Assembly (NCBI GenBank): GCA_050951545.1
Contig: JBMNJG010000003.1
Location: 128,001 to 192,000, forward strand
Length of the DNA stretch: 64,000 bases
Source: Limnochordia bacterium
Lineage (GTDB): Bacteria > Bacillota > Limnochordia > DTU080
Reading direction: 5' to 3'
Shown here: positions 1 through 64,000 of the stretch, piece by piece
How the letters are laid out: each line of letters opens with the position of its first letter
How positions within the stretch are numbered: the first letter of the stretch is position 1
Notes under the pieces: model-generated
Database searches by the model: none
Seen by the model: only the letters and a program-made list of their open reading frames with translations
Told to the model about the DNA's origin: nothing
Translations under genes and position numbers: made by a program

Positions 1-298
1 CTTCCCTGTGATGGCCTTTGTGGCCTGTGGTCACGAACACTCCATAGCAAACCAGTTCACGGTCCCCATGGGCATCGCTCTGAAGGGTCAGCCTGCCCTA
101 CAGGAAGCCTTGGCAGGAGCGAATCTTGCGCAGCTGAATTGGGGTAGCTTTGTCATCCGTAACCTGGTACCCGTCACTCTGGGCAATATCATCGGTGGGG
201 CGTGCTTTGTGGGTGCGCTCTACTGGTATGTCTATCTGGCACCAACTGGCGTTGAACAGTGCGTGGATACAACCAGGGTCCAAAAAGGCCGTCATTAA
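1..298 (+). CDS. Formate/nitrite transporter (FNT family), 3' part only; the last ~17 codons are IS-derived
   Basis: AFVACGHEHSIAN and NLVPVTLGNIIGGACFVG are FNT C-terminal signatures; the ORF runs into the IS terminal repeat at 246 and stops at 298 inside the IS. Confidence 0.9.
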   Translation, partial: FPVMAFVACGHEHSIANQFTVPMGIALKGQPALQEALAGANLAQLNWGSFVIRNLVPVTLGNIIGGACFVGALYWYVYLAPTGVEQCVDTTRVQKGRH

Positions 299-351
299 GC
301 CATTTCCGGCACATGACGGCCACTTTTCGGTTGTAGCTACATTTTCTGGGT

Positions 352-2049
352 CTATGGCTGCGTTGGTGGCTTGATGTCTAGATAGCGCGGAGGGGCCTCT
401 AGCTGCAGTTTTTGCAGGAAATCCTTTTGAACTTCACCGGGTTTGGTGGTTTGCCAGACCTCCCCACAATCCGTTGAATGGATGCCTACCTGCATGGTGT
501 CAAAAGCCTTTTTCATCTGATGCCATGTGGCCTCCGTAGCATTTTCCGCCACGCGAATCAGCAGCAGTGAAAGCCAACATAGTAGAGCGTGAGCGCGGAT
601 GCGTTCGTCCTTGCGATGGTAGACAGGACGGATGTCTACTACATGCTTCAGGTCGTCAAACACGCGCTCAATGTCCCAGAGCTGCTTGTAGCCCAGGACG
701 ATGTCCTCAGCACTCAGCTTGTCGTCTGAGCTACTGACCAGGTATTTGCCGTCGAGCTGAGTCTCCTTGCGAATCTTCGCCTTGTCCAGGCTAAGCACGC
801 CTGCTCGATTCTGCTGCAGATAGCGCCCGAAGGTGGGGTGCGAACGCAACTCGCACGCTCCCTTGGTGTGGGCTTCGCCCTCGAGCTGTTCTAGGGCCTC
901 CAGGCAGCGTTCGATCTCGGCAACGATGTCGTCACGCTTCAAACGATCACGTTTGGCCTCCGTAGGATTACGTACGACTACGAAGCGTCTTTGGGCTGCA
1001 CCACCCTCATCAATCAGTACTTCCTTGATTTCGAGACCGTTGGCCAGTTTCTTGTACCTGCCGCGGCGGCTGAGGGCTTCCGCTGGCTCGGCGCCTGGTC
1101 CTAGGCACATTTTCTCACCAATGATGTAGTGACCGCCCGCGCCCTGTAAGACGCGCTGGTTGGCGGCCGAGTTGAACCCTGAGTCCATAACCATCACGAC
1201 CCGGCCCAGCTGCCAATCGTTCAGGTCCTTCTTTACTGCCTCGACTAGGTTCTGATCACAGCTATTGCCGGGGAAGGACCAGCATCTCACGGGTATGCCG
1301 CTACGAGTGATGGCGAAGGCGATGGTAACCTGCGCTAGGTCGTGCCGTTTCTGCTTGTTTCGACCGCGCTTACGCAGCCCTTCCCAAGTCGGCTCGCCAT
1401 CGTCGCCACAAATGTCGTCATCCGTATGCTCGATTTCGAAGTAGACGTTGGTCGTATCGACGAAGATCAGATCAACCTCGAGGTTGAAGAGGTTGACCAC
1501 CGAGAAGAACACGTCATGCTGAATCTTTTCATCGGCCTCGAGAAGGAAATCCATCGCCCGGTAAAGCTGATGAACCTCAACTTCATCAAGCCCTGAGATA
1601 TGTACCTTTTTGGCTACCCAGTGCTCGAGTCCAAGCTTACTGCATGGAGCCAACGCCCGATTCGCCACCATGGCGAAGATAAGCCGTTCGATCGGCGTAG
1701 CAGACTCTCGCTTACGCAGAAGAGTCTCGAGCACCTTTCGGATGCCCAAACGTTGCCACAGACCGTCTAGCAGCCATGTTCCGCCCAACTCCCTAGATCC
1801 CTTGAACTCAAAGGGCTGGACGTTGCCCGCTACTACCTGCGCTTCAGCGGCTTCATCCGGCTCCAGATATCTGGAGATGCTATTGACCAGACGTCGCAGA
1901 GCTTCCGTATCCAGGGCATCGGCCGGGCCAAGGTTATGAAGCACCTTGGTCTTTGAAACTCCCTTCACAGGGTCTCTATAGTTATGACAGAGTTGCACAT
2001 ACCGAAAGGTCTTGTGACTCTTTTTGACGGATACGGTTCGCATATACAT
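352..2049 (-). CDS. IS1634-family DDE transposase
   Basis: Start taken at MYMRT (2049); catalytic-like motifs FVDTTNVYFE, MVMDSGF, WDIERVF; IRPVYHRKDERIRAH is typical of IS1634. Confidence 0.93.
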   Translation of the reverse strand: MYMRTVSVKKSHKTFRYVQLCHNYRDPVKGVSKTKVLHNLGPADALDTEALRRLVNSISRYLEPDEAAEAQVVAGNVQPFEFKGSRELGGTWLLDGLWQRLGIRKVLETLLRKRESATPIERLIFAMVANRALAPCSKLGLEHWVAKKVHISGLDEVEVHQLYRAMDFLLEADEKIQHDVFFSVVNLFNLEVDLIFVDTTNVYFEIEHTDDDICGDDGEPTWEGLRKRGRNKQKRHDLAQVTIAFAITRSGIPVRCWSFPGNSCDQNLVEAVKKDLNDWQLGRVVMVMDSGFNSAANQRVLQGAGGHYIIGEKMCLGPGAEPAEALSRRGRYKKLANGLEIKEVLIDEGGAAQRRFVVVRNPTEAKRDRLKRDDIVAEIERCLEALEQLEGEAHTKGACELRSHPTFGRYLQQNRAGVLSLDKAKIRKETQLDGKYLVSSSDDKLSAEDIVLGYKQLWDIERVFDDLKHVVDIRPVYHRKDERIRAHALLCWLSLLLIRVAENATEATWHQMKKAFDTMQVGIHSTDCGEVWQTTKPGEVQKDFLQKLQLEAPPRYLDIKPPTQP

Positions 2050-2058
2050 TGTAACTAT

Positions 2059-2067
2059 ATTATACCA
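2059..2067 (-). promoter_or_regulatory. Extended -10 promoter (TGnTATAAT) for the transposase
   Basis: TGGTATAAT lies 9 nt before the ATG at 2049; no Shine-Dalgarno in between. Confidence 0.55.
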
Positions 2068-2272
2068 CAGGTAAGCGATTAAGGGAAGGCCGAAAACAGA
2101 TAGGGTTGTAACTACGCGTTTTGCGGTTGTGGCCACACGTTCGCGCCCAAAAAACGCTATACTAGGCCATTTCGCATTTCGGTTGTGCCCCTCAACTGTT
2201 CAACGCCAGACCAGAGAAGATGAGTCAAGCCGGATCTCCGCACGGCCAGTGATCGTACCAGCTTGTGATATG

Positions 2273-2306
2273 GAAGACGCCGACCTGCTTTCAGGTCGGC
2301 GTCTTC
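2273..2306. terminator. Strong hairpin between the native FNT stop and the convergent tRNA cluster; probable terminator
   Basis: GAAGACGCCGACCTG-cttt-CAGGTCGGCGTCTTC, perfect 15-bp stem. Confidence 0.75.
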
Positions 2307-2309
2307 ATT

Positions 2310-2385
2310 TGGAGCGGGCGACGAGATTCGAACTCGCGACCCCAACCTTGGCAAGGTTGTGCTCTACCAACTGAGCTACACCCGC
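2310..2385 (-). tRNA. tRNA-Gly(GCC)
   Basis: GCGGGTGTAGCTCAGTTGGTAGAGC...CTTGCCAAG...GTTCGAATC...CCCGCTCCA; cloverleaf with encoded CCA. Confidence 0.97.
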
Positions 2386-2388
2386 ATC

Positions 2389-2464
2389 TGGTGCCAAGGG
2401 CCAGAATCGAACTGGCGACACCGTGATTTTCAGTCACGTGCTCTACCAACTGAGCTACCTTGGC
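2389..2464 (-). tRNA. tRNA-Phe(GAA)
   Basis: GCCAAGGTAGCTCAGTTGGTAGAGC...CTGAAAA...GTTCGATTC...CTTGGCACCA. Confidence 0.97.
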
Positions 2465-2512
2465 TTACTAGCTTAAGTTTTAGGGTTGGGACCTTTGATA
2501 AGGCCCCAACCA

Positions 2513-2590
2513 TGGCGGAACCGACGGGACTCGAACCCGCGATCTCCGGCGTGACAGGCCGGCGTGTTAAACCAACTACACCACGGTTCC
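2513..2590 (-). tRNA. tRNA-Asp(GTC)
   Basis: GGAACCGTGGTGTAGTTGG...CCTGTCACG...GTTCGAGTC...GGTTCCGCCA. Confidence 0.97.
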
Positions 2591-2604
2591 CTTTGACATT
2601 TTGT

Positions 2605-2633
2605 ATCCTATCATGGTGCTTACTAGCTGTCAA
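2605..2633 (-). promoter_or_regulatory. SigA promoter for the tRNA Asp-Phe-Gly operon
   Basis: TTGACA-17 bp-TAGGAT with an upstream TG, 14 nt before tRNA-Asp. Confidence 0.8.
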
Positions 2634-2705
2634 GCACTTCTCGGTGTAGACTACTCACCATCTGCACATGCCCCGCAAGACGCTTTATACCACTCTAGGA
2701 CCAGG

Positions 2706-2782
2706 TGGTGGACGCTGCGGGACTCGAACCTGCGGCCTCCGCCTTGTAAGGGCGGCGCTCTAACCAGCTGAGCTAAGCGTCC
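2706..2782 (-). tRNA. tRNA-Val(TAC)
   Basis: GGACGCTTAGCTCAGCTGGTTAGAGC...CTTACAA...GTTCGAGTC...GCGTCCACCA. Confidence 0.97.
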
Positions 2783-2815
2783 ATGACCCAACCTAGTGTG
2801 CAAGGGGCAAGAATT

Positions 2816-2844
2816 ATTGTATCCAAGATTGCCGTCACTGTCAA
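2816..2844 (-). promoter_or_regulatory. SigA promoter for tRNA-Val
   Basis: TTGACA-17 bp-TACAAT. Confidence 0.8.
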
Positions 2845-2859
2845 TCGTCTCTTCGCGAA

Positions 2860-3110
2860 GGGATACACACACACGTGAAATCGCGGCGAACACCCGTTCC
2901 TGATCATGCTGCCTCCCGCCTCTCCCAGAAATCGTCCCACTGTTCACCGTGGGAGTATGCTGCAACGTTTAGCATCTGCTGTGCCCTAAGTTGGCTCCAA
3001 CGCGATTGCTTGTGGCGCCTAACAACAACCTGCTTACAGGCGCTTTCTACGCATCCGCTGCCAATGGGGTAGCCAGCGGCCTCCAGCCTCGGATAAAGGG
3101 TTCATCTCCT
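2860..3110 (-). pseudogene. ISKra4/ISLre2-type (UPF0236-like) transposase C-terminal remnant with possible right end
   Basis: Frame 3095-2904 reads YPRLEAAGYPIGSGCVESACKQVVVRRHKQSRWSQLRAQQMLNVAAYSHGEQWDDFWERREAA*; GxPIGSGxVESACK and WS..A..ML..W..FW are ISKra4-type motifs; no in-frame start. Confidence 0.8.
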
Positions 3111-3256
3111 CCTGCGAAAGTGCCTCTTGAGTGCGTGTCAACCCACGAGTAAATCTTACCGAAGACCGTATGGCTCACTCACCAAAGATCTAACCCAACG
3201 CTTGCCTAAGTCAGAGCAGGCATAGGCTCACGACTACTGCTACGGACTCTCTGGGA

Positions 3257-3284
3257 TGCATCGGTGGCCTCGGCCACCGATGCA
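3257..3284. repeat. Perfect 13-bp inverted repeat (hairpin/palindrome)
   Basis: TGCATCGGTGGCC-tc-GGCCACCGATGCA; no U-tract on either side. Confidence 0.85.
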
Positions 3285-3451
3285 CTTGGTGGGCCTTGGC
3301 CGATCAGTTGTTCAATCCTGTGGTGCATAGCCAGTGGGTTTGGCTCACGTTGTCGCTTCTGCACGATCGCCAGCGGCGGGTGGACGCGCACTAACATTGG
3401 CTGCACGGCTGATGTGAGCACTAATGAAACGGACGAGGTGACCCAGGGTGA

Positions 3452-4513
3452 TTACTCGTCTTGCGTTTCGTCAGATTGGCTGGCGGTTCCCCAGCCGCGC
3501 TCATCTATTCTTTGCTGGTATTCACCGCATCTACACTCGAGATAGTTGATGAGCTTCCGGTTGAAGTCCTGACCGCGCCGGAATGGCAGCCGCCTGTGAA
3601 TCTTGCGCTTGATGATCTTGCAGGACAGCTCGTGAGCCTGAATCACGATCAGCTTGATCTTCTTCTTAGCGCAGATCTGCTGTTTGGTCTGGTCACGGCA
3701 TTGCTGCTTATGGACCTGCTCAGCCGAATTCCGCTCCGTGACGCGGTAGTGTTGCGCCCCATTGAACTCCATGGCCGTATTGTGCAAGTAATAGAAGAGA
3801 TCGACCTCCAGACGCTTGCCAGTTGCTGGGTTCCTCATGAAACCTGGGCGCATTCCGTCGTCGAAGTCAAGGCAATCGACAAGCGCCAAGAAGATAGCCT
3901 GCATGAGAGCCTCTCCGAGGTGCGTAGCGCGGTGGAGCTCATCCTGCACGTCTAGTATTTCTTTGACATTTCGCTTATCAACCGGGTTGTGGAGAGTGAA
4001 GCGAATCGGTGCCCGCTTGTGCGCCTGCTCCATCTCCAGCCAACCATGCTTGGCCAACTGACGAGCCGCGTGTTTGATGGTCTGGGGGCTCAGACTCATC
4101 CGGCCGGCTAACTCAGCGTATGTGAACTGCCTTTTGCGAGGTGGGTCCGTAGGTTTGGACAGCAGTAGGGCATAAACCAATTTGGCCTGTGCATGGATTT
4201 CAGTAGCCATGACTAACTCCACAGGTACGGAGACCCTATCCGGGGATGGCTTCTGTGCCGCGGTCTGGCTAGGTCCCCGCCTAGCCGGTGGAGCAAACCA
4301 GCCCTCGGTGGTTAACTTGGCTGTCGCCCTGCGAACGGTAGGCCGGGACATACCCGTGCGCCGCCCCAGGCGGCTGGGCGAGAAAAGGAAACTTTCCTCC
4401 AGCTGATCATCCATCGTTAAGGCCATCCAAACGATCTTCTCGCTGGCTTTTAGCTCGCGAGTCAGTAGCAGTGAGAGCGGCACGTTCACCTCATCTACAT
4501 AGAGAGAGTACAA
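3452..4513 (-). CDS. Hypothetical protein with two winged-HTH-like repeats and a C-terminal DUF559/Vsr-like PD-(D/E)XK nuclease domain
   Basis: Two similar modules (VNVPLSLLL..ASEKIVW..LGRRTGMSRPTVRRATAKLTTEGW and VSVPVELVM..AQAKLVY..LAGRMSLSPQTIKHAARQLAKHGW); C-terminus GE..RPGFMRNPATGKRLEVDLF..AMEFNGAQHY..QQCRDQTKQQIC..IKLIVI; TTG start after GAGGTGAGG. Confidence 0.75.
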   Translation of the reverse strand: MYSLYVDEVNVPLSLLLTRELKASEKIVWMALTMDDQLEESFLFSPSRLGRRTGMSRPTVRRATAKLTTEGWFAPPARRGPSQTAAQKPSPDRVSVPVELVMATEIHAQAKLVYALLLSKPTDPPRKRQFTYAELAGRMSLSPQTIKHAARQLAKHGWLEMEQAHKRAPIRFTLHNPVDKRNVKEILDVQDELHRATHLGEALMQAIFLALVDCLDFDDGMRPGFMRNPATGKRLEVDLFYYLHNTAMEFNGAQHYRVTERNSAEQVHKQQCRDQTKQQICAKKKIKLIVIQAHELSCKIIKRKIHRRLPFRRGQDFNRKLINYLECRCGEYQQRIDERGWGTASQSDETQDE

Positions 4514-4561
4514 GGGCCTCACCTCACATAACGACCATGTGTTCGATTGATTCAATGCTGA

Positions 4562-4586
4562 ATTCTATGTGCGGCTCCAGAATCCT
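4562..4586 (-). promoter_or_regulatory. SigH-like promoter for the HTH-nuclease gene
   Basis: AGGA-17 bp-GAAT, matching the spacing of the B. subtilis SigH consensus. Confidence 0.5.
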
Positions 4587-4677
4587 TCCACAGACAATAG
4601 TTCTTCGCTGACTGCGCGTGCATTGCCGACTAAGACCCGGTGGCCACTGGGAGTCGACAGCATTTCCCCCTCGGATC

Positions 4678-5669
4678 ATCGGCTGAGTGGGAAAAGGCTG
4701 TCGCCACCGTCCGGTTATGTACTGCCCAGTAGCCCCAGAAGGGCCGCCGAGACGAGAAAACGCGCTCTTGGCCGGGGAAATGAGCCCTTCGGGCGGTCAA
4801 GATGAGCAAAAAAGGCTTCGCGAAGACCGCATCGCTGCACTTTTACCACGTACATTGGGCCCGGGGGTTAATGAGGCGGCTCTTTTGCCATCGCGGTCGG
4901 ATCCTTGGCCCCCACTTCACGTACCAATCCGGGTAAATCCCGTCCGACTACCGAGCCAGTCTCGCGAGCGTGTGCATGGTGCATGGTATTCGTCCAGCCT
5001 TTTCGAAACACACCGACCGGGCTAACACTGAAGGGTCGGTCCACAGAGGGACCCGAGTGAGCCCGCCGTGATCGCGCACTGGGGAGCTGACCCCATCGGC
5101 TGAGTGGCAAAAGGCTATCGACACTGCCGGGTTATGTACCGCCCAGTAGCTCCACAAGGGCCACCAGGGCGGGAAAGCGCGCTCTTTTGGGGGGAAAAGA
5201 GCCCTTCAGCCGGTCAAAATGAGCAAAAAGGGCTTCGCGAAGACCGCATCGCTGCACTTTTACCACGTACATTGGGCCCGGGGGCTAATGAGGCGGCTCT
5301 TTTGCCATCACGGTCGGATCCTTGGTCGCTACTCGCATGCCAATGCGGACAAATCCCGTTCGGCGAGCGAGTCTCGCAAGCGTGTCCATGCGCCCATTCT
5401 TTTCGAAACACACCGACCGGGCTAACACTGAAGGGTCGGTCCGCAGAGGGACCCGAGTGAGCCCGCCGTGATCGCGCACTGGGGAGCTGACCCCAATCGG
5501 CTGAGTGGCAAAAGGTATCGACACTGTTCGGTTATGTACTGCCCAGTAGCCCCAGAAGCGAAATCAGGGCGGGAAAGCGTGCTCTTGGGCGGCGAAATGA
5601 GCCTGTCGGGCGATCAAAATGAGCCTGTCGGGCGATTCGCGAAGACCGCATCGCTAGGTTGTTACCACC
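4678..5669. repeat. Tandem array of ~400-bp imperfect repeats (2 full units and 1 partial)
   Basis: ATCGGCTGAGTGG recurs at 4678, 5095 and 5496 (periods 417 and 401); GGTTATGTAC at 4713, 5130, 5530; long near-identical blocks between units. Confidence 0.95.
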
Positions 5670-5835
5670 AACCCAAGCGAACGCAGAGAGATTACCGCAG
5701 TTTTTTGCGTGGCCCCTTCGCGAAGAGCCAAAGGCTGCCGATGGTAACAACATGTTCCGGTCTGCTTCGTCGTGATCCGGAGCCATTCGGGGTACCGTAA
5801 TGGTAGAGCAACGAACTTTTTTCCGGAGGTCAACC

Positions 5836-6681
5836 ATGCGTAGCCTATGGAAAGGCGCAGTCAGTTTTGGCTTAGTGAACATCCCCGTACGCATGTATGC
5901 CGCTACTGAAGATAAGGATTTGAGCTTCAGTCAGCTACATCGAGAGTGTCATACCCCTATTCGCTACGCCAAGTTCTGTCCCACCTGCGAACGGGAAGTG
6001 CAGCAAGAGGAGATCATTCGAGGTTATGCATACGACAACCGGGGCTTCGTCGTCCTGGAAGAAGACGATTTCGCCTCTCTTCCTGTGCCAACGCTTAAGA
6101 CAGTGGAAATCCTAGATTTCATTGATCTGGTGGAGATCGACCCCATCTACTACCAACGAAGCTACTACCTCGAGCCCCTGGAAGGCGCGACAAAACCCTA
6201 TTCGCTTCTGCTGCGAGCCATGCAGGAGAGTAGTAAGGTAGCTCTCGGCAAGATCACCATCCGGACACGAGAATCCCTGTGCTGTCTGCGCGTCTACCGT
6301 GATCTCCTGTCTGTAGCTACCATGCACTACCCCGACGAAGTGCGTTCTATTGAACAACTGCAGCCTCTACAGACCCACCCCGAGGTAGCCGCGGGGGAGC
6401 TGCGCATGGCTCTGCAGCTCATCGAAAGCCTGACGACCCCGTTCGAACCGAGCAAGTATACAGATGGATATCGTAGCGCTCTGCTGGAGCTGATCCGGAC
6501 CAAAGCCGCTGGCCACCAGATACACGAGGCGCCGACGCCGACGCCGTTGGCGGGTGATGTCATGGATCTGATGGCGGCTCTTGAGGCAAGCCTTAGCGCG
6601 GTAGAAAAGGAAAAGGTAATGTCCAAGACCGAGGTGGCTAGCTCCGCCAAGTTGGCTACCGGTCGACGACGCAAGGGCTAG
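5836..6681 (+). CDS. ku: Ku protein (NHEJ)
   Basis: MRSLWKGAVSFGLVNIPV, IDPIYYQRSYYL, DLMAALEASL, basic tail; GGAGG RBS. Confidence 0.96.
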   Translation: MRSLWKGAVSFGLVNIPVRMYAATEDKDLSFSQLHRECHTPIRYAKFCPTCEREVQQEEIIRGYAYDNRGFVVLEEDDFASLPVPTLKTVEILDFIDLVEIDPIYYQRSYYLEPLEGATKPYSLLLRAMQESSKVALGKITIRTRESLCCLRVYRDLLSVATMHYPDEVRSIEQLQPLQTHPEVAAGELRMALQLIESLTTPFEPSKYTDGYRSALLELIRTKAAGHQIHEAPTPTPLAGDVMDLMAALEASLSAVEKEKVMSKTEVASSAKLATGRRRKG

Positions 6682-6689
6682 AGCAAGCC

Positions 6690-7676
6690 ATGCCCCTCCC
6701 CCCGTTTATCCCTCCGATGCTCGCTACACCAGGTCCTCTGACTTACTCCAAGGAGTCTTTGTACGAGCCAAAGTGGGACGGCCTGCGTTGTCTAGCTTTC
6801 AAGGATAAGAGGCTTCGCCTCATGAGCCGTAACGGTCGGGACATGACCGCTCACTTCCCGGACCTGGCGGATCTGGCACATTGCCTTCACGGTGAACCCT
6901 GGGTCTTAGACGGAGAGCTTGTCATCTTTGACGACACCGGAAAAGCAAGCTTTGATCTGGTACGCGATCGCAATCTGACAGCTACCCCTACACGCATTAC
7001 TCATCTGGCGCAGCGCCATCCCGCAGTTCTTATTGTCTTCGATCTTCTCTACCACCGCGGGATTAGCCTGATGGACAAGATGCTGCGTGCCCGTCGCAGC
7101 TTGCTTGAGCAGCACCTAGAGCCGGGGCAACACGTGGCACTTTCACCTGCAGTGGTTGGCGCGGGGCCTGGTTTTCACCAAACAGTGGTACACCACGGAT
7201 GTGAGGGGACGATGATTAAGAGGTTAGAGAGTCCGTACGCGCCTGGATCGCGAAGCCCTTATTGGATCAAGGTCCGCAATGTCAAGGAAACCGACTGTGT
7301 GATCGGCGGCTTCGTACAAAGAGGCCCTCAGCAGCTGGCAAGTCTGCTACTCGGACAGCATCTGCTCCCTGCGAAGACACTGCACTACGTTGGCCGCGTG
7401 GGCGCGGGTTTCTCCGAGAACCAGAGCCAAACCCTTCTGAATTTTCTTTACCGCATCCTGACCCATGCGCCACCCTTCACGGCGATTGCCCCAAATCTAG
7501 CTCGCGGAGCCTCCTGGGTTCGACCCATAGTGGTCTGCCGTGTCGAGTACCTAACATGGACCGCCAAAGGCCTACTGCGCCATCCGGTCTTTCGCGGCAT
7601 CCGTACGGATAAGCCACCTCTTGAGTGCCTATTGGCGGCCGATCATCCGTCCAGCACAGGAGCCTCTTCCCTATGA
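6690..7676 (+). CDS. ligD: ATP-dependent DNA ligase, LigD ligase domain
   Basis: Motifs EPKWDGLR, LDGEL, FDLLY, EGTMIK, YVGRVGAGF, LRHPVFRG. Confidence 0.93.
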   Translation: MPLPPFIPPMLATPGPLTYSKESLYEPKWDGLRCLAFKDKRLRLMSRNGRDMTAHFPDLADLAHCLHGEPWVLDGELVIFDDTGKASFDLVRDRNLTATPTRITHLAQRHPAVLIVFDLLYHRGISLMDKMLRARRSLLEQHLEPGQHVALSPAVVGAGPGFHQTVVHHGCEGTMIKRLESPYAPGSRSPYWIKVRNVKETDCVIGGFVQRGPQQLASLLLGQHLLPAKTLHYVGRVGAGFSENQSQTLLNFLYRILTHAPPFTAIAPNLARGASWVRPIVVCRVEYLTWTAKGLLRHPVFRGIRTDKPPLECLLAADHPSSTGASSL

Positions 7677-8575
7677 CCAGGTACCCCGTAAAAGTAGGTG
7701 AGCGGCATCTTGAGCTATCCAATCTTGACAAGGTACTGTGGCCAGACAAAGGCATCACCAAAGGTGATCTCATTCACTACTACGCCTCAGTGGCCGAAAG
7801 ACTTCTACCTCACCTCAGAAGACGCCCCCTTACCCTCACCCGCTATCCCGATGGGATCACGGGTGACATGTTCTACCAGAAGGACACACCCCTGCATGCC
7901 CCTGACTGGTTGCCGACATACGCCGTTGCTTCCTCAATCCCCGGGCGCATGGTGCGTTACCTCTTGGCCGAGGAAGCCGCAGCTCTTGTCTGGTTAGCCA
8001 ACCAAGCAACCATTGAGATTCACCCATGGATGTCAACCGTAGAGCATCCCGCCTATCCTGACTACGCAGTCATTGACCTCGACCCTGCCGAGGGTGCCAC
8101 GTGGGCTGATGTGGTAGAGATCGCCAGATTGGTGCGAGTTCTGCTTGAGAGGCTGGACCTTGTTGGATTCCCCAAGCTTTCGGGGGCTACAGGCATCCAC
8201 ATCTATGTCCCGCTAGCCGCTCGCTATAGCTTTGCGCAGACCAGCCAGTTTGTCGGTTTCCTAGGGAGACTCTTGGTCAAAGCCTATCCGGAAAAGGCGA
8301 CCAATGAACGTCTTGTCCAGTGTCGCAACGGGAGAGTGTATATCGATCACCTTCAGAATCTGCCTGGAAAGACCATCGTGGCACCATACGTGCCCAGACC
8401 CGTCGCTGGCGCCCCTGTCTCGGTCCCCGTCTCCTGGGCGGAGCTCGGCGAAGTGACACCTGAGCAGTTCAGTGTAGATCAACCCCAGCTTATCCTGAAA
8501 CGCCCCAAAGATCATGACGCCATGTATAGTCTCCAGCAAAGCCTCGATGCTGTACTTCCTTTGCTGAATCTGTGA
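7673..8575 (+). CDS. LigD polymerase/primase domain protein
   Basis: LSNLDKVLWP, RYPDG, FYQKD, DLDP, GIHIYVPL, YIDHLQN; ATGA overlap with the ligase gene. Confidence 0.93.
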   Translation: MTRYPVKVGERHLELSNLDKVLWPDKGITKGDLIHYYASVAERLLPHLRRRPLTLTRYPDGITGDMFYQKDTPLHAPDWLPTYAVASSIPGRMVRYLLAEEAAALVWLANQATIEIHPWMSTVEHPAYPDYAVIDLDPAEGATWADVVEIARLVRVLLERLDLVGFPKLSGATGIHIYVPLAARYSFAQTSQFVGFLGRLLVKAYPEKATNERLVQCRNGRVYIDHLQNLPGKTIVAPYVPRPVAGAPVSVPVSWAELGEVTPEQFSVDQPQLILKRPKDHDAMYSLQQSLDAVLPLLNL

Positions 8576-8629
8576 CTGATCTGCTTTGCCAGCAGGAGAT
8601 CCACCGTCGCTTGACCTATTCTTCCTCAG

Positions 8630-8686
8630 GTACGCATGTCGACGGCCAACCACACGCGGAAATCGAGGCAACTGTGGCAGGTGTTC
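8630..8686 (+). repeat. 57-bp dispersed structured repeat, copy 1
   Basis: 50/57 identical to 11222-11278; also matches the reverse complement of 26285-26341. Confidence 0.9.
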
Positions 8687-8716
8687 GCTGAATTAGCAAG
8701 GGGGTCCAATCGTCTC

Positions 8717-9157
8717 GTGCACAAGAGGGTTTCTATAGCTGTGACTCTTCTGGCGCTTCTCGCTGTGTGTACAGGTTGCCGTTCTAGCCATACAGGGAGC
8801 CATACTGTCAGATTCCGCGGATACGACGCCTACGTCTACCGTGGCGAATCGTCCGCACAGGCAGACTACATCCGTTTCCGTCAAGCGGATGGAGTTGAGG
8901 AGTTTGAAATCGTACTGCCCCGCCAACTCCCCCGTCTCGTGGTGGAGTTTCGAGCAGCAGTGAAGGCAGGAAAGATCGTCTTTAGGATCATCAACCCTGA
9001 AGGGAAGGCGATCATCGGGGGTTACACAGACTCGGAAGGTCACCTTAAGCTCTATCACTCTTTACGCGTCCCACCGGGCACCTATACCGTGAGGACTGAA
9101 TACCAGCAAGCCCGGCGGGGGGAAATCAGCTATACGCTCTATGGCTATCACCGATAG
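8717..9157 (+). CDS. Putative lipoprotein, function unknown
   Basis: GTG start after AAGGGGG; signal peptide MHKRVSIAVTLLALLAVCTGC with a lipobox-like Cys; beta-rich mature region. Confidence 0.7.
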   Translation: MHKRVSIAVTLLALLAVCTGCRSSHTGSHTVRFRGYDAYVYRGESSAQADYIRFRQADGVEEFEIVLPRQLPRLVVEFRAAVKAGKIVFRIINPEGKAIIGGYTDSEGHLKLYHSLRVPPGTYTVRTEYQQARRGEISYTLYGYHR

Positions 9158-9182
9158 CCGCCACTCCCTACGTTGCAGGCTA

Positions 9183-11096
9183 TTACTGCACCTGGTAGCG
9201 ATATACTGCATAGGAGAAGGGGTCTGGCAAGGAGAAGACCGCTTCTCCGTGTGTATCGACATGGATACTCCTTTGCACGCCCCTACCCAAAACGGGCTTG
9301 AGTATCACTTCACAATCGGCCAGTTCCCACAGTTGGAGGCGGTGAGAACTAGCCGGATGCAGCTCCCGATAAAGAACTAGGTAGCCAGAAGACACTGATG
9401 CCATGGACTGAAACCCGGTCCACCTAGTGCCGTTAGGCTCCTGGCCTATCGGAAGCACCGTTCCTTGAAGCAGCTCCTCTTGAAAAGAGCGATAGGTGCT
9501 TACCAACGCGCCTAACTCCAGCTGCTCTTGCGGATCCATGTCGGAAGGATGCATCCAGATCAGTGGGTTTGAGCACATCGTCACCGCAAAAGCATAGGCC
9601 TGGCCACAGACTGCGGGCGCCAATGGGTCATTGGCATACTTCTCCTGGTTGCGGAGCACGTTTGGCACTTCCATGAGAAGGTAGCGAGTAGGAAGAAACC
9701 GCGCCAGTGTCCATAGGTTACGCAGTACGCGATGTGGATGGTAGTTTGCCCAATCGGTATAGCGGTTTTCCAGGAAGTACGTGCCATAGTGAGCTCTGCC
9801 GAAGAAGCCCAGACGAGTGCCGTTTGTAATGTCCAGGTTGAATGCCACATTGCCACCTGATTCGGCAATCACTCGACGCAGCATGCATACTAGCCTCTCC
9901 TCGGCCAACTTGTTTGGAAGCTTCACATCATCGATTTTAAAATGAGTCACGCCCTCATTACGGTACAGGCCCAGCAGTATCTCTGCATCATCATTCCAGT
10001 ATGCATAATCGTCTTTCTTTGTAGGCACGAACCATAGTCCCAGCTTCATACCTAACGACGAAGCCAAATGCTTGATGGGCTGCAGACCTCGGGGGAAGCG
10101 AACAGGGTCAACCTCCCATGTGCCACGGCGGTACCAACCAGCATCGATCTGGTACACATTGACACCTAGACGCGCCGCATGAGGCAGGTCGTGCATGATA
10201 AACTCCTCATTTATCCGCGTGTCTTGCGTGCGATCTCCCCATGTGTTGCTCATGACGCAGATCTCTCGACTCGGCTCAAAGCAACGTACAGAGCGATGAT
10301 ACCTATGCAGAGCCTGCAGTGCACCAGCTTCACCGCCCTGGCTCACGCCAACGGCCACGCCATAGGAAGAAACAGGTTGGCCCGCTCTGCAATCACCTGC
10401 GGTAAGCCCGCTTCCACACACATGAACGGAAAAGGCGTTGATGGCAAAGTCGTGTCCAGGGTACGAGAGATGTCCCAGTGGTGTAGGTGCTTCCTTTACC
10501 ACGATCAGGCTATTGTGATCCAAAGAGTCCTCCATGAAGAGCAAGTTGCCCTGTGCAGTACGTGCTTCGCCGCTGTAGAGGAGTCCGTGTTCCTCTTTGA
10601 GCAGATTGTCCCAGTGATCCGTACGGTCGCGAAGCATGACACTGCGCCACTCGACATGGGTAGGCGCAAGCGCAAACCTGTCAAGAATGCCTGGGTCTGC
10701 CAGTGTAGCTAAGTCCGCAGCCACCGAGTCTGGCGCCGTTGCGCCGGGTCTGATCTCCCACGAGCTACGGATAAACGCTGCAGAAGGGTAAATACAGTGA
10801 ACCCAAACGACATCACCCCATGGATGGGCAAAGACGACTCTAATGCGTACGGCCTCTTCGCCTAACCCTAGGTCGTCGTCACGATCGATATCGACCTGGC
10901 CCGTGAACAAACCCTTCAGCGGATAGGGTTCTGCTTGCGTTACATTTAGCCATTGCTTACCGCTTATCTTGTCGATAATGTGTGTAGCCGCAGGCAACCC
11001 AGCCACAAAGGACCACTTGCGCTCGATGTACCCGTTGCCAATCGCTAAGGAATCCGTATCGCTCTGCACATAGCATGAACCCACATTTGTGTACAC
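9183..11096 (-). CDS. GH36-like alpha-galactosidase / glycoside hydrolase
   Basis: MSNTWGDR, YQIDAGW, RFPRGL, LGLWF, HFKID motifs; GTG start after AAGGAG (ORF-track N-terminal extension excluded). Confidence 0.82.
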   Translation of the reverse strand: MYTNVGSCYVQSDTDSLAIGNGYIERKWSFVAGLPAATHIIDKISGKQWLNVTQAEPYPLKGLFTGQVDIDRDDDLGLGEEAVRIRVVFAHPWGDVVWVHCIYPSAAFIRSSWEIRPGATAPDSVAADLATLADPGILDRFALAPTHVEWRSVMLRDRTDHWDNLLKEEHGLLYSGEARTAQGNLLFMEDSLDHNSLIVVKEAPTPLGHLSYPGHDFAINAFSVHVCGSGLTAGDCRAGQPVSSYGVAVGVSQGGEAGALQALHRYHRSVRCFEPSREICVMSNTWGDRTQDTRINEEFIMHDLPHAARLGVNVYQIDAGWYRRGTWEVDPVRFPRGLQPIKHLASSLGMKLGLWFVPTKKDDYAYWNDDAEILLGLYRNEGVTHFKIDDVKLPNKLAEERLVCMLRRVIAESGGNVAFNLDITNGTRLGFFGRAHYGTYFLENRYTDWANYHPHRVLRNLWTLARFLPTRYLLMEVPNVLRNQEKYANDPLAPAVCGQAYAFAVTMCSNPLIWMHPSDMDPQEQLELGALVSTYRSFQEELLQGTVLPIGQEPNGTRWTGFQSMASVSSGYLVLYRELHPASSHRLQLWELADCEVILKPVLGRGVQRSIHVDTHGEAVFSLPDPFSYAVYRYQVQ

Positions 11097-11221
11097 GGCG
11101 ATCTCCTTACCCTCTGGGTATTGGCTCTCACTTCCACGTCTAGCATCATAGCCCTGCCATACGCTCATGGCGATCATTGATAGAGAAGAAGCTGCGTAAG
11201 TGTAGACATGTGCTCCGTTGA

Positions 11222-11278
11222 GTACGCGTGTCGGCGGCCAACCACACGCGGAAGTCGAGGCGGCCGCGGCAGGTGTTC
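11222..11278 (+). repeat. 57-bp dispersed structured repeat, copy 2
   Basis: GTACGCGTGTCGGCGGCCAACCACACGCGGAAGTCGAGGCGGCCGCGGCAGGTGTTC. Confidence 0.9.
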
Positions 11279-11388
11279 TCCGCAGCGTATACCATGGGTA
11301 GGAAGCTTGTGTCGCAAGCGGCGAACACTGAGGGCAGCCTCCGACATGCCCGCACAGCATAACACGATTTCCTAGGGGGGCTATACGT

Positions 11389-12087
11389 ATGCGGCTGGTC
11401 CTATGGTGGGCGGGCCCGCACAAGCCTGCGACGAAAACAGCCTTCTGTATCGTCATAGGCATGATAATGGTGGTAGTCGCTTTTTCTCTCACTCAGCGCT
11501 TGTGGCCTATGGTCTGGCCGGTTCTATCGATAGCCATTGACGCCGGACACGGAGGCATTGATCCGGGAGCCGTCGGCCCACACGGTCTCAAAGAGAAGGT
11601 GGTTACCCTCGATGTAGCCCTCCGCGTGCAGGCACTGCTTCACGCAGCGGGCGAGCCAGCTTTTCTGACGCGTGAGGATGACGGGAGGCTGGGAACCTCC
11701 CAGGGCAGGGATCTGCGAGCACGCGTGCGAGTAGCCCATGATCAGCAAGTCGATATACTGGTAAGCATTCACTGCAACAGCTTCCACTCGCACGCCGCAA
11801 AAGGTCCGCGCACCTACTATCAGCCTGGTTCGCAGCAAGGCCAACTTCTGGCCACGTTCATTCAAGATAACCTGCGCTCTGCTGTAGGCTATGGTGCAGC
11901 AAAGCCAACGCCAGAAGACCACCTGATTACCCGGGAAAGCAAGATGGTAGCGGTTATCGTGGAGTTGGCTTATATCAGTAACCCCGATGAAGAGCAGCTT
12001 CTTCGCACCCCCGCCTTCCGCAGGAGAGTGGCAGAGGCAGTGGCAAAAGGAATCCTGATGTACCGGGACGCTAGTCAACCGAGCTAA
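11389..12087 (+). CDS. N-acetylmuramoyl-L-alanine amidase (Amidase_3, CwlD-like)
   Basis: N-terminal TM segment; IDAGHGGIDPGA, EK, VSIHCNS, IVELAYISNPDE. Confidence 0.9.
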   Translation: MRLVLWWAGPHKPATKTAFCIVIGMIMVVVAFSLTQRLWPMVWPVLSIAIDAGHGGIDPGAVGPHGLKEKVVTLDVALRVQALLHAAGEPAFLTREDDGRLGTSQGRDLRARVRVAHDQQVDILVSIHCNSFHSHAAKGPRTYYQPGSQQGQLLATFIQDNLRSAVGYGAAKPTPEDHLITRESKMVAVIVELAYISNPDEEQLLRTPAFRRRVAEAVAKGILMYRDASQPS

Positions 12088-12499
12088 CTGCGGCCTCCCC
12101 GAGTGTTTCGTCAATCAACTGAAGCAGCCGTGACGTTTCGGCCTCGCCCTGATCGAGAAGCGATGAGAACTCCTGTAAGAGCGTACGCATGCGACGGTGA
12201 AAACCCATTGTCTCCTGACGAATGGCCGCCAGACGCGCCTCCTCTTCGGTAGCCTGCTCCCGCGCCGCGGTCACGATCACCTCGGCTTGCTGGCGCGCTT
12301 GCTCCAGCGTCTGTTCAGCTGTTTCGGATACCTGGGCTGGCTGCGGTACAGCCTCGCCCCCCTTGAGCTTGGCATTCTCGCGGACGAGCTCTTCGTACTC
12401 GCCTATGAGACGGCGTATGAACTCGTCAACCTGAGCACGGTTGTAGCCACGCAATGCAGGTTCAAACTGCACGCGCAGAAGATCACGCGGTGTAAGCAA
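12071..12499 (-). CDS. divIVA: DivIVA-domain protein
   Basis: MLTPRDL..F..ALRGYNRAQVDEF followed by coiled coil; lies after ylmH. Confidence 0.88.
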   Translation of the reverse strand: MLTPRDLLRVQFEPALRGYNRAQVDEFIRRLIGEYEELVRENAKLKGGEAVPQPAQVSETAEQTLEQARQQAEVIVTAAREQATEEEARLAAIRQETMGFHRRMRTLLQEFSSLLDQGEAETSRLLQLIDETLGEAAVSSVD

Positions 12500-12596
12500 G
12501 AGGCATCCTCCTCCATGTGGAAATCGACTGTGCTTAGATACATGAGCACCTCTCTACTGATGAATGATGGCTCAATCATGCGGCGGAGATGCCCTA

Positions 12597-13394
12597 CTAG
12601 AACGCTCGTTTCAGTAACAGGGCGATGCGCCCTTTGCGAGTGGTACCTGTCACCTGATCAACAGAAACCCGTCCTCTTCCACGCATAGAGATCACATCGC
12701 CCTCAGCCACTGCATGCGCTGGATCAGTAACCACCTTCCAGTTCAACTTCAGCCGCTCTGCTCGAATCTCACGGACCATCTTGGTGCGCGACATGCTGAA
12801 CCCGAAAGCCGCTACGGCATCCAGGCGCATCGAAGCTACGGTAGTACGCAACTCCTTGACTCTCTGCGGTGCTACGGCCAACTGCTCCAGATCTATCTCG
12901 CCTACCTGCACTGAAGCCTGGCCAACCTGCCGTAGCTCCGCAAGAACGGCTCTAAGAGCGGTCTCTGATACGATCACCTGGCAACCGCTCTCTTGCAGCA
13001 GAATATCACCTACCTGGCCTCGATCAAGGCCTGTGCCCAATATGGCGCCGAGATAATCCCCATGCCCTAGCTCTTGATTCTGGCCACCAATCTTTACCTC
13101 GAGCGCTCGAAGAGGAGGCTCCAAGAGTTCAATCAAGTAGTGCTCAGGGTAGACAAGCAGTCGCTGCCGCTCAGCCTCGGCATATCCCCCATACGCTCGC
13201 TTGGCGACAGGCATGGCCCCTAGAACACCCAGGGCTATCTGACGTGCATGCGGATCGAGGAAATCAGTGGCCACCGGGCAATCCTGCGTCAGACTTTGCG
13301 TAGCCGTGTCGATGATCCGCGCCCCAAGCAAGCGTTCCTCTTTGCCCTCCAAGTGAGCGAGCAAGCGCCCCTTGTCGTGCATCACTGCTACCAC
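12597..13394 (-). CDS. ylmH: YlmH S4-domain RNA-binding protein
   Basis: TDFLDP, GGYAEAERQR, HGDYLGAILG, SMRLDAV, GDVISMRGRGR. Confidence 0.92.
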   Translation of the reverse strand: MVAVMHDKGRLLAHLEGKEERLLGARIIDTATQSLTQDCPVATDFLDPHARQIALGVLGAMPVAKRAYGGYAEAERQRLLVYPEHYLIELLEPPLRALEVKIGGQNQELGHGDYLGAILGTGLDRGQVGDILLQESGCQVIVSETALRAVLAELRQVGQASVQVGEIDLEQLAVAPQRVKELRTTVASMRLDAVAAFGFSMSRTKMVREIRAERLKLNWKVVTDPAHAVAEGDVISMRGRGRVSVDQVTGTTRKGRIALLLKRAF

Positions 13395-13415
13395 GCCCCT
13401 TTGTAGCCCACAGAC

Positions 13416-13676
13416 CTACAGACCAATCCTAATGAGGTTGATCACTAGGAACCGACGCAACCAGCCTAGCACCAGAAAAACGAGAATCGGTGAGAAGTCG
13501 ATAACCCCTACGCTCGGGATGGCACGGCGAGCTGGTTCCAGCACGGGATCCGTCACTCGTACCACAAAACGAACCGCCGGATGATAGGGGGACGGCCGAA
13601 TCCACGACAAAATCAAACGTATGAGAATGAGCCACTCGTACACTGTGAATAACGTCGCCACGAGCTGATGTAGCAC
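13416..13676 (-). CDS. ylmG: YggT/YlmG membrane protein
   Basis: ILSWI, VTDPVLEPARR, IDFSPI. Confidence 0.92.
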   Translation of the reverse strand: MLHQLVATLFTVYEWLILIRLILSWIRPSPYHPAVRFVVRVTDPVLEPARRAIPSVGVIDFSPILVFLVLGWLRRFLVINLIRIGL

Positions 13677-13688
13677 AGGCTTCGCCCC

Positions 13689-14549
13689 TTAGTCGTTATC
13701 TCTCAGACGCGAACGGCGGGCCTGCATTACCGCCAAGCCCAGCTCCTCTGATCGAGCTGCAGCAGCCAACACGGCTTCGATTAGCTGAGCCCGCAGGGCC
13801 CCCTTTTCCAGAACCCGAACCCCTGCTGCAGTGGTGCCAGCCGGAGAGGTGACCGCCTCGCGCAACCGTGCCGGATGCTCCTTGGTTTCGAGGACCATCT
13901 GTGCCGCCCCCAAAACGGTCTGAGCAGACAACTCCAGTGCCACGTCTCGGGGCAGACCAGCGGCTACTCCCCCTTCTGCCAGCGCTTCTATCATCAAATA
14001 GACGTAGGCCGGACCCGATCCGGAGAGTCCGGTAACGGCATCCAAAAGGCTTTCGTCTAGCACGAAGGCCCTCCCAACAGTCCGAAAGAGTTTCAGTACC
14101 AGCTCAGTCTGGGCAGCCCTGGCTCGCTTGCCAGGGCTTAGCGCGGCTGCCGAACACCCAACAAGGCAAGGTGTATTCGGCATGACGCGGACCACAGCCG
14201 TGTCAGCACCCAGTCCCTCTTCCAGCAGTGCCAAGGGTACACCAGCAGCAATGGATACCACGAGAGTATCGGGGCTTAGCCCTGCACGGATATCAGGAAG
14301 CACATCCATCACGTGCTGTGGCTTGACCGCCACCAACACTACCTGCGCTCGCGCCACCCCAGCAGAAACGGAATCGCTGCTACGCACGCCCAGCTCCTCT
14401 TCAAGGGCCTGACGTCTGGCCGGGAGTATGTCGACCGCTACGACGCTTTCCGCCTTGAGCAGGCCCGCTCTTAGCCAGGCTCTAAGCAGGGCACTCGCCA
14501 TCGCCCCCGCACCCACACTTGCCAGCGAAGGGATCGGTATCTGGGTCAC
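13689..14549 (-). CDS. proC: Pyrroline-5-carboxylate reductase
   Basis: GAGAMA, VKPQ, RVMPNTP, GLSGSGPAY, VTSPAGTT. Confidence 0.95.
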   Translation of the reverse strand: MTQIPIPSLASVGAGAMASALLRAWLRAGLLKAESVVAVDILPARRQALEEELGVRSSDSVSAGVARAQVVLVAVKPQHVMDVLPDIRAGLSPDTLVVSIAAGVPLALLEEGLGADTAVVRVMPNTPCLVGCSAAALSPGKRARAAQTELVLKLFRTVGRAFVLDESLLDAVTGLSGSGPAYVYLMIEALAEGGVAAGLPRDVALELSAQTVLGAAQMVLETKEHPARLREAVTSPAGTTAAGVRVLEKGALRAQLIEAVLAAAARSEELGLAVMQARRSRLRDND

Positions 14550-15019
14550 TATGATTCGTCCTCCTCCCACTGCCGTCTGATGAACGCCTCGATCACCACA
14601 TTGCTTGGAGCAAAAACGAAGATGCCGTCGCCGACGCGCTGCACCTGGCCATCGATAGCATAGGTGGTACCGCTGACAAAATCGATCACGCGCCTGGAGA
14701 GCTCTTTATCAAGTGCTTCCACTGACACGATCACTGGCCGTCGCTGCTTCAGATGATCACAGATAACCTGAACGTCGTCAAACGAGTGTGGCTCCAAGAC
14801 TGCCATCCGCCACTTGCTAGTGGGGACGGCCGAGACAGGTGCACCTGTCCCAGGCTCAGGCTGCGCCCCTGATTTCGCGGGGAAGCTGACCAACCTACCA
14901 CGCCGAGTGCGCCCTGGGGTCTCTGTTTCCGCGTCCGTCTCGGATGGTAGATCCTGTTCGTCCTCTTCATCCTGAATGCCCATGAAATCGAGGACTCTGT
15001 CCAAGAAGCGATCACTCAT
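14549..15019 (-). CDS. sepF: Cell division protein SepF
   Basis: EPHSFDDVQVICDHLK, RRVIDFVSGTTYAIDG. Confidence 0.95.
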   Translation of the reverse strand: MSDRFLDRVLDFMGIQDEEDEQDLPSETDAETETPGRTRRGRLVSFPAKSGAQPEPGTGAPVSAVPTSKWRMAVLEPHSFDDVQVICDHLKQRRPVIVSVEALDKELSRRVIDFVSGTTYAIDGQVQRVGDGIFVFAPSNVVIEAFIRRQWEEDES

Positions 15020-15043
15020 ATTCCTCTACCCCCCGGCTACCAT

Positions 15044-15739
15044 CTAGGTCCGTCGTGGTCCAAAAACCGCCGAGCCCAACCGTACTAAGTCCGCTCCTTC
15101 TTCAATCGCCACCTCAAAATCACTGGTCATCCCCATCGACAGATGCTTTGGATCAATCCCAGGAAGGTTCATGTCTCGAAGACGACACGCCAGAAGCCGC
15201 AGCTCGCGAAACACCGGGCGCACATCCTCAGGGTCATCAACCCAAGGTGCCACAGTCATCAGCCCAGCCAACTGCAGACCCTTTTCGCTCATCTGTCGAG
15301 CGAGTTCGGGGGCTTCCTCAACACTCACCCCATGCTTTGTGGCCTCGTCAGCCACATTCACCTGCATCAGTAGCGATCTACCGACAGGAACCGCTCTAGC
15401 CAGAGCATGGACCAGACGAGGCCTATCAACTGAGTGGATGCAATCGAACAAAGAGAGCGCTCTCCTCACCTTATTCGTCTGAAGGGTACCGATGAAGTGC
15501 CACTTTCCTATGTCAGGTAGCTGTGCGATTTTGGATTCGGCCTCTTGCACTCGGTTCTCACCGAAATCGGTGACTCCACATGCGGCGGCGGCTTGCACTA
15601 ACTCGACGGGCACCGTCTTCGTTACCGCGACAAGCGTTACCTCCTCTGAGGAACGCCCCACCCTCTCACAGGCCTGGGTTATGCGTTCCCGGACCGCCTG
15701 AACGTTCTCAGCTATGAACTGCAAGCATAAGTCCTCCAT
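15044..15739 (-). CDS. ylmE: PLP-binding protein YggS/YlmE
   Basis: LVAVTKT, FGENRVQE, WHFIGTLQTNKV, LSMGMTSDF. Confidence 0.95.
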   Translation of the reverse strand: MEDLCLQFIAENVQAVRERITQACERVGRSSEEVTLVAVTKTVPVELVQAAAACGVTDFGENRVQEAESKIAQLPDIGKWHFIGTLQTNKVRRALSLFDCIHSVDRPRLVHALARAVPVGRSLLMQVNVADEATKHGVSVEEAPELARQMSEKGLQLAGLMTVAPWVDDPEDVRPVFRELRLLACRLRDMNLPGIDPKHLSMGMTSDFEVAIEEGADLVRLGSAVFGPRRT

Positions 15740-15798
15740 CCATACCAGTTTCTTCGGGCTGAAACCGCCATTCCGAGCAACTGGATCAGCCTGTACAG

Positions 15799-16707
15799 CT
15801 ATTTGCGGTATCTTCGGGGCAAAGCGCGAGGATTGGTGACCACGCGTGCCCCCACAGGTACACCCGTCACCAGGGCCGATTCCTCGTTAGCTGCCAATAC
15901 GTCTAAGCGGCGGTAGAGCGGGCTCTTTTCCACAAGCATAAACACCCCACGGCGGCCGTTCTCCTCGGGCACCAGGCTCGCGACAGGCACAACCACGCCT
16001 TCGCGTCGATCTGCGACCAATCTGACGTCAAACGACCGTATGTATAGGCACTCAGCCGGAAGATGATCTCCTGTCAATTGCGCGAGTAGCTTGTCCTCGC
16101 GCTCCTCAGCCCTGTCGACCCGCATCTGCACTTCCCCTGTGGCAAACCGAACCACAACGCTTCGGCCAGTCGGCAGAGGCTGCGCTCCACGTACTGCCAC
16201 GTATAGGTGCCAAGAGAAATCATCGACGAGACGAAACAGGGGTGTACCGAGGCTTACCTGCTCCCCGTCAGCCAAAACCCGTGCTGGTTCCTCCCTCTTG
16301 GGTACAGTTACACCATGCAAGAACGAATCAGCTGACGCTGTTTCCTCTAAGCCATCCAAGGAGAAGCTGACCACCCCAGGCGAGGGAGCCCGCACGTTGG
16401 AGGAGCCAATCTGGCACACAGCAACGCCAGCTCGGACTCGGGCTCCTTCAGGAACAAGCAGTTTGACACGGCCCTCAGCAGGAGCACGTTCCACGGTCTC
16501 CTTGCGCACTGCGAAGGCACTCCCTGTCCACTGCTGTTCAACGACATCCCAACGAGCCACTGTGGTACGCAAGCGCAACGGCAGCATTAGTCCACTTGCT
16601 TTTACCAAGACAAACCAAACAATGATGACGGCTAAACCCAGGATAGCCACCATGATTGGCGAAAACCGCCGTCGAATCCGACGTCGCGGGGGGATTGGCT
16701 GCCCCAT
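15799..16707 (-). CDS. HlyD-like membrane fusion/adaptor protein
   Basis: N-terminal TM, lipoyl-like hairpins (APAEGRV..EGARV, APSPGVVSF..DGLE); usual position upstream of yggS in clostridia. Confidence 0.7.
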   Translation of the reverse strand: MGQPIPPRRRIRRRFSPIMVAILGLAVIIVWFVLVKASGLMLPLRLRTTVARWDVVEQQWTGSAFAVRKETVERAPAEGRVKLLVPEGARVRAGVAVCQIGSSNVRAPSPGVVSFSLDGLEETASADSFLHGVTVPKREEPARVLADGEQVSLGTPLFRLVDDFSWHLYVAVRGAQPLPTGRSVVVRFATGEVQMRVDRAEEREDKLLAQLTGDHLPAECLYIRSFDVRLVADRREGVVVPVASLVPEENGRRGVFMLVEKSPLYRRLDVLAANEESALVTGVPVGARVVTNPRALPRRYRK

Positions 16708-16752
16708 GGTTTCCCTATCTCCTACTGCAGTGTCAATGTCAGAACCGAGATC

Positions 16753-17556
16753 TCATATGCCGACATACGCCATGAGCAGAACCAGCGCTCCGACAACCCA
16801 CGTGTAATAGGCGAAGACGCGCAAGCGCCCTTGCCGAATGAAGCGCTGCAACATGGCGATCGCCAGATAGCCTGTAACGGCAGATGTCAGTACCCCAGCG
16901 GCAAGCACAGACGGTGAAGGTCCCGTTCCTGCCTTAAGGGTAGCTGGCAGTTCGAGGACCGCTGCCCCCAGAATGACCGGAATAGCCAGAAGAAAAGAGA
17001 ACCTAGCAGCGTCCTCACCAACGACTCCTCGCGCAAGGCCTGCACTAATCGTGGTTCCGGACCGCGACAAACCTGGCATCACCGCTAGCGCTTGACCGCA
17101 GCCAATAACGAACGCATCTGAGGTTCGAAAAGACCTCAGTCGCCGAGCATCCGTCTTGGCCCGCTCTGACGCAAACAGAAGCGTTCCAGTGACGAGAAGC
17201 ATTACGCCTGTGACAGCGATCGATGAGAAGAAACCTGTGATAATGTCGCTGAACAGCAGCCCTACCACAACCGCCGGGACTGTACCTATGACGAGCAGCC
17301 AGATCAGCCGCCGACCACTTCTGGCCTGCGGATCGTGCCCTGGTCTAAGACCAGCTAGCACAAGCGCGACATCGTCACGTAGTGCGATCAGTACCGCAAG
17401 CAAAGTGCCCATGTGAACCGCAATGTCAAAGGCAAGTACGCCCTCTGAGATGCCGAACAGGTGCTGTGCTATCACTAGATGCCCCGAACTCGACACAGGC
17501 AGAAACTCAGTAAGTCCCTGCACAACACCCAGCACTAGCGCGTGGAATAGGCTCAA
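16753..17556 (-). CDS. uppP: Undecaprenyl-diphosphate phosphatase
   Basis: QGLTEFLPVSSSGHL, PGLSRSGTT, ARFSFLL. Confidence 0.96.
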   Translation of the reverse strand: MSLFHALVLGVVQGLTEFLPVSSSGHLVIAQHLFGISEGVLAFDIAVHMGTLLAVLIALRDDVALVLAGLRPGHDPQARSGRRLIWLLVIGTVPAVVVGLLFSDIITGFFSSIAVTGVMLLVTGTLLFASERAKTDARRLRSFRTSDAFVIGCGQALAVMPGLSRSGTTISAGLARGVVGEDAARFSFLLAIPVILGAAVLELPATLKAGTGPSPSVLAAGVLTSAVTGYLAIAMLQRFIRQGRLRVFAYYTWVVGALVLLMAYVGI

Positions 17557-17656
17557 CGCTATACCCCTCCGACCAGTCCATGTTGCTCCGCTCTCTTAGT
17601 TTTCCTCTTTGCCCCTGATGTTCCTGCCATGCGGAAGGGGTAACCAACAAAACGCA

Positions 17657-17681
17657 AGAAGAGCAGCAAGGCTGCTCTTCT
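17657..17681 (-). terminator. Probable terminator after ypeB
   Basis: AGAAGAGCAGC-aag-GCTGCTCTTCT perfect stem with a T-rich tail on the minus strand. Confidence 0.65.
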
Positions 17682-17704
17682 CCCCAATCAGCACCCCCAA
17701 CCTG

Positions 17705-19087
17705 CTAGATAGCCTGGGGGCCCTCAGGTGTGTCGACAATCTGAAGAATCCTTATTAGCTCACCGGAGAGAGCATCAACGTAGTTTGCATAGGTCTGATC
17801 ACCGATCTGGCCCTTGACCTCATAGGTAAGTACCTCTTCCAGCGTTTCTAGCGGGATCAACGCCAGATGAGGCTCACCGATCAAGTTCAGCTCGGGGCTG
17901 ACGCTCTTCAGGGCCTCTTTAGCAGTAACCTTTGGCTTGGCCAGACTGCGCTCGTGATGGTTCATGATATAGCCTACGGCTTCGAAACCTGCGATGTCGC
18001 CACTATCCAAGGCGACTGTCACCTTGATCAGGTCTGGATAGATGATGACGCCCTCTTGCACAGGTGCGAAGGGGATGACAGCCCAGCCATCTGCCTTGTT
18101 GGCATAGGTGGGCACGATGTGCTGGAAACCCATGGCCACAAGGAAATCCTTCGCTTTGCGCCCTGCCTCCTCCAAAGTGAGTGTGGGTCTCTGAACCTGC
18201 CTGGGATTGAGCATCCAGATCACATGGCCACCTGTACGCGTGATGTCTAGACGGGCGATCTCCTGGCCTTGGCCTACCCGCCGTATGCGCATCTGATAGG
18301 CAGGGAGTGGTCCATCAACCTTTCCTATTACCTCGGATACGAAGCGCTCCTTCGTCGCCTTCTCCATGAAACTCACAGCAATCTCATCTGCCTTCGTCTC
18401 GGACACAGGAGACCCAGTCAGGCCTTTAGGTTTTTGCTGCACCACATGGTCGGAAAAGGGTCCATCGTAGATGATCGTGGGGAATTCAGCCGCCTGCTTC
18501 TCAAGACGGGCAAACTGGTCCTCATCAACTTGCTTCGACCGTTGCGAGAGACGCGTATTCGTCTTCTGCCGCAGGTCAGACCAGGGCATAGTCCCACGTG
18601 CAGCGCTGACCTGTGCTTGTTGCATCGCCTCATTTATGACGGCTGCGTCGCGACGAAACTCCTCCAGTTTGGCCAATTCCTCTGTATCGACTGACTCTCC
18701 CGCACCGATCTTGCGGGCGAGCATGTAGCCGAAGTCGCCAACCTGCGTAAGGTACTTCCCTGTGCGCATCAGCGTCCCCTGGAGAAGAGGTAGTTGCGTC
18801 AGGTTCGCCTGAGCGGCAAACGCTTGGCGCCACAGGTCCGAGAGTAGAGTCACTGACAATTCATTGCTCCGTTTGGCCGGGGCCAGGGCCACTACCGCCT
18901 TACCAAGCAACACCTCAATGTTCTCCACATGAGCAACCGCCTCAAAGAAGCGTTCTTGGTAGCCCGCTGCCAGCTGACGCTCTGACGCCCTGCGAGCGCT
19001 AAACTGTGAGACACCCCAGGCCACGGTCAACACCAGCACAACCCCTGCTACCGCTGCCGCAATCCGCCCGTATCGCTCCACGATCAT
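17705..19087 (-). CDS. ypeB: Germination protein YpeB
   Basis: N-terminal TM, LTQLPL, YDGPFSDH, YPDLIKVTVALD, PepSY-like C-terminus; follows sleB. Confidence 0.93.
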   Translation of the reverse strand: MIVERYGRIAAAVAGVVLVLTVAWGVSQFSARRASERQLAAGYQERFFEAVAHVENIEVLLGKAVVALAPAKRSNELSVTLLSDLWRQAFAAQANLTQLPLLQGTLMRTGKYLTQVGDFGYMLARKIGAGESVDTEELAKLEEFRRDAAVINEAMQQAQVSAARGTMPWSDLRQKTNTRLSQRSKQVDEDQFARLEKQAAEFPTIIYDGPFSDHVVQQKPKGLTGSPVSETKADEIAVSFMEKATKERFVSEVIGKVDGPLPAYQMRIRRVGQGQEIARLDITRTGGHVIWMLNPRQVQRPTLTLEEAGRKAKDFLVAMGFQHIVPTYANKADGWAVIPFAPVQEGVIIYPDLIKVTVALDSGDIAGFEAVGYIMNHHERSLAKPKVTAKEALKSVSPELNLIGEPHLALIPLETLEEVLTYEVKGQIGDQTYANYVDALSGELIRILQIVDTPEGPQAI

Positions 19088-19103
19088 CGCACCCTTCTTC
19101 CGA

Positions 19104-19583
19104 TTAGCGGGCAAATACATGTTGTCCGATGCGCAGGACAATCTGACGAGACCAGATCCACGGACTCACTGGCTTGCTCGGGTTCCAGAAAAAAGTAGCT
19201 CCGTAGGTGGGGTCCCAACCATTCATTGCCTGTCTGGAAGCTGATACCGCTGTCACATCCGGTGTTCTATGCCAGATGAGGCCGTTGGAGACCGATTCAA
19301 AAGCGTGTGGTTGGTATATCACACCACTGAGGGAATTTGGAAAAGACGGATGACGTACGCGATTGAGGATCACTGCGGCCACACCCACCTGACCCGTGTA
19401 TGGCTCTCCCTGAGCCTCTGCAGCCACAACCCGAGCCAGCAGATTGACATCCCAACCCGTCGTAGACTGTGCCTCGATCGGCGCGGGTCGAACCCCAAGC
19501 ATGTGCCCGCCGATAACTGCCGTAACACTAATGACCAGCAACACAACGATCAGCCTCGGTAATCCGTGTCGCACGTTACGCAC
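19104..19583 (-). CDS. sleB: Spore cortex-lytic enzyme SleB (Hydrolase_2 domain only)
   Basis: LLARVVAAEAQGEPYTGQVGVAAVILNRV, GWDPTYGATFFWNP, IGQHVF; start uncertain (19583 or 19574). Confidence 0.9.
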   Translation of the reverse strand: MRNVRHGLPRLIVVLLVISVTAVIGGHMLGVRPAPIEAQSTTGWDVNLLARVVAAEAQGEPYTGQVGVAAVILNRVRHPSFPNSLSGVIYQPHAFESVSNGLIWHRTPDVTAVSASRQAMNGWDPTYGATFFWNPSKPVSPWIWSRQIVLRIGQHVFAR

Positions 19584-19635
19584 CGGGTTGTCAACCCCTA
19601 AGAACCAGTATGTGTATCGGAGTACCATCCGCCCC

Positions 19636-19664
19636 TATTCTGCCCGTAGTTTTCACCCCTATAC
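19636..19664 (-). promoter_or_regulatory. SigG-type promoter for sleB-ypeB
   Basis: GTATA-17 bp-CAGAATA; sleB-ypeB is SigG-dependent in Bacillus. Confidence 0.7.
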
Positions 19665-19681
19665 GAGACTAGGAACCGCGC

Positions 19682-19708
19682 ACCAATCCACTAGTACCCC
19701 CATACTAT
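19682..19708 (+). promoter_or_regulatory. SigK-type promoter
   Basis: AC-17 bp-CATActaT upstream of the Cys-rich ORF. Confidence 0.5.
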
Positions 19709-19785
19709 GTAGCAGCTCGTGAGCAAACCGTGCCGTGAGGACTTCCCGCGGCAGAGGCTTTGCACGAAGGAGGGAGAAGACCCCC

Positions 19786-20427
19786 ATGGCAAGAAGCAGC
19801 AGCCTTAATCTCAGCTATTGGCAACAGCAGCGTACAGAGAGTCTGCCACCCATTGCAGGGGCCGAGGGCGAAGATTACCGTCCGGAGTGCATCATGGCAG
19901 AGAAGGTGTACGACGAATGCACGGTATGTGAGTGTCCGACAGTTCGCTTCGCTGACCTGTGCCCCGAACCGGCCAACGTAGTTGCCTGCGACGTAATGGA
20001 AGTGCGTGTAGTATCGCCGGGGATTCCGCGCGACGGCGAAGTCGAGTTCACCTTGGAGTGGGTGCAGGAGATACTCTATACCGACTCCGAGGGCGTAGAT
20101 CACACCGCTCGGAGGACGTTTAAGTTTCGCAAGCGCATCCGGATGCGCGGCGCCCGTCAGGGCATGAAGCTGCAGTTCTTCCACCTCGTACGCTGCCTCA
20201 ACTGTCGGGTGCGTGAGATCGAAGAGACTCGAGGTATCGTGGAGTGCGAAGTTGGGATCTTCATGGTCATCAAGGTCACGTTCATGGTGCAGCTGGAAAT
20301 CGAGAGGGCTCGTTTCTGTCCGCAACCGCCCGAATGTGTGCAAGTGTCACCGATTGGCTGTCCCGAGTGGGCCGATCTTTGCGAACGCGGGGAGTTCTGG
20401 CCGCCGTTCCCGCCCCAACTGGATTAG
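19786..20427 (+). CDS. Cys-rich hypothetical protein, probable spore coat/exosporium component
   Basis: GGAGGG RBS; ECIMAEKVYDECTVCECP, many Cys, Pro-rich end; mother-cell-type promoter. Confidence 0.65.
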   Translation: MARSSSLNLSYWQQQRTESLPPIAGAEGEDYRPECIMAEKVYDECTVCECPTVRFADLCPEPANVVACDVMEVRVVSPGIPRDGEVEFTLEWVQEILYTDSEGVDHTARRTFKFRKRIRMRGARQGMKLQFFHLVRCLNCRVREIEETRGIVECEVGIFMVIKVTFMVQLEIERARFCPQPPECVQVSPIGCPEWADLCERGEFWPPFPPQLD

Positions 20428-20440
20428 CCAACCACATGAG

Positions 20441-20466
20441 GAAGGCCCTGCCTTGGCAGGGCCTTC
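20441..20466. terminator. Hairpin between convergent genes, probable bidirectional terminator
   Basis: GAAGGCCCTGCC-tt-GGCAGGGCCTTC. Confidence 0.7.
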
Positions 20467-20468
20467 TC

Positions 20469-21092
20469 CTACCGAGGTTTCATAAACATCTGCGATTCGT
20501 ACACGCGATTGCCTTTCGCATACACCCCTACACCAATTTCGGTGTAGCCAGCAGATAGGATGTTGTCGCGATGGTCCTTACTCTCCATAAAGGCGTCATG
20601 GGCTATTGTGACCGATGATGCCCGGGCAATGTTCTCACCCCACCACTTGAAGGAGAGCCCAGCGGCCTGCATCATCTCGGTGGGCGAGCCATAGGTAGGA
20701 GAGATATGGCTGAAATAGCCATTTTCTGCCATGTCTTTCGCCTTTAAGCGAGCCAGTCTAACCAGAGTATCGTTCACCTTAAGTTCATGGATGCCTCTGG
20801 CCTTGCGTTCGGCATTGACCTTCGCCACAGCCAGGTTCTCCGCACTGGTCAGATCTCCATTCTGTACCGGGGGTTTCACCGGATCGGGTACTGGCTTGGG
20901 ATCAACAGGTTTGGGGCTGGGTTTGGGCTTGTACCAACCCCAGTCGATGTTCCAGCTCGGGCGACTGCCAGAACCCGTGTCAAAGGTGCTAAAGCCGTAA
21001 CTGAAAGATGCTGCCTCACTGAGTGTGGCTACCCCCACCAAGATAACAAGGGCCAACGTCATCCATCCACTTTTTCTCGCGATCAAGATCAA
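20469..21092 (-). CDS. Secreted CAP/SCP-domain protein (YkwD-like)
   Basis: Signal peptide, Pro/Lys linker, VNAER, YFSHISPTYGSP, GENIA, HRDNIL. Confidence 0.88.
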   Translation of the reverse strand: MILIARKSGWMTLALVILVGVATLSEAASFSYGFSTFDTGSGSRPSWNIDWGWYKPKPSPKPVDPKPVPDPVKPPVQNGDLTSAENLAVAKVNAERKARGIHELKVNDTLVRLARLKAKDMAENGYFSHISPTYGSPTEMMQAAGLSFKWWGENIARASSVTIAHDAFMESKDHRDNILSAGYTEIGVGVYAKGNRVYESQMFMKPR

Positions 21093-21225
21093 GAACCTCC
21101 TCAGACGGCAGATATTAACTGCACTTCACACCGCTCGAGGAATTCTATGTAAGAACCGAAGGCACCTCCAGCTGGCATTTTGGTAAAATATGCCCTGTAC
21201 GGCCAGATCGTGGTCATCCCAGAGC

Positions 21226-21253
21226 ATGACGGTTCACTCGGAAGCATAGATAT
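21226..21253 (+). promoter_or_regulatory. SigE-type promoter
   Basis: ATG-16 bp-CATAgatAT, upstream of an AGGAGG RBS. Confidence 0.5.
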
Positions 21254-21282
21254 CAAAGGGTATATATGACGTCAGGAGGAAG

Positions 21283-22362
21283 GTGCACACCATGCAACAA
21301 CCAGTGTCGGGCTCGGGGTGGTGCGAACGTCTTGAGCTTGTACTGGAAGGCGGCGGGAAGTTGCCTGGTGCTATTCGGATAGTAGATATCCGCGACAAAG
21401 TGCTTGCCTGCACTGCCGACCGCGAGGATGACAAGGCCTTGGTACGCGGGCAGCTACAGGTCTTCGTATACTACAACATTGACGGCTGCGACCGGGTGCA
21501 AGGTCAGGGTGCGGAGATCCCCTGGCATTTTGAAGTGCCTATCCCTCCAGCCGTAGAAGGAGCGCTAGAGGCACGCGTAGTGGAGGTAAGACATGATCAT
21601 TCCTATGATCCCAAAAGCGAACAGCTACGCCACACTATGCATGTGGCCTTTGAAGTCTGGAATATCGACGCCCAACCCGCCGAGCAACCCGTCTGTCATT
21701 CAGCGTGCGATGGGGCAGCCTCGAGTGATGCCATAAAACCTATTGGAGCGCCTTTGTTTGAGCCAGAGCCGGCTGCTAATGCACTGGAACTGGAGCTATC
21801 CGAAACCAGTGATTCGCCAGATTCTGAGGCTGTGCTGACTGACCCTGACAGTGAGGACATTATCGAACCTCACCCAAGTGACAGTGACGAGCAATCAGTT
21901 CCTGCGGGGAGCACAACCCGCGATGATCCGTCTGAGATGCCTTGCCTGGATCACGAGTTATCCTTGGAAACCTCGGATTCATCGGTCACGCCTGAGCAGC
22001 ACGAACTGCAGCCAACGGATGTCGTCATAGCGGACACCGTCATGAGCGAGCGTCTTGACGACCTGGAAAACCAACTGCACCAGATGAGAAGCGAGTTCAT
22101 CGCCTTGCGCAAGGAGCTAGAGAGTCTGCGGGAGTGGGCCAAGGTAGAGACCATGGTTGAGACTAGTGTGGAGTGTGCAAAAGAGCTAGCGCCTGTGGTT
22201 GAAGAGCTAGCGCCTGTGGTTGAAGAGCTAGCGCCTGTGGTTGAAGAGCTAACGCCTGTGGTTGAAGAGCTAACGCCTGTGGTTGAAGAGCTAACGCCCC
22301 AACCTGCGAAACCGAAACCAGAGCGTGAGGTTCTTGTCTGGCGCCCCTTCCCGAGGATCTAG
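21283..22362 (+). CDS. Hypothetical protein: SPOCS-like N-terminus, acidic disordered linker, coiled coil and heptapeptide repeats (candidate coat morphogenetic protein)
   Basis: AGGAGG RBS; DKALVRGQLQVFVYY resembles SPOCS/DUF3794; EL(A/T)PVVE x5; conserved-looking end VLVWRPFPRI. Confidence 0.55.
   Translation: MHTMQQPVSGSGWCERLELVLEGGGKLPGAIRIVDIRDKVLACTADREDDKALVRGQLQVFVYYNIDGCDRVQGQGAEIPWHFEVPIPPAVEGALEARVVEVRHDHSYDPKSEQLRHTMHVAFEVWNIDAQPAEQPVCHSACDGAASSDAIKPIGAPLFEPEPAANALELELSETSDSPDSEAVLTDPDSEDIIEPHPSDSDEQSVPAGSTTRDDPSEMPCLDHELSLETSDSSVTPEQHELQPTDVVIADTVMSERLDDLENQLHQMRSEFIALRKELESLREWAKVETMVETSVECAKELAPVVEELAPVVEELAPVVEELTPVVEELTPVVEELTPQPAKPKPEREVLVWRPFPRI
22181..22298 (+). repeat. 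21-bp coding tandem repeat, 5.6 copies
   Basis: AAGAGCTARCGCCTGTGGTTG units; the first three carry GCG (Ala), the later ones ACG (Thr). Confidence 0.97.
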
Positions 22363-22368
22363 GACTGA

Positions 22369-22617
22369 TCAAGGCTCTGCGTCATCATCAATGCGTTCGC
22401 TCAGATCATGGGCCGTTAGGCTTACGGTGCTCCCAGGCTGCCAGCGAGGATCAAGGTAGTCTTGTGGATCCGTAGAGAAAATCCTGAGCAGACGAGCATA
22501 CGGCGCCTCCACTGGCTCTACCTCCATAAGCAGTCCTCCCCTGAAGATTGTGATGAATCGACGTTCAGCATGGAACCCGTCGAGTAGCAGCTCGTCCGGA
22601 ACAATCGTGTAAAACAC
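22369..22617 (-). CDS. ylzJ: YlzJ-like protein
   Basis: MFYTIVP, STDPQDYLDPRWQPG; lies after tepA. Confidence 0.85.
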   Translation of the reverse strand: MFYTIVPDELLLDGFHAERRFITIFRGGLLMEVEPVEAPYARLLRIFSTDPQDYLDPRWQPGSTVSLTAHDLSERIDDDAEP

Positions 22618-22646
22618 GTTATCAGCACCCTTTCACTGCTGGCTCG

Positions 22647-23369
22647 TCACGACCACGGAAATCCGGTGGCCCTCATGGTGAAAGACGCCTCACGACTTCG
22701 GATCAGCTCCTCCAGTTTGGCCATGGCGTGTGACAGACCTCCCAGCCCGTCGATCAAGCCTGCATTGACGGCTTCTTGTCCCACCAAGACGGTTCCTACG
22801 TCTCGCATCAGCTCACCAGTGCGAAACATCAGCTCGCGCAGGGTAGCTTCGCTCATCCGCGAGTTAGTGACGATGAAATTGATCACGCGATCCTGCATCT
22901 TGCTCAGGTATTCATAGGTCTGCGGCACACCGATTACCAGGCCGCTCAGTCGAATAGGATGGATAGTGATCGTAGCAGAACTAGCCACAAACGAGTAGTT
23001 GGCAGCGACAGCGATGGGGGCCCCAATAGAGTGTCCTCCACCAAGGACGAGAGACACAGAGGGCTTAGACAACGTTCTGATCATTTCAGCAATAGCTAGA
23101 CCCGCCTCGATGTCGCCGCCCACAGTGTTTAGGATCAATAGGACACCCTTGATCTTGGGGCTTTGCTCGATAGCTACCAGTTGAGGGATAATGTGCTCGT
23201 ACTTCGTGGTCTTGTTCTTCGGAGCCAGCAGCATGTGCCCTTCGATTTGCCCGATAATCGATAGGAGATGGATGCAAGACTCCATCCTGGGAGGAGGTTG
23301 TACTTGTCCGAATTGCTGCAAAAGGGCAGGGGTGGCAGATTGCTCCTGATTCTGGTCGTCGCACACCAC
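22647..23369 (-). CDS. tepA: ClpP-like translocation-enhancing protein TepA
   Basis: [47 protein letters not shown]. Confidence 0.93.
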
Positions 23370-23553
23370 GCGTCATCCTCTCCGGATACGTATCAGGTGT
23401 TCCCCAGCCTAGTATCCTCGTCTGCTGCACGGTTCATGTCGGTAGGTGACTACTGTAAGTACCAGAGGGGCCTGCAGTAAACTGCCGACCCCTCTGTACG
23501 CTACTCGTGTCTGGCCCACCGCCACAAGCTCAGGCAGCCATACACGAGGCCCA

Positions 23554-25218
23554 CTATGTTTCCATCACCACTGGCAGAATCATCGGCCTACGCCTAGTGC
23601 GCTCCCAGAAAAAACCGGAGAGTGTGTCTCGCACCTGGTTTTTCATCACATTCCATTCGCCTAGCACAGGCTCGCACGACTCCAGGGCCACCTTCACGCG
23701 TTGCTTGGCCTCCTCGAACAGTCTCTCTGACTCTCGTACGTAGACGAACCCCCGAGAGACAAACTCCGGTCCTGCTAGGATCTCACCGGTCTGCTTGTCA
23801 ATACTGACCACCACAACCAGAATGCCATCCTGAGCAAGCTGCTGTCGGTCACGCAGGACGACAGTACCTACATCGCCCACGCCAAGACCGTCAACCATCA
23901 CCGAGCCAGCCTCAACCTTGGCCGTCTTCTTGAAGCTCTTGGCAGAAATCTCCACCATGTCGCCAATCTCAGCGATCATCACGTGCTCTGGTGACAGACC
24001 AGCCTGCTCAGCCAACCGAGCGTGGTGCACCAGCATTCGGTACTCACCGTGGATCGGGATGAAATAGCGCGGCTTGATCAGGTTGATCATCAGCTTAAGC
24101 TCTTCTTGGCTGGCGTGACCTGACACATGGACCCCTGACACCGCGTGATAGATCACCTCGGCGCCCTGCCGGAACAGGTGGTTGATGGTCCGTCCAATCA
24201 GCCGTTCGTTGCCAGGAATGGGCGAAGCACTGATGATCACCGTATCACCTGGGACAATCTCAATGCGCCTATGTTCGGCCATCGCCATGCGTGTAAGAGC
24301 CGCCATGGGCTCCCCTTGGCTGCCAGTCGTGATGACCGCCAGCCTTTCTGGAGGGTAGTCCTCCATCTGTTCCACATCGATGATGAGCCCCTCCGGCACA
24401 TGAAGGTAACCTAGCCGAGAAGCGATGCCCACATTGTTCACCATGCTCCGACCCATCACGCAGACCTTACGGCCAAAGCGGGCACTGGCAGCCATCACCT
24501 GCTGAATGCGATGCACGTTCGAAGCAAAGGTAGCCACAAGAATCCGGCCCTGGGCGCGCCTAAAGGCATCCATGAAGGTCTCGCCGACGATCTTCTCAGA
24601 CAATGTATACCCAGGACGCTCCGCATTTGTGCTGTCCGAGAGCAAACAGAGCACCCCGTTGGCTCCTAGAGCTGCGAGCCGCTGAAGATCGGTCACCCTG
24701 CCATCAATTGGGGTGTGATCAAACTTGAAGTCTGTGGCATACACAATCGTGCCTGCCGGCGTATGCACTGCGATAGCTACAACATCGGCCAGACTATGAT
24801 TGACATGCACAAACTCGAGAGTCATTGCACCCAACTGCAGGGACTGTCCGGCCTGGACTTCATGCAACTCAGCGTTCTTGCCGAGCCCGTGTTCATCCAG
24901 TCTCCCTTTTACCAGCCCCAAAGTCAGTCTCGTCCCGTACACGGGAACATCGAGTTGCTGCAGAACGTAGGGCAATGCCCCTACGTGATCTTCGTGGCCA
25001 TGTGTCAGGACGATGGCTCGTACGCGATCACGATTCTCTACCAAATAGCTAATATCCGGGATGACGAGATCCACCCCGAGCATGTCCTCTTCAGGAAACA
25101 TGCCCCCGCAATCTAAGACAACGAGATCATCACCGTACCCAACTACCCACATATTCTTGCCTATCTCGCCCACTCCACCGAGTGGAACGAGAACAAGGCT
25201 ATCGCCTTTACTACTCAC
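23554..25218 (-). CDS. rnj: Ribonuclease J
   Basis: LGGVGEIGKNM, THGHEDH, TGSQGEP, HVSGH, PIHGEYRM. Confidence 0.97.
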   Translation of the reverse strand: MSSKGDSLVLVPLGGVGEIGKNMWVVGYGDDLVVLDCGGMFPEEDMLGVDLVIPDISYLVENRDRVRAIVLTHGHEDHVGALPYVLQQLDVPVYGTRLTLGLVKGRLDEHGLGKNAELHEVQAGQSLQLGAMTLEFVHVNHSLADVVAIAVHTPAGTIVYATDFKFDHTPIDGRVTDLQRLAALGANGVLCLLSDSTNAERPGYTLSEKIVGETFMDAFRRAQGRILVATFASNVHRIQQVMAASARFGRKVCVMGRSMVNNVGIASRLGYLHVPEGLIIDVEQMEDYPPERLAVITTGSQGEPMAALTRMAMAEHRRIEIVPGDTVIISASPIPGNERLIGRTINHLFRQGAEVIYHAVSGVHVSGHASQEELKLMINLIKPRYFIPIHGEYRMLVHHARLAEQAGLSPEHVMIAEIGDMVEISAKSFKKTAKVEAGSVMVDGLGVGDVGTVVLRDRQQLAQDGILVVVVSIDKQTGEILAGPEFVSRGFVYVRESERLFEEAKQRVKVALESCEPVLGEWNVMKNQVRDTLSGFFWERTRRRPMILPVVMET

Positions 25219-25367
25219 AAAAAAAACACCACCTCATTTGATGCGCACTTAGTCGTACCCACGGCGGTCCGGCCGACCAGCGCGCGTTGGTCCTCTTCTG
25301 GCTTCAGCGCACCCTCTACGAGAGATTATACATAAAGAACACGCTGAAGCCAGGAAATCTTGTTCCA

Positions 25368-26246
25368 TCAAGCCAGCAAGTCGAGGCCTCGCATAGCAGC
25401 AACTATCGTAGCCTGCTCAGATGCGCTAGGCGCCACGAGAGGCTGGCGCGTCGGCCCGCAGTCGATCCCAATCAGACTCATCGCCCACTTCACGGGGATG
25501 GGGTTGGTCGTGACAAACAGAGCCTTGAACAGAGGGCTGAGTCGATGATGTACCGCTGCTGCTTCCTTCACTCTTCCGGCCTGGAAATGCTCCACCATTG
25601 CCCCTATTTCATTGCCTGCGAGATGAGAAGCGACGCTTACTACCCCTACACCGCCAACTGAAAGGATGGGCAACGTCAAGCTGTCATCCCCAGAGTATAC
25701 CGCAAAGTCCTCCGGCACCTGGCCACATACAGCAGACACCTGATCCAGGTTGCCGCTGGCTTCCTTAACAGCCACAATACCAGGCACCTGTGCCAGTTTG
25801 GCGAGTGTCTCGGGAAGAAGATTTACCCCCGTCCGACCAGGAATGTTGTAGATCATGCAGGGCAGATCGACGCTATCAGCAATTGTCTTGAAATGCTCGT
25901 ACAGCCCCTGCTGCGGTGGCTTGTTATAGTAGGGCACCACTAGCAGAAGCCCGTCAACCCCAACGTCCTGTGCTCGCCGAGCCAGTTCAATGCTGTGCCG
26001 GGTGTCATTGCTACCCGTGCCCGCCATCACCTTAGCCCGCCCGTCTATGGCCTGGACGACTGTCGACATGAGGCTCAGTTTCTCATCATCAGAAAGCGTA
26101 GGCGATTCACCCGTTGTGCCACTGACCAATACGGTACTGGTTCCATTATCTACCAAATAGCGTGCTAGCTGCTCTGTTTTCGCCATATCCAGTGCTCCGT
26201 CTTTCCGCATCGGAGTCACCATCGCTGTTACCACAGAGCCAAACAA
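25368..26246 (-). CDS. dapA: 4-hydroxy-tetrahydrodipicolinate synthase
   Basis: GTTGESPTL, PYYNKP, YNIPGRT, AVKEASG; TTG start after GGGAGG. Confidence 0.96.
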   Translation of the reverse strand: MFGSVVTAMVTPMRKDGALDMAKTEQLARYLVDNGTSTVLVSGTTGESPTLSDDEKLSLMSTVVQAIDGRAKVMAGTGSNDTRHSIELARRAQDVGVDGLLLVVPYYNKPPQQGLYEHFKTIADSVDLPCMIYNIPGRTGVNLLPETLAKLAQVPGIVAVKEASGNLDQVSAVCGQVPEDFAVYSGDDSLTLPILSVGGVGVVSVASHLAGNEIGAMVEHFQAGRVKEAAAVHHRLSPLFKALFVTTNPIPVKWAMSLIGIDCGPTRQPLVAPSASEQATIVAAMRGLDLLA

Positions 26247-26284
26247 GGCAATTCCTCCCTTGAAAACGGTCTGAACGTTACGAC

Positions 26285-26341
26285 GAACACCTGCCGCAGC
26301 TGCCCCGACTGCCGCGAGTGGTTGGCCGCCGACACGCGTTC
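26285..26341 (-). repeat. 57-bp dispersed structured repeat, copy 3 (dapG-dapA intergenic)
   Basis: Minus strand GAACGCGTGTCGGCGGCCAACCACTCGCGGCAGTCGGGGCAGCTGCGGCAGGTGTTC, 51/57 identical to copy 2. Confidence 0.9.
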
Positions 26342-26356
26342 CTCTATCCCAGATGC

Positions 26357-27595
26357 TCATCTGTCTGAACCGACAACGTGCAACTGGAATTCACTATGCA
26401 GCGTGGCAATCGCCAACGCCGCCTCTTCCTCTCGCACCAGGCAGGAGATGTTCGCGTGTGAGTCAGTACTCTGGTAGATAAGCACGCCGACGCTCGCCAG
26501 AGCCCCTGCCACCCTGGCCATCACGCCAGGTACGCCATGCATGCCTGCCCCAACCACCGATACCTTGGCAAAGCCAGGCACTATCTCTACGGGTAGGCTG
26601 AGTCGCCCTAGGACCCCCCTTGCCATCTCCACGTGCGAGCTGGCAATGGTCACTCGGAGCTGACTTGGCGACACCCCGATCATATCTACGCTGATCCCTG
26701 CGTCGCCCAGGGCTTGAAAAAAGGCAGCCGGAACAGCCTCTTGGGTCGCCGCCGTCATGTCGAGGCGGATCTGAGCTCGACCCGGCACGTGAGCAATGCC
26801 GACCACCAGCCGATCATTCGTCACCTCACCGTTTCGCCCCGGAACACGCCCATCTGTGATCAACGTGCCGGAGCCATCGCCCGCCGTGCAGCGTATCTTT
26901 AGCGGGACTCGCCCCTCGCGGGCTATCTGCACAGCCCTTGGGTGAACAACTCTGGCACCCAAGAGAGCCATCTCGACAACCTCGGAGTAAGTCATACGCT
27001 CCAGAGTCACGGCCTGAGGAACCACGCGAGGATCGGCAGTCTTCACACCATCGACATCTGTGAAGATCTCCACCAGCTCGGCGCCGAGAGCCACCCCGAC
27101 AACAGCGGCAGACGTGTCGCTGGCTCCGCGTCCCAGCGTAGTGATATCCCCATTTGTGGTGATTCCCTGAAACCCCGTGATGACTGGTATATTCCCGTCT
27201 TCCAGTTCGCGCAGAAGGCGATCAGTACTCACCCACAGGACACGGGCCTCGCCGAATTGGTTATCTGTCGTGATGCCTGCTTGGGCACCAGTCAGGGCCA
27301 CAGCTGGCAACCCCCTGCGCTTCATGGTGAGGGCCATGATGGCCGCTGAGACAACCTCTCCACAAGACATCAGCAGGTCGAGTTCCCGAGATCCGTCAGA
27401 ATCACCAGCCTCCCGAGCCAAGCCAACCAGAGTGTCGGTCGCGTAGGGATCACCTTTGCGCCCCATCGCAGACACCACTACTACTGGCCTCAGCCCCTCC
27501 CCCATAGCCCGTGACACGTGCCTAATCGCATTCTCACGTAACGGCGCGGTAGCCACAGAGGAACCGCCAAACTTCTGCACGACGATCTTCAACAC
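26357..27595 (-). CDS. dapG: Aspartate kinase I
   Basis: VQKFGGSSV, VVSAMGRKGDPYATDTL, TLGRGASD, DVDGVKTADPR, ACT domains. Confidence 0.95.
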   Translation of the reverse strand: MLKIVVQKFGGSSVATAPLRENAIRHVSRAMGEGLRPVVVVSAMGRKGDPYATDTLVGLAREAGDSDGSRELDLLMSCGEVVSAAIMALTMKRRGLPAVALTGAQAGITTDNQFGEARVLWVSTDRLLRELEDGNIPVITGFQGITTNGDITTLGRGASDTSAAVVGVALGAELVEIFTDVDGVKTADPRVVPQAVTLERMTYSEVVEMALLGARVVHPRAVQIAREGRVPLKIRCTAGDGSGTLITDGRVPGRNGEVTNDRLVVGIAHVPGRAQIRLDMTAATQEAVPAAFFQALGDAGISVDMIGVSPSQLRVTIASSHVEMARGVLGRLSLPVEIVPGFAKVSVVGAGMHGVPGVMARVAGALASVGVLIYQSTDSHANISCLVREEEAALAIATLHSEFQLHVVGSDR

Positions 27596-27619
27596 CGCAT
27601 CACCACCGCACATGAGGAT

Positions 27620-28654
27620 CTACACCATATCGTGCTCCACCATATGCTCTGCGATCTGCACACTGTTAAGCGCAGCACCCTTGCGGATCTGATCACCCAC
27701 GACCCAGAGATTGAGGGCGTTTGGCAAGGAATTATCCTCGCGAATGCGTCCCACAAAAACGGGGTCTTGACCAGCGGCATCTACAGGCATCGGATATTCC
27801 ATGTGGTCGGGATCATCTTGTACGACAATCCCAGAAGCCTCGCCAAGGATTCGCCGCGCCTCCTCCGCAGAAACTGGTCCGGAAAACTCGATATTGATGC
27901 TCTCTGAATGACTGCGAAACACTGGCACCCGTACTGTGGTAGCAGTCACCTTCAGGTTGGGCTCTCGGAGGATCTTCTGTGTCTCATAGACCATCTTCCA
28001 CTCCTCGCGGGTGTAACCCATATCCTGGAAGGAATCAATGTGTGGTAGTAAGTTAAATGCTATCTGGTAATGCTTGCTCGCCCCCGCACATGGCAGAAGA
28101 CGGGCTTGCAGAGGCTGGCCAGCCACGTAGGCCTGAACCTGCTGCTCCAGTTCCTCGATAGCTCGAGCACCAGCCCCTGACACCGCCTGATAGGTGGAAA
28201 CCACAACTCGCTTTATCGGCATGGCCTTATGCAGGGGACCCAGCACCATTGCCATGATGGTCGTTGAACAGTTGGGGTTGGCAATGATGCCCTTGTGACT
28301 GGCTATATCATCAGCATTCACTTCGGGAACGATCAACGGCACCTCGGGATCCATGCGGAAAGCACTCGTATTGTCAATGACGACAGCTCCAGCAGCAAGG
28401 GCATGCGGCACGTACTCAAGGCTGACACTGCCTCCGGCACTAAAAAACGCCACCTTGATGCCAGCGAAACTCTGCGGGCTCAGAGCCTCCACAACGTACT
28501 CACGGTCACCCACTGCCAGCCTTCTGCCAGCACTGCGCGGCGAAGCTAACAGCCGCAGCTCGTCACAGGGAAAGCCTCGTTTGACAAGCAGCCCTAGAAG
28601 CTCCTCTCCTACCGCACCAGTTGCTCCGACAATTGCCACATTACGCTTGCGCAT
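27620..28654 (-). CDS. asd: Aspartate-semialdehyde dehydrogenase
   Basis: GATGAVG, NPNCST, YQAVSGAG, VRVPVFRSHS, RKGAALN. Confidence 0.96.
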   Translation of the reverse strand: MRKRNVAIVGATGAVGEELLGLLVKRGFPCDELRLLASPRSAGRRLAVGDREYVVEALSPQSFAGIKVAFFSAGGSVSLEYVPHALAAGAVVIDNTSAFRMDPEVPLIVPEVNADDIASHKGIIANPNCSTTIMAMVLGPLHKAMPIKRVVVSTYQAVSGAGARAIEELEQQVQAYVAGQPLQARLLPCAGASKHYQIAFNLLPHIDSFQDMGYTREEWKMVYETQKILREPNLKVTATTVRVPVFRSHSESINIEFSGPVSAEEARRILGEASGIVVQDDPDHMEYPMPVDAAGQDPVFVGRIREDNSLPNALNLWVVGDQIRKGAALNSVQIAEHMVEHDMV

Positions 28655-28683
28655 TAGCTTTCCCCCACTCAAACCACCCTGAG

Positions 28684-29286
28684 TTACAGCACCACCCGCT
28701 TGCTGCGCTCCACGAGCACAGGCTGCAGCTGTCGACCCTCCAAGGCGGCCTGTATTGTCTCTACGATCTTGCCGAAATCGGCCACACATGAGTTTGGCTT
28801 GGCGTCCGGATTGTCTTGCCCAAAAGGCACTACATAGACGTGACGCATATTGAGCACATTTCCAAGATTGCGGGCGTTGGCCCCTAAAGCATCATTCGTC
28901 GAGATGGCCAGCACTACGGGGCGCAGATTTCGCAGAGTACCCTTTGCCGCCATCAACACGGGCGTATCGGTCACAGCGTTCGCCAACTTGCCCAGCGTGT
29001 TACCCGTGCAGGGTGCGATAGCAAAGCAGTCAAACAGCAACTTCTGACCTGTCGGTTCTGCCTTGACGATGCTCGTGATCGGTTCCCGACCCGTAAGCTG
29101 AACCAAACGCTCTACTAGTGTCTTAGCTGTACCGAACCGAGTATCAGTCTCGGCCACTGCTGGAGATAGCACTGGTATCACACGTGCCCCCTCGCGCATC
29201 AGGCGTTCCATCTGGGGCAGAACTTCCTCGTAGCTGCAGTGTGACCCTGTCAAACCCCATCCGATGCACTTGTCCGCCAGTTGCAC
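28684..29286 (-). CDS. dpaB: Dipicolinate synthase subunit B
   Basis: GLTGSHC, APCTGNTLGKLAN, STNDALG, PFGQD. Confidence 0.95.
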   Translation of the reverse strand: MQLADKCIGWGLTGSHCSYEEVLPQMERLMREGARVIPVLSPAVAETDTRFGTAKTLVERLVQLTGREPITSIVKAEPTGQKLLFDCFAIAPCTGNTLGKLANAVTDTPVLMAAKGTLRNLRPVVLAISTNDALGANARNLGNVLNMRHVYVVPFGQDNPDAKPNSCVADFGKIVETIQAALEGRQLQPVLVERSKRVVL

Positions 29287-29331
29287 TCGCCCCACCCCCT
29301 ACTCGTTAGGTGAGGGCGGAATCTCTTGTCC

Positions 29332-30219
29332 TTAGCGACGGCATAGATCAGCGATCAATCGTGGCATGGTATGAGCTAGGACCTCGCCCGCTGTCTGCGG
29401 CGCCACCTTGCCCGGTATCCCCAGATCGAGAAAGGCCTTGATCCCCTTGCGATGCGCTGCAGCAAAATCAGTACCGCCAGGCGCTGAGGCAATGTCCACG
29501 ATAAGTGCTCGCGGCTGCAAGGCTTCTATCACATCTTCCGTGAGTACAAGAGCTGGCACCGTATTATACACCACATCAGCGTCTTGCACCGCCTGTGAGA
29601 TATCCTCTAGGCGTTTGGCGGACAGACCCATTTCACGCGCCCGCGCCAACTGCGCTGGATTGCGTGCCACTACCACGACCTGAGCTCCCATGCCGTGCAG
29701 CATGCGAGCCAAGGTCATGCCGCAGCGCCCAAAACCAACAACGACGCTGCAGCTTCCGTGGATGGTGATGGGCAGCTCCTTCATCGCCCGCAAGATCGCC
29801 CCTTCAGCACTGGGAATTGAGTTAAGAATAGCTATCTCGTCATTTTCGGCTGTCTCCACGACGCGCACGTGGTGACGATCTGCTAATGCTTGCACGATCG
29901 GCTTGGCCATTCCGATGCAGAGCGTTTTTTCGGCCATGGCTGCAAAAGCAGCGTCGTCTAGCTTGAGCTCCACAGTAGAGTCCGGCCTGGCTCTGATACA
30001 TCCCTCTTCATCTGTATTGCTCATGGGTGCAACCACGACATCTGCCCTCTGCACCGCAGCTAGTAAATCGCTGTGCACAGCGCCAGCAAGGTTCGGGCGT
30101 TCATCATAGCCAACCAAAAGCACCTGCGCCCCCTGCTCAAGCAGAGCCTGCGCTAAGATCACTTCGCGCTCGTCACCCCCCAAGAGCGCCACCGTTTTCC
30201 CTTCCAGTATGCGAAGCAC
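29332..30219 (-). CDS. dpaA: Dipicolinate synthase subunit A
   Basis: GGDERE, NSIPSAEGA, ITIHGS, DIASAPGGTDF, PGKVAPQTAG. Confidence 0.95.
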   Translation of the reverse strand: MLRILEGKTVALLGGDEREVILAQALLEQGAQVLLVGYDERPNLAGAVHSDLLAAVQRADVVVAPMSNTDEEGCIRARPDSTVELKLDDAAFAAMAEKTLCIGMAKPIVQALADRHHVRVVETAENDEIAILNSIPSAEGAILRAMKELPITIHGSCSVVVGFGRCGMTLARMLHGMGAQVVVVARNPAQLARAREMGLSAKRLEDISQAVQDADVVYNTVPALVLTEDVIEALQPRALIVDIASAPGGTDFAAAHRKGIKAFLDLGIPGKVAPQTAGEVLAHTMPRLIADLCRR

Positions 30220-30311
30220 CGCGCTTCCCCCTCCGCCAGTGCGCAGGCTCTAGAGATCGCTTGATCCACTGACCACAGCCGCGCTAGCGACCACGCCCCC
30301 ACGGCTGCTAG

Positions 30312-30338
30312 TAATATATGTCTGGCCAAAGAGGCGGT
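30312..30338 (-). promoter_or_regulatory. SigK promoter for dpaAB (spoVF)
   Basis: AC-16 bp-CATATATTA; spoVF is SigK-dependent in B. subtilis. Confidence 0.7.
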
Positions 30339-30361
30339 GCTTGTCTGCCTGAGAGGGGACC

Positions 30362-31168
30362 TCAGCTATCAAAAAGCAGGTGCTCTAAGCCGTACACAAG
30401 CCCCTGAATACTACCGACGCGTCTGATCGCCACAAGAACACCGGGCATAAAAGACTCCCTGCTCATTGAGTCGTGCCTGATGCTAAGAGTCTGCCCCAAC
30501 CCACCAAAGAGCACCTCCTGGTGCGCGACCAGACCGGGAAGGCGCACACTGTGGATATGTACCCCGTGAAAATCTCCGCCTCGTGCACCTTCCACGAGCT
30601 CCTCACTTAGTCCAACACTTCGGTTATGCACGCCCTGCCAGGTTTCGCGGATCATCTCTGCTGTCTTAATCGCCGTACCAGAGGGAGCATCTTTCTTCTG
30701 ATCATGGTGGAGCTCAATGATCTCCACGCCTGGAAAAAAGCGGGCCGCCTCACGAGCGAAGCGCATCATTAGTACGGCTCCTAAAGCAAAGTTCGGAGCA
30801 TGTACAACACCGAGTCTTCGAGTCCGAGCACGCTCATCAAGCTCCAGAAGATCATCACTGCTCAATCCCGTCGTGCCTATCACAAGACTAGTACCGGCCC
30901 CTAAGACGACCCGAGCGTTCGCCATAACAGCTCTGGGCGCAGTGAAATCGACTACGACTTCGGGGCGCAGAGCAGCCAGCGCCTGGCCCAGATCGGATGC
31001 GATAGACAACTCTATTCCGTCTATGCCCGCCAATGTGCCGACGTCTTCACCTACATACCCTGGGTCAACTGCACCTACCAGTTCCATGTCCTTGGCGCCA
31101 TGCACCGCCTTAGACACTTCCCGTCCCATCTTTCCGCCTGCCCCAGAGACGAGAACCCGCAATGCCAT
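30362..31168 (-). CDS. dapB: 4-hydroxy-tetrahydrodipicolinate reductase
   Basis: GAGGKMG, GTTG, APNF, ELHHDQKKDAPSGTA. Confidence 0.96.
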   Translation of the reverse strand: MALRVLVSGAGGKMGREVSKAVHGAKDMELVGAVDPGYVGEDVGTLAGIDGIELSIASDLGQALAALRPEVVVDFTAPRAVMANARVVLGAGTSLVIGTTGLSSDDLLELDERARTRRLGVVHAPNFALGAVLMMRFAREAARFFPGVEIIELHHDQKKDAPSGTAIKTAEMIRETWQGVHNRSVGLSEELVEGARGGDFHGVHIHSVRLPGLVAHQEVLFGGLGQTLSIRHDSMSRESFMPGVLVAIRRVGSIQGLVYGLEHLLFDS

Positions 31169-31222
31169 ATTCAGCACCTCTTTGACCGACTTGTCCATTC
31201 CTAGGGCACGCCGAAAAAACAC

Positions 31223-31654
31223 CTAGCGTCCGCTGCGCCGCCGGAATGATCTTTTGTCCTCCATGATATCAGATTCGGCAGACGCAAGGTACGATTCCTC
31301 ACCGTCGCTGGGAAAGGAAGCTTCTGTGGAGTTGTCCTCGTCAGCAGCAACACCGGGAACGAAGTGCAGAGTCCGCCTCGGGCTGTGTAGCCGTGATACT
31401 CTTGACCGCCCTGTCATCGGCTCTGTTGCTGCGCTTATGTCAACAATGATCAGGTCCTTGCCAACCTTCTTGACACCGTCCCACGGCACGGTGATCTCAT
31501 GTGTGGCAAATAACCCAGTGCGCTGGAAAATAACTATAGCCTCCAAAGAGCCCGTGACTGTATCGATCACGAGATCAGTTCCGGCTACGAGCCCCAGACG
31601 CATTCCCGCAGAGATGTCAACAATCTCTTTTCCCGCCATCTCGGAGTATCTCAT
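31223..31654 (-). CDS. ymxH: YlmC/YmxH PRC-barrel sporulation protein with a C-terminal extension
   Basis: MRYSEMAGKEIVDI..G.RLG, VPWDGVKKVGKDLIIV. Confidence 0.85.
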   Translation of the reverse strand: MRYSEMAGKEIVDISAGMRLGLVAGTDLVIDTVTGSLEAIVIFQRTGLFATHEITVPWDGVKKVGKDLIIVDISAATEPMTGRSRVSRLHSPRRTLHFVPGVAADEDNSTEASFPSDGEESYLASAESDIMEDKRSFRRRSGR

Positions 31655-31689
31655 GCCTGTCACCACCAGAGAACAAAATGACCTACAGC

Positions 31690-31716
31690 ACTTTATGCTC
31701 TCTGGGTGCAAGCTAT
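31690..31716 (-). promoter_or_regulatory. SigE-type promoter for ymxH
   Basis: ATA-16 bp-CATAaagT. Confidence 0.55.
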
Positions 31717-32165
31717 ACTCCAGTCGAGCCAAACCCTCCGCTGCCGCGCTCCGTCGACTCCAACTGCTCGACTACCCGTAAAGTGGCAACGGCCACAGGC
31801 ACGAAGACCAGCTGTGCAATACGATCACCAGGATGCACTACATAAGGTTGCTCCCTGTTATTCTGGAGCACACAGACAATCTCGCCGATGTAGTCGGAGT
31901 CAATGACTCCCACCCCATTCGCCAAGTTAATGCCATGACGGGCAGCGAGGCCGCTACGAGCAAAGACTAGGCCCATGATATTCCGTTCGGGGATCTGGAT
32001 CGCGATACCCGTCGGGATGCGCTGGCTGGCTCTCGGAGCGATGGTGATGGCGACAGCGATATTGGCCGCGAGATCCAGACCTGCCGCCCCGGGTGATTGA
32101 TACTGAGGAAGGGGCGCATGCTGCGCTCCGACCCGCATGACCTTCACAACGATCTCCGACTGCAT
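31713..32165 (-). CDS. dut: dUTPase (trimeric type)
   Basis: AAGLDL, ARSGLA, GVIDSDYIGE, RIAQL, RGSGGFGSTG. Confidence 0.97.
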   Translation of the reverse strand: MQSEIVVKVMRVGAQHAPLPQYQSPGAAGLDLAANIAVAITIAPRASQRIPTGIAIQIPERNIMGLVFARSGLAARHGINLANGVGVIDSDYIGEIVCVLQNNREQPYVVHPGDRIAQLVFVPVAVATLRVVEQLESTERGSGGFGSTGV

Positions 32166-32172
32166 AAATAAG

Positions 32173-33435
32173 CTACCCCTCTACCTCATCCTCAATCCCC
32201 ACAGAAGAAGGCTCAATGGGACCGATGGCCACTGTAACCTGACTACCGTTGCCTAGAAGCTTCTCTGCTACGGAGTGCACCTGCGACGGGGTAACTGCGT
32301 CAATACGCGCTATTAGCTCGTCTGGAGTCAGGACTTTCTCCTCAAACAGCTCACCCTTGGCCAGACGGCTCATGCGATTGGCGGTGCTCTCCAGACTCAA
32401 CACCAGTGACCCTTTCAGCTGTTCTTTCGCCCGATGCAGCTCGAGTGCATCAAATCCATATGTCACAAGCCTATCACACTCTGCCCGCGCCAACTCGAGA
32501 ACCTGCGGCACATTAGCCGGTCCACATCCAGCGTAGATCGAGAACAGACCAGTGTCCTGAAAGAGTGTGTGGTAAGAGTAGGTGGCATACACCAGACCAC
32601 GCTCTTCGCGCAGTTCTTGGAAAAGCCGCGAACTCATGCCTCCTCCGAGAGCCATGTCCAACACGTAGAGTGCATAGCGCTGCTCACTGTGCCGGCCCAC
32701 GCCCAGCCCTCCGAGGCACAGATGCACCTGCTCCGTGTCCTTCGTGCGGACGCGACTGTGCGCCTTGGCTGGTGGATGGTTACTCGTCGACACAGGGGTC
32801 TGATCGCCCTCCATATCGACTAGGAATTCGTTGACCAGTGCCACAACTTGCTCATGAGTTACGTTGCCTGCTGCAGCTACCACTAGGTTACCTGCCGTAT
32901 AATGCTTACTCATATGGCTGACAAGCGTGTCGCGATCGAGATCCGAAATGATCGCCTCTGTTCCCAGGATACCCTTGCCTAGGGGGTGGTCAGCGAGAAC
33001 CGCGCCAGCCAGCATATCGTGCACCAGTTCGTCGGGACAGTCTTCATACATGCGGATCTCTTCAATGACTACCCCTTTTTCCTTGTCCATCTCGCACGCA
33101 TCAAACCGCGAGTTGAGGAGCATATCGGACAACACTTGCACGCCTAAGCGCAAGTGCCCATCCAGCACACGTACATAGAAACAAGTGTGCTCCTTGCTTG
33201 TGAACGCATTGAGCTGACCGCCAGCGGCATCCACGGTTTCGGCGATCTCTCTGGCACTACGAGTCGTTGTACCTTTGAAGACCATATGTTCAATAAAATG
33301 AGAAACACCGTTATTCTCGGCTCCTTCGTCCCGTGAGCCTGTACGGAACCAAAAACCAATGGTGACCGACCTCACATACGGGATGTGCTCAGTAACCACG
33401 CGGATACCGTTACCCAGAATTGTCTTACGATACAA
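32173..33435 (-). CDS. M16 family zinc peptidase (YmxG-like)
   Basis: HFIEHMVFKGT (HxxEH), NAFTSKEHT, SSRLFQELREERGL. Confidence 0.93.
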   Translation of the reverse strand: MYRKTILGNGIRVVTEHIPYVRSVTIGFWFRTGSRDEGAENNGVSHFIEHMVFKGTTTRSAREIAETVDAAGGQLNAFTSKEHTCFYVRVLDGHLRLGVQVLSDMLLNSRFDACEMDKEKGVVIEEIRMYEDCPDELVHDMLAGAVLADHPLGKGILGTEAIISDLDRDTLVSHMSKHYTAGNLVVAAAGNVTHEQVVALVNEFLVDMEGDQTPVSTSNHPPAKAHSRVRTKDTEQVHLCLGGLGVGRHSEQRYALYVLDMALGGGMSSRLFQELREERGLVYATYSYHTLFQDTGLFSIYAGCGPANVPQVLELARAECDRLVTYGFDALELHRAKEQLKGSLVLSLESTANRMSRLAKGELFEEKVLTPDELIARIDAVTPSQVHSVAEKLLGNGSQVTVAIGPIEPSSVGIEDEVEG

Positions 33436-33485
33436 TCGGGAACTCCTCCCGCCAGCGCTGGACTTAGGAAACAAGCCACAGCCCC

Positions 33486-33515
33486 ATTATAAAGATGCGC
33501 AAGCGATCGTGTAAA
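33486..33515 (-). promoter_or_regulatory. SigA promoter for the M16 peptidase operon
   Basis: TTTACA-18 bp-TATAAT. Confidence 0.55.
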
Positions 33516-33657
33516 GGTGTGGAACAGAGAGTCAGTACGCGCCCCTACCAGCTTCTGCCGCGACTACACAATTCTGCTCAAAGGGACCAGCCTACTTTCA
33601 AAGAAGAACCCTCCAAGGAGTCCGTGAGTTCTCCCGCCGCCACTACGAGCGTGCGAA

Positions 33658-34995
33658 TTGAGGAGGCAGGCGTTGTTCCAAGGAGCTCTCGTTACACTCA
33701 TATCACTAGCCCTCTATTTCTCCAGCCTGCTCGGCGGTGTAGCGCCGTCCATTCCACGGCAGGTGGATCCTCCATCATCTCAGATAACGGAGAGCACTCC
33801 GGACACTGGACGTGGCGTTGTCACAGGTCATGTGGTAGTCGTCTACGACGCCATCGGCAGCCGCCAAAGCGTAGCAGAACTGCAGCGGGGCGATTATGTT
33901 GAAATTCTCAAGCGCGAAGGCAGCTGGTATCAGGTTCGCCTGTCATCCGGGAAAGTCGGTTACGTTACCGCCTTCACCGTCATGCCCGCCAGCGATGCTG
34001 CGCCTGTCAAGGGAGTCGAGCGGCAATCACCGTACACGGTTCTTGGCTACTATGTGTCGGACGCGCGCCTGCCGTCTTTCCCATCTCTCAGAACCAACGA
34101 CAGTGTGCTCACCGCCATCAGCCCTTGGACATGGGAAGTCACGCCAGCGGGCACGCTTGTCGCTTCCTTTGATACCCGAGACACTGCAGCCGCCCTAAAG
34201 CACGCAGGCGAGCAAGGGCTCCGCACGTATGCCCTCATTCACAATATGGCGCTTGATGCCAAGGGCCGCGGTAACTTCAACTCCACACTAGCCCATCAGC
34301 TGCTTGCCAATCCGACTGCCAGAAAGCGGCTAGTCTACAACATCCTGCAGGTTCTCAAGGACTGGCGTATGAGCGGCGTGCATGTTGACTTCGAGATGGT
34401 TCAACCAAGTGATCGTCACCACCTAAACGCCTTTATGCAGGAGCTACATGAGATACTTCACCCCGCGGGTTTCGAGATCACGATGGCACTTCCCTCCAAG
34501 ACACGCGAATTACCCAACGATTCGTGGTCGGGAGCCTTTGATTACGCAGTCTTGAGTCGCTACACTGACCAGATGATGCTGATGACCTATGATGAACACT
34601 GGAGTGGCGGAAGTCCAGGTCCGGTAGCCTCAATCGCTTGGGTGGAGGATGTCATTCGCTACGCCCTGAGTACCGGAGTGCCGCGACACAAGATCATCCT
34701 CGGCATAGCTGGCTACGGCTATGACTGGCCTGCGCACGGCAAAGGACGCGCGGTGACCTACCAGGGAGCCTTGAACATCGCCAACCAGTACAAAGTCCCA
34801 GTACTGTGGGACTCCAAAGCCAAGGTACCCCACATCCGCTATGGCGATGGTAGGCAAATCTGGTTCGAAAACCGGCAGAGTCTCAGCTACAAGCTGGAAC
34901 TCGTCAATCGCTACCAACTGGGAGGGATCAGCGTATGGCGTCTAGGCCAAGAGGATCCCGGCTGTTGGGCTGTGATTCGAGATATGTTAGGTTAG
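33658..34995 (+). CDS. SH3b + GH18 glycosyl hydrolase (YaaH/YdhD-like spore protein)
   Basis: N-terminal TM, WYQVRLSSGKVGYV (SH3b), GVHVDFE, LMTYDEH, GYGYDW, WRLGQED. Confidence 0.88.
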   Translation: MRRQALFQGALVTLISLALYFSSLLGGVAPSIPRQVDPPSSQITESTPDTGRGVVTGHVVVVYDAIGSRQSVAELQRGDYVEILKREGSWYQVRLSSGKVGYVTAFTVMPASDAAPVKGVERQSPYTVLGYYVSDARLPSFPSLRTNDSVLTAISPWTWEVTPAGTLVASFDTRDTAAALKHAGEQGLRTYALIHNMALDAKGRGNFNSTLAHQLLANPTARKRLVYNILQVLKDWRMSGVHVDFEMVQPSDRHHLNAFMQELHEILHPAGFEITMALPSKTRELPNDSWSGAFDYAVLSRYTDQMMLMTYDEHWSGGSPGPVASIAWVEDVIRYALSTGVPRHKIILGIAGYGYDWPAHGKGRAVTYQGALNIANQYKVPVLWDSKAKVPHIRYGDGRQIWFENRQSLSYKLELVNRYQLGGISVWRLGQEDPGCWAVIRDMLG

Positions 34996-34996
34996 C

Positions 34997-35734
34997 TCAG
35001 CGATTACTCTCAGATGCCTCTAGCATGGTTGAGATGGTCACTGCTCGCAGGCCCTTTTCCTCAAGCCCCCGCATGAGCTTTGGAAGTGCAAGAATCGTAT
35101 TCGCTCTCGGGTGCATCAGGATGATACTGCCAGGCTGAGCTTTCGGCAAGACCCGCTGCAGAATCTGATCCGGTGGAGGATCTTGCCAATCTACGGTATC
35201 AACGGTCCACAGCACGGTGCGATATCCTAACGAAGCGGCTTCGCGTACAATGCGCCGGTCCCACTCCCCATACGGAGGGGCGTAGAGCTTGCCCACCTTC
35301 CCGACGATTTCCTCCAAATGTTTCTGGTTCTTAGTAATATGATCAGCCAACTGCTGATTCGTCAACTGCTTAGGATGAGTGTGCGTGAAACCATGATTGC
35401 CTATTTCATGTCCTTCTTCCGCAATGAGGCGGGCCAGTTCTTTGTTCTCCTGCGCCCAGCGACCAGTTAGGAAGAAGGTGACGTGGGCCCTTGCTTCACG
35501 AAATAGGGCGAGCATAGTTGGTATCTGATCGCCGCCCCAGTCAACATTGACCGCCAGACCCACCATCGCCTCGGCGCCAGGAATGGCAAAGAGAGGTTCG
35601 CTTAGCGGTGGGGGCCCCAGCACTGAGGTGATCGAAGTCTGATCCGCAAGATGATAGGCTCCCGCTAAAAACACAGCAAAAGCCAGTGCCATGATCAATC
35701 GCGCTTGCCAAGGTCTAATGACAACCACAATCAT
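34997..35734 (-). CDS. Polysaccharide deacetylase (YlxY-like)
   Basis: AVNVDWG, TFFLTG, EIGNHGFTH, APPYGE, WTVDTVDW, ILMH. Confidence 0.88.
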   Translation of the reverse strand: MIVVVIRPWQARLIMALAFAVFLAGAYHLADQTSITSVLGPPPLSEPLFAIPGAEAMVGLAVNVDWGGDQIPTMLALFREARAHVTFFLTGRWAQENKELARLIAEEGHEIGNHGFTHTHPKQLTNQQLADHITKNQKHLEEIVGKVGKLYAPPYGEWDRRIVREAASLGYRTVLWTVDTVDWQDPPPDQILQRVLPKAQPGSIILMHPRANTILALPKLMRGLEEKGLRAVTISTMLEASESNR

Positions 35735-36519
35735 CGCATCTGCTCCTCCGATGCCTTGCTGAGCTTCTTCTGCACGCCAGAATGCCGCTCGACAAAGTAC
35801 CCGTCCCTGTAGATCAGTTCACCCACGGGAACCACTTCGAATCCGCGTCGTTTCAGCTCCGGGAGCAGCCTCGCCACTGCTATTGGCGTATGTTTGCCTG
35901 CATTGTGGAACAGAACAATATCGCCTGACTCAGCGCGCAAGACGCGCTCTACCATAAAATCCGCACTCACATCCTTCCAGTCGAGCGAGTCAACTGACCA
36001 CTGCACGGTATGATAGCCCAGCGTGTGGGCGACTTCGATAAGCTTGTTGCTGTATTCCCCGAATGGTGGCCGAAATAGATCGCTTTCGCGACCAGTCAGG
36101 CTCAGCAGTAGATCGTGGTTCTTGCGCAGGTCAGCCTCGATCTGTTCCGGCGAAAGCGAATTCATGTGTGCGTGAGCGTAACTATGGTTGCCAATCTCAT
36201 GGCCTTCTTGAGCGATTTTTCGCACATATTCGGGGTAGTTTTCCACCCAGTGTCCGGCCAAGAAGAACGTGGTTTTCACATCGTTTTCGCGGAGAATAGC
36301 CAACAGTTGATCCGTCAGCTCGGTCCCCCAGGTGGCGTCAAACGATAAGGCGATTCGCTTGCCTGGAACATCCACTTTGTAGATGGGAACAAGGCGGTTG
36401 GTCAGTAGGGCTAACACACTCACTGCAGGCTGCAGTGCGGCGAGCAACCCCAACGCCACAAGCACCCCCACCAAAAGCAAGATGGCAAAGGCGCCTTTTC
36501 GGCTGAGATACAACACCAT
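35731..36519 (-). CDS. Polysaccharide deacetylase (PdaB-like)
   Basis: ALSFDATWG, TFFLAG, EIGNHSYAH, FRPPFGEY, WSVDSLDWK, VLFHN; SigE-like CATAcgcAT upstream (36553-36561). Confidence 0.9.
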   Translation of the reverse strand: MVLYLSRKGAFAILLLVGVLVALGLLAALQPAVSVLALLTNRLVPIYKVDVPGKRIALSFDATWGTELTDQLLAILRENDVKTTFFLAGHWVENYPEYVRKIAQEGHEIGNHSYAHAHMNSLSPEQIEADLRKNHDLLLSLTGRESDLFRPPFGEYSNKLIEVAHTLGYHTVQWSVDSLDWKDVSADFMVERVLRAESGDIVLFHNAGKHTPIAVARLLPELKRRGFEVVPVGELIYRDGYFVERHSGVQKKLSKASEEQMR

Positions 36520-36582
36520 CCGCTTCGTCCCCCTCGTATGTGGCACTGTGTAATGCGTATGCCCGAGGAGGCCGAAGGATGT

Positions 36583-38709
36583 CTAGAGCCATTCACGGAT
36601 GGCAAAGACCACCTCTTCCACAGATCCCTGGTGCGATGCGCACTCGGGAAGAGAGGCCAAGAAACCCCTGCCGTAACTGCGTGCGAGAATGCGTTGATCG
36701 CAAATGACCACGACGCCCCGGTCATGGCGAGTGCGGATAAGCCTACCAAAACCTTGTTTGAACTTGAGGACAGCGTCGGGCAAGGAATAGCTATAGAAAG
36801 GATCCTGCCCTCTGCGACGCAAAAGCTCCAGGCGTGCCTCTACTACAGGATCATCGGGCACGCGAAACGGCAATCTCGTCAGTACCAGGCAGGACAGAGC
36901 CTCGCCTGGCACATCCACACCTTCCCAAAAACTGTCGGTACCCAGTAAGACACTGGCGCTGTCTCGAAAGGCGTTCAGTATATGAGCGCGGCTTTGCTCA
37001 CCCTGAACAAGCAGAGGCCAACCCTCTTGGTCACTTACTGGTTGAAGCGCCTGCGCCACGTACCGCAACATGCTGTATGATGTGAATAGCACTAGGGCTC
37101 TGCCCCCACTGGCCTTCACGATCTGAGCAACAGCGCAGGCTAAGGTCTCGGGGTATTTGGGGTCGTTGGGATCAGGGATACTTCTGGGGACGCTCACGAG
37201 CACCTGCTCCCTGTAGTTGAAAGGCGAAGGGATGACCAGCTCCGTGCAGTCCACACCCGTCAAGCCCAGCCGGGAGCGCATGTAGGTGAAGCTCTGACCA
37301 ATGGTGAGGGTCGCCGAGGTACATACTATTGCCGAAAGATTTGTTATCCATTCCTCGATCGCTGGAGCCACGTCCAAAGACGTGGCTACCATGCGCACCC
37401 GACCTCGCCTCCCCTGTTGTTCTACCCAGAAAACCTCGTCATCACCCTCAGCAAGAGCCAGCTTCCGGGCCAGTTCGGCAAGCGCAAGCCCTCGCTGCAC
37501 AAGAGCCTCGAGTTCCATTCGCACTCCCGGCTCATCCGCCACGACAGGACCGACATCACTGCTTAGCTTCCCGAGATTGGTAGACAATCCCTTGAGTGAT
37601 TCCTCCAGGGCCAAAAGGCTGCTACCGACCTGTGTATGCCATTCGGCTTTGTCGCGGATTCGGCGTGTCGCCTGATTGCCCAGCCAGAGTCGTGCAGCTT
37701 CAAAGCAACCCTGAACCGTAGCCGCAGCCTTGCCCATCATCGGTTGGATCGTGTGCTCGATCCGAGAAAGGATCCGCTCAGCACGAGCAGGCTGCCGATC
37801 CTCAAGCAACCATTGACTCGCATACCCGACAATCTGAGAGAGGACGCCGCGCGATGACCTTTGCCCACGGCGGTACAGTCGGCCCAAGAACCGGGATAGA
37901 GCATACTCGCTCAAAGAGGCGCTAAGGAAATCCGTAGCTACCTCTTCCATGTGATGAGCTTCGTCCACAATGGCATGGCTGTAGGAAGGCAGAACTGAAC
38001 GCTCAGTGTCCCACCCGACGACACGGCGCACCGCCACATCCGCAAACAGAAGGTGGTGATTCACCACCAGCAAGTGAGCCTCTTCAAGCTCAGCACGAGC
38101 ACGAAACAGGAAGCAGCGCGAGAAAAAGGGGCAGTCGTTTCTGAGACAACCGTCACTCTCCGCGCAGACTTCAGTCCATAGCGCCGACTTCCGCCCCAGT
38201 TCGCTTAGACTGCCTTCCACGGTCTTACTTGCCCACTCGCAGATCTGCGCCAAGCCATCCTCAGCACCTGGCTCAAGTGCCTCTTCCTGGACCGCCGCCT
38301 GCAGGCGCATGAGGCACAGGTAGTTGCTCCAACCCTTGACAAGTCGGGCGCGCAGGTGCGGAAGGAGCGTCTGCTGTACCATAGGGATGTCCTTTTGCAG
38401 CAGTTGCTCCTGCAAGTTGATCGTGTTAGTGGATATCACGACACGCTGGGAGTGGTGAATCGCAAACAGCGCCGCCGGCACCAGATAGGCCAGTGACTTG
38501 CCTGTGCCAGTACCAGCCTCGATAAGAGCCACGTGACCTTGCTCAAGAGCCTCAGCTACGCCAGCCGCCATCTGCTGCTGACCCGGCCTCAGCTCAAATC
38601 TATCGAAGGCGGAAACGAACGGACCGTTCGGTCCCAGGATCTCTGCCGCCCGCCTCGTCTCCAGCACTGCCAAGCGCTCCGCCTCCTGACAGCCCCTGGT
38701 CTTCGGCAA
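36583..38709 (-). CDS. dinG: DinG/YoaA-family Fe-S DNA helicase
   Basis: EAGTGTGKS, Cys cluster, DEAHH, FWEGVD, QGFGRLIR. Confidence 0.92.
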   Translation of the reverse strand: MPKTRGCQEAERLAVLETRRAAEILGPNGPFVSAFDRFELRPGQQQMAAGVAEALEQGHVALIEAGTGTGKSLAYLVPAALFAIHHSQRVVISTNTINLQEQLLQKDIPMVQQTLLPHLRARLVKGWSNYLCLMRLQAAVQEEALEPGAEDGLAQICEWASKTVEGSLSELGRKSALWTEVCAESDGCLRNDCPFFSRCFLFRARAELEEAHLLVVNHHLLFADVAVRRVVGWDTERSVLPSYSHAIVDEAHHMEEVATDFLSASLSEYALSRFLGRLYRRGQRSSRGVLSQIVGYASQWLLEDRQPARAERILSRIEHTIQPMMGKAAATVQGCFEAARLWLGNQATRRIRDKAEWHTQVGSSLLALEESLKGLSTNLGKLSSDVGPVVADEPGVRMELEALVQRGLALAELARKLALAEGDDEVFWVEQQGRRGRVRMVATSLDVAPAIEEWITNLSAIVCTSATLTIGQSFTYMRSRLGLTGVDCTELVIPSPFNYREQVLVSVPRSIPDPNDPKYPETLACAVAQIVKASGGRALVLFTSYSMLRYVAQALQPVSDQEGWPLLVQGEQSRAHILNAFRDSASVLLGTDSFWEGVDVPGEALSCLVLTRLPFRVPDDPVVEARLELLRRRGQDPFYSYSLPDAVLKFKQGFGRLIRTRHDRGVVVICDQRILARSYGRGFLASLPECASHQGSVEEVVFAIREWL

Positions 38710-38728
38710 CAGCTTGGCATAACCCTTT

Positions 38729-39568
38729 CTATCGTCCCAATGAGTCTAACCAGGTCAGTACAGAGACGCGTTCTATCAATCGATTGATGGAGAAAACCTC
38801 TGCATACGTGTGCAAGGCTACCAGCAGTACCAGGGCCCAGATCTGGCCATGCAGGCTCATTTGAGTCGTCACGAAAAGCCCTAACATACTACCGAGCACA
38901 TTGGAGCCTGTATCGCCCATCATGGCTTGCCCTGCAAAGTCCCTAGGCGCTATAGTCAGGGCAGCCACTGCTACCAGAAGCGTGAGCACCCCGGTGCTTC
39001 CCGTCGTCAGTATGAGTACCACGTAGGCGAGAAAAAAGACCTTCAGAGCTCGTCCGGGCCGCAGATCAAACAGGTTCACAGCGTTGGCGCTGAGCGCAAT
39101 CACCGCAGTAGGGATCACCCTGGCCAGAAGACGCGGCTCCGGCAGCATGGAAACCGCTAGCAGTGCAATGCATACTCCGTATAGCGCCTTTACTCCCCCT
39201 GTTGTGAGTTCACCACGCCACAGGAACCGCAGATGACCTACCAAGCCTCGCGTGGCACTCCCCCCGGCGCTATCATCCAGCAACCCCAGAAGAGCCATTC
39301 CATTGAGCAACACAAGCTCCGCAGACAGCAGTGGGACCAGCGGCTCCGACGGGGCCGCTACGAACAGAAGCAGTGCAGACGGTGTCACGGCCAGGGGCAA
39401 AAGCAGACCAGCCCCTGTGGGAATCACCTGCATGCGGTAGTTTTCCCGTACCAGCCCTCCTTGTTCAAGAAGATGGAGAACAGGATGGGTCAACCATGCG
39501 CCAAGCGCAAAGGTGAGGACTGCGGATCCAGCTAGCGCCGTATTTAGCACTCGGGTGCCCTCCGCCAT
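38729..39568 (-). CDS. MraY/WecA-like (Glycos_transf_4) membrane phosphoglycosyl transferase
   Basis: Multiple TMs; GLLDD, NAVNLFDLRPGRA, MMGDTGSN. Confidence 0.82.
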   Translation of the reverse strand: MAEGTRVLNTALAGSAVLTFALGAWLTHPVLHLLEQGGLVRENYRMQVIPTGAGLLLPLAVTPSALLLFVAAPSEPLVPLLSAELVLLNGMALLGLLDDSAGGSATRGLVGHLRFLWRGELTTGGVKALYGVCIALLAVSMLPEPRLLARVIPTAVIALSANAVNLFDLRPGRALKVFFLAYVVLILTTGSTGVLTLLVAVAALTIAPRDFAGQAMMGDTGSNVLGSMLGLFVTTQMSLHGQIWALVLLVALHTYAEVFSINRLIERVSVLTWLDSLGR

Positions 39569-40221
39569 ACCAACCTGGGGATGAGTTCCTTGGCCACCGC
39601 CACAAACTGCTTACCTCTGTGCACAAAGCCGCGCCACGTTCTCGATGTCTCTCTGTGGGTCATGGCCACCGGAATCTCTTTGATGCGATACCCCCGTCTG
39701 GCTACATCAATAGTCAAGGCAACTTCGATTCCCCAACCCTGAGCGAAGCGGATGCTGGCAAACACATCTCTCCGAGCTGCCCGCTGACCCGATAGAGGGC
39801 TCTCCATCGTCAAGCCAGTGGAATACCGAATTCCCCACCGTGCCAGTCCCCGTACTAAGCCAAAACCAGCTGGCCTCTGACGCGGGAAACGCGCGATGGT
39901 CATGTCAGCTTCGCCTGTCAGTACTGGGGGAAGCAAGGCGGCGGCCTCCACCGCCGATACCCCGAGGTCCCCATCCAGCAACATGACCACATCTGTGGGG
40001 CAAGCGAGTACCCCTGCTTGCAGCGCTCTCCCCTTTCCACTGTTGCTCTGTAAGGCCAAGACTTGTGCTCCGGCTGCGCGGGCCTCAGACGCTGTCACGT
40101 CGGTTGATCCGTCATCGACTACCCACACCACATCCACAGCAGGAATTGAACGGACCGCCTGCACTGTCGGACCGATACGTCCGGCTTCATTCCACGCGGG
40201 AATCACAACGCCGACGCGCAT
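39544..40221 (-). CDS. GT2 glycosyltransferase
   Basis: VIPAWNE, VDDGSTD, GKG, LLDGD, PLSGQRA. Confidence 0.92.
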   Translation of the reverse strand: MRVGVVIPAWNEAGRIGPTVQAVRSIPAVDVVWVVDDGSTDVTASEARAAGAQVLALQSNSGKGRALQAGVLACPTDVVMLLDGDLGVSAVEAAALLPPVLTGEADMTIARFPRQRPAGFGLVRGLARWGIRYSTGLTMESPLSGQRAARRDVFASIRFAQGWGIEVALTIDVARRGYRIKEIPVAMTHRETSRTWRGFVHRGKQFVAVAKELIPRLVWRRAPEC

Positions 40222-40234
40222 ACCCTACCCCCGC

Positions 40235-40912
40235 TCACGGCCTATCCCTCGCCAGGTGCTCTACCAATGCCCACTGCTCGATAGGCGTTTCGAGATCTCC
40301 AACGACGACCACGCTTGCTGGTTGCACGTCAGTCTGCAGTAGAGCGGCGAGTTGCCGAGCACGTTGGGCGCTGGCACTATCCACTACTACCACGCTGTCC
40401 ACCTTGGCGACGGGCATCTGTTGCCACATGAGCTGGTCTCCAGGCGTGCTAACTACATCGTGAAAAAAAGCCGCGGCCAAGGCGTGGACCAGTTGCGTCT
40501 GGACCTTGCCAGATGCTGTGAGAGCATCCCCATTGACCAATACGCTTCCATTCACCTGCGCTCCAGAGAGACGCATCAGCTCCTGTAGGGAACTTGTGTC
40601 GGTGCTCTCGCCTACAATCACCAGACCCACCTTTCGCTCTATGAGTTGTCCGGCAACAAGCTGCGGCAAGACCTGGTGCGCAAACTCCTGATAGCTCGTC
40701 AAGGCCGCCTCTGTTTGAGAGAGATCGGCCTGCATGGCCTGACGCTCACGCCGCAGTTGGCTTAGCTGCGCCTCTATGGCATCAATAACCACCGACTGCT
40801 CTTTGGCCACCCGACCATCACTACTAATTGACGTTCCAATAAGAATCCCTAACCCTAACGCAAGGAACACGCTAACCAATGAGAAAAGATGATGCCTCAT
40901 ATCGATAATCAC
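40235..40912 (-). CDS. steB: SteB/MctB-family (DUF3186) membrane protein
   Basis: MIIDMRHHLFSLVSVFLALGLGILIG followed by coiled coil; lies after steA. Confidence 0.82.
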   Translation of the reverse strand: MIIDMRHHLFSLVSVFLALGLGILIGTSISSDGRVAKEQSVVIDAIEAQLSQLRRERQAMQADLSQTEAALTSYQEFAHQVLPQLVAGQLIERKVGLVIVGESTDTSSLQELMRLSGAQVNGSVLVNGDALTASGKVQTQLVHALAAAFFHDVVSTPGDQLMWQQMPVAKVDSVVVVDSASAQRARQLAALLQTDVQPASVVVVGDLETPIEQWALVEHLARDRP

Positions 40913-40928
40913 GAGCTCACCCCTCAGA

Positions 40929-42053
40929 TCAATAGCCCAACGCCAAGCGTACCCCTAGGGCAAATAGCCTTAACCACTGGCGCAGGGTGTCTGACAACAG
41001 ACCCACCAACACAATAGGGATTAGAGCCGCTACAGCAATCTGCAAGAGGTGTCGAGCCCCAGGCTGGCCCGTGTATAACTGACTGACGCCTTTGGCGTCG
41101 ACAAGAACCGATCCTATTTTCAGACGAACCAAGAAGGTACTGGCCATACCTGGCCGTCCTTTCTCCAGGAAGTCGACCACACTGGAATGCGTACCCACGG
41201 CGACGATCAGCTGAGCCCCTAGCTGATACGCGATCAGCAAAGCTAGGTCCTCACTAGTGCCCGGAGCAGGTATAGCATGGGCTTGGAGACCCAGCTGATG
41301 CACACGGTCAAGTCCTGGAGCGCGACCATCAAGATAGGCTTGCACAACCAGCTCCGCACCACAAGCCAAGGTTGAGTCGCTGACGCTGTCCATGTCTCCG
41401 ACGATCATGTCCGGCATATGGCCACACTCGACCAGAGCATCGGCACCGCCATCGACCCCGATGAGCACCGGACGCATTTCCCTGATGTATGAGCTGATGG
41501 TCCTCAGATCCTGACGGTAATGGAGACCACGCACCACAACTAAGGCATGTCTTCCGCGAATGTTGACACGCAACGGAGGCAAGGGTAGCTCACCAACAAA
41601 AAAGGACTTCTCCTTCTTTGCGTAAACCAGAGTGTTATCGATGAATTCTTCCACCGTGCCGGAAAGGTTCTGCTGCGCTCGCCTTAGAGCGGTCTCCACG
41701 GTGGCTATGTCGAGAGGAGTCACCCTAGCTATCGGCCCGGAACTCGTATAGACCAGATCATCCTTAACCATCAGCGGTTCGCCATCGGCAACGGACATGA
41801 CACTCGGCCCAGCATTGTCAAAAAGGGGGATTCCACGCTCAAGCAGAAGGGCTGGGCCCTTGTTGGGGTAGCGCCCGCTAATCGACGAAGCCGCGTTAAT
41901 GACGGCTCGCACACGGGCAGATGCCAGACTATCGGCACCTACCTCATCCAGATCACGATGATCGATAACGGCAATATCCCCAACCTGCAAACGCTTAACT
42001 AGCTCTTTGGTACGCGTTCCCACACGTGCCACGCCGCATATTTCCACATACAC
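40929..42053 (-). CDS. steA: SteA-family protein (thiamine pyrophosphokinase-like fold)
   Basis: RTKELVKRL, SISGRYPNKGP, IGVDGGADAL, GDMDSVSD, MASTFLVRLK, C-terminal TM. Confidence 0.9.
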   Translation of the reverse strand: MYVEICGVARVGTRTKELVKRLQVGDIAVIDHRDLDEVGADSLASARVRAVINAASSISGRYPNKGPALLLERGIPLFDNAGPSVMSVADGEPLMVKDDLVYTSSGPIARVTPLDIATVETALRRAQQNLSGTVEEFIDNTLVYAKKEKSFFVGELPLPPLRVNIRGRHALVVVRGLHYRQDLRTISSYIREMRPVLIGVDGGADALVECGHMPDMIVGDMDSVSDSTLACGAELVVQAYLDGRAPGLDRVHQLGLQAHAIPAPGTSEDLALLIAYQLGAQLIVAVGTHSSVVDFLEKGRPGMASTFLVRLKIGSVLVDAKGVSQLYTGQPGARHLLQIAVAALIPIVLVGLLSDTLRQWLRLFALGVRLALGY

Positions 42054-42081
42054 GAACCTCCCCTAGTCGCCGTCTCGTTTC

Positions 42082-42110
42082 TAGTATCCACGGCGGCTAG
42101 GAAGCTATGC
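42082..42110 (-). promoter_or_regulatory. Forespore (SigF/SigG-type) promoter for steA
   Basis: GCATA-17 bp-GATACTA. Confidence 0.6.
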
Positions 42111-42877
42111 TAGCCAAGGCGCATCTGCATACGCACATGATCTGCCAATCGAGCAATGAATGAGGAGTTTGTGGGTTTGCCCCGATTCAGGTCCACTGAA
42201 TGCCCAAACAAGGCTTGAATCGCTGTGAGGTCTCCTCTGATCCAGGTTGATTCAACAGCGTGACGCATAGATCGTTCAACCTTCGACCAAGAGGAACTGC
42301 ACTGTACAGCAACTGTCGGATACAGCATCTTCGTCACTTGGCCAAGCAGCGAAGGGTCTTCTACCACCATGGTGATCGCCTGCTGCAAGTAAGCGAAACC
42401 CGAAAAGCGCGGTGGTACCCCCAACGTCTGGAGAAGCTGTGTTACTTGTAGCTCAACCTGTCGCCGCCGTTGTTGTGCCCGCATCTGCCGCCATACCGCC
42501 ATAGGCTGCGCGAGCTGAGTCAGCCGCAGCATCACCGTCGGCATGTCAAAAGGCTTCATGATGTAGTATCGGGCACCACCGGTCAACGCTTGAGCGATGT
42601 GCGCCTCCCCAGCGCAGGCACTCAGTATAATACTCTTGGGTCTTTGGTCCCAGCGGCGCAATGCCTGCAACACTTCAAAGGCATCTACAGGGTCGCTCTC
42701 GACAAGATCCATGACCAGAAGCTGCGCTTGATGCTTTTCCACAGCTTGCAGCACTTGGTAACCATCATGAACGGTAGATGCAAGGCGAAAATTAGAATGT
42801 CGAGCGATTTCTTCAGCGAACTCTGCGCAGAACTCGCGGTCTTGATCAGCCAAAATGACATCGCATGGGAGCGACAC
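42110..42877 (-). CDS. spo0A: Sporulation master regulator Spo0A (diverged)
   Basis: Receiver domain (MD, KPFD) plus Spo0A C-domain (TKMLYP, VERSMRHAVE, KPTNSSFIA); directly after spoIVB. Confidence 0.85.
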   Translation of the reverse strand: MSLPCDVILADQDREFCAEFAEEIARHSNFRLASTVHDGYQVLQAVEKHQAQLLVMDLVESDPVDAFEVLQALRRWDQRPKSIILSACAGEAHIAQALTGGARYYIMKPFDMPTVMLRLTQLAQPMAVWRQMRAQQRRRQVELQVTQLLQTLGVPPRFSGFAYLQQAITMVVEDPSLLGQVTKMLYPTVAVQCSSSWSKVERSMRHAVESTWIRGDLTAIQALFGHSVDLNRGKPTNSSFIARLADHVRMQMRLG

Positions 42878-42911
42878 ACCGCTTCCCCCTTTTTTTCACA
42901 TTCATGTACGG

Positions 42912-44210
42912 CTAGGAAGCCTGCGGTGTCCACGAGATACTTTCACTGCGACGAGAATGAATGCCTGCTTCGTAGATCATCCACTCTGCCAGGATACCGA
43001 AACCGCGGGTCGGATCGTTGATATAGACGTGAGTGATTGCCCCGACCAGGCGGTTGTTCTGCAAGATCGGACTTCCTGACATGCCTTGCACGATGCCATT
43101 CGTCCGCCGTAGCAGGCGGGGATCAGTTACCCTAATGACTAGGCCCTTGCCATTGGACCGAAACTGGCGACTCACCTCAAGGATCTGAATCTGAAAAAGC
43201 TCCACGTTTTCGCCGTCCAGCACAGTCAGGATCTCAGCGGGACCCGGCGTGACCTCGTGCACCATGGCGACCGCGACGGAAGGCCGTGCTTGGTCAGGGA
43301 AGCGAAACAAGGTGCCGTAGATACCAAACCGCGTGTTGCTGTCTATGGTCCCTAAGGAACTGGCACCGTCCTCGAACAGCCCAAGCTTCTCGCCAGGCCG
43401 ACCTTTCACCCCAGGCTGAATGCCGTGGATATGCGCTGATACTATACGTCCGTCATCGACTGTCACGGGCTGGCGTTCGTCACTAGTGATCATGTGTCCG
43501 AGGGCGCCATAGCGCCGGGTTTGGGTATCCCAGAACGTAAGGGTACCCACGCCTGCAATCGGATCCTTGACAAGCACTCCCAACAGAAACCGATTCACAG
43601 CCCTGTTTCCATCGCTACCCAGCACCGGTTTCACTAGCAGGCGCTGCACCCGCCCGTCCCGCCTGACGACAACAGGTAACGCTGTCCCAAGCCTTCCGTA
43701 GCGCATGGCCTCCTCCTCAATTTGGCTGGGGTGGACGAGTTCCTTCTCACCCACACGCAAGATGAAGTCACCTGCTTTGATACCAGCGTCACGCGCTGGG
43801 TAATGAGTCTTGCCGTCGGATCCCATCACTGCAATGGTTCGCACCACCAACAGCCCCGAAGCTGAGAGCAACACACCTACTGACTGCCCTCCAGGAACCA
43901 CGCGCATCTCTGGCACCACATGGATTGTAGCCGCCCTCACTGGTAGGAAACCAAAGGCCCTCAACTGAAGACTGTGCTCACCCAACGCAGTCCCACACAG
44001 CACCGTTGCACCGTCCGCATGAGATAGGATACGATTGCTGTCGGCGGCCACCTCAGCAACGGTGAACAGGGGACCTGTATGCAAGACGTATTCCTGTCCA
44101 GGCAGCAGCCTGAGCTCACGCGGAAACTGAAACACATCCGGTGCAGCAGAGACCACAAGCATAAGCAGCACCATTACCCCCAGCACACCCGAGGTATTGG
44201 CCCTTGGCAA
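42912..44210 (-). CDS. spoIVB: SpoIVB peptidase (S55, PDZ)
   Basis: PGGQSVGV, GVGTLTF, ALGH, GIVQGMSGSPI, GAITHV. Confidence 0.95.
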   Translation of the reverse strand: MPRANTSGVLGVMVLLMLVVSAAPDVFQFPRELRLLPGQEYVLHTGPLFTVAEVAADSNRILSHADGATVLCGTALGEHSLQLRAFGFLPVRAATIHVVPEMRVVPGGQSVGVLLSASGLLVVRTIAVMGSDGKTHYPARDAGIKAGDFILRVGEKELVHPSQIEEEAMRYGRLGTALPVVVRRDGRVQRLLVKPVLGSDGNRAVNRFLLGVLVKDPIAGVGTLTFWDTQTRRYGALGHMITSDERQPVTVDDGRIVSAHIHGIQPGVKGRPGEKLGLFEDGASSLGTIDSNTRFGIYGTLFRFPDQARPSVAVAMVHEVTPGPAEILTVLDGENVELFQIQILEVSRQFRSNGKGLVIRVTDPRLLRRTNGIVQGMSGSPILQNNRLVGAITHVYINDPTRGFGILAEWMIYEAGIHSRRSESISWTPQAS

Positions 44211-44277
44211 GGTTCCTCCTCCTCCCAGGCATCCGTCTGCCCGTTAGGATACCCGGGGGGGCAAGCTCAGTTTCTCT

Positions 44278-45993
44278 TTAGGGTCTGGCACCTTCCTGTG
44301 CTGAGGCCAGCATCTCCCTGGCATGTTCCAGGGTTGTCGGCGATTGTGTGCCATCGAGCATTCGAGCCAGCTCCGCAACACGCTCCTGAGCGGAAAGGAA
44401 GTGCAACTGCACCTGAGTGGACTGTCCGTGCGAACTCTTGTCAATCTGGATATGTGCGTCAGCTAGAGCGGCGATCTGGGCCAAATGAGTAACGCACAAC
44501 ACTTGGCGCTCGGACGCAATGGCCTGCAGCTTGCGACCTACTGCCTGAGCCGTGCGTCCGCCAATGCCAGCGTCAACCTCGTCAAAGACCAAGGTCGGCA
44601 CGTCATAGACAGAGGCCAAGACCGACTTGAGTGCGAGCATCACCCGAGAGAGCTCGCCACCCGAGGCTACCCTGGCCAGAGAACGTGGTTCCTCACCGGG
44701 ATTGGCGGATATGAGAAAGTCGCATTGATCAAACCCATCCGGGCGAACTGCCAGCCGAAGATCACCGGACTGCACACCGTCTGATTGCTCTTCACAGGTC
44801 AAGCCCACGCGAAACTGGGCTTTCTCCATGCTCAGGTCGCGCAATTCCCTCTCTACCGCCTCCGCAAGCTGCTCTGAAACCGCTAGGCGCTTGTCGTGCA
44901 ACTTCCAGGCTTGATCCAGGAGCGAAATCGCCAACTCCTTGACCACAGTTTCCAGCTCCGCCGCTCGCGTTTCGCCGGCCATCAGGCTCTCTAGCTCCTC
45001 CTCAGCAGAACGAGCAAAAGTCAGGACCTCGTCTATCGTGCGACCATACTTACGCTTGAGCCCGTGGATCAAACTCAGGCGAGATTGGACTTCATCTAAT
45101 CGCCGTGGATCCATCCTGATATCTTCTCGACGATGCCGCACCTCTCTGGCAACATCTGCGAGCAGTGATTCGATGCCCTCCAAGGCCGCTAGCATATCGC
45201 GGCAAGAAGTGTCCATGCGGGACACCTCTGTCAAGTTCACTACGGCTTTGCCTAACAGATCGGCTGCTGCGCTACTCTCATTCTCGTAAAGCGCGGCATA
45301 TGCTTCATCAAGTTCCTTGGCCAGCTCACCTGCATTGGCCAGTACGGAGCGTTCCTGTTCCAGCTCCTCCTCTTCACCTGCGCGCAACTGCGCCGCGGCG
45401 ATCTCCTCGCATTGGTAGCGCAGAAGCTCAAGGCGCTGCAGGCGTTCACGCTCGTTGTCAATCAGATCTGTCAGTTCGCGTCGACGCTCCCGATACAGCG
45501 ACGCCAGTTCGGCCACTTGATCCCGGAGCTTCGCGATCTCGGTTCCACCGAAAGCGTCAAGCATCTCAAGCTGCCGTGAAGCGACGAGCAACCCCTGATG
45601 CTCATGCTGACTGTGGATGTCCACAAGCACCTCACTCAGTTGCTGCAACAACGAGAGGGTTGCTATCTGTCCGTTCACACGATAGCGGCTCCGACCCGAT
45701 CTCATGATCTCACGGCTCAGCACGCAGCAATCTTCGGGAGTGATACCCGCCTGCCGGAGAATAGCATCCGTCTTGACGTGTGGCGCAAACGCCGCCTCTA
45801 TGAGAGCTGATTCGGCACCCGTGCGGATAACATCAGCAGCTACCACGCGGCCGCCAAGCACCGCGGCGAGAGCATCGACCACAATGGACTTCCCAGTACC
45901 TGTCTCGCCAGTCAGGGCAGTCAGTCCACTACCAAAAGCGATATCAAGGCGGTCAATCAAGACGAAATCCCTAATGTGAAGATCTAAGAGCAC
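44278..45993 (-). CDS. recN: DNA repair protein RecN
   Basis: TGETGTGKS, ASGGELSR, FDEVDAG, VTHLAQIA. Confidence 0.97.
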   Translation of the reverse strand: MLLDLHIRDFVLIDRLDIAFGSGLTALTGETGTGKSIVVDALAAVLGGRVVAADVIRTGAESALIEAAFAPHVKTDAILRQAGITPEDCCVLSREIMRSGRSRYRVNGQIATLSLLQQLSEVLVDIHSQHEHQGLLVASRQLEMLDAFGGTEIAKLRDQVAELASLYRERRRELTDLIDNERERLQRLELLRYQCEEIAAAQLRAGEEEELEQERSVLANAGELAKELDEAYAALYENESSAAADLLGKAVVNLTEVSRMDTSCRDMLAALEGIESLLADVAREVRHRREDIRMDPRRLDEVQSRLSLIHGLKRKYGRTIDEVLTFARSAEEELESLMAGETRAAELETVVKELAISLLDQAWKLHDKRLAVSEQLAEAVERELRDLSMEKAQFRVGLTCEEQSDGVQSGDLRLAVRPDGFDQCDFLISANPGEEPRSLARVASGGELSRVMLALKSVLASVYDVPTLVFDEVDAGIGGRTAQAVGRKLQAIASERQVLCVTHLAQIAALADAHIQIDKSSHGQSTQVQLHFLSAQERVAELARMLDGTQSPTTLEHAREMLASAQEGARP

Positions 45994-46011
45994 CGCCCTG
46001 CCCCCTCCAAC

Positions 46012-46494
46012 CTACTCCATGGGCCTCCCCCATAGCCTAAATAACTCAGCCTCCAATGCTAGAACAGCAGCCCGGTGCCGTCCCTCTTCATGCGGCTCGC
46101 GGACCACGATCAGCAGAACATCATCTCCAGCCAGGGTGGCTGCCACATTGTCGAGCTTTACCTCGTCAATACTCGCTGCTACCGCGTTGGCAGAGCCTGG
46201 GCTTGTCTTCACTACGAGCAAAGAACCACTCCGCTCAATGCCCACAACGAATTGGGCGAAGTTCTGTCTCGCCCGACCGAGCGTATCGCTCGCCAGTGTA
46301 GGCGCTGGCTCGGCGTAACGATAGCCAACTTCATCGGGTACTTTCACCAACCCTAGCTCCCGGATGTCTCGGGAGACTGTTGCCTGAGTTACCTCCATGC
46401 CTTCAGCAGCCAGAGCCTGCGCCAACTCCTCCTGAGTTGTCACGACCCGCTCAGCAATGATCCTGCGGATAGCCTCGTGGCGCCGTATCTTCAC
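46012..46494 (-). CDS. argR: Arginine repressor
   Basis: TQEEL, VTQATVSRDIREL, KTSPGSA, TLAGDD. Confidence 0.93.
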   Translation of the reverse strand: MKIRRHEAIRRIIAERVVTTQEELAQALAAEGMEVTQATVSRDIRELGLVKVPDEVGYRYAEPAPTLASDTLGRARQNFAQFVVGIERSGSLLVVKTSPGSANAVAASIDEVKLDNVAATLAGDDVLLIVVREPHEEGRHRAAVLALEAELFRLWGRPME

Positions 46495-47365
46495 GCTCGT
46501 CCCTCCAAACGTGTGGATTGCGGAGATGGATCCCGAGCACATCGTAGAACGTACGCCCGTTAAAGTGAATGAGCTTAGTGACGGCCTCCGCACGCCGGAC
46601 AAGGATGTCATCGCCAACCATCAATCTGGTCCCGGCCTGCCCATCAACACTCAGCAGCAGCTCATCATCGTGGCCAAGTGTCTCAGCCCTAACGCGAATT
46701 TCGTCTTCACCTCGCACCACGACGGCTCTGGCCCCCAGTGAGTGAGGGCAGATCGGCGTAACAACCATACCGTCAACAGCAGGATGCACTACGGGGCCTC
46801 CCGCCGATAGCGAATACGCGGTAGAGCCTGTTGGCGTCGCCACAATCAGCCCGTCGCCCACAAACCTACCCAAGGTCGACTTGCCTACCGAGGCCTCGAG
46901 GCTGATCATGCGAGCAAACGTACCCCGAGCGATGACAATGTCATTGAGGCCCCGGTGCGTGGAGTGGCATTTCCCTCCGCGCCATACACAGGCTTCAACC
47001 ATCATCCGCTCTTCGACCGCGAAGTCGCCTATCAGCAGCCGTTGAACGGCTTCATCGAGTTCATCTGGCTCAATAGCTGCCAAGAACCCCATCCGCCCAA
47101 GATTCACAGCTAAGATGGGGATATCCAGTCCGTATAACAATCTGGACACCATCAGCAATGCGCCGTCGCCGCCCAGTACAATCGCCGCCTCGGCACTGTG
47201 GAGCGCCTCAACATCACAACGTACATGTGGCAGCGGCAGAACAGCTGCCGCCTCGAAACTTGTGCAGACAACAACTCCAGCATCAAGAAGACGCGGCACC
47301 AAAGAACGAGCCAGGTCAACCGCTTTGGGTTTGCCAGTGTGAGGCAGCAACGCTATGGTGCGCAT
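46451..47365 (-). CDS. nadK: NAD+ kinase
   Basis: LGGDG, NLGRMGFL, LND, DGLIVATPTGSTAYSLSAGGP. Confidence 0.95.
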   Translation of the reverse strand: MRTIALLPHTGKPKAVDLARSLVPRLLDAGVVVCTSFEAAAVLPLPHVRCDVEALHSAEAAIVLGGDGALLMVSRLLYGLDIPILAVNLGRMGFLAAIEPDELDEAVQRLLIGDFAVEERMMVEACVWRGGKCHSTHRGLNDIVIARGTFARMISLEASVGKSTLGRFVGDGLIVATPTGSTAYSLSAGGPVVHPAVDGMVVTPICPHSLGARAVVVRGEDEIRVRAETLGHDDELLLSVDGQAGTRLMVGDDILVRRAEAVTKLIHFNGRTFYDVLGIHLRNPHVWRDEREDTAPRGYPQDHC

Positions 47366-47412
47366 GCGCGATTTCCTCCGAAAGAAGCTTGCGACGTTGA
47401 ACGGGAGTTAGT

Positions 47413-48231
47413 TCAAGGCTCGCGCGAACTCAGCTCCTGTTGGGCCTGTTCCACAATGGCCCACAACTGGCCTTTTACACTCTGTCCCACAGTAGACTGA
47501 GGAGCCATCGACATGTGCATGAGAAACTCAGTGTTTCCTTTGGGTCCCTTGATAGGTGAATGGGTGATAGCACAGACGGCAAGTTCCAGAGAGTCGGCGA
47601 AGGTAACCACGTCCTCCAACACCCGCACATGCACACGAGGATCACGAACAACGCCTCGCCTACCGACGAATTCCCGCTCTGCTTCAAATTGAGGTTTCAC
47701 CAGGGCCACGATATCTCCTTTTGGCACCAGAAGGCGAACCACGGCTGGCAAGACCTTGCTGAGCGAGATGAAGGCCACGTCAATCGTGGCTATCCCAACG
47801 GCTGGCATCTGGCTGGGCTCAAGTGAGCGGATGTTGGTCCGTTCAAGCACGGTCACCCGAGGATCATTCCGCAACTGCCAGTCCAGCAGCCCGTAGCCCA
47901 CATCCACGGCCCAGACGTGACGCGCTCCGTGCTGAAGCAAGCAGTCCGTAAAGCCTCCTGTAGACGCCCCGACATCCACGGCATCGCGGCCCTCAACTGC
48001 CACTTGAAAGACTCGTAGCGCCTTCTCCAGCTTCAGCCCGCCGCGCGAGACGTAACGCGGGGTCTGCGGCCGCAGCTCGATTTCGGCGGTGCTAGCCACG
48101 CTCGCGCCCGCCTTGGATTCTAGGCGGCCATCTACGTAGACCTCACCGGCCATTATCGAACGGCGAGCCTGCTCGCGGCTAGCAAACAGACCACACTGTA
48201 CCATAAAGGCGTCCAGCCGCACCCTTTTCAC
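47413..48231 (-). CDS. tlyA: TlyA RNA methyltransferase
   Basis: S4 domain, YVSRGGLKL, DVGASTGGFTD, KPQFE, GNTEFL. Confidence 0.95.
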   Translation of the reverse strand: MKRVRLDAFMVQCGLFASREQARRSIMAGEVYVDGRLESKAGASVASTAEIELRPQTPRYVSRGGLKLEKALRVFQVAVEGRDAVDVGASTGGFTDCLLQHGARHVWAVDVGYGLLDWQLRNDPRVTVLERTNIRSLEPSQMPAVGIATIDVAFISLSKVLPAVVRLLVPKGDIVALVKPQFEAEREFVGRRGVVRDPRVHVRVLEDVVTFADSLELAVCAITHSPIKGPKGNTEFLMHMSMAPQSTVGQSVKGQLWAIVEQAQQELSSREP

Positions 48232-50126
48232 TGGACCACCGCCGACCCCTTCCACACCTCACTGCCTCTGAGAAGCTGCTCCGCAGCAGAGGCAATATCT
48301 GACGGCCTGAGACGTACCAACTCTAGCAGCCTCTCTGTAGGTCCGTGCTCAACAAAGACATCTGGTATGCCCAAGCAGCGTACGGGAGTCACCCGCCCAT
48401 GCTTCACCAAAGTCTCGAGCACGGCGGAACCAAAGCCACCGATCAGTGCATTCTCCTCCACCGTCACCAGACAACCGCACGCCTGCGCGAGCGAAAGAAC
48501 CAGCCCTTCATCGATAGGCTTCACGAAACGAGCGTCTACCACAGCCGCCATCACGCCCCGAGAGGCAAGCAGCTCGGCCGCTTGAAGCGAAGCATCGACC
48601 ATGGAACCCACAGCCAGAATGCCTACCTGCTCTCCCATGCGCAACAGCCTACCCTGGCCAATGGGTAATGCACTCGGCTGATGGTCGGCTGGGACATCGG
48701 TCGTGCCCCGTGGGTAGCGAATCGCGCACGGTCCAGAATGAGACAATGCCGTATAGAGCATATCGCGCAACTCTTGACCACTACTAGGTGCCATAATCAA
48801 CAAGTTGGGAATGGAGCGCAGAAATGACAAGTCGTAAGCCCCATGATGCGTGGGTCCGTCATCCCCCACGAGGCCACCTCGATCAAGACATAAGACCACG
48901 GGCAGATTCTGCATGCACACGTCATGAACGATCTGATCGTACGATCGCTGCATGAAAGTCGAGTAGACGGCGCACACTGGCCGCAGCCCTCCTGCGGCCA
49001 TGCCTGCAGCCACAGTAACCGCATGCTGCTCGGCAATGCCTACATCAAAGAACTGATCGGGCAGTTCTGCAGCAAATCTGTCTAGACCCGTTCCCTCGGG
49101 CATCGCCGCCGTAATGGCCACAATTCGCCTGTCTTTGCAGGCCAACTCTAGCAGCATTTCCCCAAATACATCAGAAAACGTAGGAGCAACACTTGACCGA
49201 TGACAGCTGTTGGCTGGCTTGAGAGCGTGTAACCGCCCTGGATCATTCTCAGCGGGAGCATAGCCCTTTCCTTTCTCAGTAATCGCGTGAATCAAGACTG
49301 GTCCGCCTCGGCCGATGGCCTCGCGCAACACTCGCTGCACCATGCCGATATCATGGCCGTCAATGGGCCCGTAGTAGGTGAAACCCAACTCCTCAAACAG
49401 AGCACCCGGAACGACCAGCGAGCGTACCGTGTCTTTGAACTTTTCCGCGGCCTTCCATACCTGACCGCCAATAGCGGGTATGCGACTGATCAGACGCTCG
49501 AGGTCCTCTCTGGCACGATGCAGCGTAGGATCCGTCCGCAACTGAGTCAGGTAGTTGGACAGCGCTCCTACATTGGGAGCGATGGACATCTCATTGTCGT
49601 TCAGCACAACCACAAGGTCCGTCTCTAGCTCACCAGCATGATTCATTGCTTCAAAGCTCATACCCGCCGTAAGCGCCCCATCACCTGTAATGGTGACCAC
49701 CTTGTACTTCTCTCCCAAAACGTCCCGGGCCAAGCAATACCCTAGCGCTGCTGAAATGGAGGTGCCAGCGTGCCCTGTGCCAAAAGCATCGTGAGGGCTT
49801 TCTGACATACGAGGAAAACCGCTAAGCCCGTGCAACTGACGCAGGGTGGCAAATTGTAGACGCCGTCCCGTGACCAACTTGTGTGGATAGGCCTGGTGTC
49901 CCACGTCAAAAATCAGCTTATCGACCGGGCTGCTGATCACCGAATGAACGGCGAGAATGATCTCCACCGCACCCAAGTTGGCGCCCAGATGGCCCCCCGT
50001 CTGCTTGACGGTATTCACGATCTCCTCACGTATCTCAGCAGCCAGATCGCGAAGGCCATCAACGCTCAGTCGGTGCAGATCCGCTGGCGAGTCTATGCTA
50101 TCAAGAATGCGAACCACCTGGGTCAT
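48228..50126 (-). CDS. dxs: 1-deoxy-D-xylulose-5-phosphate synthase
   Basis: GGHLGANLG, DVGHQAYPHK, GDGALTAG, DVGIAEQHA, DGPTHHG. Confidence 0.97.
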   Translation of the reverse strand: MTQVVRILDSIDSPADLHRLSVDGLRDLAAEIREEIVNTVKQTGGHLGANLGAVEIILAVHSVISSPVDKLIFDVGHQAYPHKLVTGRRLQFATLRQLHGLSGFPRMSESPHDAFGTGHAGTSISAALGYCLARDVLGEKYKVVTITGDGALTAGMSFEAMNHAGELETDLVVVLNDNEMSIAPNVGALSNYLTQLRTDPTLHRAREDLERLISRIPAIGGQVWKAAEKFKDTVRSLVVPGALFEELGFTYYGPIDGHDIGMVQRVLREAIGRGGPVLIHAITEKGKGYAPAENDPGRLHALKPANSCHRSSVAPTFSDVFGEMLLELACKDRRIVAITAAMPEGTGLDRFAAELPDQFFDVGIAEQHAVTVAAGMAAGGLRPVCAVYSTFMQRSYDQIVHDVCMQNLPVVLCLDRGGLVGDDGPTHHGAYDLSFLRSIPNLLIMAPSSGQELRDMLYTALSHSGPCAIRYPRGTTDVPADHQPSALPIGQGRLLRMGEQVGILAVGSMVDASLQAAELLASRGVMAAVVDARFVKPIDEGLVLSLAQACGCLVTVEENALIGGFGSAVLETLVKHGRVTPVRCLGIPDVFVEHGPTERLLELVRLRPSDIASAAEQLLRGSEVWKGSAVVQ

Positions 50127-50198
50127 CACCTCTTCTCTCGCGAAGGGTTTCGTCGGAGACCAAGACACATAAAATGATCGCTGGCGCCAAGAGCTTAC

Positions 50199-51107
50199 CT
50201 AGTGTTCCCTGACCACAGCAAAGGCTGCTAAGTCTACAAGGCCCTCGGCAGCCTGCCCAAATACTCTGACGCTTTCCTGGGCTGCCTCTACTGCCTCTTG
50301 AGCCATCGCTCGCGATCTGTCTAGCCCATAGAGACGAGGATAGGTCAGCTTCTGCTGCCGCTGATCGCTACCTACAGCCTTGCCCAGTCGCTCTGAATCG
50401 CCAACGACGTCGAGCAGGTCATCCACAATCTGAAAGGCCAGACCAAAGTGTTCCGCGTAACGCTCTACCACCACCAAGTCAGAGTCATCCAAGCCTCCAA
50501 CCAGAGCGCCCGCCAAGAGGCTGCCGCGAAACAGTGCTCCCGTTTTTCGTTCATGGATGAAACGCAGAGTCTCGGCTGCCCTGCTATCTAACGGCGCTCC
50601 TTCGGCCTCTAGATCCGCGACTTGTCCCCCGATCAAGCCCACGGTGCTTGCAGCCCTGGCTACCTGAGCTATTACTCGAACGGTTACATCCGGCGCCAAC
50701 CCAATCAGCTCAGGCAAGCGAGAAAGAACAACGAATGCCTCCGTTAGCAGCGCATCACCAGCAAGAACCGCTAAGCCTTCACCGAACACCTTATGGTTGC
50801 TCAACCGACCGCGGCGATAGTCATCATCATCCATACAGGGCAAGTCGTCGTGAATCAGGGAGTAGGCGTGAATCATCTCGAGACTAGCAGCTACGGGAAG
50901 AGCGCGCCTGCGCGGCCCTCCTCGCAGGCCAGCAGCCTCCATAGCCAACATTGCTCGTAACCGCTTGCCTCCGCTACAGACGCTGTAGCGCATGGCCTTG
51001 TGAATGACACCCGGAGGCTCTGACTCCGGCGGTATGAGACGGGCAAGTTCCGCTTCGATCAAAGCGGCCGTCTTCCGCATGTAGGTCTCAAGATCGGAAA
51101 GCATCAC
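50199..51107 (-). CDS. ispA: Farnesyl/geranyl diphosphate synthase
   Basis: GGKRLR, SLIHDDLPCMDDDDYRRG, FQIVDDLLD. Confidence 0.95.
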   Translation of the reverse strand: MMLSDLETYMRKTAALIEAELARLIPPESEPPGVIHKAMRYSVCSGGKRLRAMLAMEAAGLRGGPRRRALPVAASLEMIHAYSLIHDDLPCMDDDDYRRGRLSNHKVFGEGLAVLAGDALLTEAFVVLSRLPELIGLAPDVTVRVIAQVARAASTVGLIGGQVADLEAEGAPLDSRAAETLRFIHERKTGALFRGSLLAGALVGGLDDSDLVVVERYAEHFGLAFQIVDDLLDVVGDSERLGKAVGSDQRQQKLTYPRLYGLDRSRAMAQEAVEAAQESVRVFGQAAEGLVDLAAFAVVREH

Positions 51108-51358
51108 TATGCAACTCCCGGCGGTGGATTCTCAAACTCTTGCACCTTTGGTTCCCCATTCTCGACGGCCACGAGCACCTGGATGCGCGCCTCAACCTGA
51201 TCAAGAAGCGAGGCACAGCGCCGACTGAGCGCCACGCCTTCCTCAAAGAGTCGGAGAGATTCATCTAGCTTGACTTCGCCAGTTTCGAGTTGGCGCACAA
51301 TAACCTCAAGACGGGCAAAGGCCTCCTCAAAACCCATCTCTTGGACTTGATCACTCAC
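51107..51358 (-). CDS. xseB: Exodeoxyribonuclease VII small subunit
   Basis: FEEAFARLEVIVRQLE, LDESLRLFEEG. Confidence 0.95.
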   Translation of the reverse strand: MSDQVQEMGFEEAFARLEVIVRQLETGEVKLDESLRLFEEGVALSRRCASLLDQVEARIQVLVAVENGEPKVQEFENPPPGVA

Positions 51359-51375
51359 CGCACACACCCCCTCAC

Positions 51376-52632
51376 TTAGATGGGCAGCAACTCCTGACCC
51401 GTTCTGGTAGCAGTGCTTTCCGCGCGACAGCCGAATGTACCGTCGCCAACTCGCACCACGAGCCGCGTGCCCGAACGCACCTGCGAAACGCTTCGCACCA
51501 CATCGCCTGTCTTAGCTAACTGGCATATAGAGTAACCTCGTCCTAGGGTGGCCAAGGGCGACAAACTGTCGAGTTTGGCCACTACTGTCTGCAGCCGTGC
51601 CTTCTCGCTGGAGAGTTTCTGCCCCAAGTTGGCCTCTGTTGCGCGGGCCAGTTCATCCACCTGCTGGCGCAGCTGATTTGTCCTATCTGAGGGACGCATC
51701 AGAGCGGGGCTGGCGCTCAGCAACCGCAATCGGTCTCGCCAACCACTGACCAGGCGCCGCAATGCCCCGGCCACGCGCAAGTAGCGCTCCTCGGTTTCCC
51801 GCAGAAGAGCGGCCCGCTCCGGTACCACGAGCTCGGCTGCGGCCGACGGAGTCGGTGCCCGACGATCGGCCACGAAATCTGCGATAGTAAAGTCGGTTTC
51901 ATGCCCGACAGCTGCCACGACGGGAATCGCTGACGCGGCTATGGCGCGAGCCACTATCTCGTCATTAAAGGTCCACAATTCCTCTAGCGAGCCCCCGCCT
52001 CGACCCACTATGAGCACGTCGGCTAGATTAGCCTTGTTCATCAGCTCGATGGCCGCAGCAACACTCGCTGGCCCGCCTTCACCCTGCACGAGGCAAGGCG
52101 CCAGCAGAATGCCTACACCTGGGTTACGCCGATGCAAGACGCTTATGATGTCTCGAATGGCCGCACCAGTGGGCGAGGTTATGACCCCTACAGTCCGCGG
52201 CAGGTAGGGCAATGCGCGCTTACGTTGCTCGCGAAAGAGCCCTTCTGCTTCCAGCTTCTTCTTGAGCTGCTCAAACGCAAGAAACAGAGCTCCCTGACCA
52301 GCAGGGTACATCTCTCGTGCATAGAGCTGGTAATCACCTGAAGCTTCATAGACGCCCGCAGAGCCTCGGACGATCACCGTCAATCCATCCTCCGGGCGAA
52401 AGCGCACTTGCGAGCTATGGCTGCGAAACATGACGCAGCGCAAGCGACTTTTGCTGTCCTTGAGCGTGAAGTACATGTGTCCTGACGAATGATGTTTGAA
52501 GTTGGATATTTCGCCTTTGACAAGGAGATCCCTTAGCGTTGGAGTCTCCTCTATGAGAGATTTGATTATGCGGGTAACCTCGGAGACAGTGAGGCACTCA
52601 GCCTCTTGCCATACCCTCCCGCCCTCGAGCAT
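51376..52632 (-). CDS. xseA: Exodeoxyribonuclease VII large subunit
   Basis: GEISNF, SGHMYFTLKD, TSPTGAAIRD, GRGGGSLEEL, TPSAAAE. Confidence 0.96.
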   Translation of the reverse strand: MLEGGRVWQEAECLTVSEVTRIIKSLIEETPTLRDLLVKGEISNFKHHSSGHMYFTLKDSKSRLRCVMFRSHSSQVRFRPEDGLTVIVRGSAGVYEASGDYQLYAREMYPAGQGALFLAFEQLKKKLEAEGLFREQRKRALPYLPRTVGVITSPTGAAIRDIISVLHRRNPGVGILLAPCLVQGEGGPASVAAAIELMNKANLADVLIVGRGGGSLEELWTFNDEIVARAIAASAIPVVAAVGHETDFTIADFVADRRAPTPSAAAELVVPERAALLRETEERYLRVAGALRRLVSGWRDRLRLLSASPALMRPSDRTNQLRQQVDELARATEANLGQKLSSEKARLQTVVAKLDSLSPLATLGRGYSICQLAKTGDVVRSVSQVRSGTRLVVRVGDGTFGCRAESTATRTGQELLPI

Positions 52633-52672
52633 GTCCCACCCACCCGTCTTGATTTGATCCCGCGCCTAAGAT

Positions 52673-53698
52673 TCAGTATAGCACATCGCTTGCTTGCATT
52701 CTTGGACCAGGAAGGCAGGCAATCGGCAGACAGCCTGCACAAGCTGCAGCCCAGGCTGCTAGCCCCACAGCATTGTCACTGCTCAGCTTGGGGGGAGCAA
52801 ACCAAAGCTGGCAGTCGGAAAGAAGCGGGCTTTTCTCTAGCGATTGCCGCAACAGACGATTGGCGACTACACCACCCGCCAATACTACATCAGGCGTGTG
52901 CGTAACCGCGACTACCGCCTTCAGCCACAGTTGCAGTGATTCTGCCAAGCAATCCAGCACCCCGCGGGCCACGTCGGCTGGCGGCTCGCCGCTGGCAATC
53001 GCTCGTTGCGCAGCACTTTCGGGACCCGAAAAAGAGAGTCTCTCACCCCGAACGCCAACTGGCAAGCGCACGCGGCCCGCTTGACCCTCTTGGGCCAAGC
53101 GTTCTAATGTTGGGCCCGCAGGAAACGGCAGGCCAAGGGCGTTGCCCACACGGTCCACAAACTGTCCAGCACTGATATCGCTAGTGGCTGCAGCGATATG
53201 GAGATCAAGGCAAGATTGGTGCTCTTGCCCAACCCCTTGCACTACCACAGCTTCGGTAGTGCCCCCAGACAAATGAACTGCCAGAATGCGAGTAGCCTTC
53301 AGAGCAGGCAGGGCCCACAGGGCCGCCCAGATGTGCCCTTCTTGATGCGAGGCCTCCCAGCATGGAATTCCCCGCGTAGCTGCAATAGCTCTGCCCACCC
53401 CGTGCCCGGCCAGAAAAACTGGCATGAAAGAGTCCTTTTGGGGGCGAGGAGCATAACTGACTGCAACACCAGACAAGGTCGCTTGGCGCGGCTCAAGGTC
53501 GACGAAGGCTTCCTCTACTACGCTCGGCAAGCAGCGTACATGCTGATACAATGCCTCTGCCTGCCGCAAACCTAGCGTCCCTGGCCGGACACGCAAGGGC
53601 ACTCTGATGTCGCGAAGAAGCTCTCCCCGCAAGCTCATGACGGCCACAGAACAGGTGTAGGCGCTTGTGTCGATACCGACGACCACCGTTTGCGTCAC
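52673..53698 (-). CDS. TsaD/Kae1-like paralog (O-sialoglycoprotein endopeptidase family)
   Basis: GIDTSAYTCS, SHQEGH, HLSGGTTE, AGQFVDRVG, GGVVAN, SDNAVG. Confidence 0.85.
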   Translation of the reverse strand: MTQTVVVGIDTSAYTCSVAVMSLRGELLRDIRVPLRVRPGTLGLRQAEALYQHVRCLPSVVEEAFVDLEPRQATLSGVAVSYAPRPQKDSFMPVFLAGHGVGRAIAATRGIPCWEASHQEGHIWAALWALPALKATRILAVHLSGGTTEAVVVQGVGQEHQSCLDLHIAAATSDISAGQFVDRVGNALGLPFPAGPTLERLAQEGQAGRVRLPVGVRGERLSFSGPESAAQRAIASGEPPADVARGVLDCLAESLQLWLKAVVAVTHTPDVVLAGGVVANRLLRQSLEKSPLLSDCQLWFAPPKLSSDNAVGLAAWAAACAGCLPIACLPGPRMQASDVLY

Positions 53699-54153
53699 TG
53701 CTTCACCGGGGATTCTGGCTCCTGACCTAGAGTACCGTCATCCGTTCTGTTCAATGCCGAAGCAACGCTTGCCAGAATGCCATTGATGTACCGCCCTGAG
53801 GTCGCATCACCATACATCTTCGCCAGCTCTACTGCCTCGCTAATGACAACTGCGACAGGGACTTGGTCGCGCAGGTGATCGAGTTCGAAAACCGCGAGTC
53901 GAAGAACCATCCGATCTGTAAGAGGAAGACGGTCTAAAGACCATCCGACGGTGTATTTACTGATCAGCGCGTCAATCTGAGGCAGGTGGTCTAGCGTCCC
54001 ATGCACCACTACCCGAGCATAGTCTGCCGCGGGTTCTGGTACTGCCAACTCTTGTATGTTATAGGCCAATGCCTCTTCGGGATGGCTACGTCCCACATCG
54101 ATCTGGAATAGTGCTCGAACAGCGGCCTCTCTGGCCAGTCTCCTGCTCAACAA
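53695..54153 (-). CDS. nusB: Transcription antitermination factor NusB
   Basis: SRRLAREAAVRALFQ, WSLDRL, EAVELAKMYG, YINGIL. Confidence 0.95.
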   Translation of the reverse strand: MLSRRLAREAAVRALFQIDVGRSHPEEALAYNIQELAVPEPAADYARVVVHGTLDHLPQIDALISKYTVGWSLDRLPLTDRMVLRLAVFELDHLRDQVPVAVVISEAVELAKMYGDATSGRYINGILASVASALNRTDDGTLGQEPESPVKQ

Positions 54154-54165
54154 GGCCCTCACCCC

Positions 54166-54372
54166 TCAGTTCCTACGCCGCCATACCGTGTTTTCACCGT
54201 CATCAATGCGCGCACCCACGCCCACACCTACAGCGACACAAGCTAGCACAAACAGGGTGCGCCATATGCCAAAGACGAGCACCATCCAGCCCAGAACCAC
54301 GCCCACAACAGCACCTATGATCTTGCCCCGATGACGAAGCAGTAGCTCTAGGAGTTGCCAGGGTTCTAGCAT
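54166..54372 (-). CDS. DUF2273 small membrane protein
   Basis: HRGKIIG..G.WRTLF..G..VG..ID; position amaP-DUF2273-nusB; GGAGG RBS. Confidence 0.85.
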   Translation of the reverse strand: MLEPWQLLELLLRHRGKIIGAVVGVVLGWMVLVFGIWRTLFVLACVAVGVGVGARIDDGENTVWRRRN

Positions 54373-54385
54373 CGACTGGGGCCTC

Positions 54386-54916
54386 CTATTCAACCCGTCG
54401 CACGTCGCCAGTGACGGCGGAAATCTCGACAGCAACGCTCCCCACTGCGACTCCAATCGTCTCCCGCACGTAGCGCTCCACAGTCTGCTGCACCTGTGTA
54501 GAGAGATCCGGGATGGTGACATCACCAGTCGCTACCAGCACTAGGTGCACATCCACCCCTTCAGAACCTAAGACGACGTTAACGTCTAGACTACGCACAC
54601 CGAGCAGCTGCTGCACGCTGCGACGAACCGCGTGTTCGATGGCCTGCAACGAAACCCGCACCAGGCCAAACTCAGTCTCGTGCACCACGGCACCTTCTGG
54701 GCGCTCTGGAGACACCCCGGCCAGGAGTCGCAAACCCGCTGCTAGTACCGCTATGGCGATGATGGCCGTCTCCCAGGGAACGGTACGCATGCGCTCGATA
54801 ACAACACCCAAAGAAGAGGTGGCTTCCCAACCCGAGGCAATAGCGATCAATACTGTGGCTAAGACAATACACAGCAGCGCCAGGACGGTGTTGATCACCC
54901 GGTCAAGCAGGGACAC
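54386..54916 (-). CDS. amaP: Alkaline shock response membrane anchor AmaP
   Basis: Two TMs, TEFGLVRVSLQAIE; follows asp23. Confidence 0.85.
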   Translation of the reverse strand: MSLLDRVINTVLALLCIVLATVLIAIASGWEATSSLGVVIERMRTVPWETAIIAIAVLAAGLRLLAGVSPERPEGAVVHETEFGLVRVSLQAIEHAVRRSVQQLLGVRSLDVNVVLGSEGVDVHLVLVATGDVTIPDLSTQVQQTVERYVRETIGVAVGSVAVEISAVTGDVRRVE

Positions 54917-54929
54917 AGTAGCACCACCT

Positions 54930-55319
54930 CTACCTCACTCGACTCTCCTCCGCACGCGGCTCTTCAGTGGGCAGATGGACTCCCTGAATGTGCACATTTA
55001 CCTCAACGACATTGAGGCCTGTCATCGTCTCGATGGCCCGCTTCACATTCTGCTGGATACTCCAAGACACATCCGGGATCCGCACCCCATACTCTACGAT
55101 CACATAAAGGTCAACCGCGGCCTGGTGTTCTCCTACCTCCACCTTGACGCCTTTGGTGAGGTTCTTTCGACCCAGCATCTCGGCAATGCCGCCTGCAATA
55201 CCACCGCTCATCCCAGCGACGCCATCGACTTCGGTCGCAGCTAGGCCAGCGATGACAGCTACCACTTCGTTCGCGATTCGTAACTCACCAAGTTCACTTC
55301 GCTCACGTTGATCGGGCAA
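54930..55319 (-). CDS. Asp23/Gls24 family protein (YqhY-like)
   Basis: IANEVVAVIAGLAATEVDGV, KNLTKGVKVE, MTGLNVVEVNVHI. Confidence 0.93.
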   Translation of the reverse strand: MPDQRERSELGELRIANEVVAVIAGLAATEVDGVAGMSGGIAGGIAEMLGRKNLTKGVKVEVGEHQAAVDLYVIVEYGVRIPDVSWSIQQNVKRAIETMTGLNVVEVNVHIQGVHLPTEEPRAEESRVR

Positions 55320-56670
55320 TGTCAGCACCCCCTACCATATGTTGCTCCAAGAAACCCGTGGACAGGTGCCCCTGTTTGAACGATTCGTTGCTTAGCAGAC
55401 GACGATGAAAAGGAATGGTAGTCGCCACACCCTCGATTGAGAACTCCTGCAGGGCAGCCAGCATACGAGCAATAGCTGCTTCGCGCGTGGCCCCGTGACA
55501 GATCAGCTTGGCTAGCAATGAGTCATAAAAAGGTGGCACGACGTAGCCCGCAAAAGCCCCACTATCCACGCGTACGCCAGGGCCACCTGGCGCATGGTAA
55601 AAGCTGATGGTCCCCGGTGAGGGCATGAAGCCCCTGTCGGGATCTTCGGCATTGATACGACATTCAATGGCGTGTCCTCGCGTAGATACGTCAGCTTGGC
55701 CAAACGAGAGCTCTTCGCCCGCTGCAACCAGGATCTGCTCCTTCACCAAGTCGAGACCTGTCACCATCTCCGTGACTGTGTGCTCGACTTGAATGCGTGT
55801 GTTCATTTCCATGAAGAAAAACTGACCGCTCCTATCGACAAGGTATTCGATTGTTCCCGCACCTACGTAATCGACATGACGTGCTCCGCGCACTGACGCC
55901 TCTCCCATGCGCCGCCGCAGATCAGCACTGAGCAAGGGTGCTGGGGCCTCCTCGAGGACCTTCTGGTGTCGGCGCTGCAGCGAGCATTCGCGCTCCCCTA
56001 AGTGTACCACATGACCATGACTATCAGCGAAAACCTGCACCTCAATATGACGCGGTTCATCAAGAAGCTTCTCGACATAGACGTCCGGGCGACCGAAGGA
56101 GGCCTCGGCCTCAGCGCGAGCAGGAGCCAGCACGCGGCACAGTTCAGCGCGGGTACGAGCCAGACGCATTCCTTTGCCGCCCCCACCCACCGCCGCCTTG
56201 ATCATCACAGGGTAGCCAATTTCGTCAGCTACTGCTACCGCCTGTGCTTCGTCGGTCACCACACCTTCACCACCAGGCACCACCGGAACACCAGCCTCAC
56301 GCATCGTTTGCTTGGCGCGCGCCTTGTCGCCCATGAGCTCTATTGTTGCGCTTGACGGACCGATAAACTTGATGCCATGGGTCTCGCAGATCTCCGCAAA
56401 CTGCCCTCTCTCAGACAGCATGCCATAACCCGGGTGAAGCGCATCGACCTCTGCTATCATAGCTGCACTAATGATGTTGGGGATGTTCAAGTATGAACGT
56501 GACATAGGGCCTGGACCCACACACACGGCCGCGTCAGCCAATCGCACATGGAGAGCATCTTGATCGGCTTCCGAGTAGATGGCGACCGTCTCTATTCCCA
56601 GCTCTTTGCAGGCCCGGATAATCCGTACGGCGATTTCACCGCGATTGGCCACGAGAACTCGTTCAAACAC
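55303..56670 (-). CDS. accC: Acetyl-CoA carboxylase, biotin carboxylase subunit
   Basis: ANRGEIA, HPGYG, GGGGKGM, ECSLQRRHQK, MNTRIQVEH. Confidence 0.96.
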   Translation of the reverse strand: MFERVLVANRGEIAVRIIRACKELGIETVAIYSEADQDALHVRLADAAVCVGPGPMSRSYLNIPNIISAAMIAEVDALHPGYGMLSERGQFAEICETHGIKFIGPSSATIELMGDKARAKQTMREAGVPVVPGGEGVVTDEAQAVAVADEIGYPVMIKAAVGGGGKGMRLARTRAELCRVLAPARAEAEASFGRPDVYVEKLLDEPRHIEVQVFADSHGHVVHLGERECSLQRRHQKVLEEAPAPLLSADLRRRMGEASVRGARHVDYVGAGTIEYLVDRSGQFFFMEMNTRIQVEHTVTEMVTGLDLVKEQILVAAGEELSFGQADVSTRGHAIECRINAEDPDRGFMPSPGTISFYHAPGGPGVRVDSGAFAGYVVPPFYDSLLAKLICHGATREAAIARMLAALQEFSIEGVATTIPFHRRLLSNESFKQGHLSTGFLEQHMVGGADIARST

Positions 56671-56693
56671 AGAGACGCCTCCTATAGTGCCGG

Positions 56694-57158
56694 TCAAGCC
56701 CGCTTGATCACGAATAACGGCTGTCCGTACTCCACCGGCTGGGCGTTCTCGACGAGAATGCGCATCACCCTGCCTTTCATCTCAGACTCAATCTCGTTCA
56801 TGAGTTTCATGGCTTCGATGATACACAGCGGTTGCCCTACCTCGACCTCATCGCCCACCTGCACATAGGCTGGTGCATCGGGCGAAGGTGCCCGGTAAAA
56901 GGTGCCCACCATCGGCGCAACGATCGTCACGGTATTCTCAGCGTCCTCCAACGAAAGCTGTAAGGCGTCTGGCGCGCGTGCCTCCGGGACGCTTGCTGCC
57001 AGTGTCATGCTTGGGCAGGTAGGCCCCACCACAGCTGCAGCACTGAAGGCGGTCTGCTTGCGAATGGATAGTTTGGTAGACTCTGTTTCCAGAGTAAACT
57101 CCGCGATATCGCTAGCCTGAAGAGCCCGGATGAGCTCTTTGATCTCCTTGATATCCAA
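56694..57158 (-). CDS. accB: Biotin carboxyl carrier protein
   Basis: [17 protein letters not shown]. Confidence 0.96.
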
Positions 57159-57295
57159 GGGCCCACTCCTCCGCAAATCCTTCTACGCTAAAGCATCGAC
57201 ATGAGCGCCCCCTCATCTGCGAGAGACGTTTGTGAACAGGCGCACAGTCAAACTAGTTTCTACTCACGGACAGGCATCTCCTTCCGTGAGTAGAT

Positions 57296-57862
57296 TTAAG
57301 CATCCCCCGCTCCGTCGATGATCGCAATGCGCTCAAGGGCCACATTGGCGAGCCTAGCCACGAGCTCCCCAACACGCGCCGCGTCGTCTCGCTGCAAAAA
57401 CTCGGGAAGCACAACGCTGGCGGTGTCGTCGGCCAGCACTACCACCGCGTCACTGAAGCCTTTGGCGCGTAGTAGAGACTCCGTCTGCATCTCGCGTTCG
57501 CTTCTTTTGAGCAGAGCCAACAGCTCCGTGGTAAGCTGCGCCTTGCGAACCTCACTGATACCACTCTCGGCTGCTGCAGCCCGCAGGAGATCGACTTGCA
57601 TAGATCGAGCCCTGTCTCGTTCAATCCGGTACTCATCAAAGTAACCGGCACTAGTGCGCTTGACCGACACTTCTGGCTTTGATCCATGATCCACAGATTC
57701 GACTGGACCCTCCAAAACCTGTGCCGTCACACCAATGGCAGAGTCCGTCACCTGAGGGGTGCGCTCACGACGTGCTGCCATGTAGAGTACACCCAGAATA
57801 ACCAGCAGAAGAAGCATTAGTATTATACGCCGAATACGCTGTCGTTCAACCACGATAATCAC
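57296..57862 (-). CDS. spoIIIAH: Stage III sporulation protein AH
   Basis: N-terminal TM, YFDEYRIERDRARS, ESLLRAKGFSDAVV; last gene of the spoIIIA operon. Confidence 0.9.
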   Translation of the reverse strand: MIIVVERQRIRRIILMLLLLVILGVLYMAARRERTPQVTDSAIGVTAQVLEGPVESVDHGSKPEVSVKRTSAGYFDEYRIERDRARSMQVDLLRAAAAESGISEVRKAQLTTELLALLKRSEREMQTESLLRAKGFSDAVVVLADDTASVVLPEFLQRDDAARVGELVARLANVALERIAIIDGAGDA

Positions 57863-57868
57863 GTTCCT

Positions 57869-58514
57869 TCACCTCCTCAATTCGTTCACAGAGCGCATGG
57901 CGAAAACCGCCACTCGGTTGGCTGGCAGGGACAACGCCGTCTGTACGGCCTGTGTCAGCTGATAGCGTACTCGAGGCGAGGACGCCCCAAGAGCCACAAC
58001 CACAACACCTCTGACAGTTGGCTTTCGCTCCACGATAATCAGGGGTTTCTCTGTCCGAGCTGCGTCGTCCCGCAGCGTGACAGGACGTCTGCTTTCGTGT
58101 AGGTCGTCGGCTACCCTCGCATGGGCTTGATCGCCCGTAGTCCGCTGAACGCTGACCTCCTCAGCGATCACCACCTCCGCTCCCGCCTCAAGTGTTACGT
58201 ACACTTGCACCTCACCCACACCCTCGATATGACCCAGGATTTCCCGTAGCTCACTGAGCAAGGCGCTCTTCAAGACTGACCGCGAGGCCCGTCGCAGGCA
58301 ACTGCGTGGATCCTAGGGTGGGCTGAGAAGGCTCTCCACCTCCTCGACTCAGCATCATCAGGGCGACGCCTACCAGGGTAAGGACGGCCAAGCCCTTGCC
58401 AGTGGCATTGCCTAACAAAACCTTTCCGCCTTCTTTGCTGCCTGTTTCTGGCGACGATGAAGAGTCCGCCTTCTTCTGTAGCCAGCGCGTCCAAAGATCC
58501 CCCAGCTGCGTCAT
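57869..58514 (-). pseudogene. spoIIIAG: Stage III sporulation protein AG, split by a one-base frameshift (real mutation or assembly error)
   Basis: CTT GCT CAG T GAG CTA CGG GAA: removing the T at 58253 joins LEERLAQ to ELREILGHIEGVGEVQV and the C-terminal P.VRGVVVVALGA. Confidence 0.85.
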
Positions 58515-58515
58515 C

Positions 58516-59025
58516 TCATGGCCCTCCCTGCTCTACTTCCACCCGTATGGAGATCGCCGCAACGCCAAGAAAGACCCTAGCTAGTCGCTCCACTCGCTCT
58601 GCCACATCCGCACTGTTTGTCGTCGTAGTAGCTACAATCGCGATCCGTGGTTCATCGCCATCCAGGTCCACGGCCACCCGCTGTACGCCATCGACAGTCA
58701 AGATAAGAGCTTCCGCCTCTTCAGCTACGCCCGCCTTGGTGGCCATGGTAGCATCCGCTAGCATACGCCTCCCTGCCTCTACGGCGCGCGAGGGGGCCAT
58801 CACCTCATCCGCAGGAACACGTATCAGCAAATCCGTCCAACGAGGCCCCTGAACAACCTGCAGGAGAGGATCTAGAACCGCCAAGATAACGACTAGACCC
58901 ACGACCATCTTGGTATAGCGACGCAGTTCGCCCGCTGGTAAGATCATCTCGACCACGGTCACAAACAGAATAAGAAAGACAAGTTGCTGGGCCCATGCAT
59001 AGACCACCTCTCGCATTGGAGGCAC
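58516..59025 (-). CDS. spoIIIAF: Stage III sporulation protein AF
   Basis: EMILPAGELRRYTKMVVGLVVILAVLDP. Confidence 0.88.
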   Translation of the reverse strand: MPPMREVVYAWAQQLVFLILFVTVVEMILPAGELRRYTKMVVGLVVILAVLDPLLQVVQGPRWTDLLIRVPADEVMAPSRAVEAGRRMLADATMATKAGVAEEAEALILTVDGVQRVAVDLDGDEPRIAIVATTTTNSADVAERVERLARVFLGVAAISIRVEVEQGGP

Positions 59026-59030
59026 CCACC

Positions 59031-60203
59031 CTAACGAAGGAATGCTGGTACACTGCCCATACTAACAAGAATGGTGATGCTGACGAAGAACATCAGACCC
59101 ACTGTAAGCAGGCACGCGATAACCAAAGAGAGGCTGGTGGCCAAAGCACTCATCGCCTCTACCAGGCGCTCGTCGCTGATAGGTTCCACTAAGGCCGCAG
59201 CAAGACGATAGATCATGTAGACCGAGAAGACCTTGATTACCGGAAAGATCATGAGCATGAAAACCGTCGCCATACCAAATCCACCGATGGCGTTCTTGAT
59301 CAGCATCGAACCGCCCACGACCACTTCGAGAGCCTCTGCCATGCGACTGCCCACCACTGGAATGAACGTCCCCGTGAGAAACTTGGCGGTCTTCATGGCC
59401 AGCCCGTCGGAGACCGGCGCAATGGCCCCGCGCACAGTGAGTACCCCAAAAAAGAGGATGAAGAGAAGCCCCAAGAGCGTCAAGGCCCACTGGCGAACTA
59501 GCGCCGCCAGCCTCTTCATCGGAAATTCCCGCGAGAGTGTACCCAGCACCGCCAAAACTGCAGCTAGCATCACCATAGGCAGGACGGAGCTTTTCACTAT
59601 TGTGGCCACCACATTGATGACGACAAAAAGCAGGGGATGGAAAACGGTGGCAGTGGTCACGGCACCCACCGCCGCCAGCATGGTCGTCATCATGGGCAAG
59701 AGCGCCTGCATGAAGGAAACCATGGTATCGACTGCGTCCACTGCCACGTCCACAACAAGCCGAAACGACTGAATAGCTAGGTAGAGCAGGGTCAACAATG
59801 ACACAGCAAACGCAACGTCCGAGGCTCCTTGCGCTGGGAAAACATTCGCTAGGTTCCTTAGCACAGCGCAGAAGACGGCCAGAACCACCAACTGCCCCAA
59901 AAGGTGTGAGTTACGTGTGACCTCGCGAAGCGTGAATGATAGCAGTCTACGCATCATGGCCGCTAGGTCAAAGCCCAGATCACTGCCTGAACCAGAAATG
60001 ATGCTGGCTAGGTCAAACCGCGGCAGTTCCTGCTGCAAGTCGGCCTGCAACGAACCCAGGAAGGCCTCCATTTCGCCCGTCTGCAAGGCGGCAATCTGAT
60101 CCCCGATGGCTTCTGGCAGCGGCGCCGCCCACGCATGTGGTGCAAGCATGAGAAGCAGCACACCTATCCAGAAGATCCCTATGCAGCACCGACGGCCTGT
60201 CAT
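59031..60203 (-). CDS. spoIIIAE: Stage III sporulation protein AE
   Basis: Multi-TM; FMQALLP, KTAKF..FIPVVG, IKNAIG, EPISD. Confidence 0.93.
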   Translation of the reverse strand: MTGRRCCIGIFWIGVLLLMLAPHAWAAPLPEAIGDQIAALQTGEMEAFLGSLQADLQQELPRFDLASIISGSGSDLGFDLAAMMRRLLSFTLREVTRNSHLLGQLVVLAVFCAVLRNLANVFPAQGASDVAFAVSLLTLLYLAIQSFRLVVDVAVDAVDTMVSFMQALLPMMTTMLAAVGAVTTATVFHPLLFVVINVVATIVKSSVLPMVMLAAVLAVLGTLSREFPMKRLAALVRQWALTLLGLLFILFFGVLTVRGAIAPVSDGLAMKTAKFLTGTFIPVVGSRMAEALEVVVGGSMLIKNAIGGFGMATVFMLMIFPVIKVFSVYMIYRLAAALVEPISDERLVEAMSALATSLSLVIACLLTVGLMFFVSITILVSMGSVPAFLR

Positions 60204-60592
60204 GGCATGAGGCCCACCAGCGCGTCCATGATACTGGCAACCAACGGCACCGCCAGGAACATGATTAACACCTTGCCTGCCATCTCTACCACTGTTGCGG
60301 CGGTCTCCTCCTTAGCATCTTTGGCCAGCTGGGCACCAAGGGCTGCCACATACGCTGTACCCACGGCTTTGAGTACCACGGCCATGTAGATGCTCCTGAT
60401 TTGGGCTCGTTTGCCTAGATCTGCAAATACTCGAATCACCTGTTGTAGAGACGGAAGGATAAGAAAAAGAAGCATCACCATGAAACCGATGGCTAGTTGA
60501 GAGGCTAAGGCTGTCTGCGATGCTGAGCGTAGATAGGTGAGCAGCACAGTCATCACAATAGCCATAGCGACAATCCGGGTGATCTCTTGCAT
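60200..60592 (-). CDS. spoIIIAD: Stage III sporulation protein AD
   Basis: VLKAVGTAYV, KDAKE, EMAGKV. Confidence 0.9.
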   Translation of the reverse strand: MQEITRIVAMAIVMTVLLTYLRSASQTALASQLAIGFMVMLLFLILPSLQQVIRVFADLGKRAQIRSIYMAVVLKAVGTAYVAALGAQLAKDAKEETAATVVEMAGKVLIMFLAVPLVASIMDALVGLMP

Positions 60593-60619
60593 GGCTAAGC
60601 CACCCCTCCTGCTCCCTCA

Positions 60620-60814
60620 TCACCAGCGAAAGACAGTCTCCACGTCTGCAAAAAGCCGCGATATCATCTGTACAAGCCAAAGCAACACAATGATTACACC
60701 TGCTAGCGAGAGCATCTGCGCCTGCTCTTGCCTTCCCGCCTGTGTCAAGAAAATATGGAGAATCGCTACGATAATGCCCAAGCCAGCGATTTTGTAGATG
60801 GCTGTAATATCCAC
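60620..60814 (-). CDS. spoIIIAC: Stage III sporulation protein AC
   Basis: IYKIAGLGIIVA, QAGRQEQA. Confidence 0.93.
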   Translation of the reverse strand: MDITAIYKIAGLGIIVAILHIFLTQAGRQEQAQMLSLAGVIIVLLWLVQMISRLFADVETVFRW

Positions 60815-60835
60815 GGCAGCTCGCCCCTCCGCCTT

Positions 60836-61342
60836 TCAGTAGAGTAGAAGCACAAGAAGCAGGCCACTGCTAACCCCCAAATAGCGCCACAAGCGGCAAG
60901 CATTCGCAACTCCCTCGTGTAGAGCTTGTCGCTCTTCCTCGAGAAGGCTCTGGGCCAGGCGAAGATGCCGAACGTGATCCTCTGCACGCCACGGGCCCCA
61001 GGCAGCGGCGACACCCTCGAGTATGTCCGCTTGACGGGCTGGTAGCTGCCGTCCGCTGCCCCACGACGCGCAAGCAGATGACCAGGCTTCGCGCGCCCTC
61101 ATACCCTCACGCAAGGCCTCCGCTGCCAGCGTAAAAAGATCGGAGGTCTCGGATGCCGAAGCTGCCGCCTTCTCGAAAGCCTCCTCCAGATCAGAGGATA
61201 GGAAGGCAATCTCTGCTTCTAGAACATTGAGAGCTCTGAGCAAAGCCTCGACCGTCGCCAGATTACGCTTCTCCTTCTGTGCTGCTCGCTCTCCCAGCAG
61301 CGTCGTTGCGGTTACAATGCATCCTGCCCCCACGGCCTTCAC
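60836..61342 (-). CDS. spoIIIAB: Stage III sporulation protein AB
   Basis: MKAVGA, LEAEIAF, YLGVSSGLLLVLLLY; operon position. Confidence 0.85.
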   Translation of the reverse strand: MKAVGAGCIVTATTLLGERAAQKEKRNLATVEALLRALNVLEAEIAFLSSDLEEAFEKAAASASETSDLFTLAAEALREGMRAREAWSSACASWGSGRQLPARQADILEGVAAAWGPWRAEDHVRHLRLAQSLLEEERQALHEGVANACRLWRYLGVSSGLLLVLLLY

Positions 61343-61348
61343 CGCATC

Positions 61349-62332
61349 TCACATCCCCACTACTTTCGCTCGCCCGAACTCACCGCTCCCGCTCAGACGC
61401 AAATTGGCGATCTGCTCTACGGTGCCAGGCCCTTGCCTGCGACTTAACACGACGAGCCGTTCGAAAGCTCCTCGGCGAACCAGCCGAGCAAGACCAGGCC
61501 GCCGCTCGACGTCCTCCAGTGAAGTGCCGTGCGCGGTAGCCAGCAAGGTAACTCCGCTAAACAGGGCCTCCTCCAGAGCCGCTGCGTCAGCATCACTGCC
61601 GACCTCGTCGCTCACAATCACCTCTGGTGACATAGAACGCAGCAGGAGCATGATTCCCTCGGCCTTTGGGCAGCCGTCCAACACGTCTGTTCGGGGCCCC
61701 AGATCCAACTGAGGTACACCACGCCAACAGGCGGCCAACTCAGAGCGTTCATCAGCCACCGCCACACGCAGTCCTGGGAGTCCTATGGCAGGAACACCAC
61801 TTGACACCTGACGAGTCACGTCACGTAACAAGGTGGTCTTCCCACAACCAGGTGCCGAAACAACTAGCGTGTGAAGTAGGCGATTCCCACGTACTAGTGC
61901 TGGCAGAACCCTATCTGCCGCCCCCACCACCGCGCGGGCCAGACGTACGTTGCAGCTGGCGATATGTTTCATGGTGCGCAGACGCCCATCTTGCAGCACA
62001 GCCTGTCCCACCAATCCGACCCGGTGTCCCCCTGGCAGCGTGATAAAGCCAGCCCGCACATCATCCTCCATTGCGTACAAAGAGGCTCTGCTAATCGCCT
62101 CGATAAACTCTGTGGCCTGCTGCTGGTGCCAGATCAGTGCCTCCTCGGCCGAAGCGAATCGGCCGTCGCTCGTCAGAAAATAATCCCCATCGCTCGAAAC
62201 CACCATCACTGGCCTCTCACAGCGGAGCCGGATCTCTTCAAGTTGCACGCGCGTGTGCCTTGGCAGCTTGCCCAAGGCATGACGGAGTGTAGGGGGAAGG
62301 TAGCCTAGCACGTCATCAAGCGCACAACTCAC
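61349..62332 (-). CDS. spoIIIAA: Stage III sporulation protein AA (ATPase)
   Basis: EEIRLR, GGHRVG, APGCGKTT, DERSELA, RSMSPEVIVSDEVG, TAHG. Confidence 0.96.
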   Translation of the reverse strand: MSCALDDVLGYLPPTLRHALGKLPRHTRVQLEEIRLRCERPVMVVSSDGDYFLTSDGRFASAEEALIWHQQQATEFIEAISRASLYAMEDDVRAGFITLPGGHRVGLVGQAVLQDGRLRTMKHIASCNVRLARAVVGAADRVLPALVRGNRLLHTLVVSAPGCGKTTLLRDVTRQVSSGVPAIGLPGLRVAVADERSELAACWRGVPQLDLGPRTDVLDGCPKAEGIMLLLRSMSPEVIVSDEVGSDADAAALEEALFSGVTLLATAHGTSLEDVERRPGLARLVRRGAFERLVVLSRRQGPGTVEQIANLRLSGSGEFGRAKVVGM

Positions 62333-62380
62333 GCCGCTCACCTCTGTACAACCTATGCCGCCTCGCATGTAGAAAAGAAC

Positions 62381-62416
62381 AAAAAAGGGACCGGCCCCCT
62401 AAGGGAAACGATCCCC
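62381..62416 (-). terminator. Rho-independent terminator upstream of spoIIIA
   Basis: GGGATCGTTTCCC-tta-GGGGGCCGGTCCC followed by TTTTTT. Confidence 0.75.
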
Positions 62417-62440
62417 ACCATGTGTGATTAGTGTTCTATA

Positions 62441-62905
62441 CTAGATGTCTGTTTCAGACGAATCCTCTTCGGATTCCTCTAAGGTCGCACCGTTGGTGTG
62501 CGCCCGTCCCGCACTCTCTCCAGTTGCATAGACCACCGCCCCGCACTCGGGGCAGGTGACCTCCACATCCGAATCGTAGAGGAAATCCTCTTCAAAGAAG
62601 ACCTCCTCACCACATTCAGGACAGACCATCTCCACAACATCGCCATCAAGGTCATCGTCGTCGTCATCATCGTCATCGCCGCAGCCGAAAAGCTCATCCT
62701 CGAGATCCGCCAGATCGCAATCAATGGCTTCCATGTATTCTTCTGTCTCGGCCTGCCCCGATTCTAGCATCTCCACCTTGTCAGCAAGATCGCTACAGAG
62801 GGCCAAGAGGCTATCCCAGACAGATTTCACCTGGGCGTTCTGCCCACAAAAGTCTGATCCGTCGATAAGACCGCGCAAATATGCGATGCGCTCTTTTACC
62901 TTCAC
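62441..62905 (-). CDS. CD1247-like conserved protein (acidic, Zn-ribbon)
   Basis: KERIAYLRGLIDG, poly-Asp, CPECG..CPECG; usual position between efp and spoIIIAA in clostridia. Confidence 0.8.
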   Translation of the reverse strand: MKVKERIAYLRGLIDGSDFCGQNAQVKSVWDSLLALCSDLADKVEMLESGQAETEEYMEAIDCDLADLEDELFGCGDDDDDDDDDLDGDVVEMVCPECGEEVFFEEDFLYDSDVEVTCPECGAVVYATGESAGRAHTNGATLEESEEDSSETDI

Positions 62906-62931
62906 TTCGCCACCCCCTGGAGACTTGTCTG

Positions 62932-63489
62932 CTAGACCCGCGATAGGTACTCGCCTGTACGCGTATCCACTCGTATCTTGTCGCCCTGGTCTACAAACAG
63001 AGGAACCTGAACGATCACACCTGTCGCCAATGTAGCCGGCTTCGTGCCCCCGGTTGCTGTATCGCCTTTGAAACCGGGTTCCGTATGTACGATCTCCATC
63101 TCCACAAATGTCGGAAGATCAACGCCTATTGGCTGCCCCTGGAAAAACTGAATCCCGATGACCATGTTGTCCATAAGCCACTTGGGAGCTTCATCGAGCT
63201 GATCCCGAGTAAGCACTAACTGCTCATAGCTTTCAGTATCCATGAAGGTGAACTCGTCGCCACTGGTATACAGATACTGCATCTGCTTAGTTTCGATATG
63301 CGCCCGATTTACCTTCTCACCCGCGCGGAAGGTCACCTCCCGTACCGCACCTGTTTTCACGTTCTTCAGCTTTGTGCGCACGAACGCCGCGCCCTTACCT
63401 GGCTTCACATGCAAAAACTCCACCACAGAAAGGACTTCCCCATCGATTTCGATGGTCAAACCCGTCCGTAGATCGTTGACGGAGATCAC
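62932..63489 (-). CDS. efp: Elongation factor P
   Basis: [34 protein letters not shown]. Confidence 0.98.
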
Positions 63490-63548
63490 ACCGCCACCCC
63501 CTGCTTCTTCTGATAGGCTTACCCGCCGAGAGCATAGACATACGACTG

Positions 63549-64000
63549 CTACAAGATCAGCAGTTCCTTTGTGGCCTTGGTGAGCACTTGAGGGGCCTCA
63601 GCTGTGACACAGATGAGATCCTCGATGCGTACCCCTCCCCATCCCGGCAGGTAGATACCGGGCTCCACACTGCAGACCATACCCTCTGCCAAAGCACCCT
63701 CTCCGAGCCGTGACAGGCGCGGGTACCTCTCGTGAATTTCGAGACCCACACCATGCCCCAAACCGTGACCGAAATACTCGCCATATCCACTGGCAGCGAT
63801 TACTCCACGGGCAATACCATCCACCTGCTGGCCCGTTTTGCCAGATACTGCTGCGGCGATCCCCGCCTTTTGCGCTTGCAGCACAATATCGTAGATCGTC
63901 CGCTGCTTGGCATCGACTGTGCCGACTCCGACCGTACGCGTGATGTCCGAGTGGTACCCCTGCCATACCGCACCGAAATCAAGAGTTACCAATTCCCCGC
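63549..64000 (-). CDS. Xaa-Pro aminopeptidase (M24), 3' part
   Basis: [38 protein letters not shown]; runs off the window edge. Confidence 0.95.

Follow-up and report, generated by a model that had tools for sequence, protein, structure and literature searches.

What is the relationship between a predicted nuclease gene and the tandem array of ~400-bp repeats that lies beside it in a bacterial chromosome? The question arises from a 64,000-nt stretch of a Limnochordia bacterium genome (contig JBMNJG010000003.1, positions 128,001 to 192,000; the window). An earlier note on its sequence described a minus-strand open reading frame (ORF) of ~350 aa, with two winged-helix-turn-helix (wHTH) modules and a DUF559/Vsr-like C terminus, together with 2.4 tandem repeats, a SigH-like promoter and a 13-bp palindrome. 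The note proposed a selfish or mobile module whose protein recognizes motifs in the repeats and cuts or mobilizes them, or whose repeats are transcribed into partner RNAs.

The nuclease gene and its repeats lie within a multicopy insertion

The unit first flagged is part of a larger insertion of 2,856 bp (2861..5716), flanked by a 9-bp target-site duplication. The duplication occupies 2852..2860 on the tRNA side (plus strand, TTCGCGAAG; register ambiguous by 1 bp) and 5717..5725 on the Ku side (plus strand), and accounts for the copies of CTTCGCGAAG at both element edges. The target was a host σA promoter of the tRNA-Val cluster (2816..2844, minus strand), which lies outside the element and has its −35 box starting 16 nt beyond the right end. 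Two genomes of the same genus, G402 and G403, lack the element and have the empty site. An assembly artifact was ruled out, as both junctions were bridged by contigs in 4/4 DNA runs from four studies. In run X9, a joint between 2789 and 5823 may represent an empty site in a relative, but with only 88% likeness it was left out of the evidence.

The element is present ~15 times in the host genome, G000, as family A. These copies, the duplication and the empty site in relatives support the proposal of a mobile module. The gene itself has 28 copies in G000, which are dispersed and have unrelated flanks. Gene depth was 11-21x flank depth in four DNA runs, one possibly from the source sample, although depth is not copy number. 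Family-A-like sequence makes up 1.7% of the genome, and it adjoins strong promoters. The palindrome in the right arm (3257-3269/3272-3284, 2-nt loop) is perfect, as described, and is deleted or absent in most other element copies.

The element is a non-autonomous ISKra4 derivative

Insertion sequences of the ISKra4 group (p-MULT 4 DDE transposases) generate 8-9-bp target duplications and insert 15-17 bp upstream of σA −35 boxes in either orientation, according to the available parts of the source (PMC3942029). A circular transposition intermediate is a further feature of the group; in four contig sets, which drop rare forms, the listed joints include no end-to-end one. The element shares with this group and its derivatives the GGG-type terminal repeats, the 9-bp duplication, a position 16 bp from σA −35 boxes in both orientations, a transposase C terminus adjoining the right end and the carriage of a passenger gene (PMC3942029, same parts). 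Its right end (2861..2888, minus strand) is a variant of GGGTGCAC, the ISKra4-type sequence that forms this end in other copies. The left end (5695..5716, minus strand), which starts with GGGGCCACGCAAAAAA, is a weaker match and pairs imperfectly with the right end as its inverted counterpart. RCACCC/RGACCC ends within 100 nt of the transposase occur at 49/63 related ISKra4-like loci, and family A is alike in this respect.

The transposase C terminus is a relic with the GSGCVESACK motif (2904..3113, minus strand; NF033572, E 1.3e-11). It lies 45 bp inside the right end, contains one internal stop and was found in 11 family-A copies. Since only this 65-aa relic remains and the rest of the transposase gene is deleted, the element is a non-autonomous ISKra4 derivative rather than an autonomous member. 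It also departs from the group in its weakly complementary ends and in its passenger, a nuclease accompanied by an array of 400-bp repeats that varies in unit number, which the available parts of PMC3942029 do not mention. The full-length protein nearest to the relic, P0190, is 69% identical to it and scores above the ISKra4 cut-off, as does P0191. In G000 (assembly 93.9% complete), no hit exceeded this cut-off and no intact ISKra4 transposase was found, and there was no near-identical parent of the relic among 44 protein candidates. A search of five relatives with P0190, run without a positive control, was empty.

Across the nine two-ended copies, the 9-bp duplication was perfect in five, had one mismatch (8/9) in one and was absent from three. 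A σA −35 box lay exactly 16 nt away from 9 of 29 ends (6 right and 3 left, in both orientations) against a background of 2.0%, with at most two ends at any other offset from 8 to 25; the −35 match criterion was fixed after some ends had been seen. Most likely, the ~15 copies were spread by an ISKra4 transposase, lost or unassembled, rather than by the nuclease. As the footprints are those of ISKra4, the mobilization of these copies by the nuclease, which the earlier note had entertained, is unlikely. Two other helpers were rejected: ISLre2, which has three intact copies and the same 16-bp targeting but unrelated ends, and an IS256-type element, for which the matches are fragments.

The passenger gene encodes a predicted tandem-wHTH nuclease

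The ORF (3452..4513, minus strand) encodes 353 aa and starts at a TTG codon preceded by a GAGGTG ribosome site. Both predicted wHTH modules (residues ~5-75 and 92-177; 3983..4501, minus strand) were recovered by self-comparison and in the structural model. They form an internal duplication, with 28% identity over 68 aa (E 8e-9), and Pfam HTH_36 matches two stretches of the protein. In the model, the pair is arranged as in Rep_3 initiators, with a VIA Z of 8.2 and an rmsd of 4.3 over 165 residues to the Pi initiator (2nra); a weak match to RepE was also seen. A PDB sequence search returned generic HTH proteins only, and the families listed for the protein did not include Rep_3, NUMOD or Y1.

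The assignment of the C terminus (residues 196-310; 3584..3928, minus strand) to the DUF559/Vsr-like nucleases is supported by the model fold and by conserved residues. The modeled domain has the Vsr/I-Bth0305I fold: its VIA Z is a middling 8.0 against 3r3p (93 residues at rmsd 2.8), 7.9 against Vsr (1cw0) and 7.6 against 3hrl. Foldseek gave no match at E≤0.001. E201, D238, E249, H255, D274 and K277 are conserved in 94-105 of 105 homologs; their correspondence to EDxHD enzymes was set by motif order, not by a printed superposition. A pN/pS of 0.16 among 13 in-frame copies indicates purifying selection on the gene.

The EDxHD homing endonuclease I-Bth0305I (3r3p) likewise joins N-terminal duplicated DNA-binding modules to a C-terminal Vsr-fold nuclease and has matching acidic and histidine residues (E201, D238, H255 and D274 here). 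It acts as a dimer on a pseudo-palindromic target (available parts of PMC3239194). In contrast, our protein has a wHTH pair instead of NUMOD (NUMOD2) motifs. Its gene is chromosomal, multicopy and preceded by a LexA box, and it does not reside in an intron, an intein or a fixed host gene. Its putative sites are found in the DNA upstream of the gene itself, not in an empty allele.

The gene is preceded by a LexA/SOS box of the Cheo type (4532..4545, minus strand), with one mismatch to GAAC-N4-GTTC. Boxes with at most one mismatch precede 28/28 gene copies in G000, and perfect boxes were found at 7/48 homologs compared to 2/1303 windows. Three Cheo-type boxes are listed upstream of the host lexA, and none was found within 300 bp upstream of recA. 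The SigH consensus is AGGAT-N16-GAAT. The SigH-like promoter motif that had been described (4562..4586, minus strand) has this form and recurs at 6/48 homologs compared to 5/1816 control windows.

The repeat units are recombinant mosaics

The array (4677..5668, minus strand) contains three ~165-bp modules (4687-4849, 5104-5266 and 5505-5668), each bracketed by imperfect inverted repeats, and two ~245-bp spacers. As reported, it comprises 2.4 tandem units (4677-5093, 5094-5494 and 5495-5668), which are spaced 417 and 400 bp apart and 80-95% alike. Overall, the unit is ~405 bp and each element copy has ~1-6 of them. TTACCAC, one of the motifs proposed for recognition, is by itself unspecific (68 within element-like sequence and 270 outside), whereas GGTTATGTAC (45 within, 6 outside) and CTTCGCGAAG (40 within, 2 outside) are specific.

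The repeat units (47) are recombinant mosaics on a fine scale. The four-gamete fraction was ~0.9 beyond 60 bp, whereas clonal simulations that included heavy homoplasy reached at most 0.57. Units are 86-89% alike, while the gene has a synonymous divergence of 5% and the relic arm a divergence of 3%. Recombination intervals (37) are distributed uniformly along the unit, without a focus at the dyads described below. RecA alone could recombine ~60 similar units.

The supposed linkage of repeats to the gene held in part. Long upstream direct repeats were present at 17/62 homolog loci compared to 2/55 controls, and four separate families in G000 each have their own array. Since only 17 of the 62 loci have long repeats, the tandem array is optional.

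Paired dyads precede some distant homologs of the gene

A proximal dyad (4650..4708), whose two inverted half-sites are 16 nt apart, is a predicted binding and cleavage site. Each repeat unit has a second, weaker dyad (5251..5296, from a partly circular profile scan), whose equivalent in unit 1 is at ~4834-4879. A four-arm pattern of two ~55-60-bp dyads was detected in 12/48 distant homolog upstream regions compared to 0/73 controls; the other 36 did not reach it at the scan threshold. The homolog dyads have gene-specific half-sites and occupy a fixed place next to the promoter, 60-280 bp before the start. The two dyads (~57 bp) are ~140 bp apart and have long spacers. In the unbiased four-arm scan, the window's own dyads scored 48 and 50, below control maxima of 57-58, and 14 sister copies were not above random windows, except two at 56 and 58. 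No part of the unit is better conserved than the inner half-site (98% over 47 units). Half-sites differ between paralogs of the same genome, which makes it unlikely that one host factor reads them all. The pair of dyad sites, rather than the array, appears to be the more basic partner of the gene, and the nuclease probably binds, and would cut, such paired sites within its own ~400-bp repeats.

Homologs were found in 24/401 genomes of the same phylum, and the unnamed family comprises 149 clusters at E≤1e-30. We found no description of this nuclease family in a literature search in which subscription journals were thinly covered. On viral contigs, 390 stretches match the nuclease domain only (residues ~183-328 in the best 80 of 390), with no full-length homolog among these best 80. 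No neighbor gene recurred specifically around 80 homolog loci, and no other genome shared the right end above chance. Some genomes without an ISKra4 footprint have up to 10-11 paralogs. This spread is unexplained, since cleavage of its own promoter region would give a nuclease no clear route to new loci.

Discussion

The best explanation, to which we give an even chance of being correct, is that the locus is an ISKra4-derived non-autonomous transposon whose passenger, an SOS-inducible wHTH/Vsr-like nuclease, acts at its own upstream half-sites. An ISKra4 transposase supplied in trans likely copied the element to new sites. The passenger nuclease, predicted to be SOS-inducible, would bind the paired upstream half-sites and nick or cut there. 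By analogy, the protein would act as a dimer, with one half-site per monomer read by two wHTH domains, and the nuclease domains would probably meet in the dyad spacer. After DNA damage, the breaks would be repaired from any other chromosomal unit. Such repair would multiply and shuffle units and gene-convert the neighboring gene, and this amplification would keep the cassette alive after loss of the transposase.

A bolder version, which we consider rather doubtful, is that the core represents a new class of self-propagating DNA. A dyad pair and an SOS-induced, initiator-like nuclease that cuts its own sites would copy themselves to new places via break-induced recombination or end-joining, without a transposase, recombinase or RNA guide. 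Each paralog would evolve its own half-site, so that the paralogs would form a natural library of orthogonal, protein-guided nucleases, and the ISKra4 ends would have been hijacked here. RAYTs are HUH (Y1) transposases associated with short REP palindromes, and RAYT/REPIN systems similarly tie a nuclease gene to its own repeats. The TnpB accessory nucleases of IS200/IS605 also ride a transposon, as maintenance factors (available parts of PMC11870625). Unlike either, our protein has no HUH (Y1) or RuvC domain and no evidence of a guide RNA, and its repeats, tandem units of 90-440 bp, move together with each copy of the gene.

An alternative that we regard as unlikely keeps the same ISKra4 shell and treats the dyads as autoregulatory operators only, acting by looped repression. 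After SOS induction the nuclease would attack other targets (foreign DNA, the excised donor site or damaged DNA), with the arrays as by-products of unequal recombination. The fixed position of the dyads against the promoter fits this proposal, as do the tight control implied by the LexA and SigH-like motifs, the lack of a recombination hot spot at the dyads and the absence of arrays from 45/62 homolog loci. However, two ~57-bp dyads with long spacers seem a better fit to a dimeric nuclease target, and operators would leave the separate array of each of the four G000 families unexplained.

It is less probable still that the protein is an initiator-like nickase, which would load onto the dyads, as onto an origin, through its Rep_3-like wHTH pair, with local or circular replication giving rise to arrays and to copies that insert by illegitimate recombination. 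Like Pi of R6K (2nra) and RepE (1rep), it appears to combine a tandem wHTH arrangement with ~20-bp, iteron-sized repeated half-sites beside the gene. Family C has ragged ends at its own repeat motif and no target duplication, and p-MULT circles of TnGBS replicate (available parts of PMC3942029). However, the Z of 8.2 to Pi, over the N-terminal half, is within the range of common wHTH arrangements. Unlike Rep_3 initiators, the protein has a fused nuclease domain, its putative sites are inverted dyads rather than direct iterons, and its gene is chromosomal. Plasmid and phage collections gave no match, and no end-to-end junction was present among the joints listed in four contig sets, although contigs drop rare forms.

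We think it improbable that the nuclease is a new kind of transposase that recognizes the ends and makes the 9-bp duplications. It is the sole intact gene, it is under purifying selection, no intact ISKra4 transposase was found in G000, and its paralogs are multicopy where the uncontrolled P0190 search finds nothing. However, the ends, the relic, the duplication and the 16-bp offset are all ISKra4 traits. A GGG end with a duplication was found at 3/73 other homolog loci, where 2.6 are expected by chance, and at 0/13 family B-D copies; the 50 matches listed for the model include no RNase H/DDE fold.

Transcription of the repeats into structured RNAs, whether guides or the partners proposed earlier, is very improbable. 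On the gene strand, one 172-nt module has a better fold than its shuffled versions (z −2.6; 0.4 on the opposite strand), but most of this score comes from the terminal inverted repeat, which a DNA site explains equally well. Whole units show no gain in folding over shuffles (z −1.8 to +1.8, 12 shuffles each), and the three window modules have no two-sided compensatory change. The Rfam matches were all either tRNA-related or weak and due to chance, with no family for the repeats, and the units are mosaic on a fine scale.

Returning to the ISKra4-derived transposon with its nuclease passenger, the transposition footprints belong to ISKra4, and the role of the nuclease at the dyads is a separate question. 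If the dyads are its targets, an unnamed family carries its recognition sites beside each gene, which makes specificity directly testable. The family would then be a source of compact nucleases with different long sites. It would also point to a new way in which cassettes lacking a transposase last and multiply in chromosomes, with long bacterial tandem arrays built by their own nuclease.

The element is a multicopy insertion

The element occupies 2861-5716 of the window, has TTCGCGAAG on both sides, and is absent from the tRNA-Val to Ku interval of two genomes of the same genus, G402 and G403. An assembly artefact is rejected, since both junctions are spanned by contigs in 4/4 DNA runs, drawn from four studies. 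The source genome (3.64 Mb, 16 contigs, 93.9% complete) contains 15 full-length gene copies of this family, family A (97-100% protein identity, two frameshifted), besides fragments. Family A has fixed ends. At 46-55% identity there are thirteen more gene copies, which make up families B (4), C (7), and D (2). Families A-D form one clade with support of 1.0 (FastTree), and each has its own tandem repeat: ~405 bp upstream in A, ~273 bp downstream in B, ~94 bp downstream in C, and ~440 bp upstream and degenerate in D.

Arrays without the gene lie at C2:185165-185895, C10:60283-61402, C14:7971-8669, C6:95666-96000, and C5:366189-366529, some interrupted by other insertion sequences. The left end adjoins an NHEJ operon (Ku, ATP-dependent ligase, and LigD primase-polymerase; 5836-8575, plus strand), by which the host can end-join breaks. 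This adjacency is an insertion accident, as the same order occurs without the element in G402 and G403. An ordinary IS with a 594-aa DDE transposase gene (Pfam DDE_Tnp_1; 352-2136, minus strand) lies beside the tRNA cluster.

The shell very likely derives from ISKra4

The locus has two layers, a shell and a nuclease core. The shell is very likely ISKra4-derived: a derivative of this known family rather than an autonomous member. The ISKra4 transposase model NF033572 has a match in the right arm (2964-3113) and one at the equivalent place in each of ten other copies. The nearest full-length relatives of the transposase relic (2904-3113) are ISKra4 transposases, of which P0190 is 69% identical and, at 245 bits, clears the cut-off of 205. 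Among 80 related metagenome loci, chosen by relatedness and not each by ISKra4 HMM score, 63 had sufficient DNA 3′ of the transposase gene; RCACCC or RGACCC occurs within 100 nt after the gene in 49 of the 63 (~10% expected by simple arithmetic). The inverted repeats of these loci start with GGGTG, as does the family-A right end. In nine two-ended family-A copies, a 9-bp duplication is perfect in five, matches at 8 of 9 positions in one, and is lacking in three. A -35 box starts exactly 16 nt outside 9/29 family-A ends (six right, three left), compared to at most two ends for any other offset and 2.0% of random sites. The ISKra4 group is reported to make 8-9-bp duplications, to show the 16-bp offset, with promoters on both sides, and to include four elements with passenger genes (PMC3942029).

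Decayed ISKra4-type ends also occur in some B, C, and D copies. Target duplications were found at 0/13 family B-D copies and, at homologue loci in other genomes, at 3/73 (2.6 expected). The parent ISKra4 was found neither in the source genome, where NF033572 gave nothing above cut-off, nor among the nearest-protein matches. These findings read most simply as an earlier burst in which an ISKra4 transposase, since lost or missing from the assembly, acted in trans.

Two family-A copies contain a nested or tandem ISKra4 mini-element (C7:457659-458150 and C16:2043-2332), in which 16 bp separate a short right end from a second left end, with the transposase relic coming next. The genome also carries three intact ISLre2 copies, 99.5% alike (C16:149380-151074, C2:219040-220734, and C9:24088-25782), each ending ~16 bp from a -35-like box. 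A ~61-bp periodic repeat with CRISPR-like spacing lies near one of them (C16 ~152950-153250, in the L001 flank).

The core encodes tandem wHTH modules and a predicted Vsr-like nuclease

Every item in the earlier note is present in the sequence, including the ORF, the array, and the duplicated modules. The gene runs from a TTG start at 4513 to 3452 (minus strand), is preceded by a GAGGTG ribosome site, and encodes 353 aa. HTH_36 and similar wHTH families match its two N-terminal modules, which also align to one another (28% over 68 aa, E 8e-9). In an AlphaFold2 model built on 105 homologues (pLDDT 92.7), residues 196-310 match the I-Bth0305I catalytic domain (Z 8.0, rmsd 2.8, 93 residues), Vsr (Z 7.9), and ngo0050 (Z 7.6), and residues 4-177 match the Pi initiator (Z 8.2, rmsd 4.3, 165 residues). 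The proposed double-wHTH and Vsr-like architecture holds in the model, at middling Z values; Foldseek returned no match at E<=0.001.

D238, E249, H255, D274, and K277 are conserved in 102-105 of the 105 homologues and E201 in 94. Their order is that of E170, D196, H213, and D222 in I-Bth0305I, an enzyme that sits on its pseudo-palindromic target as a dimer (PMC3239194). The core resembles a free-standing EDxHD nuclease and differs in its binding module and locus. TnpB offers an analogy for such a core (PMC11870625). Our literature search found no description of this tandem-wHTH/Vsr-like nuclease family.

Homologue cluster representatives number 149 at E<=1e-30 and 348 at 1e-10. The nuclease occurs in 24/401 sampled genomes of the phylum and 15/95 of the class, with 10-11 copies each in G404 and G409; named records are mainly Bacillota MAGs (Limnochordia, Symbiobacteriaceae, and Clostridia). 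Homologue loci showed no recurring neighbor gene and, elsewhere, no common right end. The nuclease core is older and wider in distribution than the ISKra4 shell. The MAG behind homologue loci L154 and L165 bears the title Mycobacterium leprae, probably a mislabel, since both proteins fall among Bacillota homologues. Matches to just the nuclease domain extend to many viral contigs, giant-virus MAGs among them (L025-L104, the best 80 of 390).

Some homologue genes follow paired dyads and promoter motifs

The array (4677-5668) comprises three modules and two spacers. Long direct repeats lie <=1.5 kb upstream at 17/62 homologue loci, a count from which short-read assemblies may conceal more, versus 2/55 farther upstream; the suggested linkage of repeats to the gene is partial. 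An upstream long-spacer inverted repeat occurs at 13/42 homologue loci versus 2/253 control windows. Mapping its arms revealed two dyads, each of two inverted half-sites offset 33-46 bp, that recur ~140 bp apart and end just before the promoter. An unbiased four-arm scan (>=58) detected 12/48 homologue loci and 0/73 controls. Half-sites differ between paralogues within one genome, with a weak trend toward greater resemblance at higher N-terminal identity (rho 0.26, nominal p 0.012, from non-independent pairs).

Since the window falls below threshold in the four-arm scan, its dyads rest on homology and profile: a putative proximal site at 4650-4708 and a weaker second dyad in each repeat unit. 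Of the 45 dyads that the family-A half-site profile picks out across the genome, 36 lie in family-A arrays, a partly circular result. A 74-bp intergenic repeat (8613-8686 and 11205-11278, 80% alike), unrelated to the element, has similar sequences at C2:185100 and close to the C13 copy of family C. At 22181-22298, a 21-bp unit is repeated in tandem (5.6 copies, 98% alike).

A LexA/SOS-type box, GAAC-N4-GTTC, precedes 28/28 gene copies in the source genome at <=1 mismatch and, in perfect form, 7/48 homologues versus 2/1303 windows. Host lexA has three upstream; recA has none within 300 bp upstream. The SigH-like motif was borne out: it precedes 6/48 homologues versus 5/1816 windows and, in the source genome, 3/28 copies in strict form, including the window copy, and 20/28 in looser form.

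Mosaic arrays and possible self-cleavage

Family-A gene copies are 98.2% identical and under selection (pN/pS 0.16, pS 5.0%), and the relic arm is 96.9% identical among copies; right-arm differences are deletions ending in short shared sequences. The 47 full repeat units are just 86-89% alike, even at equal array position. They have a mosaic make-up: r2 is 0.19 at distances below 20 bp but 0.03 past 80 bp, the four-gamete fraction reaches ~0.9 (<=0.57 when clonal descent with heavy homoplasy is simulated), and at least 37 recombination intervals are evenly distributed along the unit. Gene copies are likewise mosaic.

We lean slightly toward self-cleavage by the nuclease at its dyads. The nuclease would be made after DNA damage, bind half-sites as a dimer, by likeness to I-Bth0305I, and nick or cut within the dyad spacer; repair from other units would multiply and shuffle units and homogenize the gene. 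The main weaknesses are that recombination is spread evenly along the unit, that dyads are weak in the window copy, and that spread in genomes without an ISKra4 footprint is left unexplained.

That the dyads serve only as operators is unlikely, and initiator-like amplification by the protein is more doubtful still. It is improbable that the nuclease is itself the transposase, as the relic, ends, 9-bp duplication, and 16-nt offset of family A are ISKra4-type. The earlier idea of partner RNAs from the repeats is very improbable: one module folds on the gene strand (z -2.6), mainly via its terminal inverted repeat, but whole units have no folding signal.

An ISKra4 shell and a self-cleaving core, taken together, have about even chances. 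The nuclease cassette itself is real and belongs to no named family; it has probable cognate sites and here rides a dead ISKra4.
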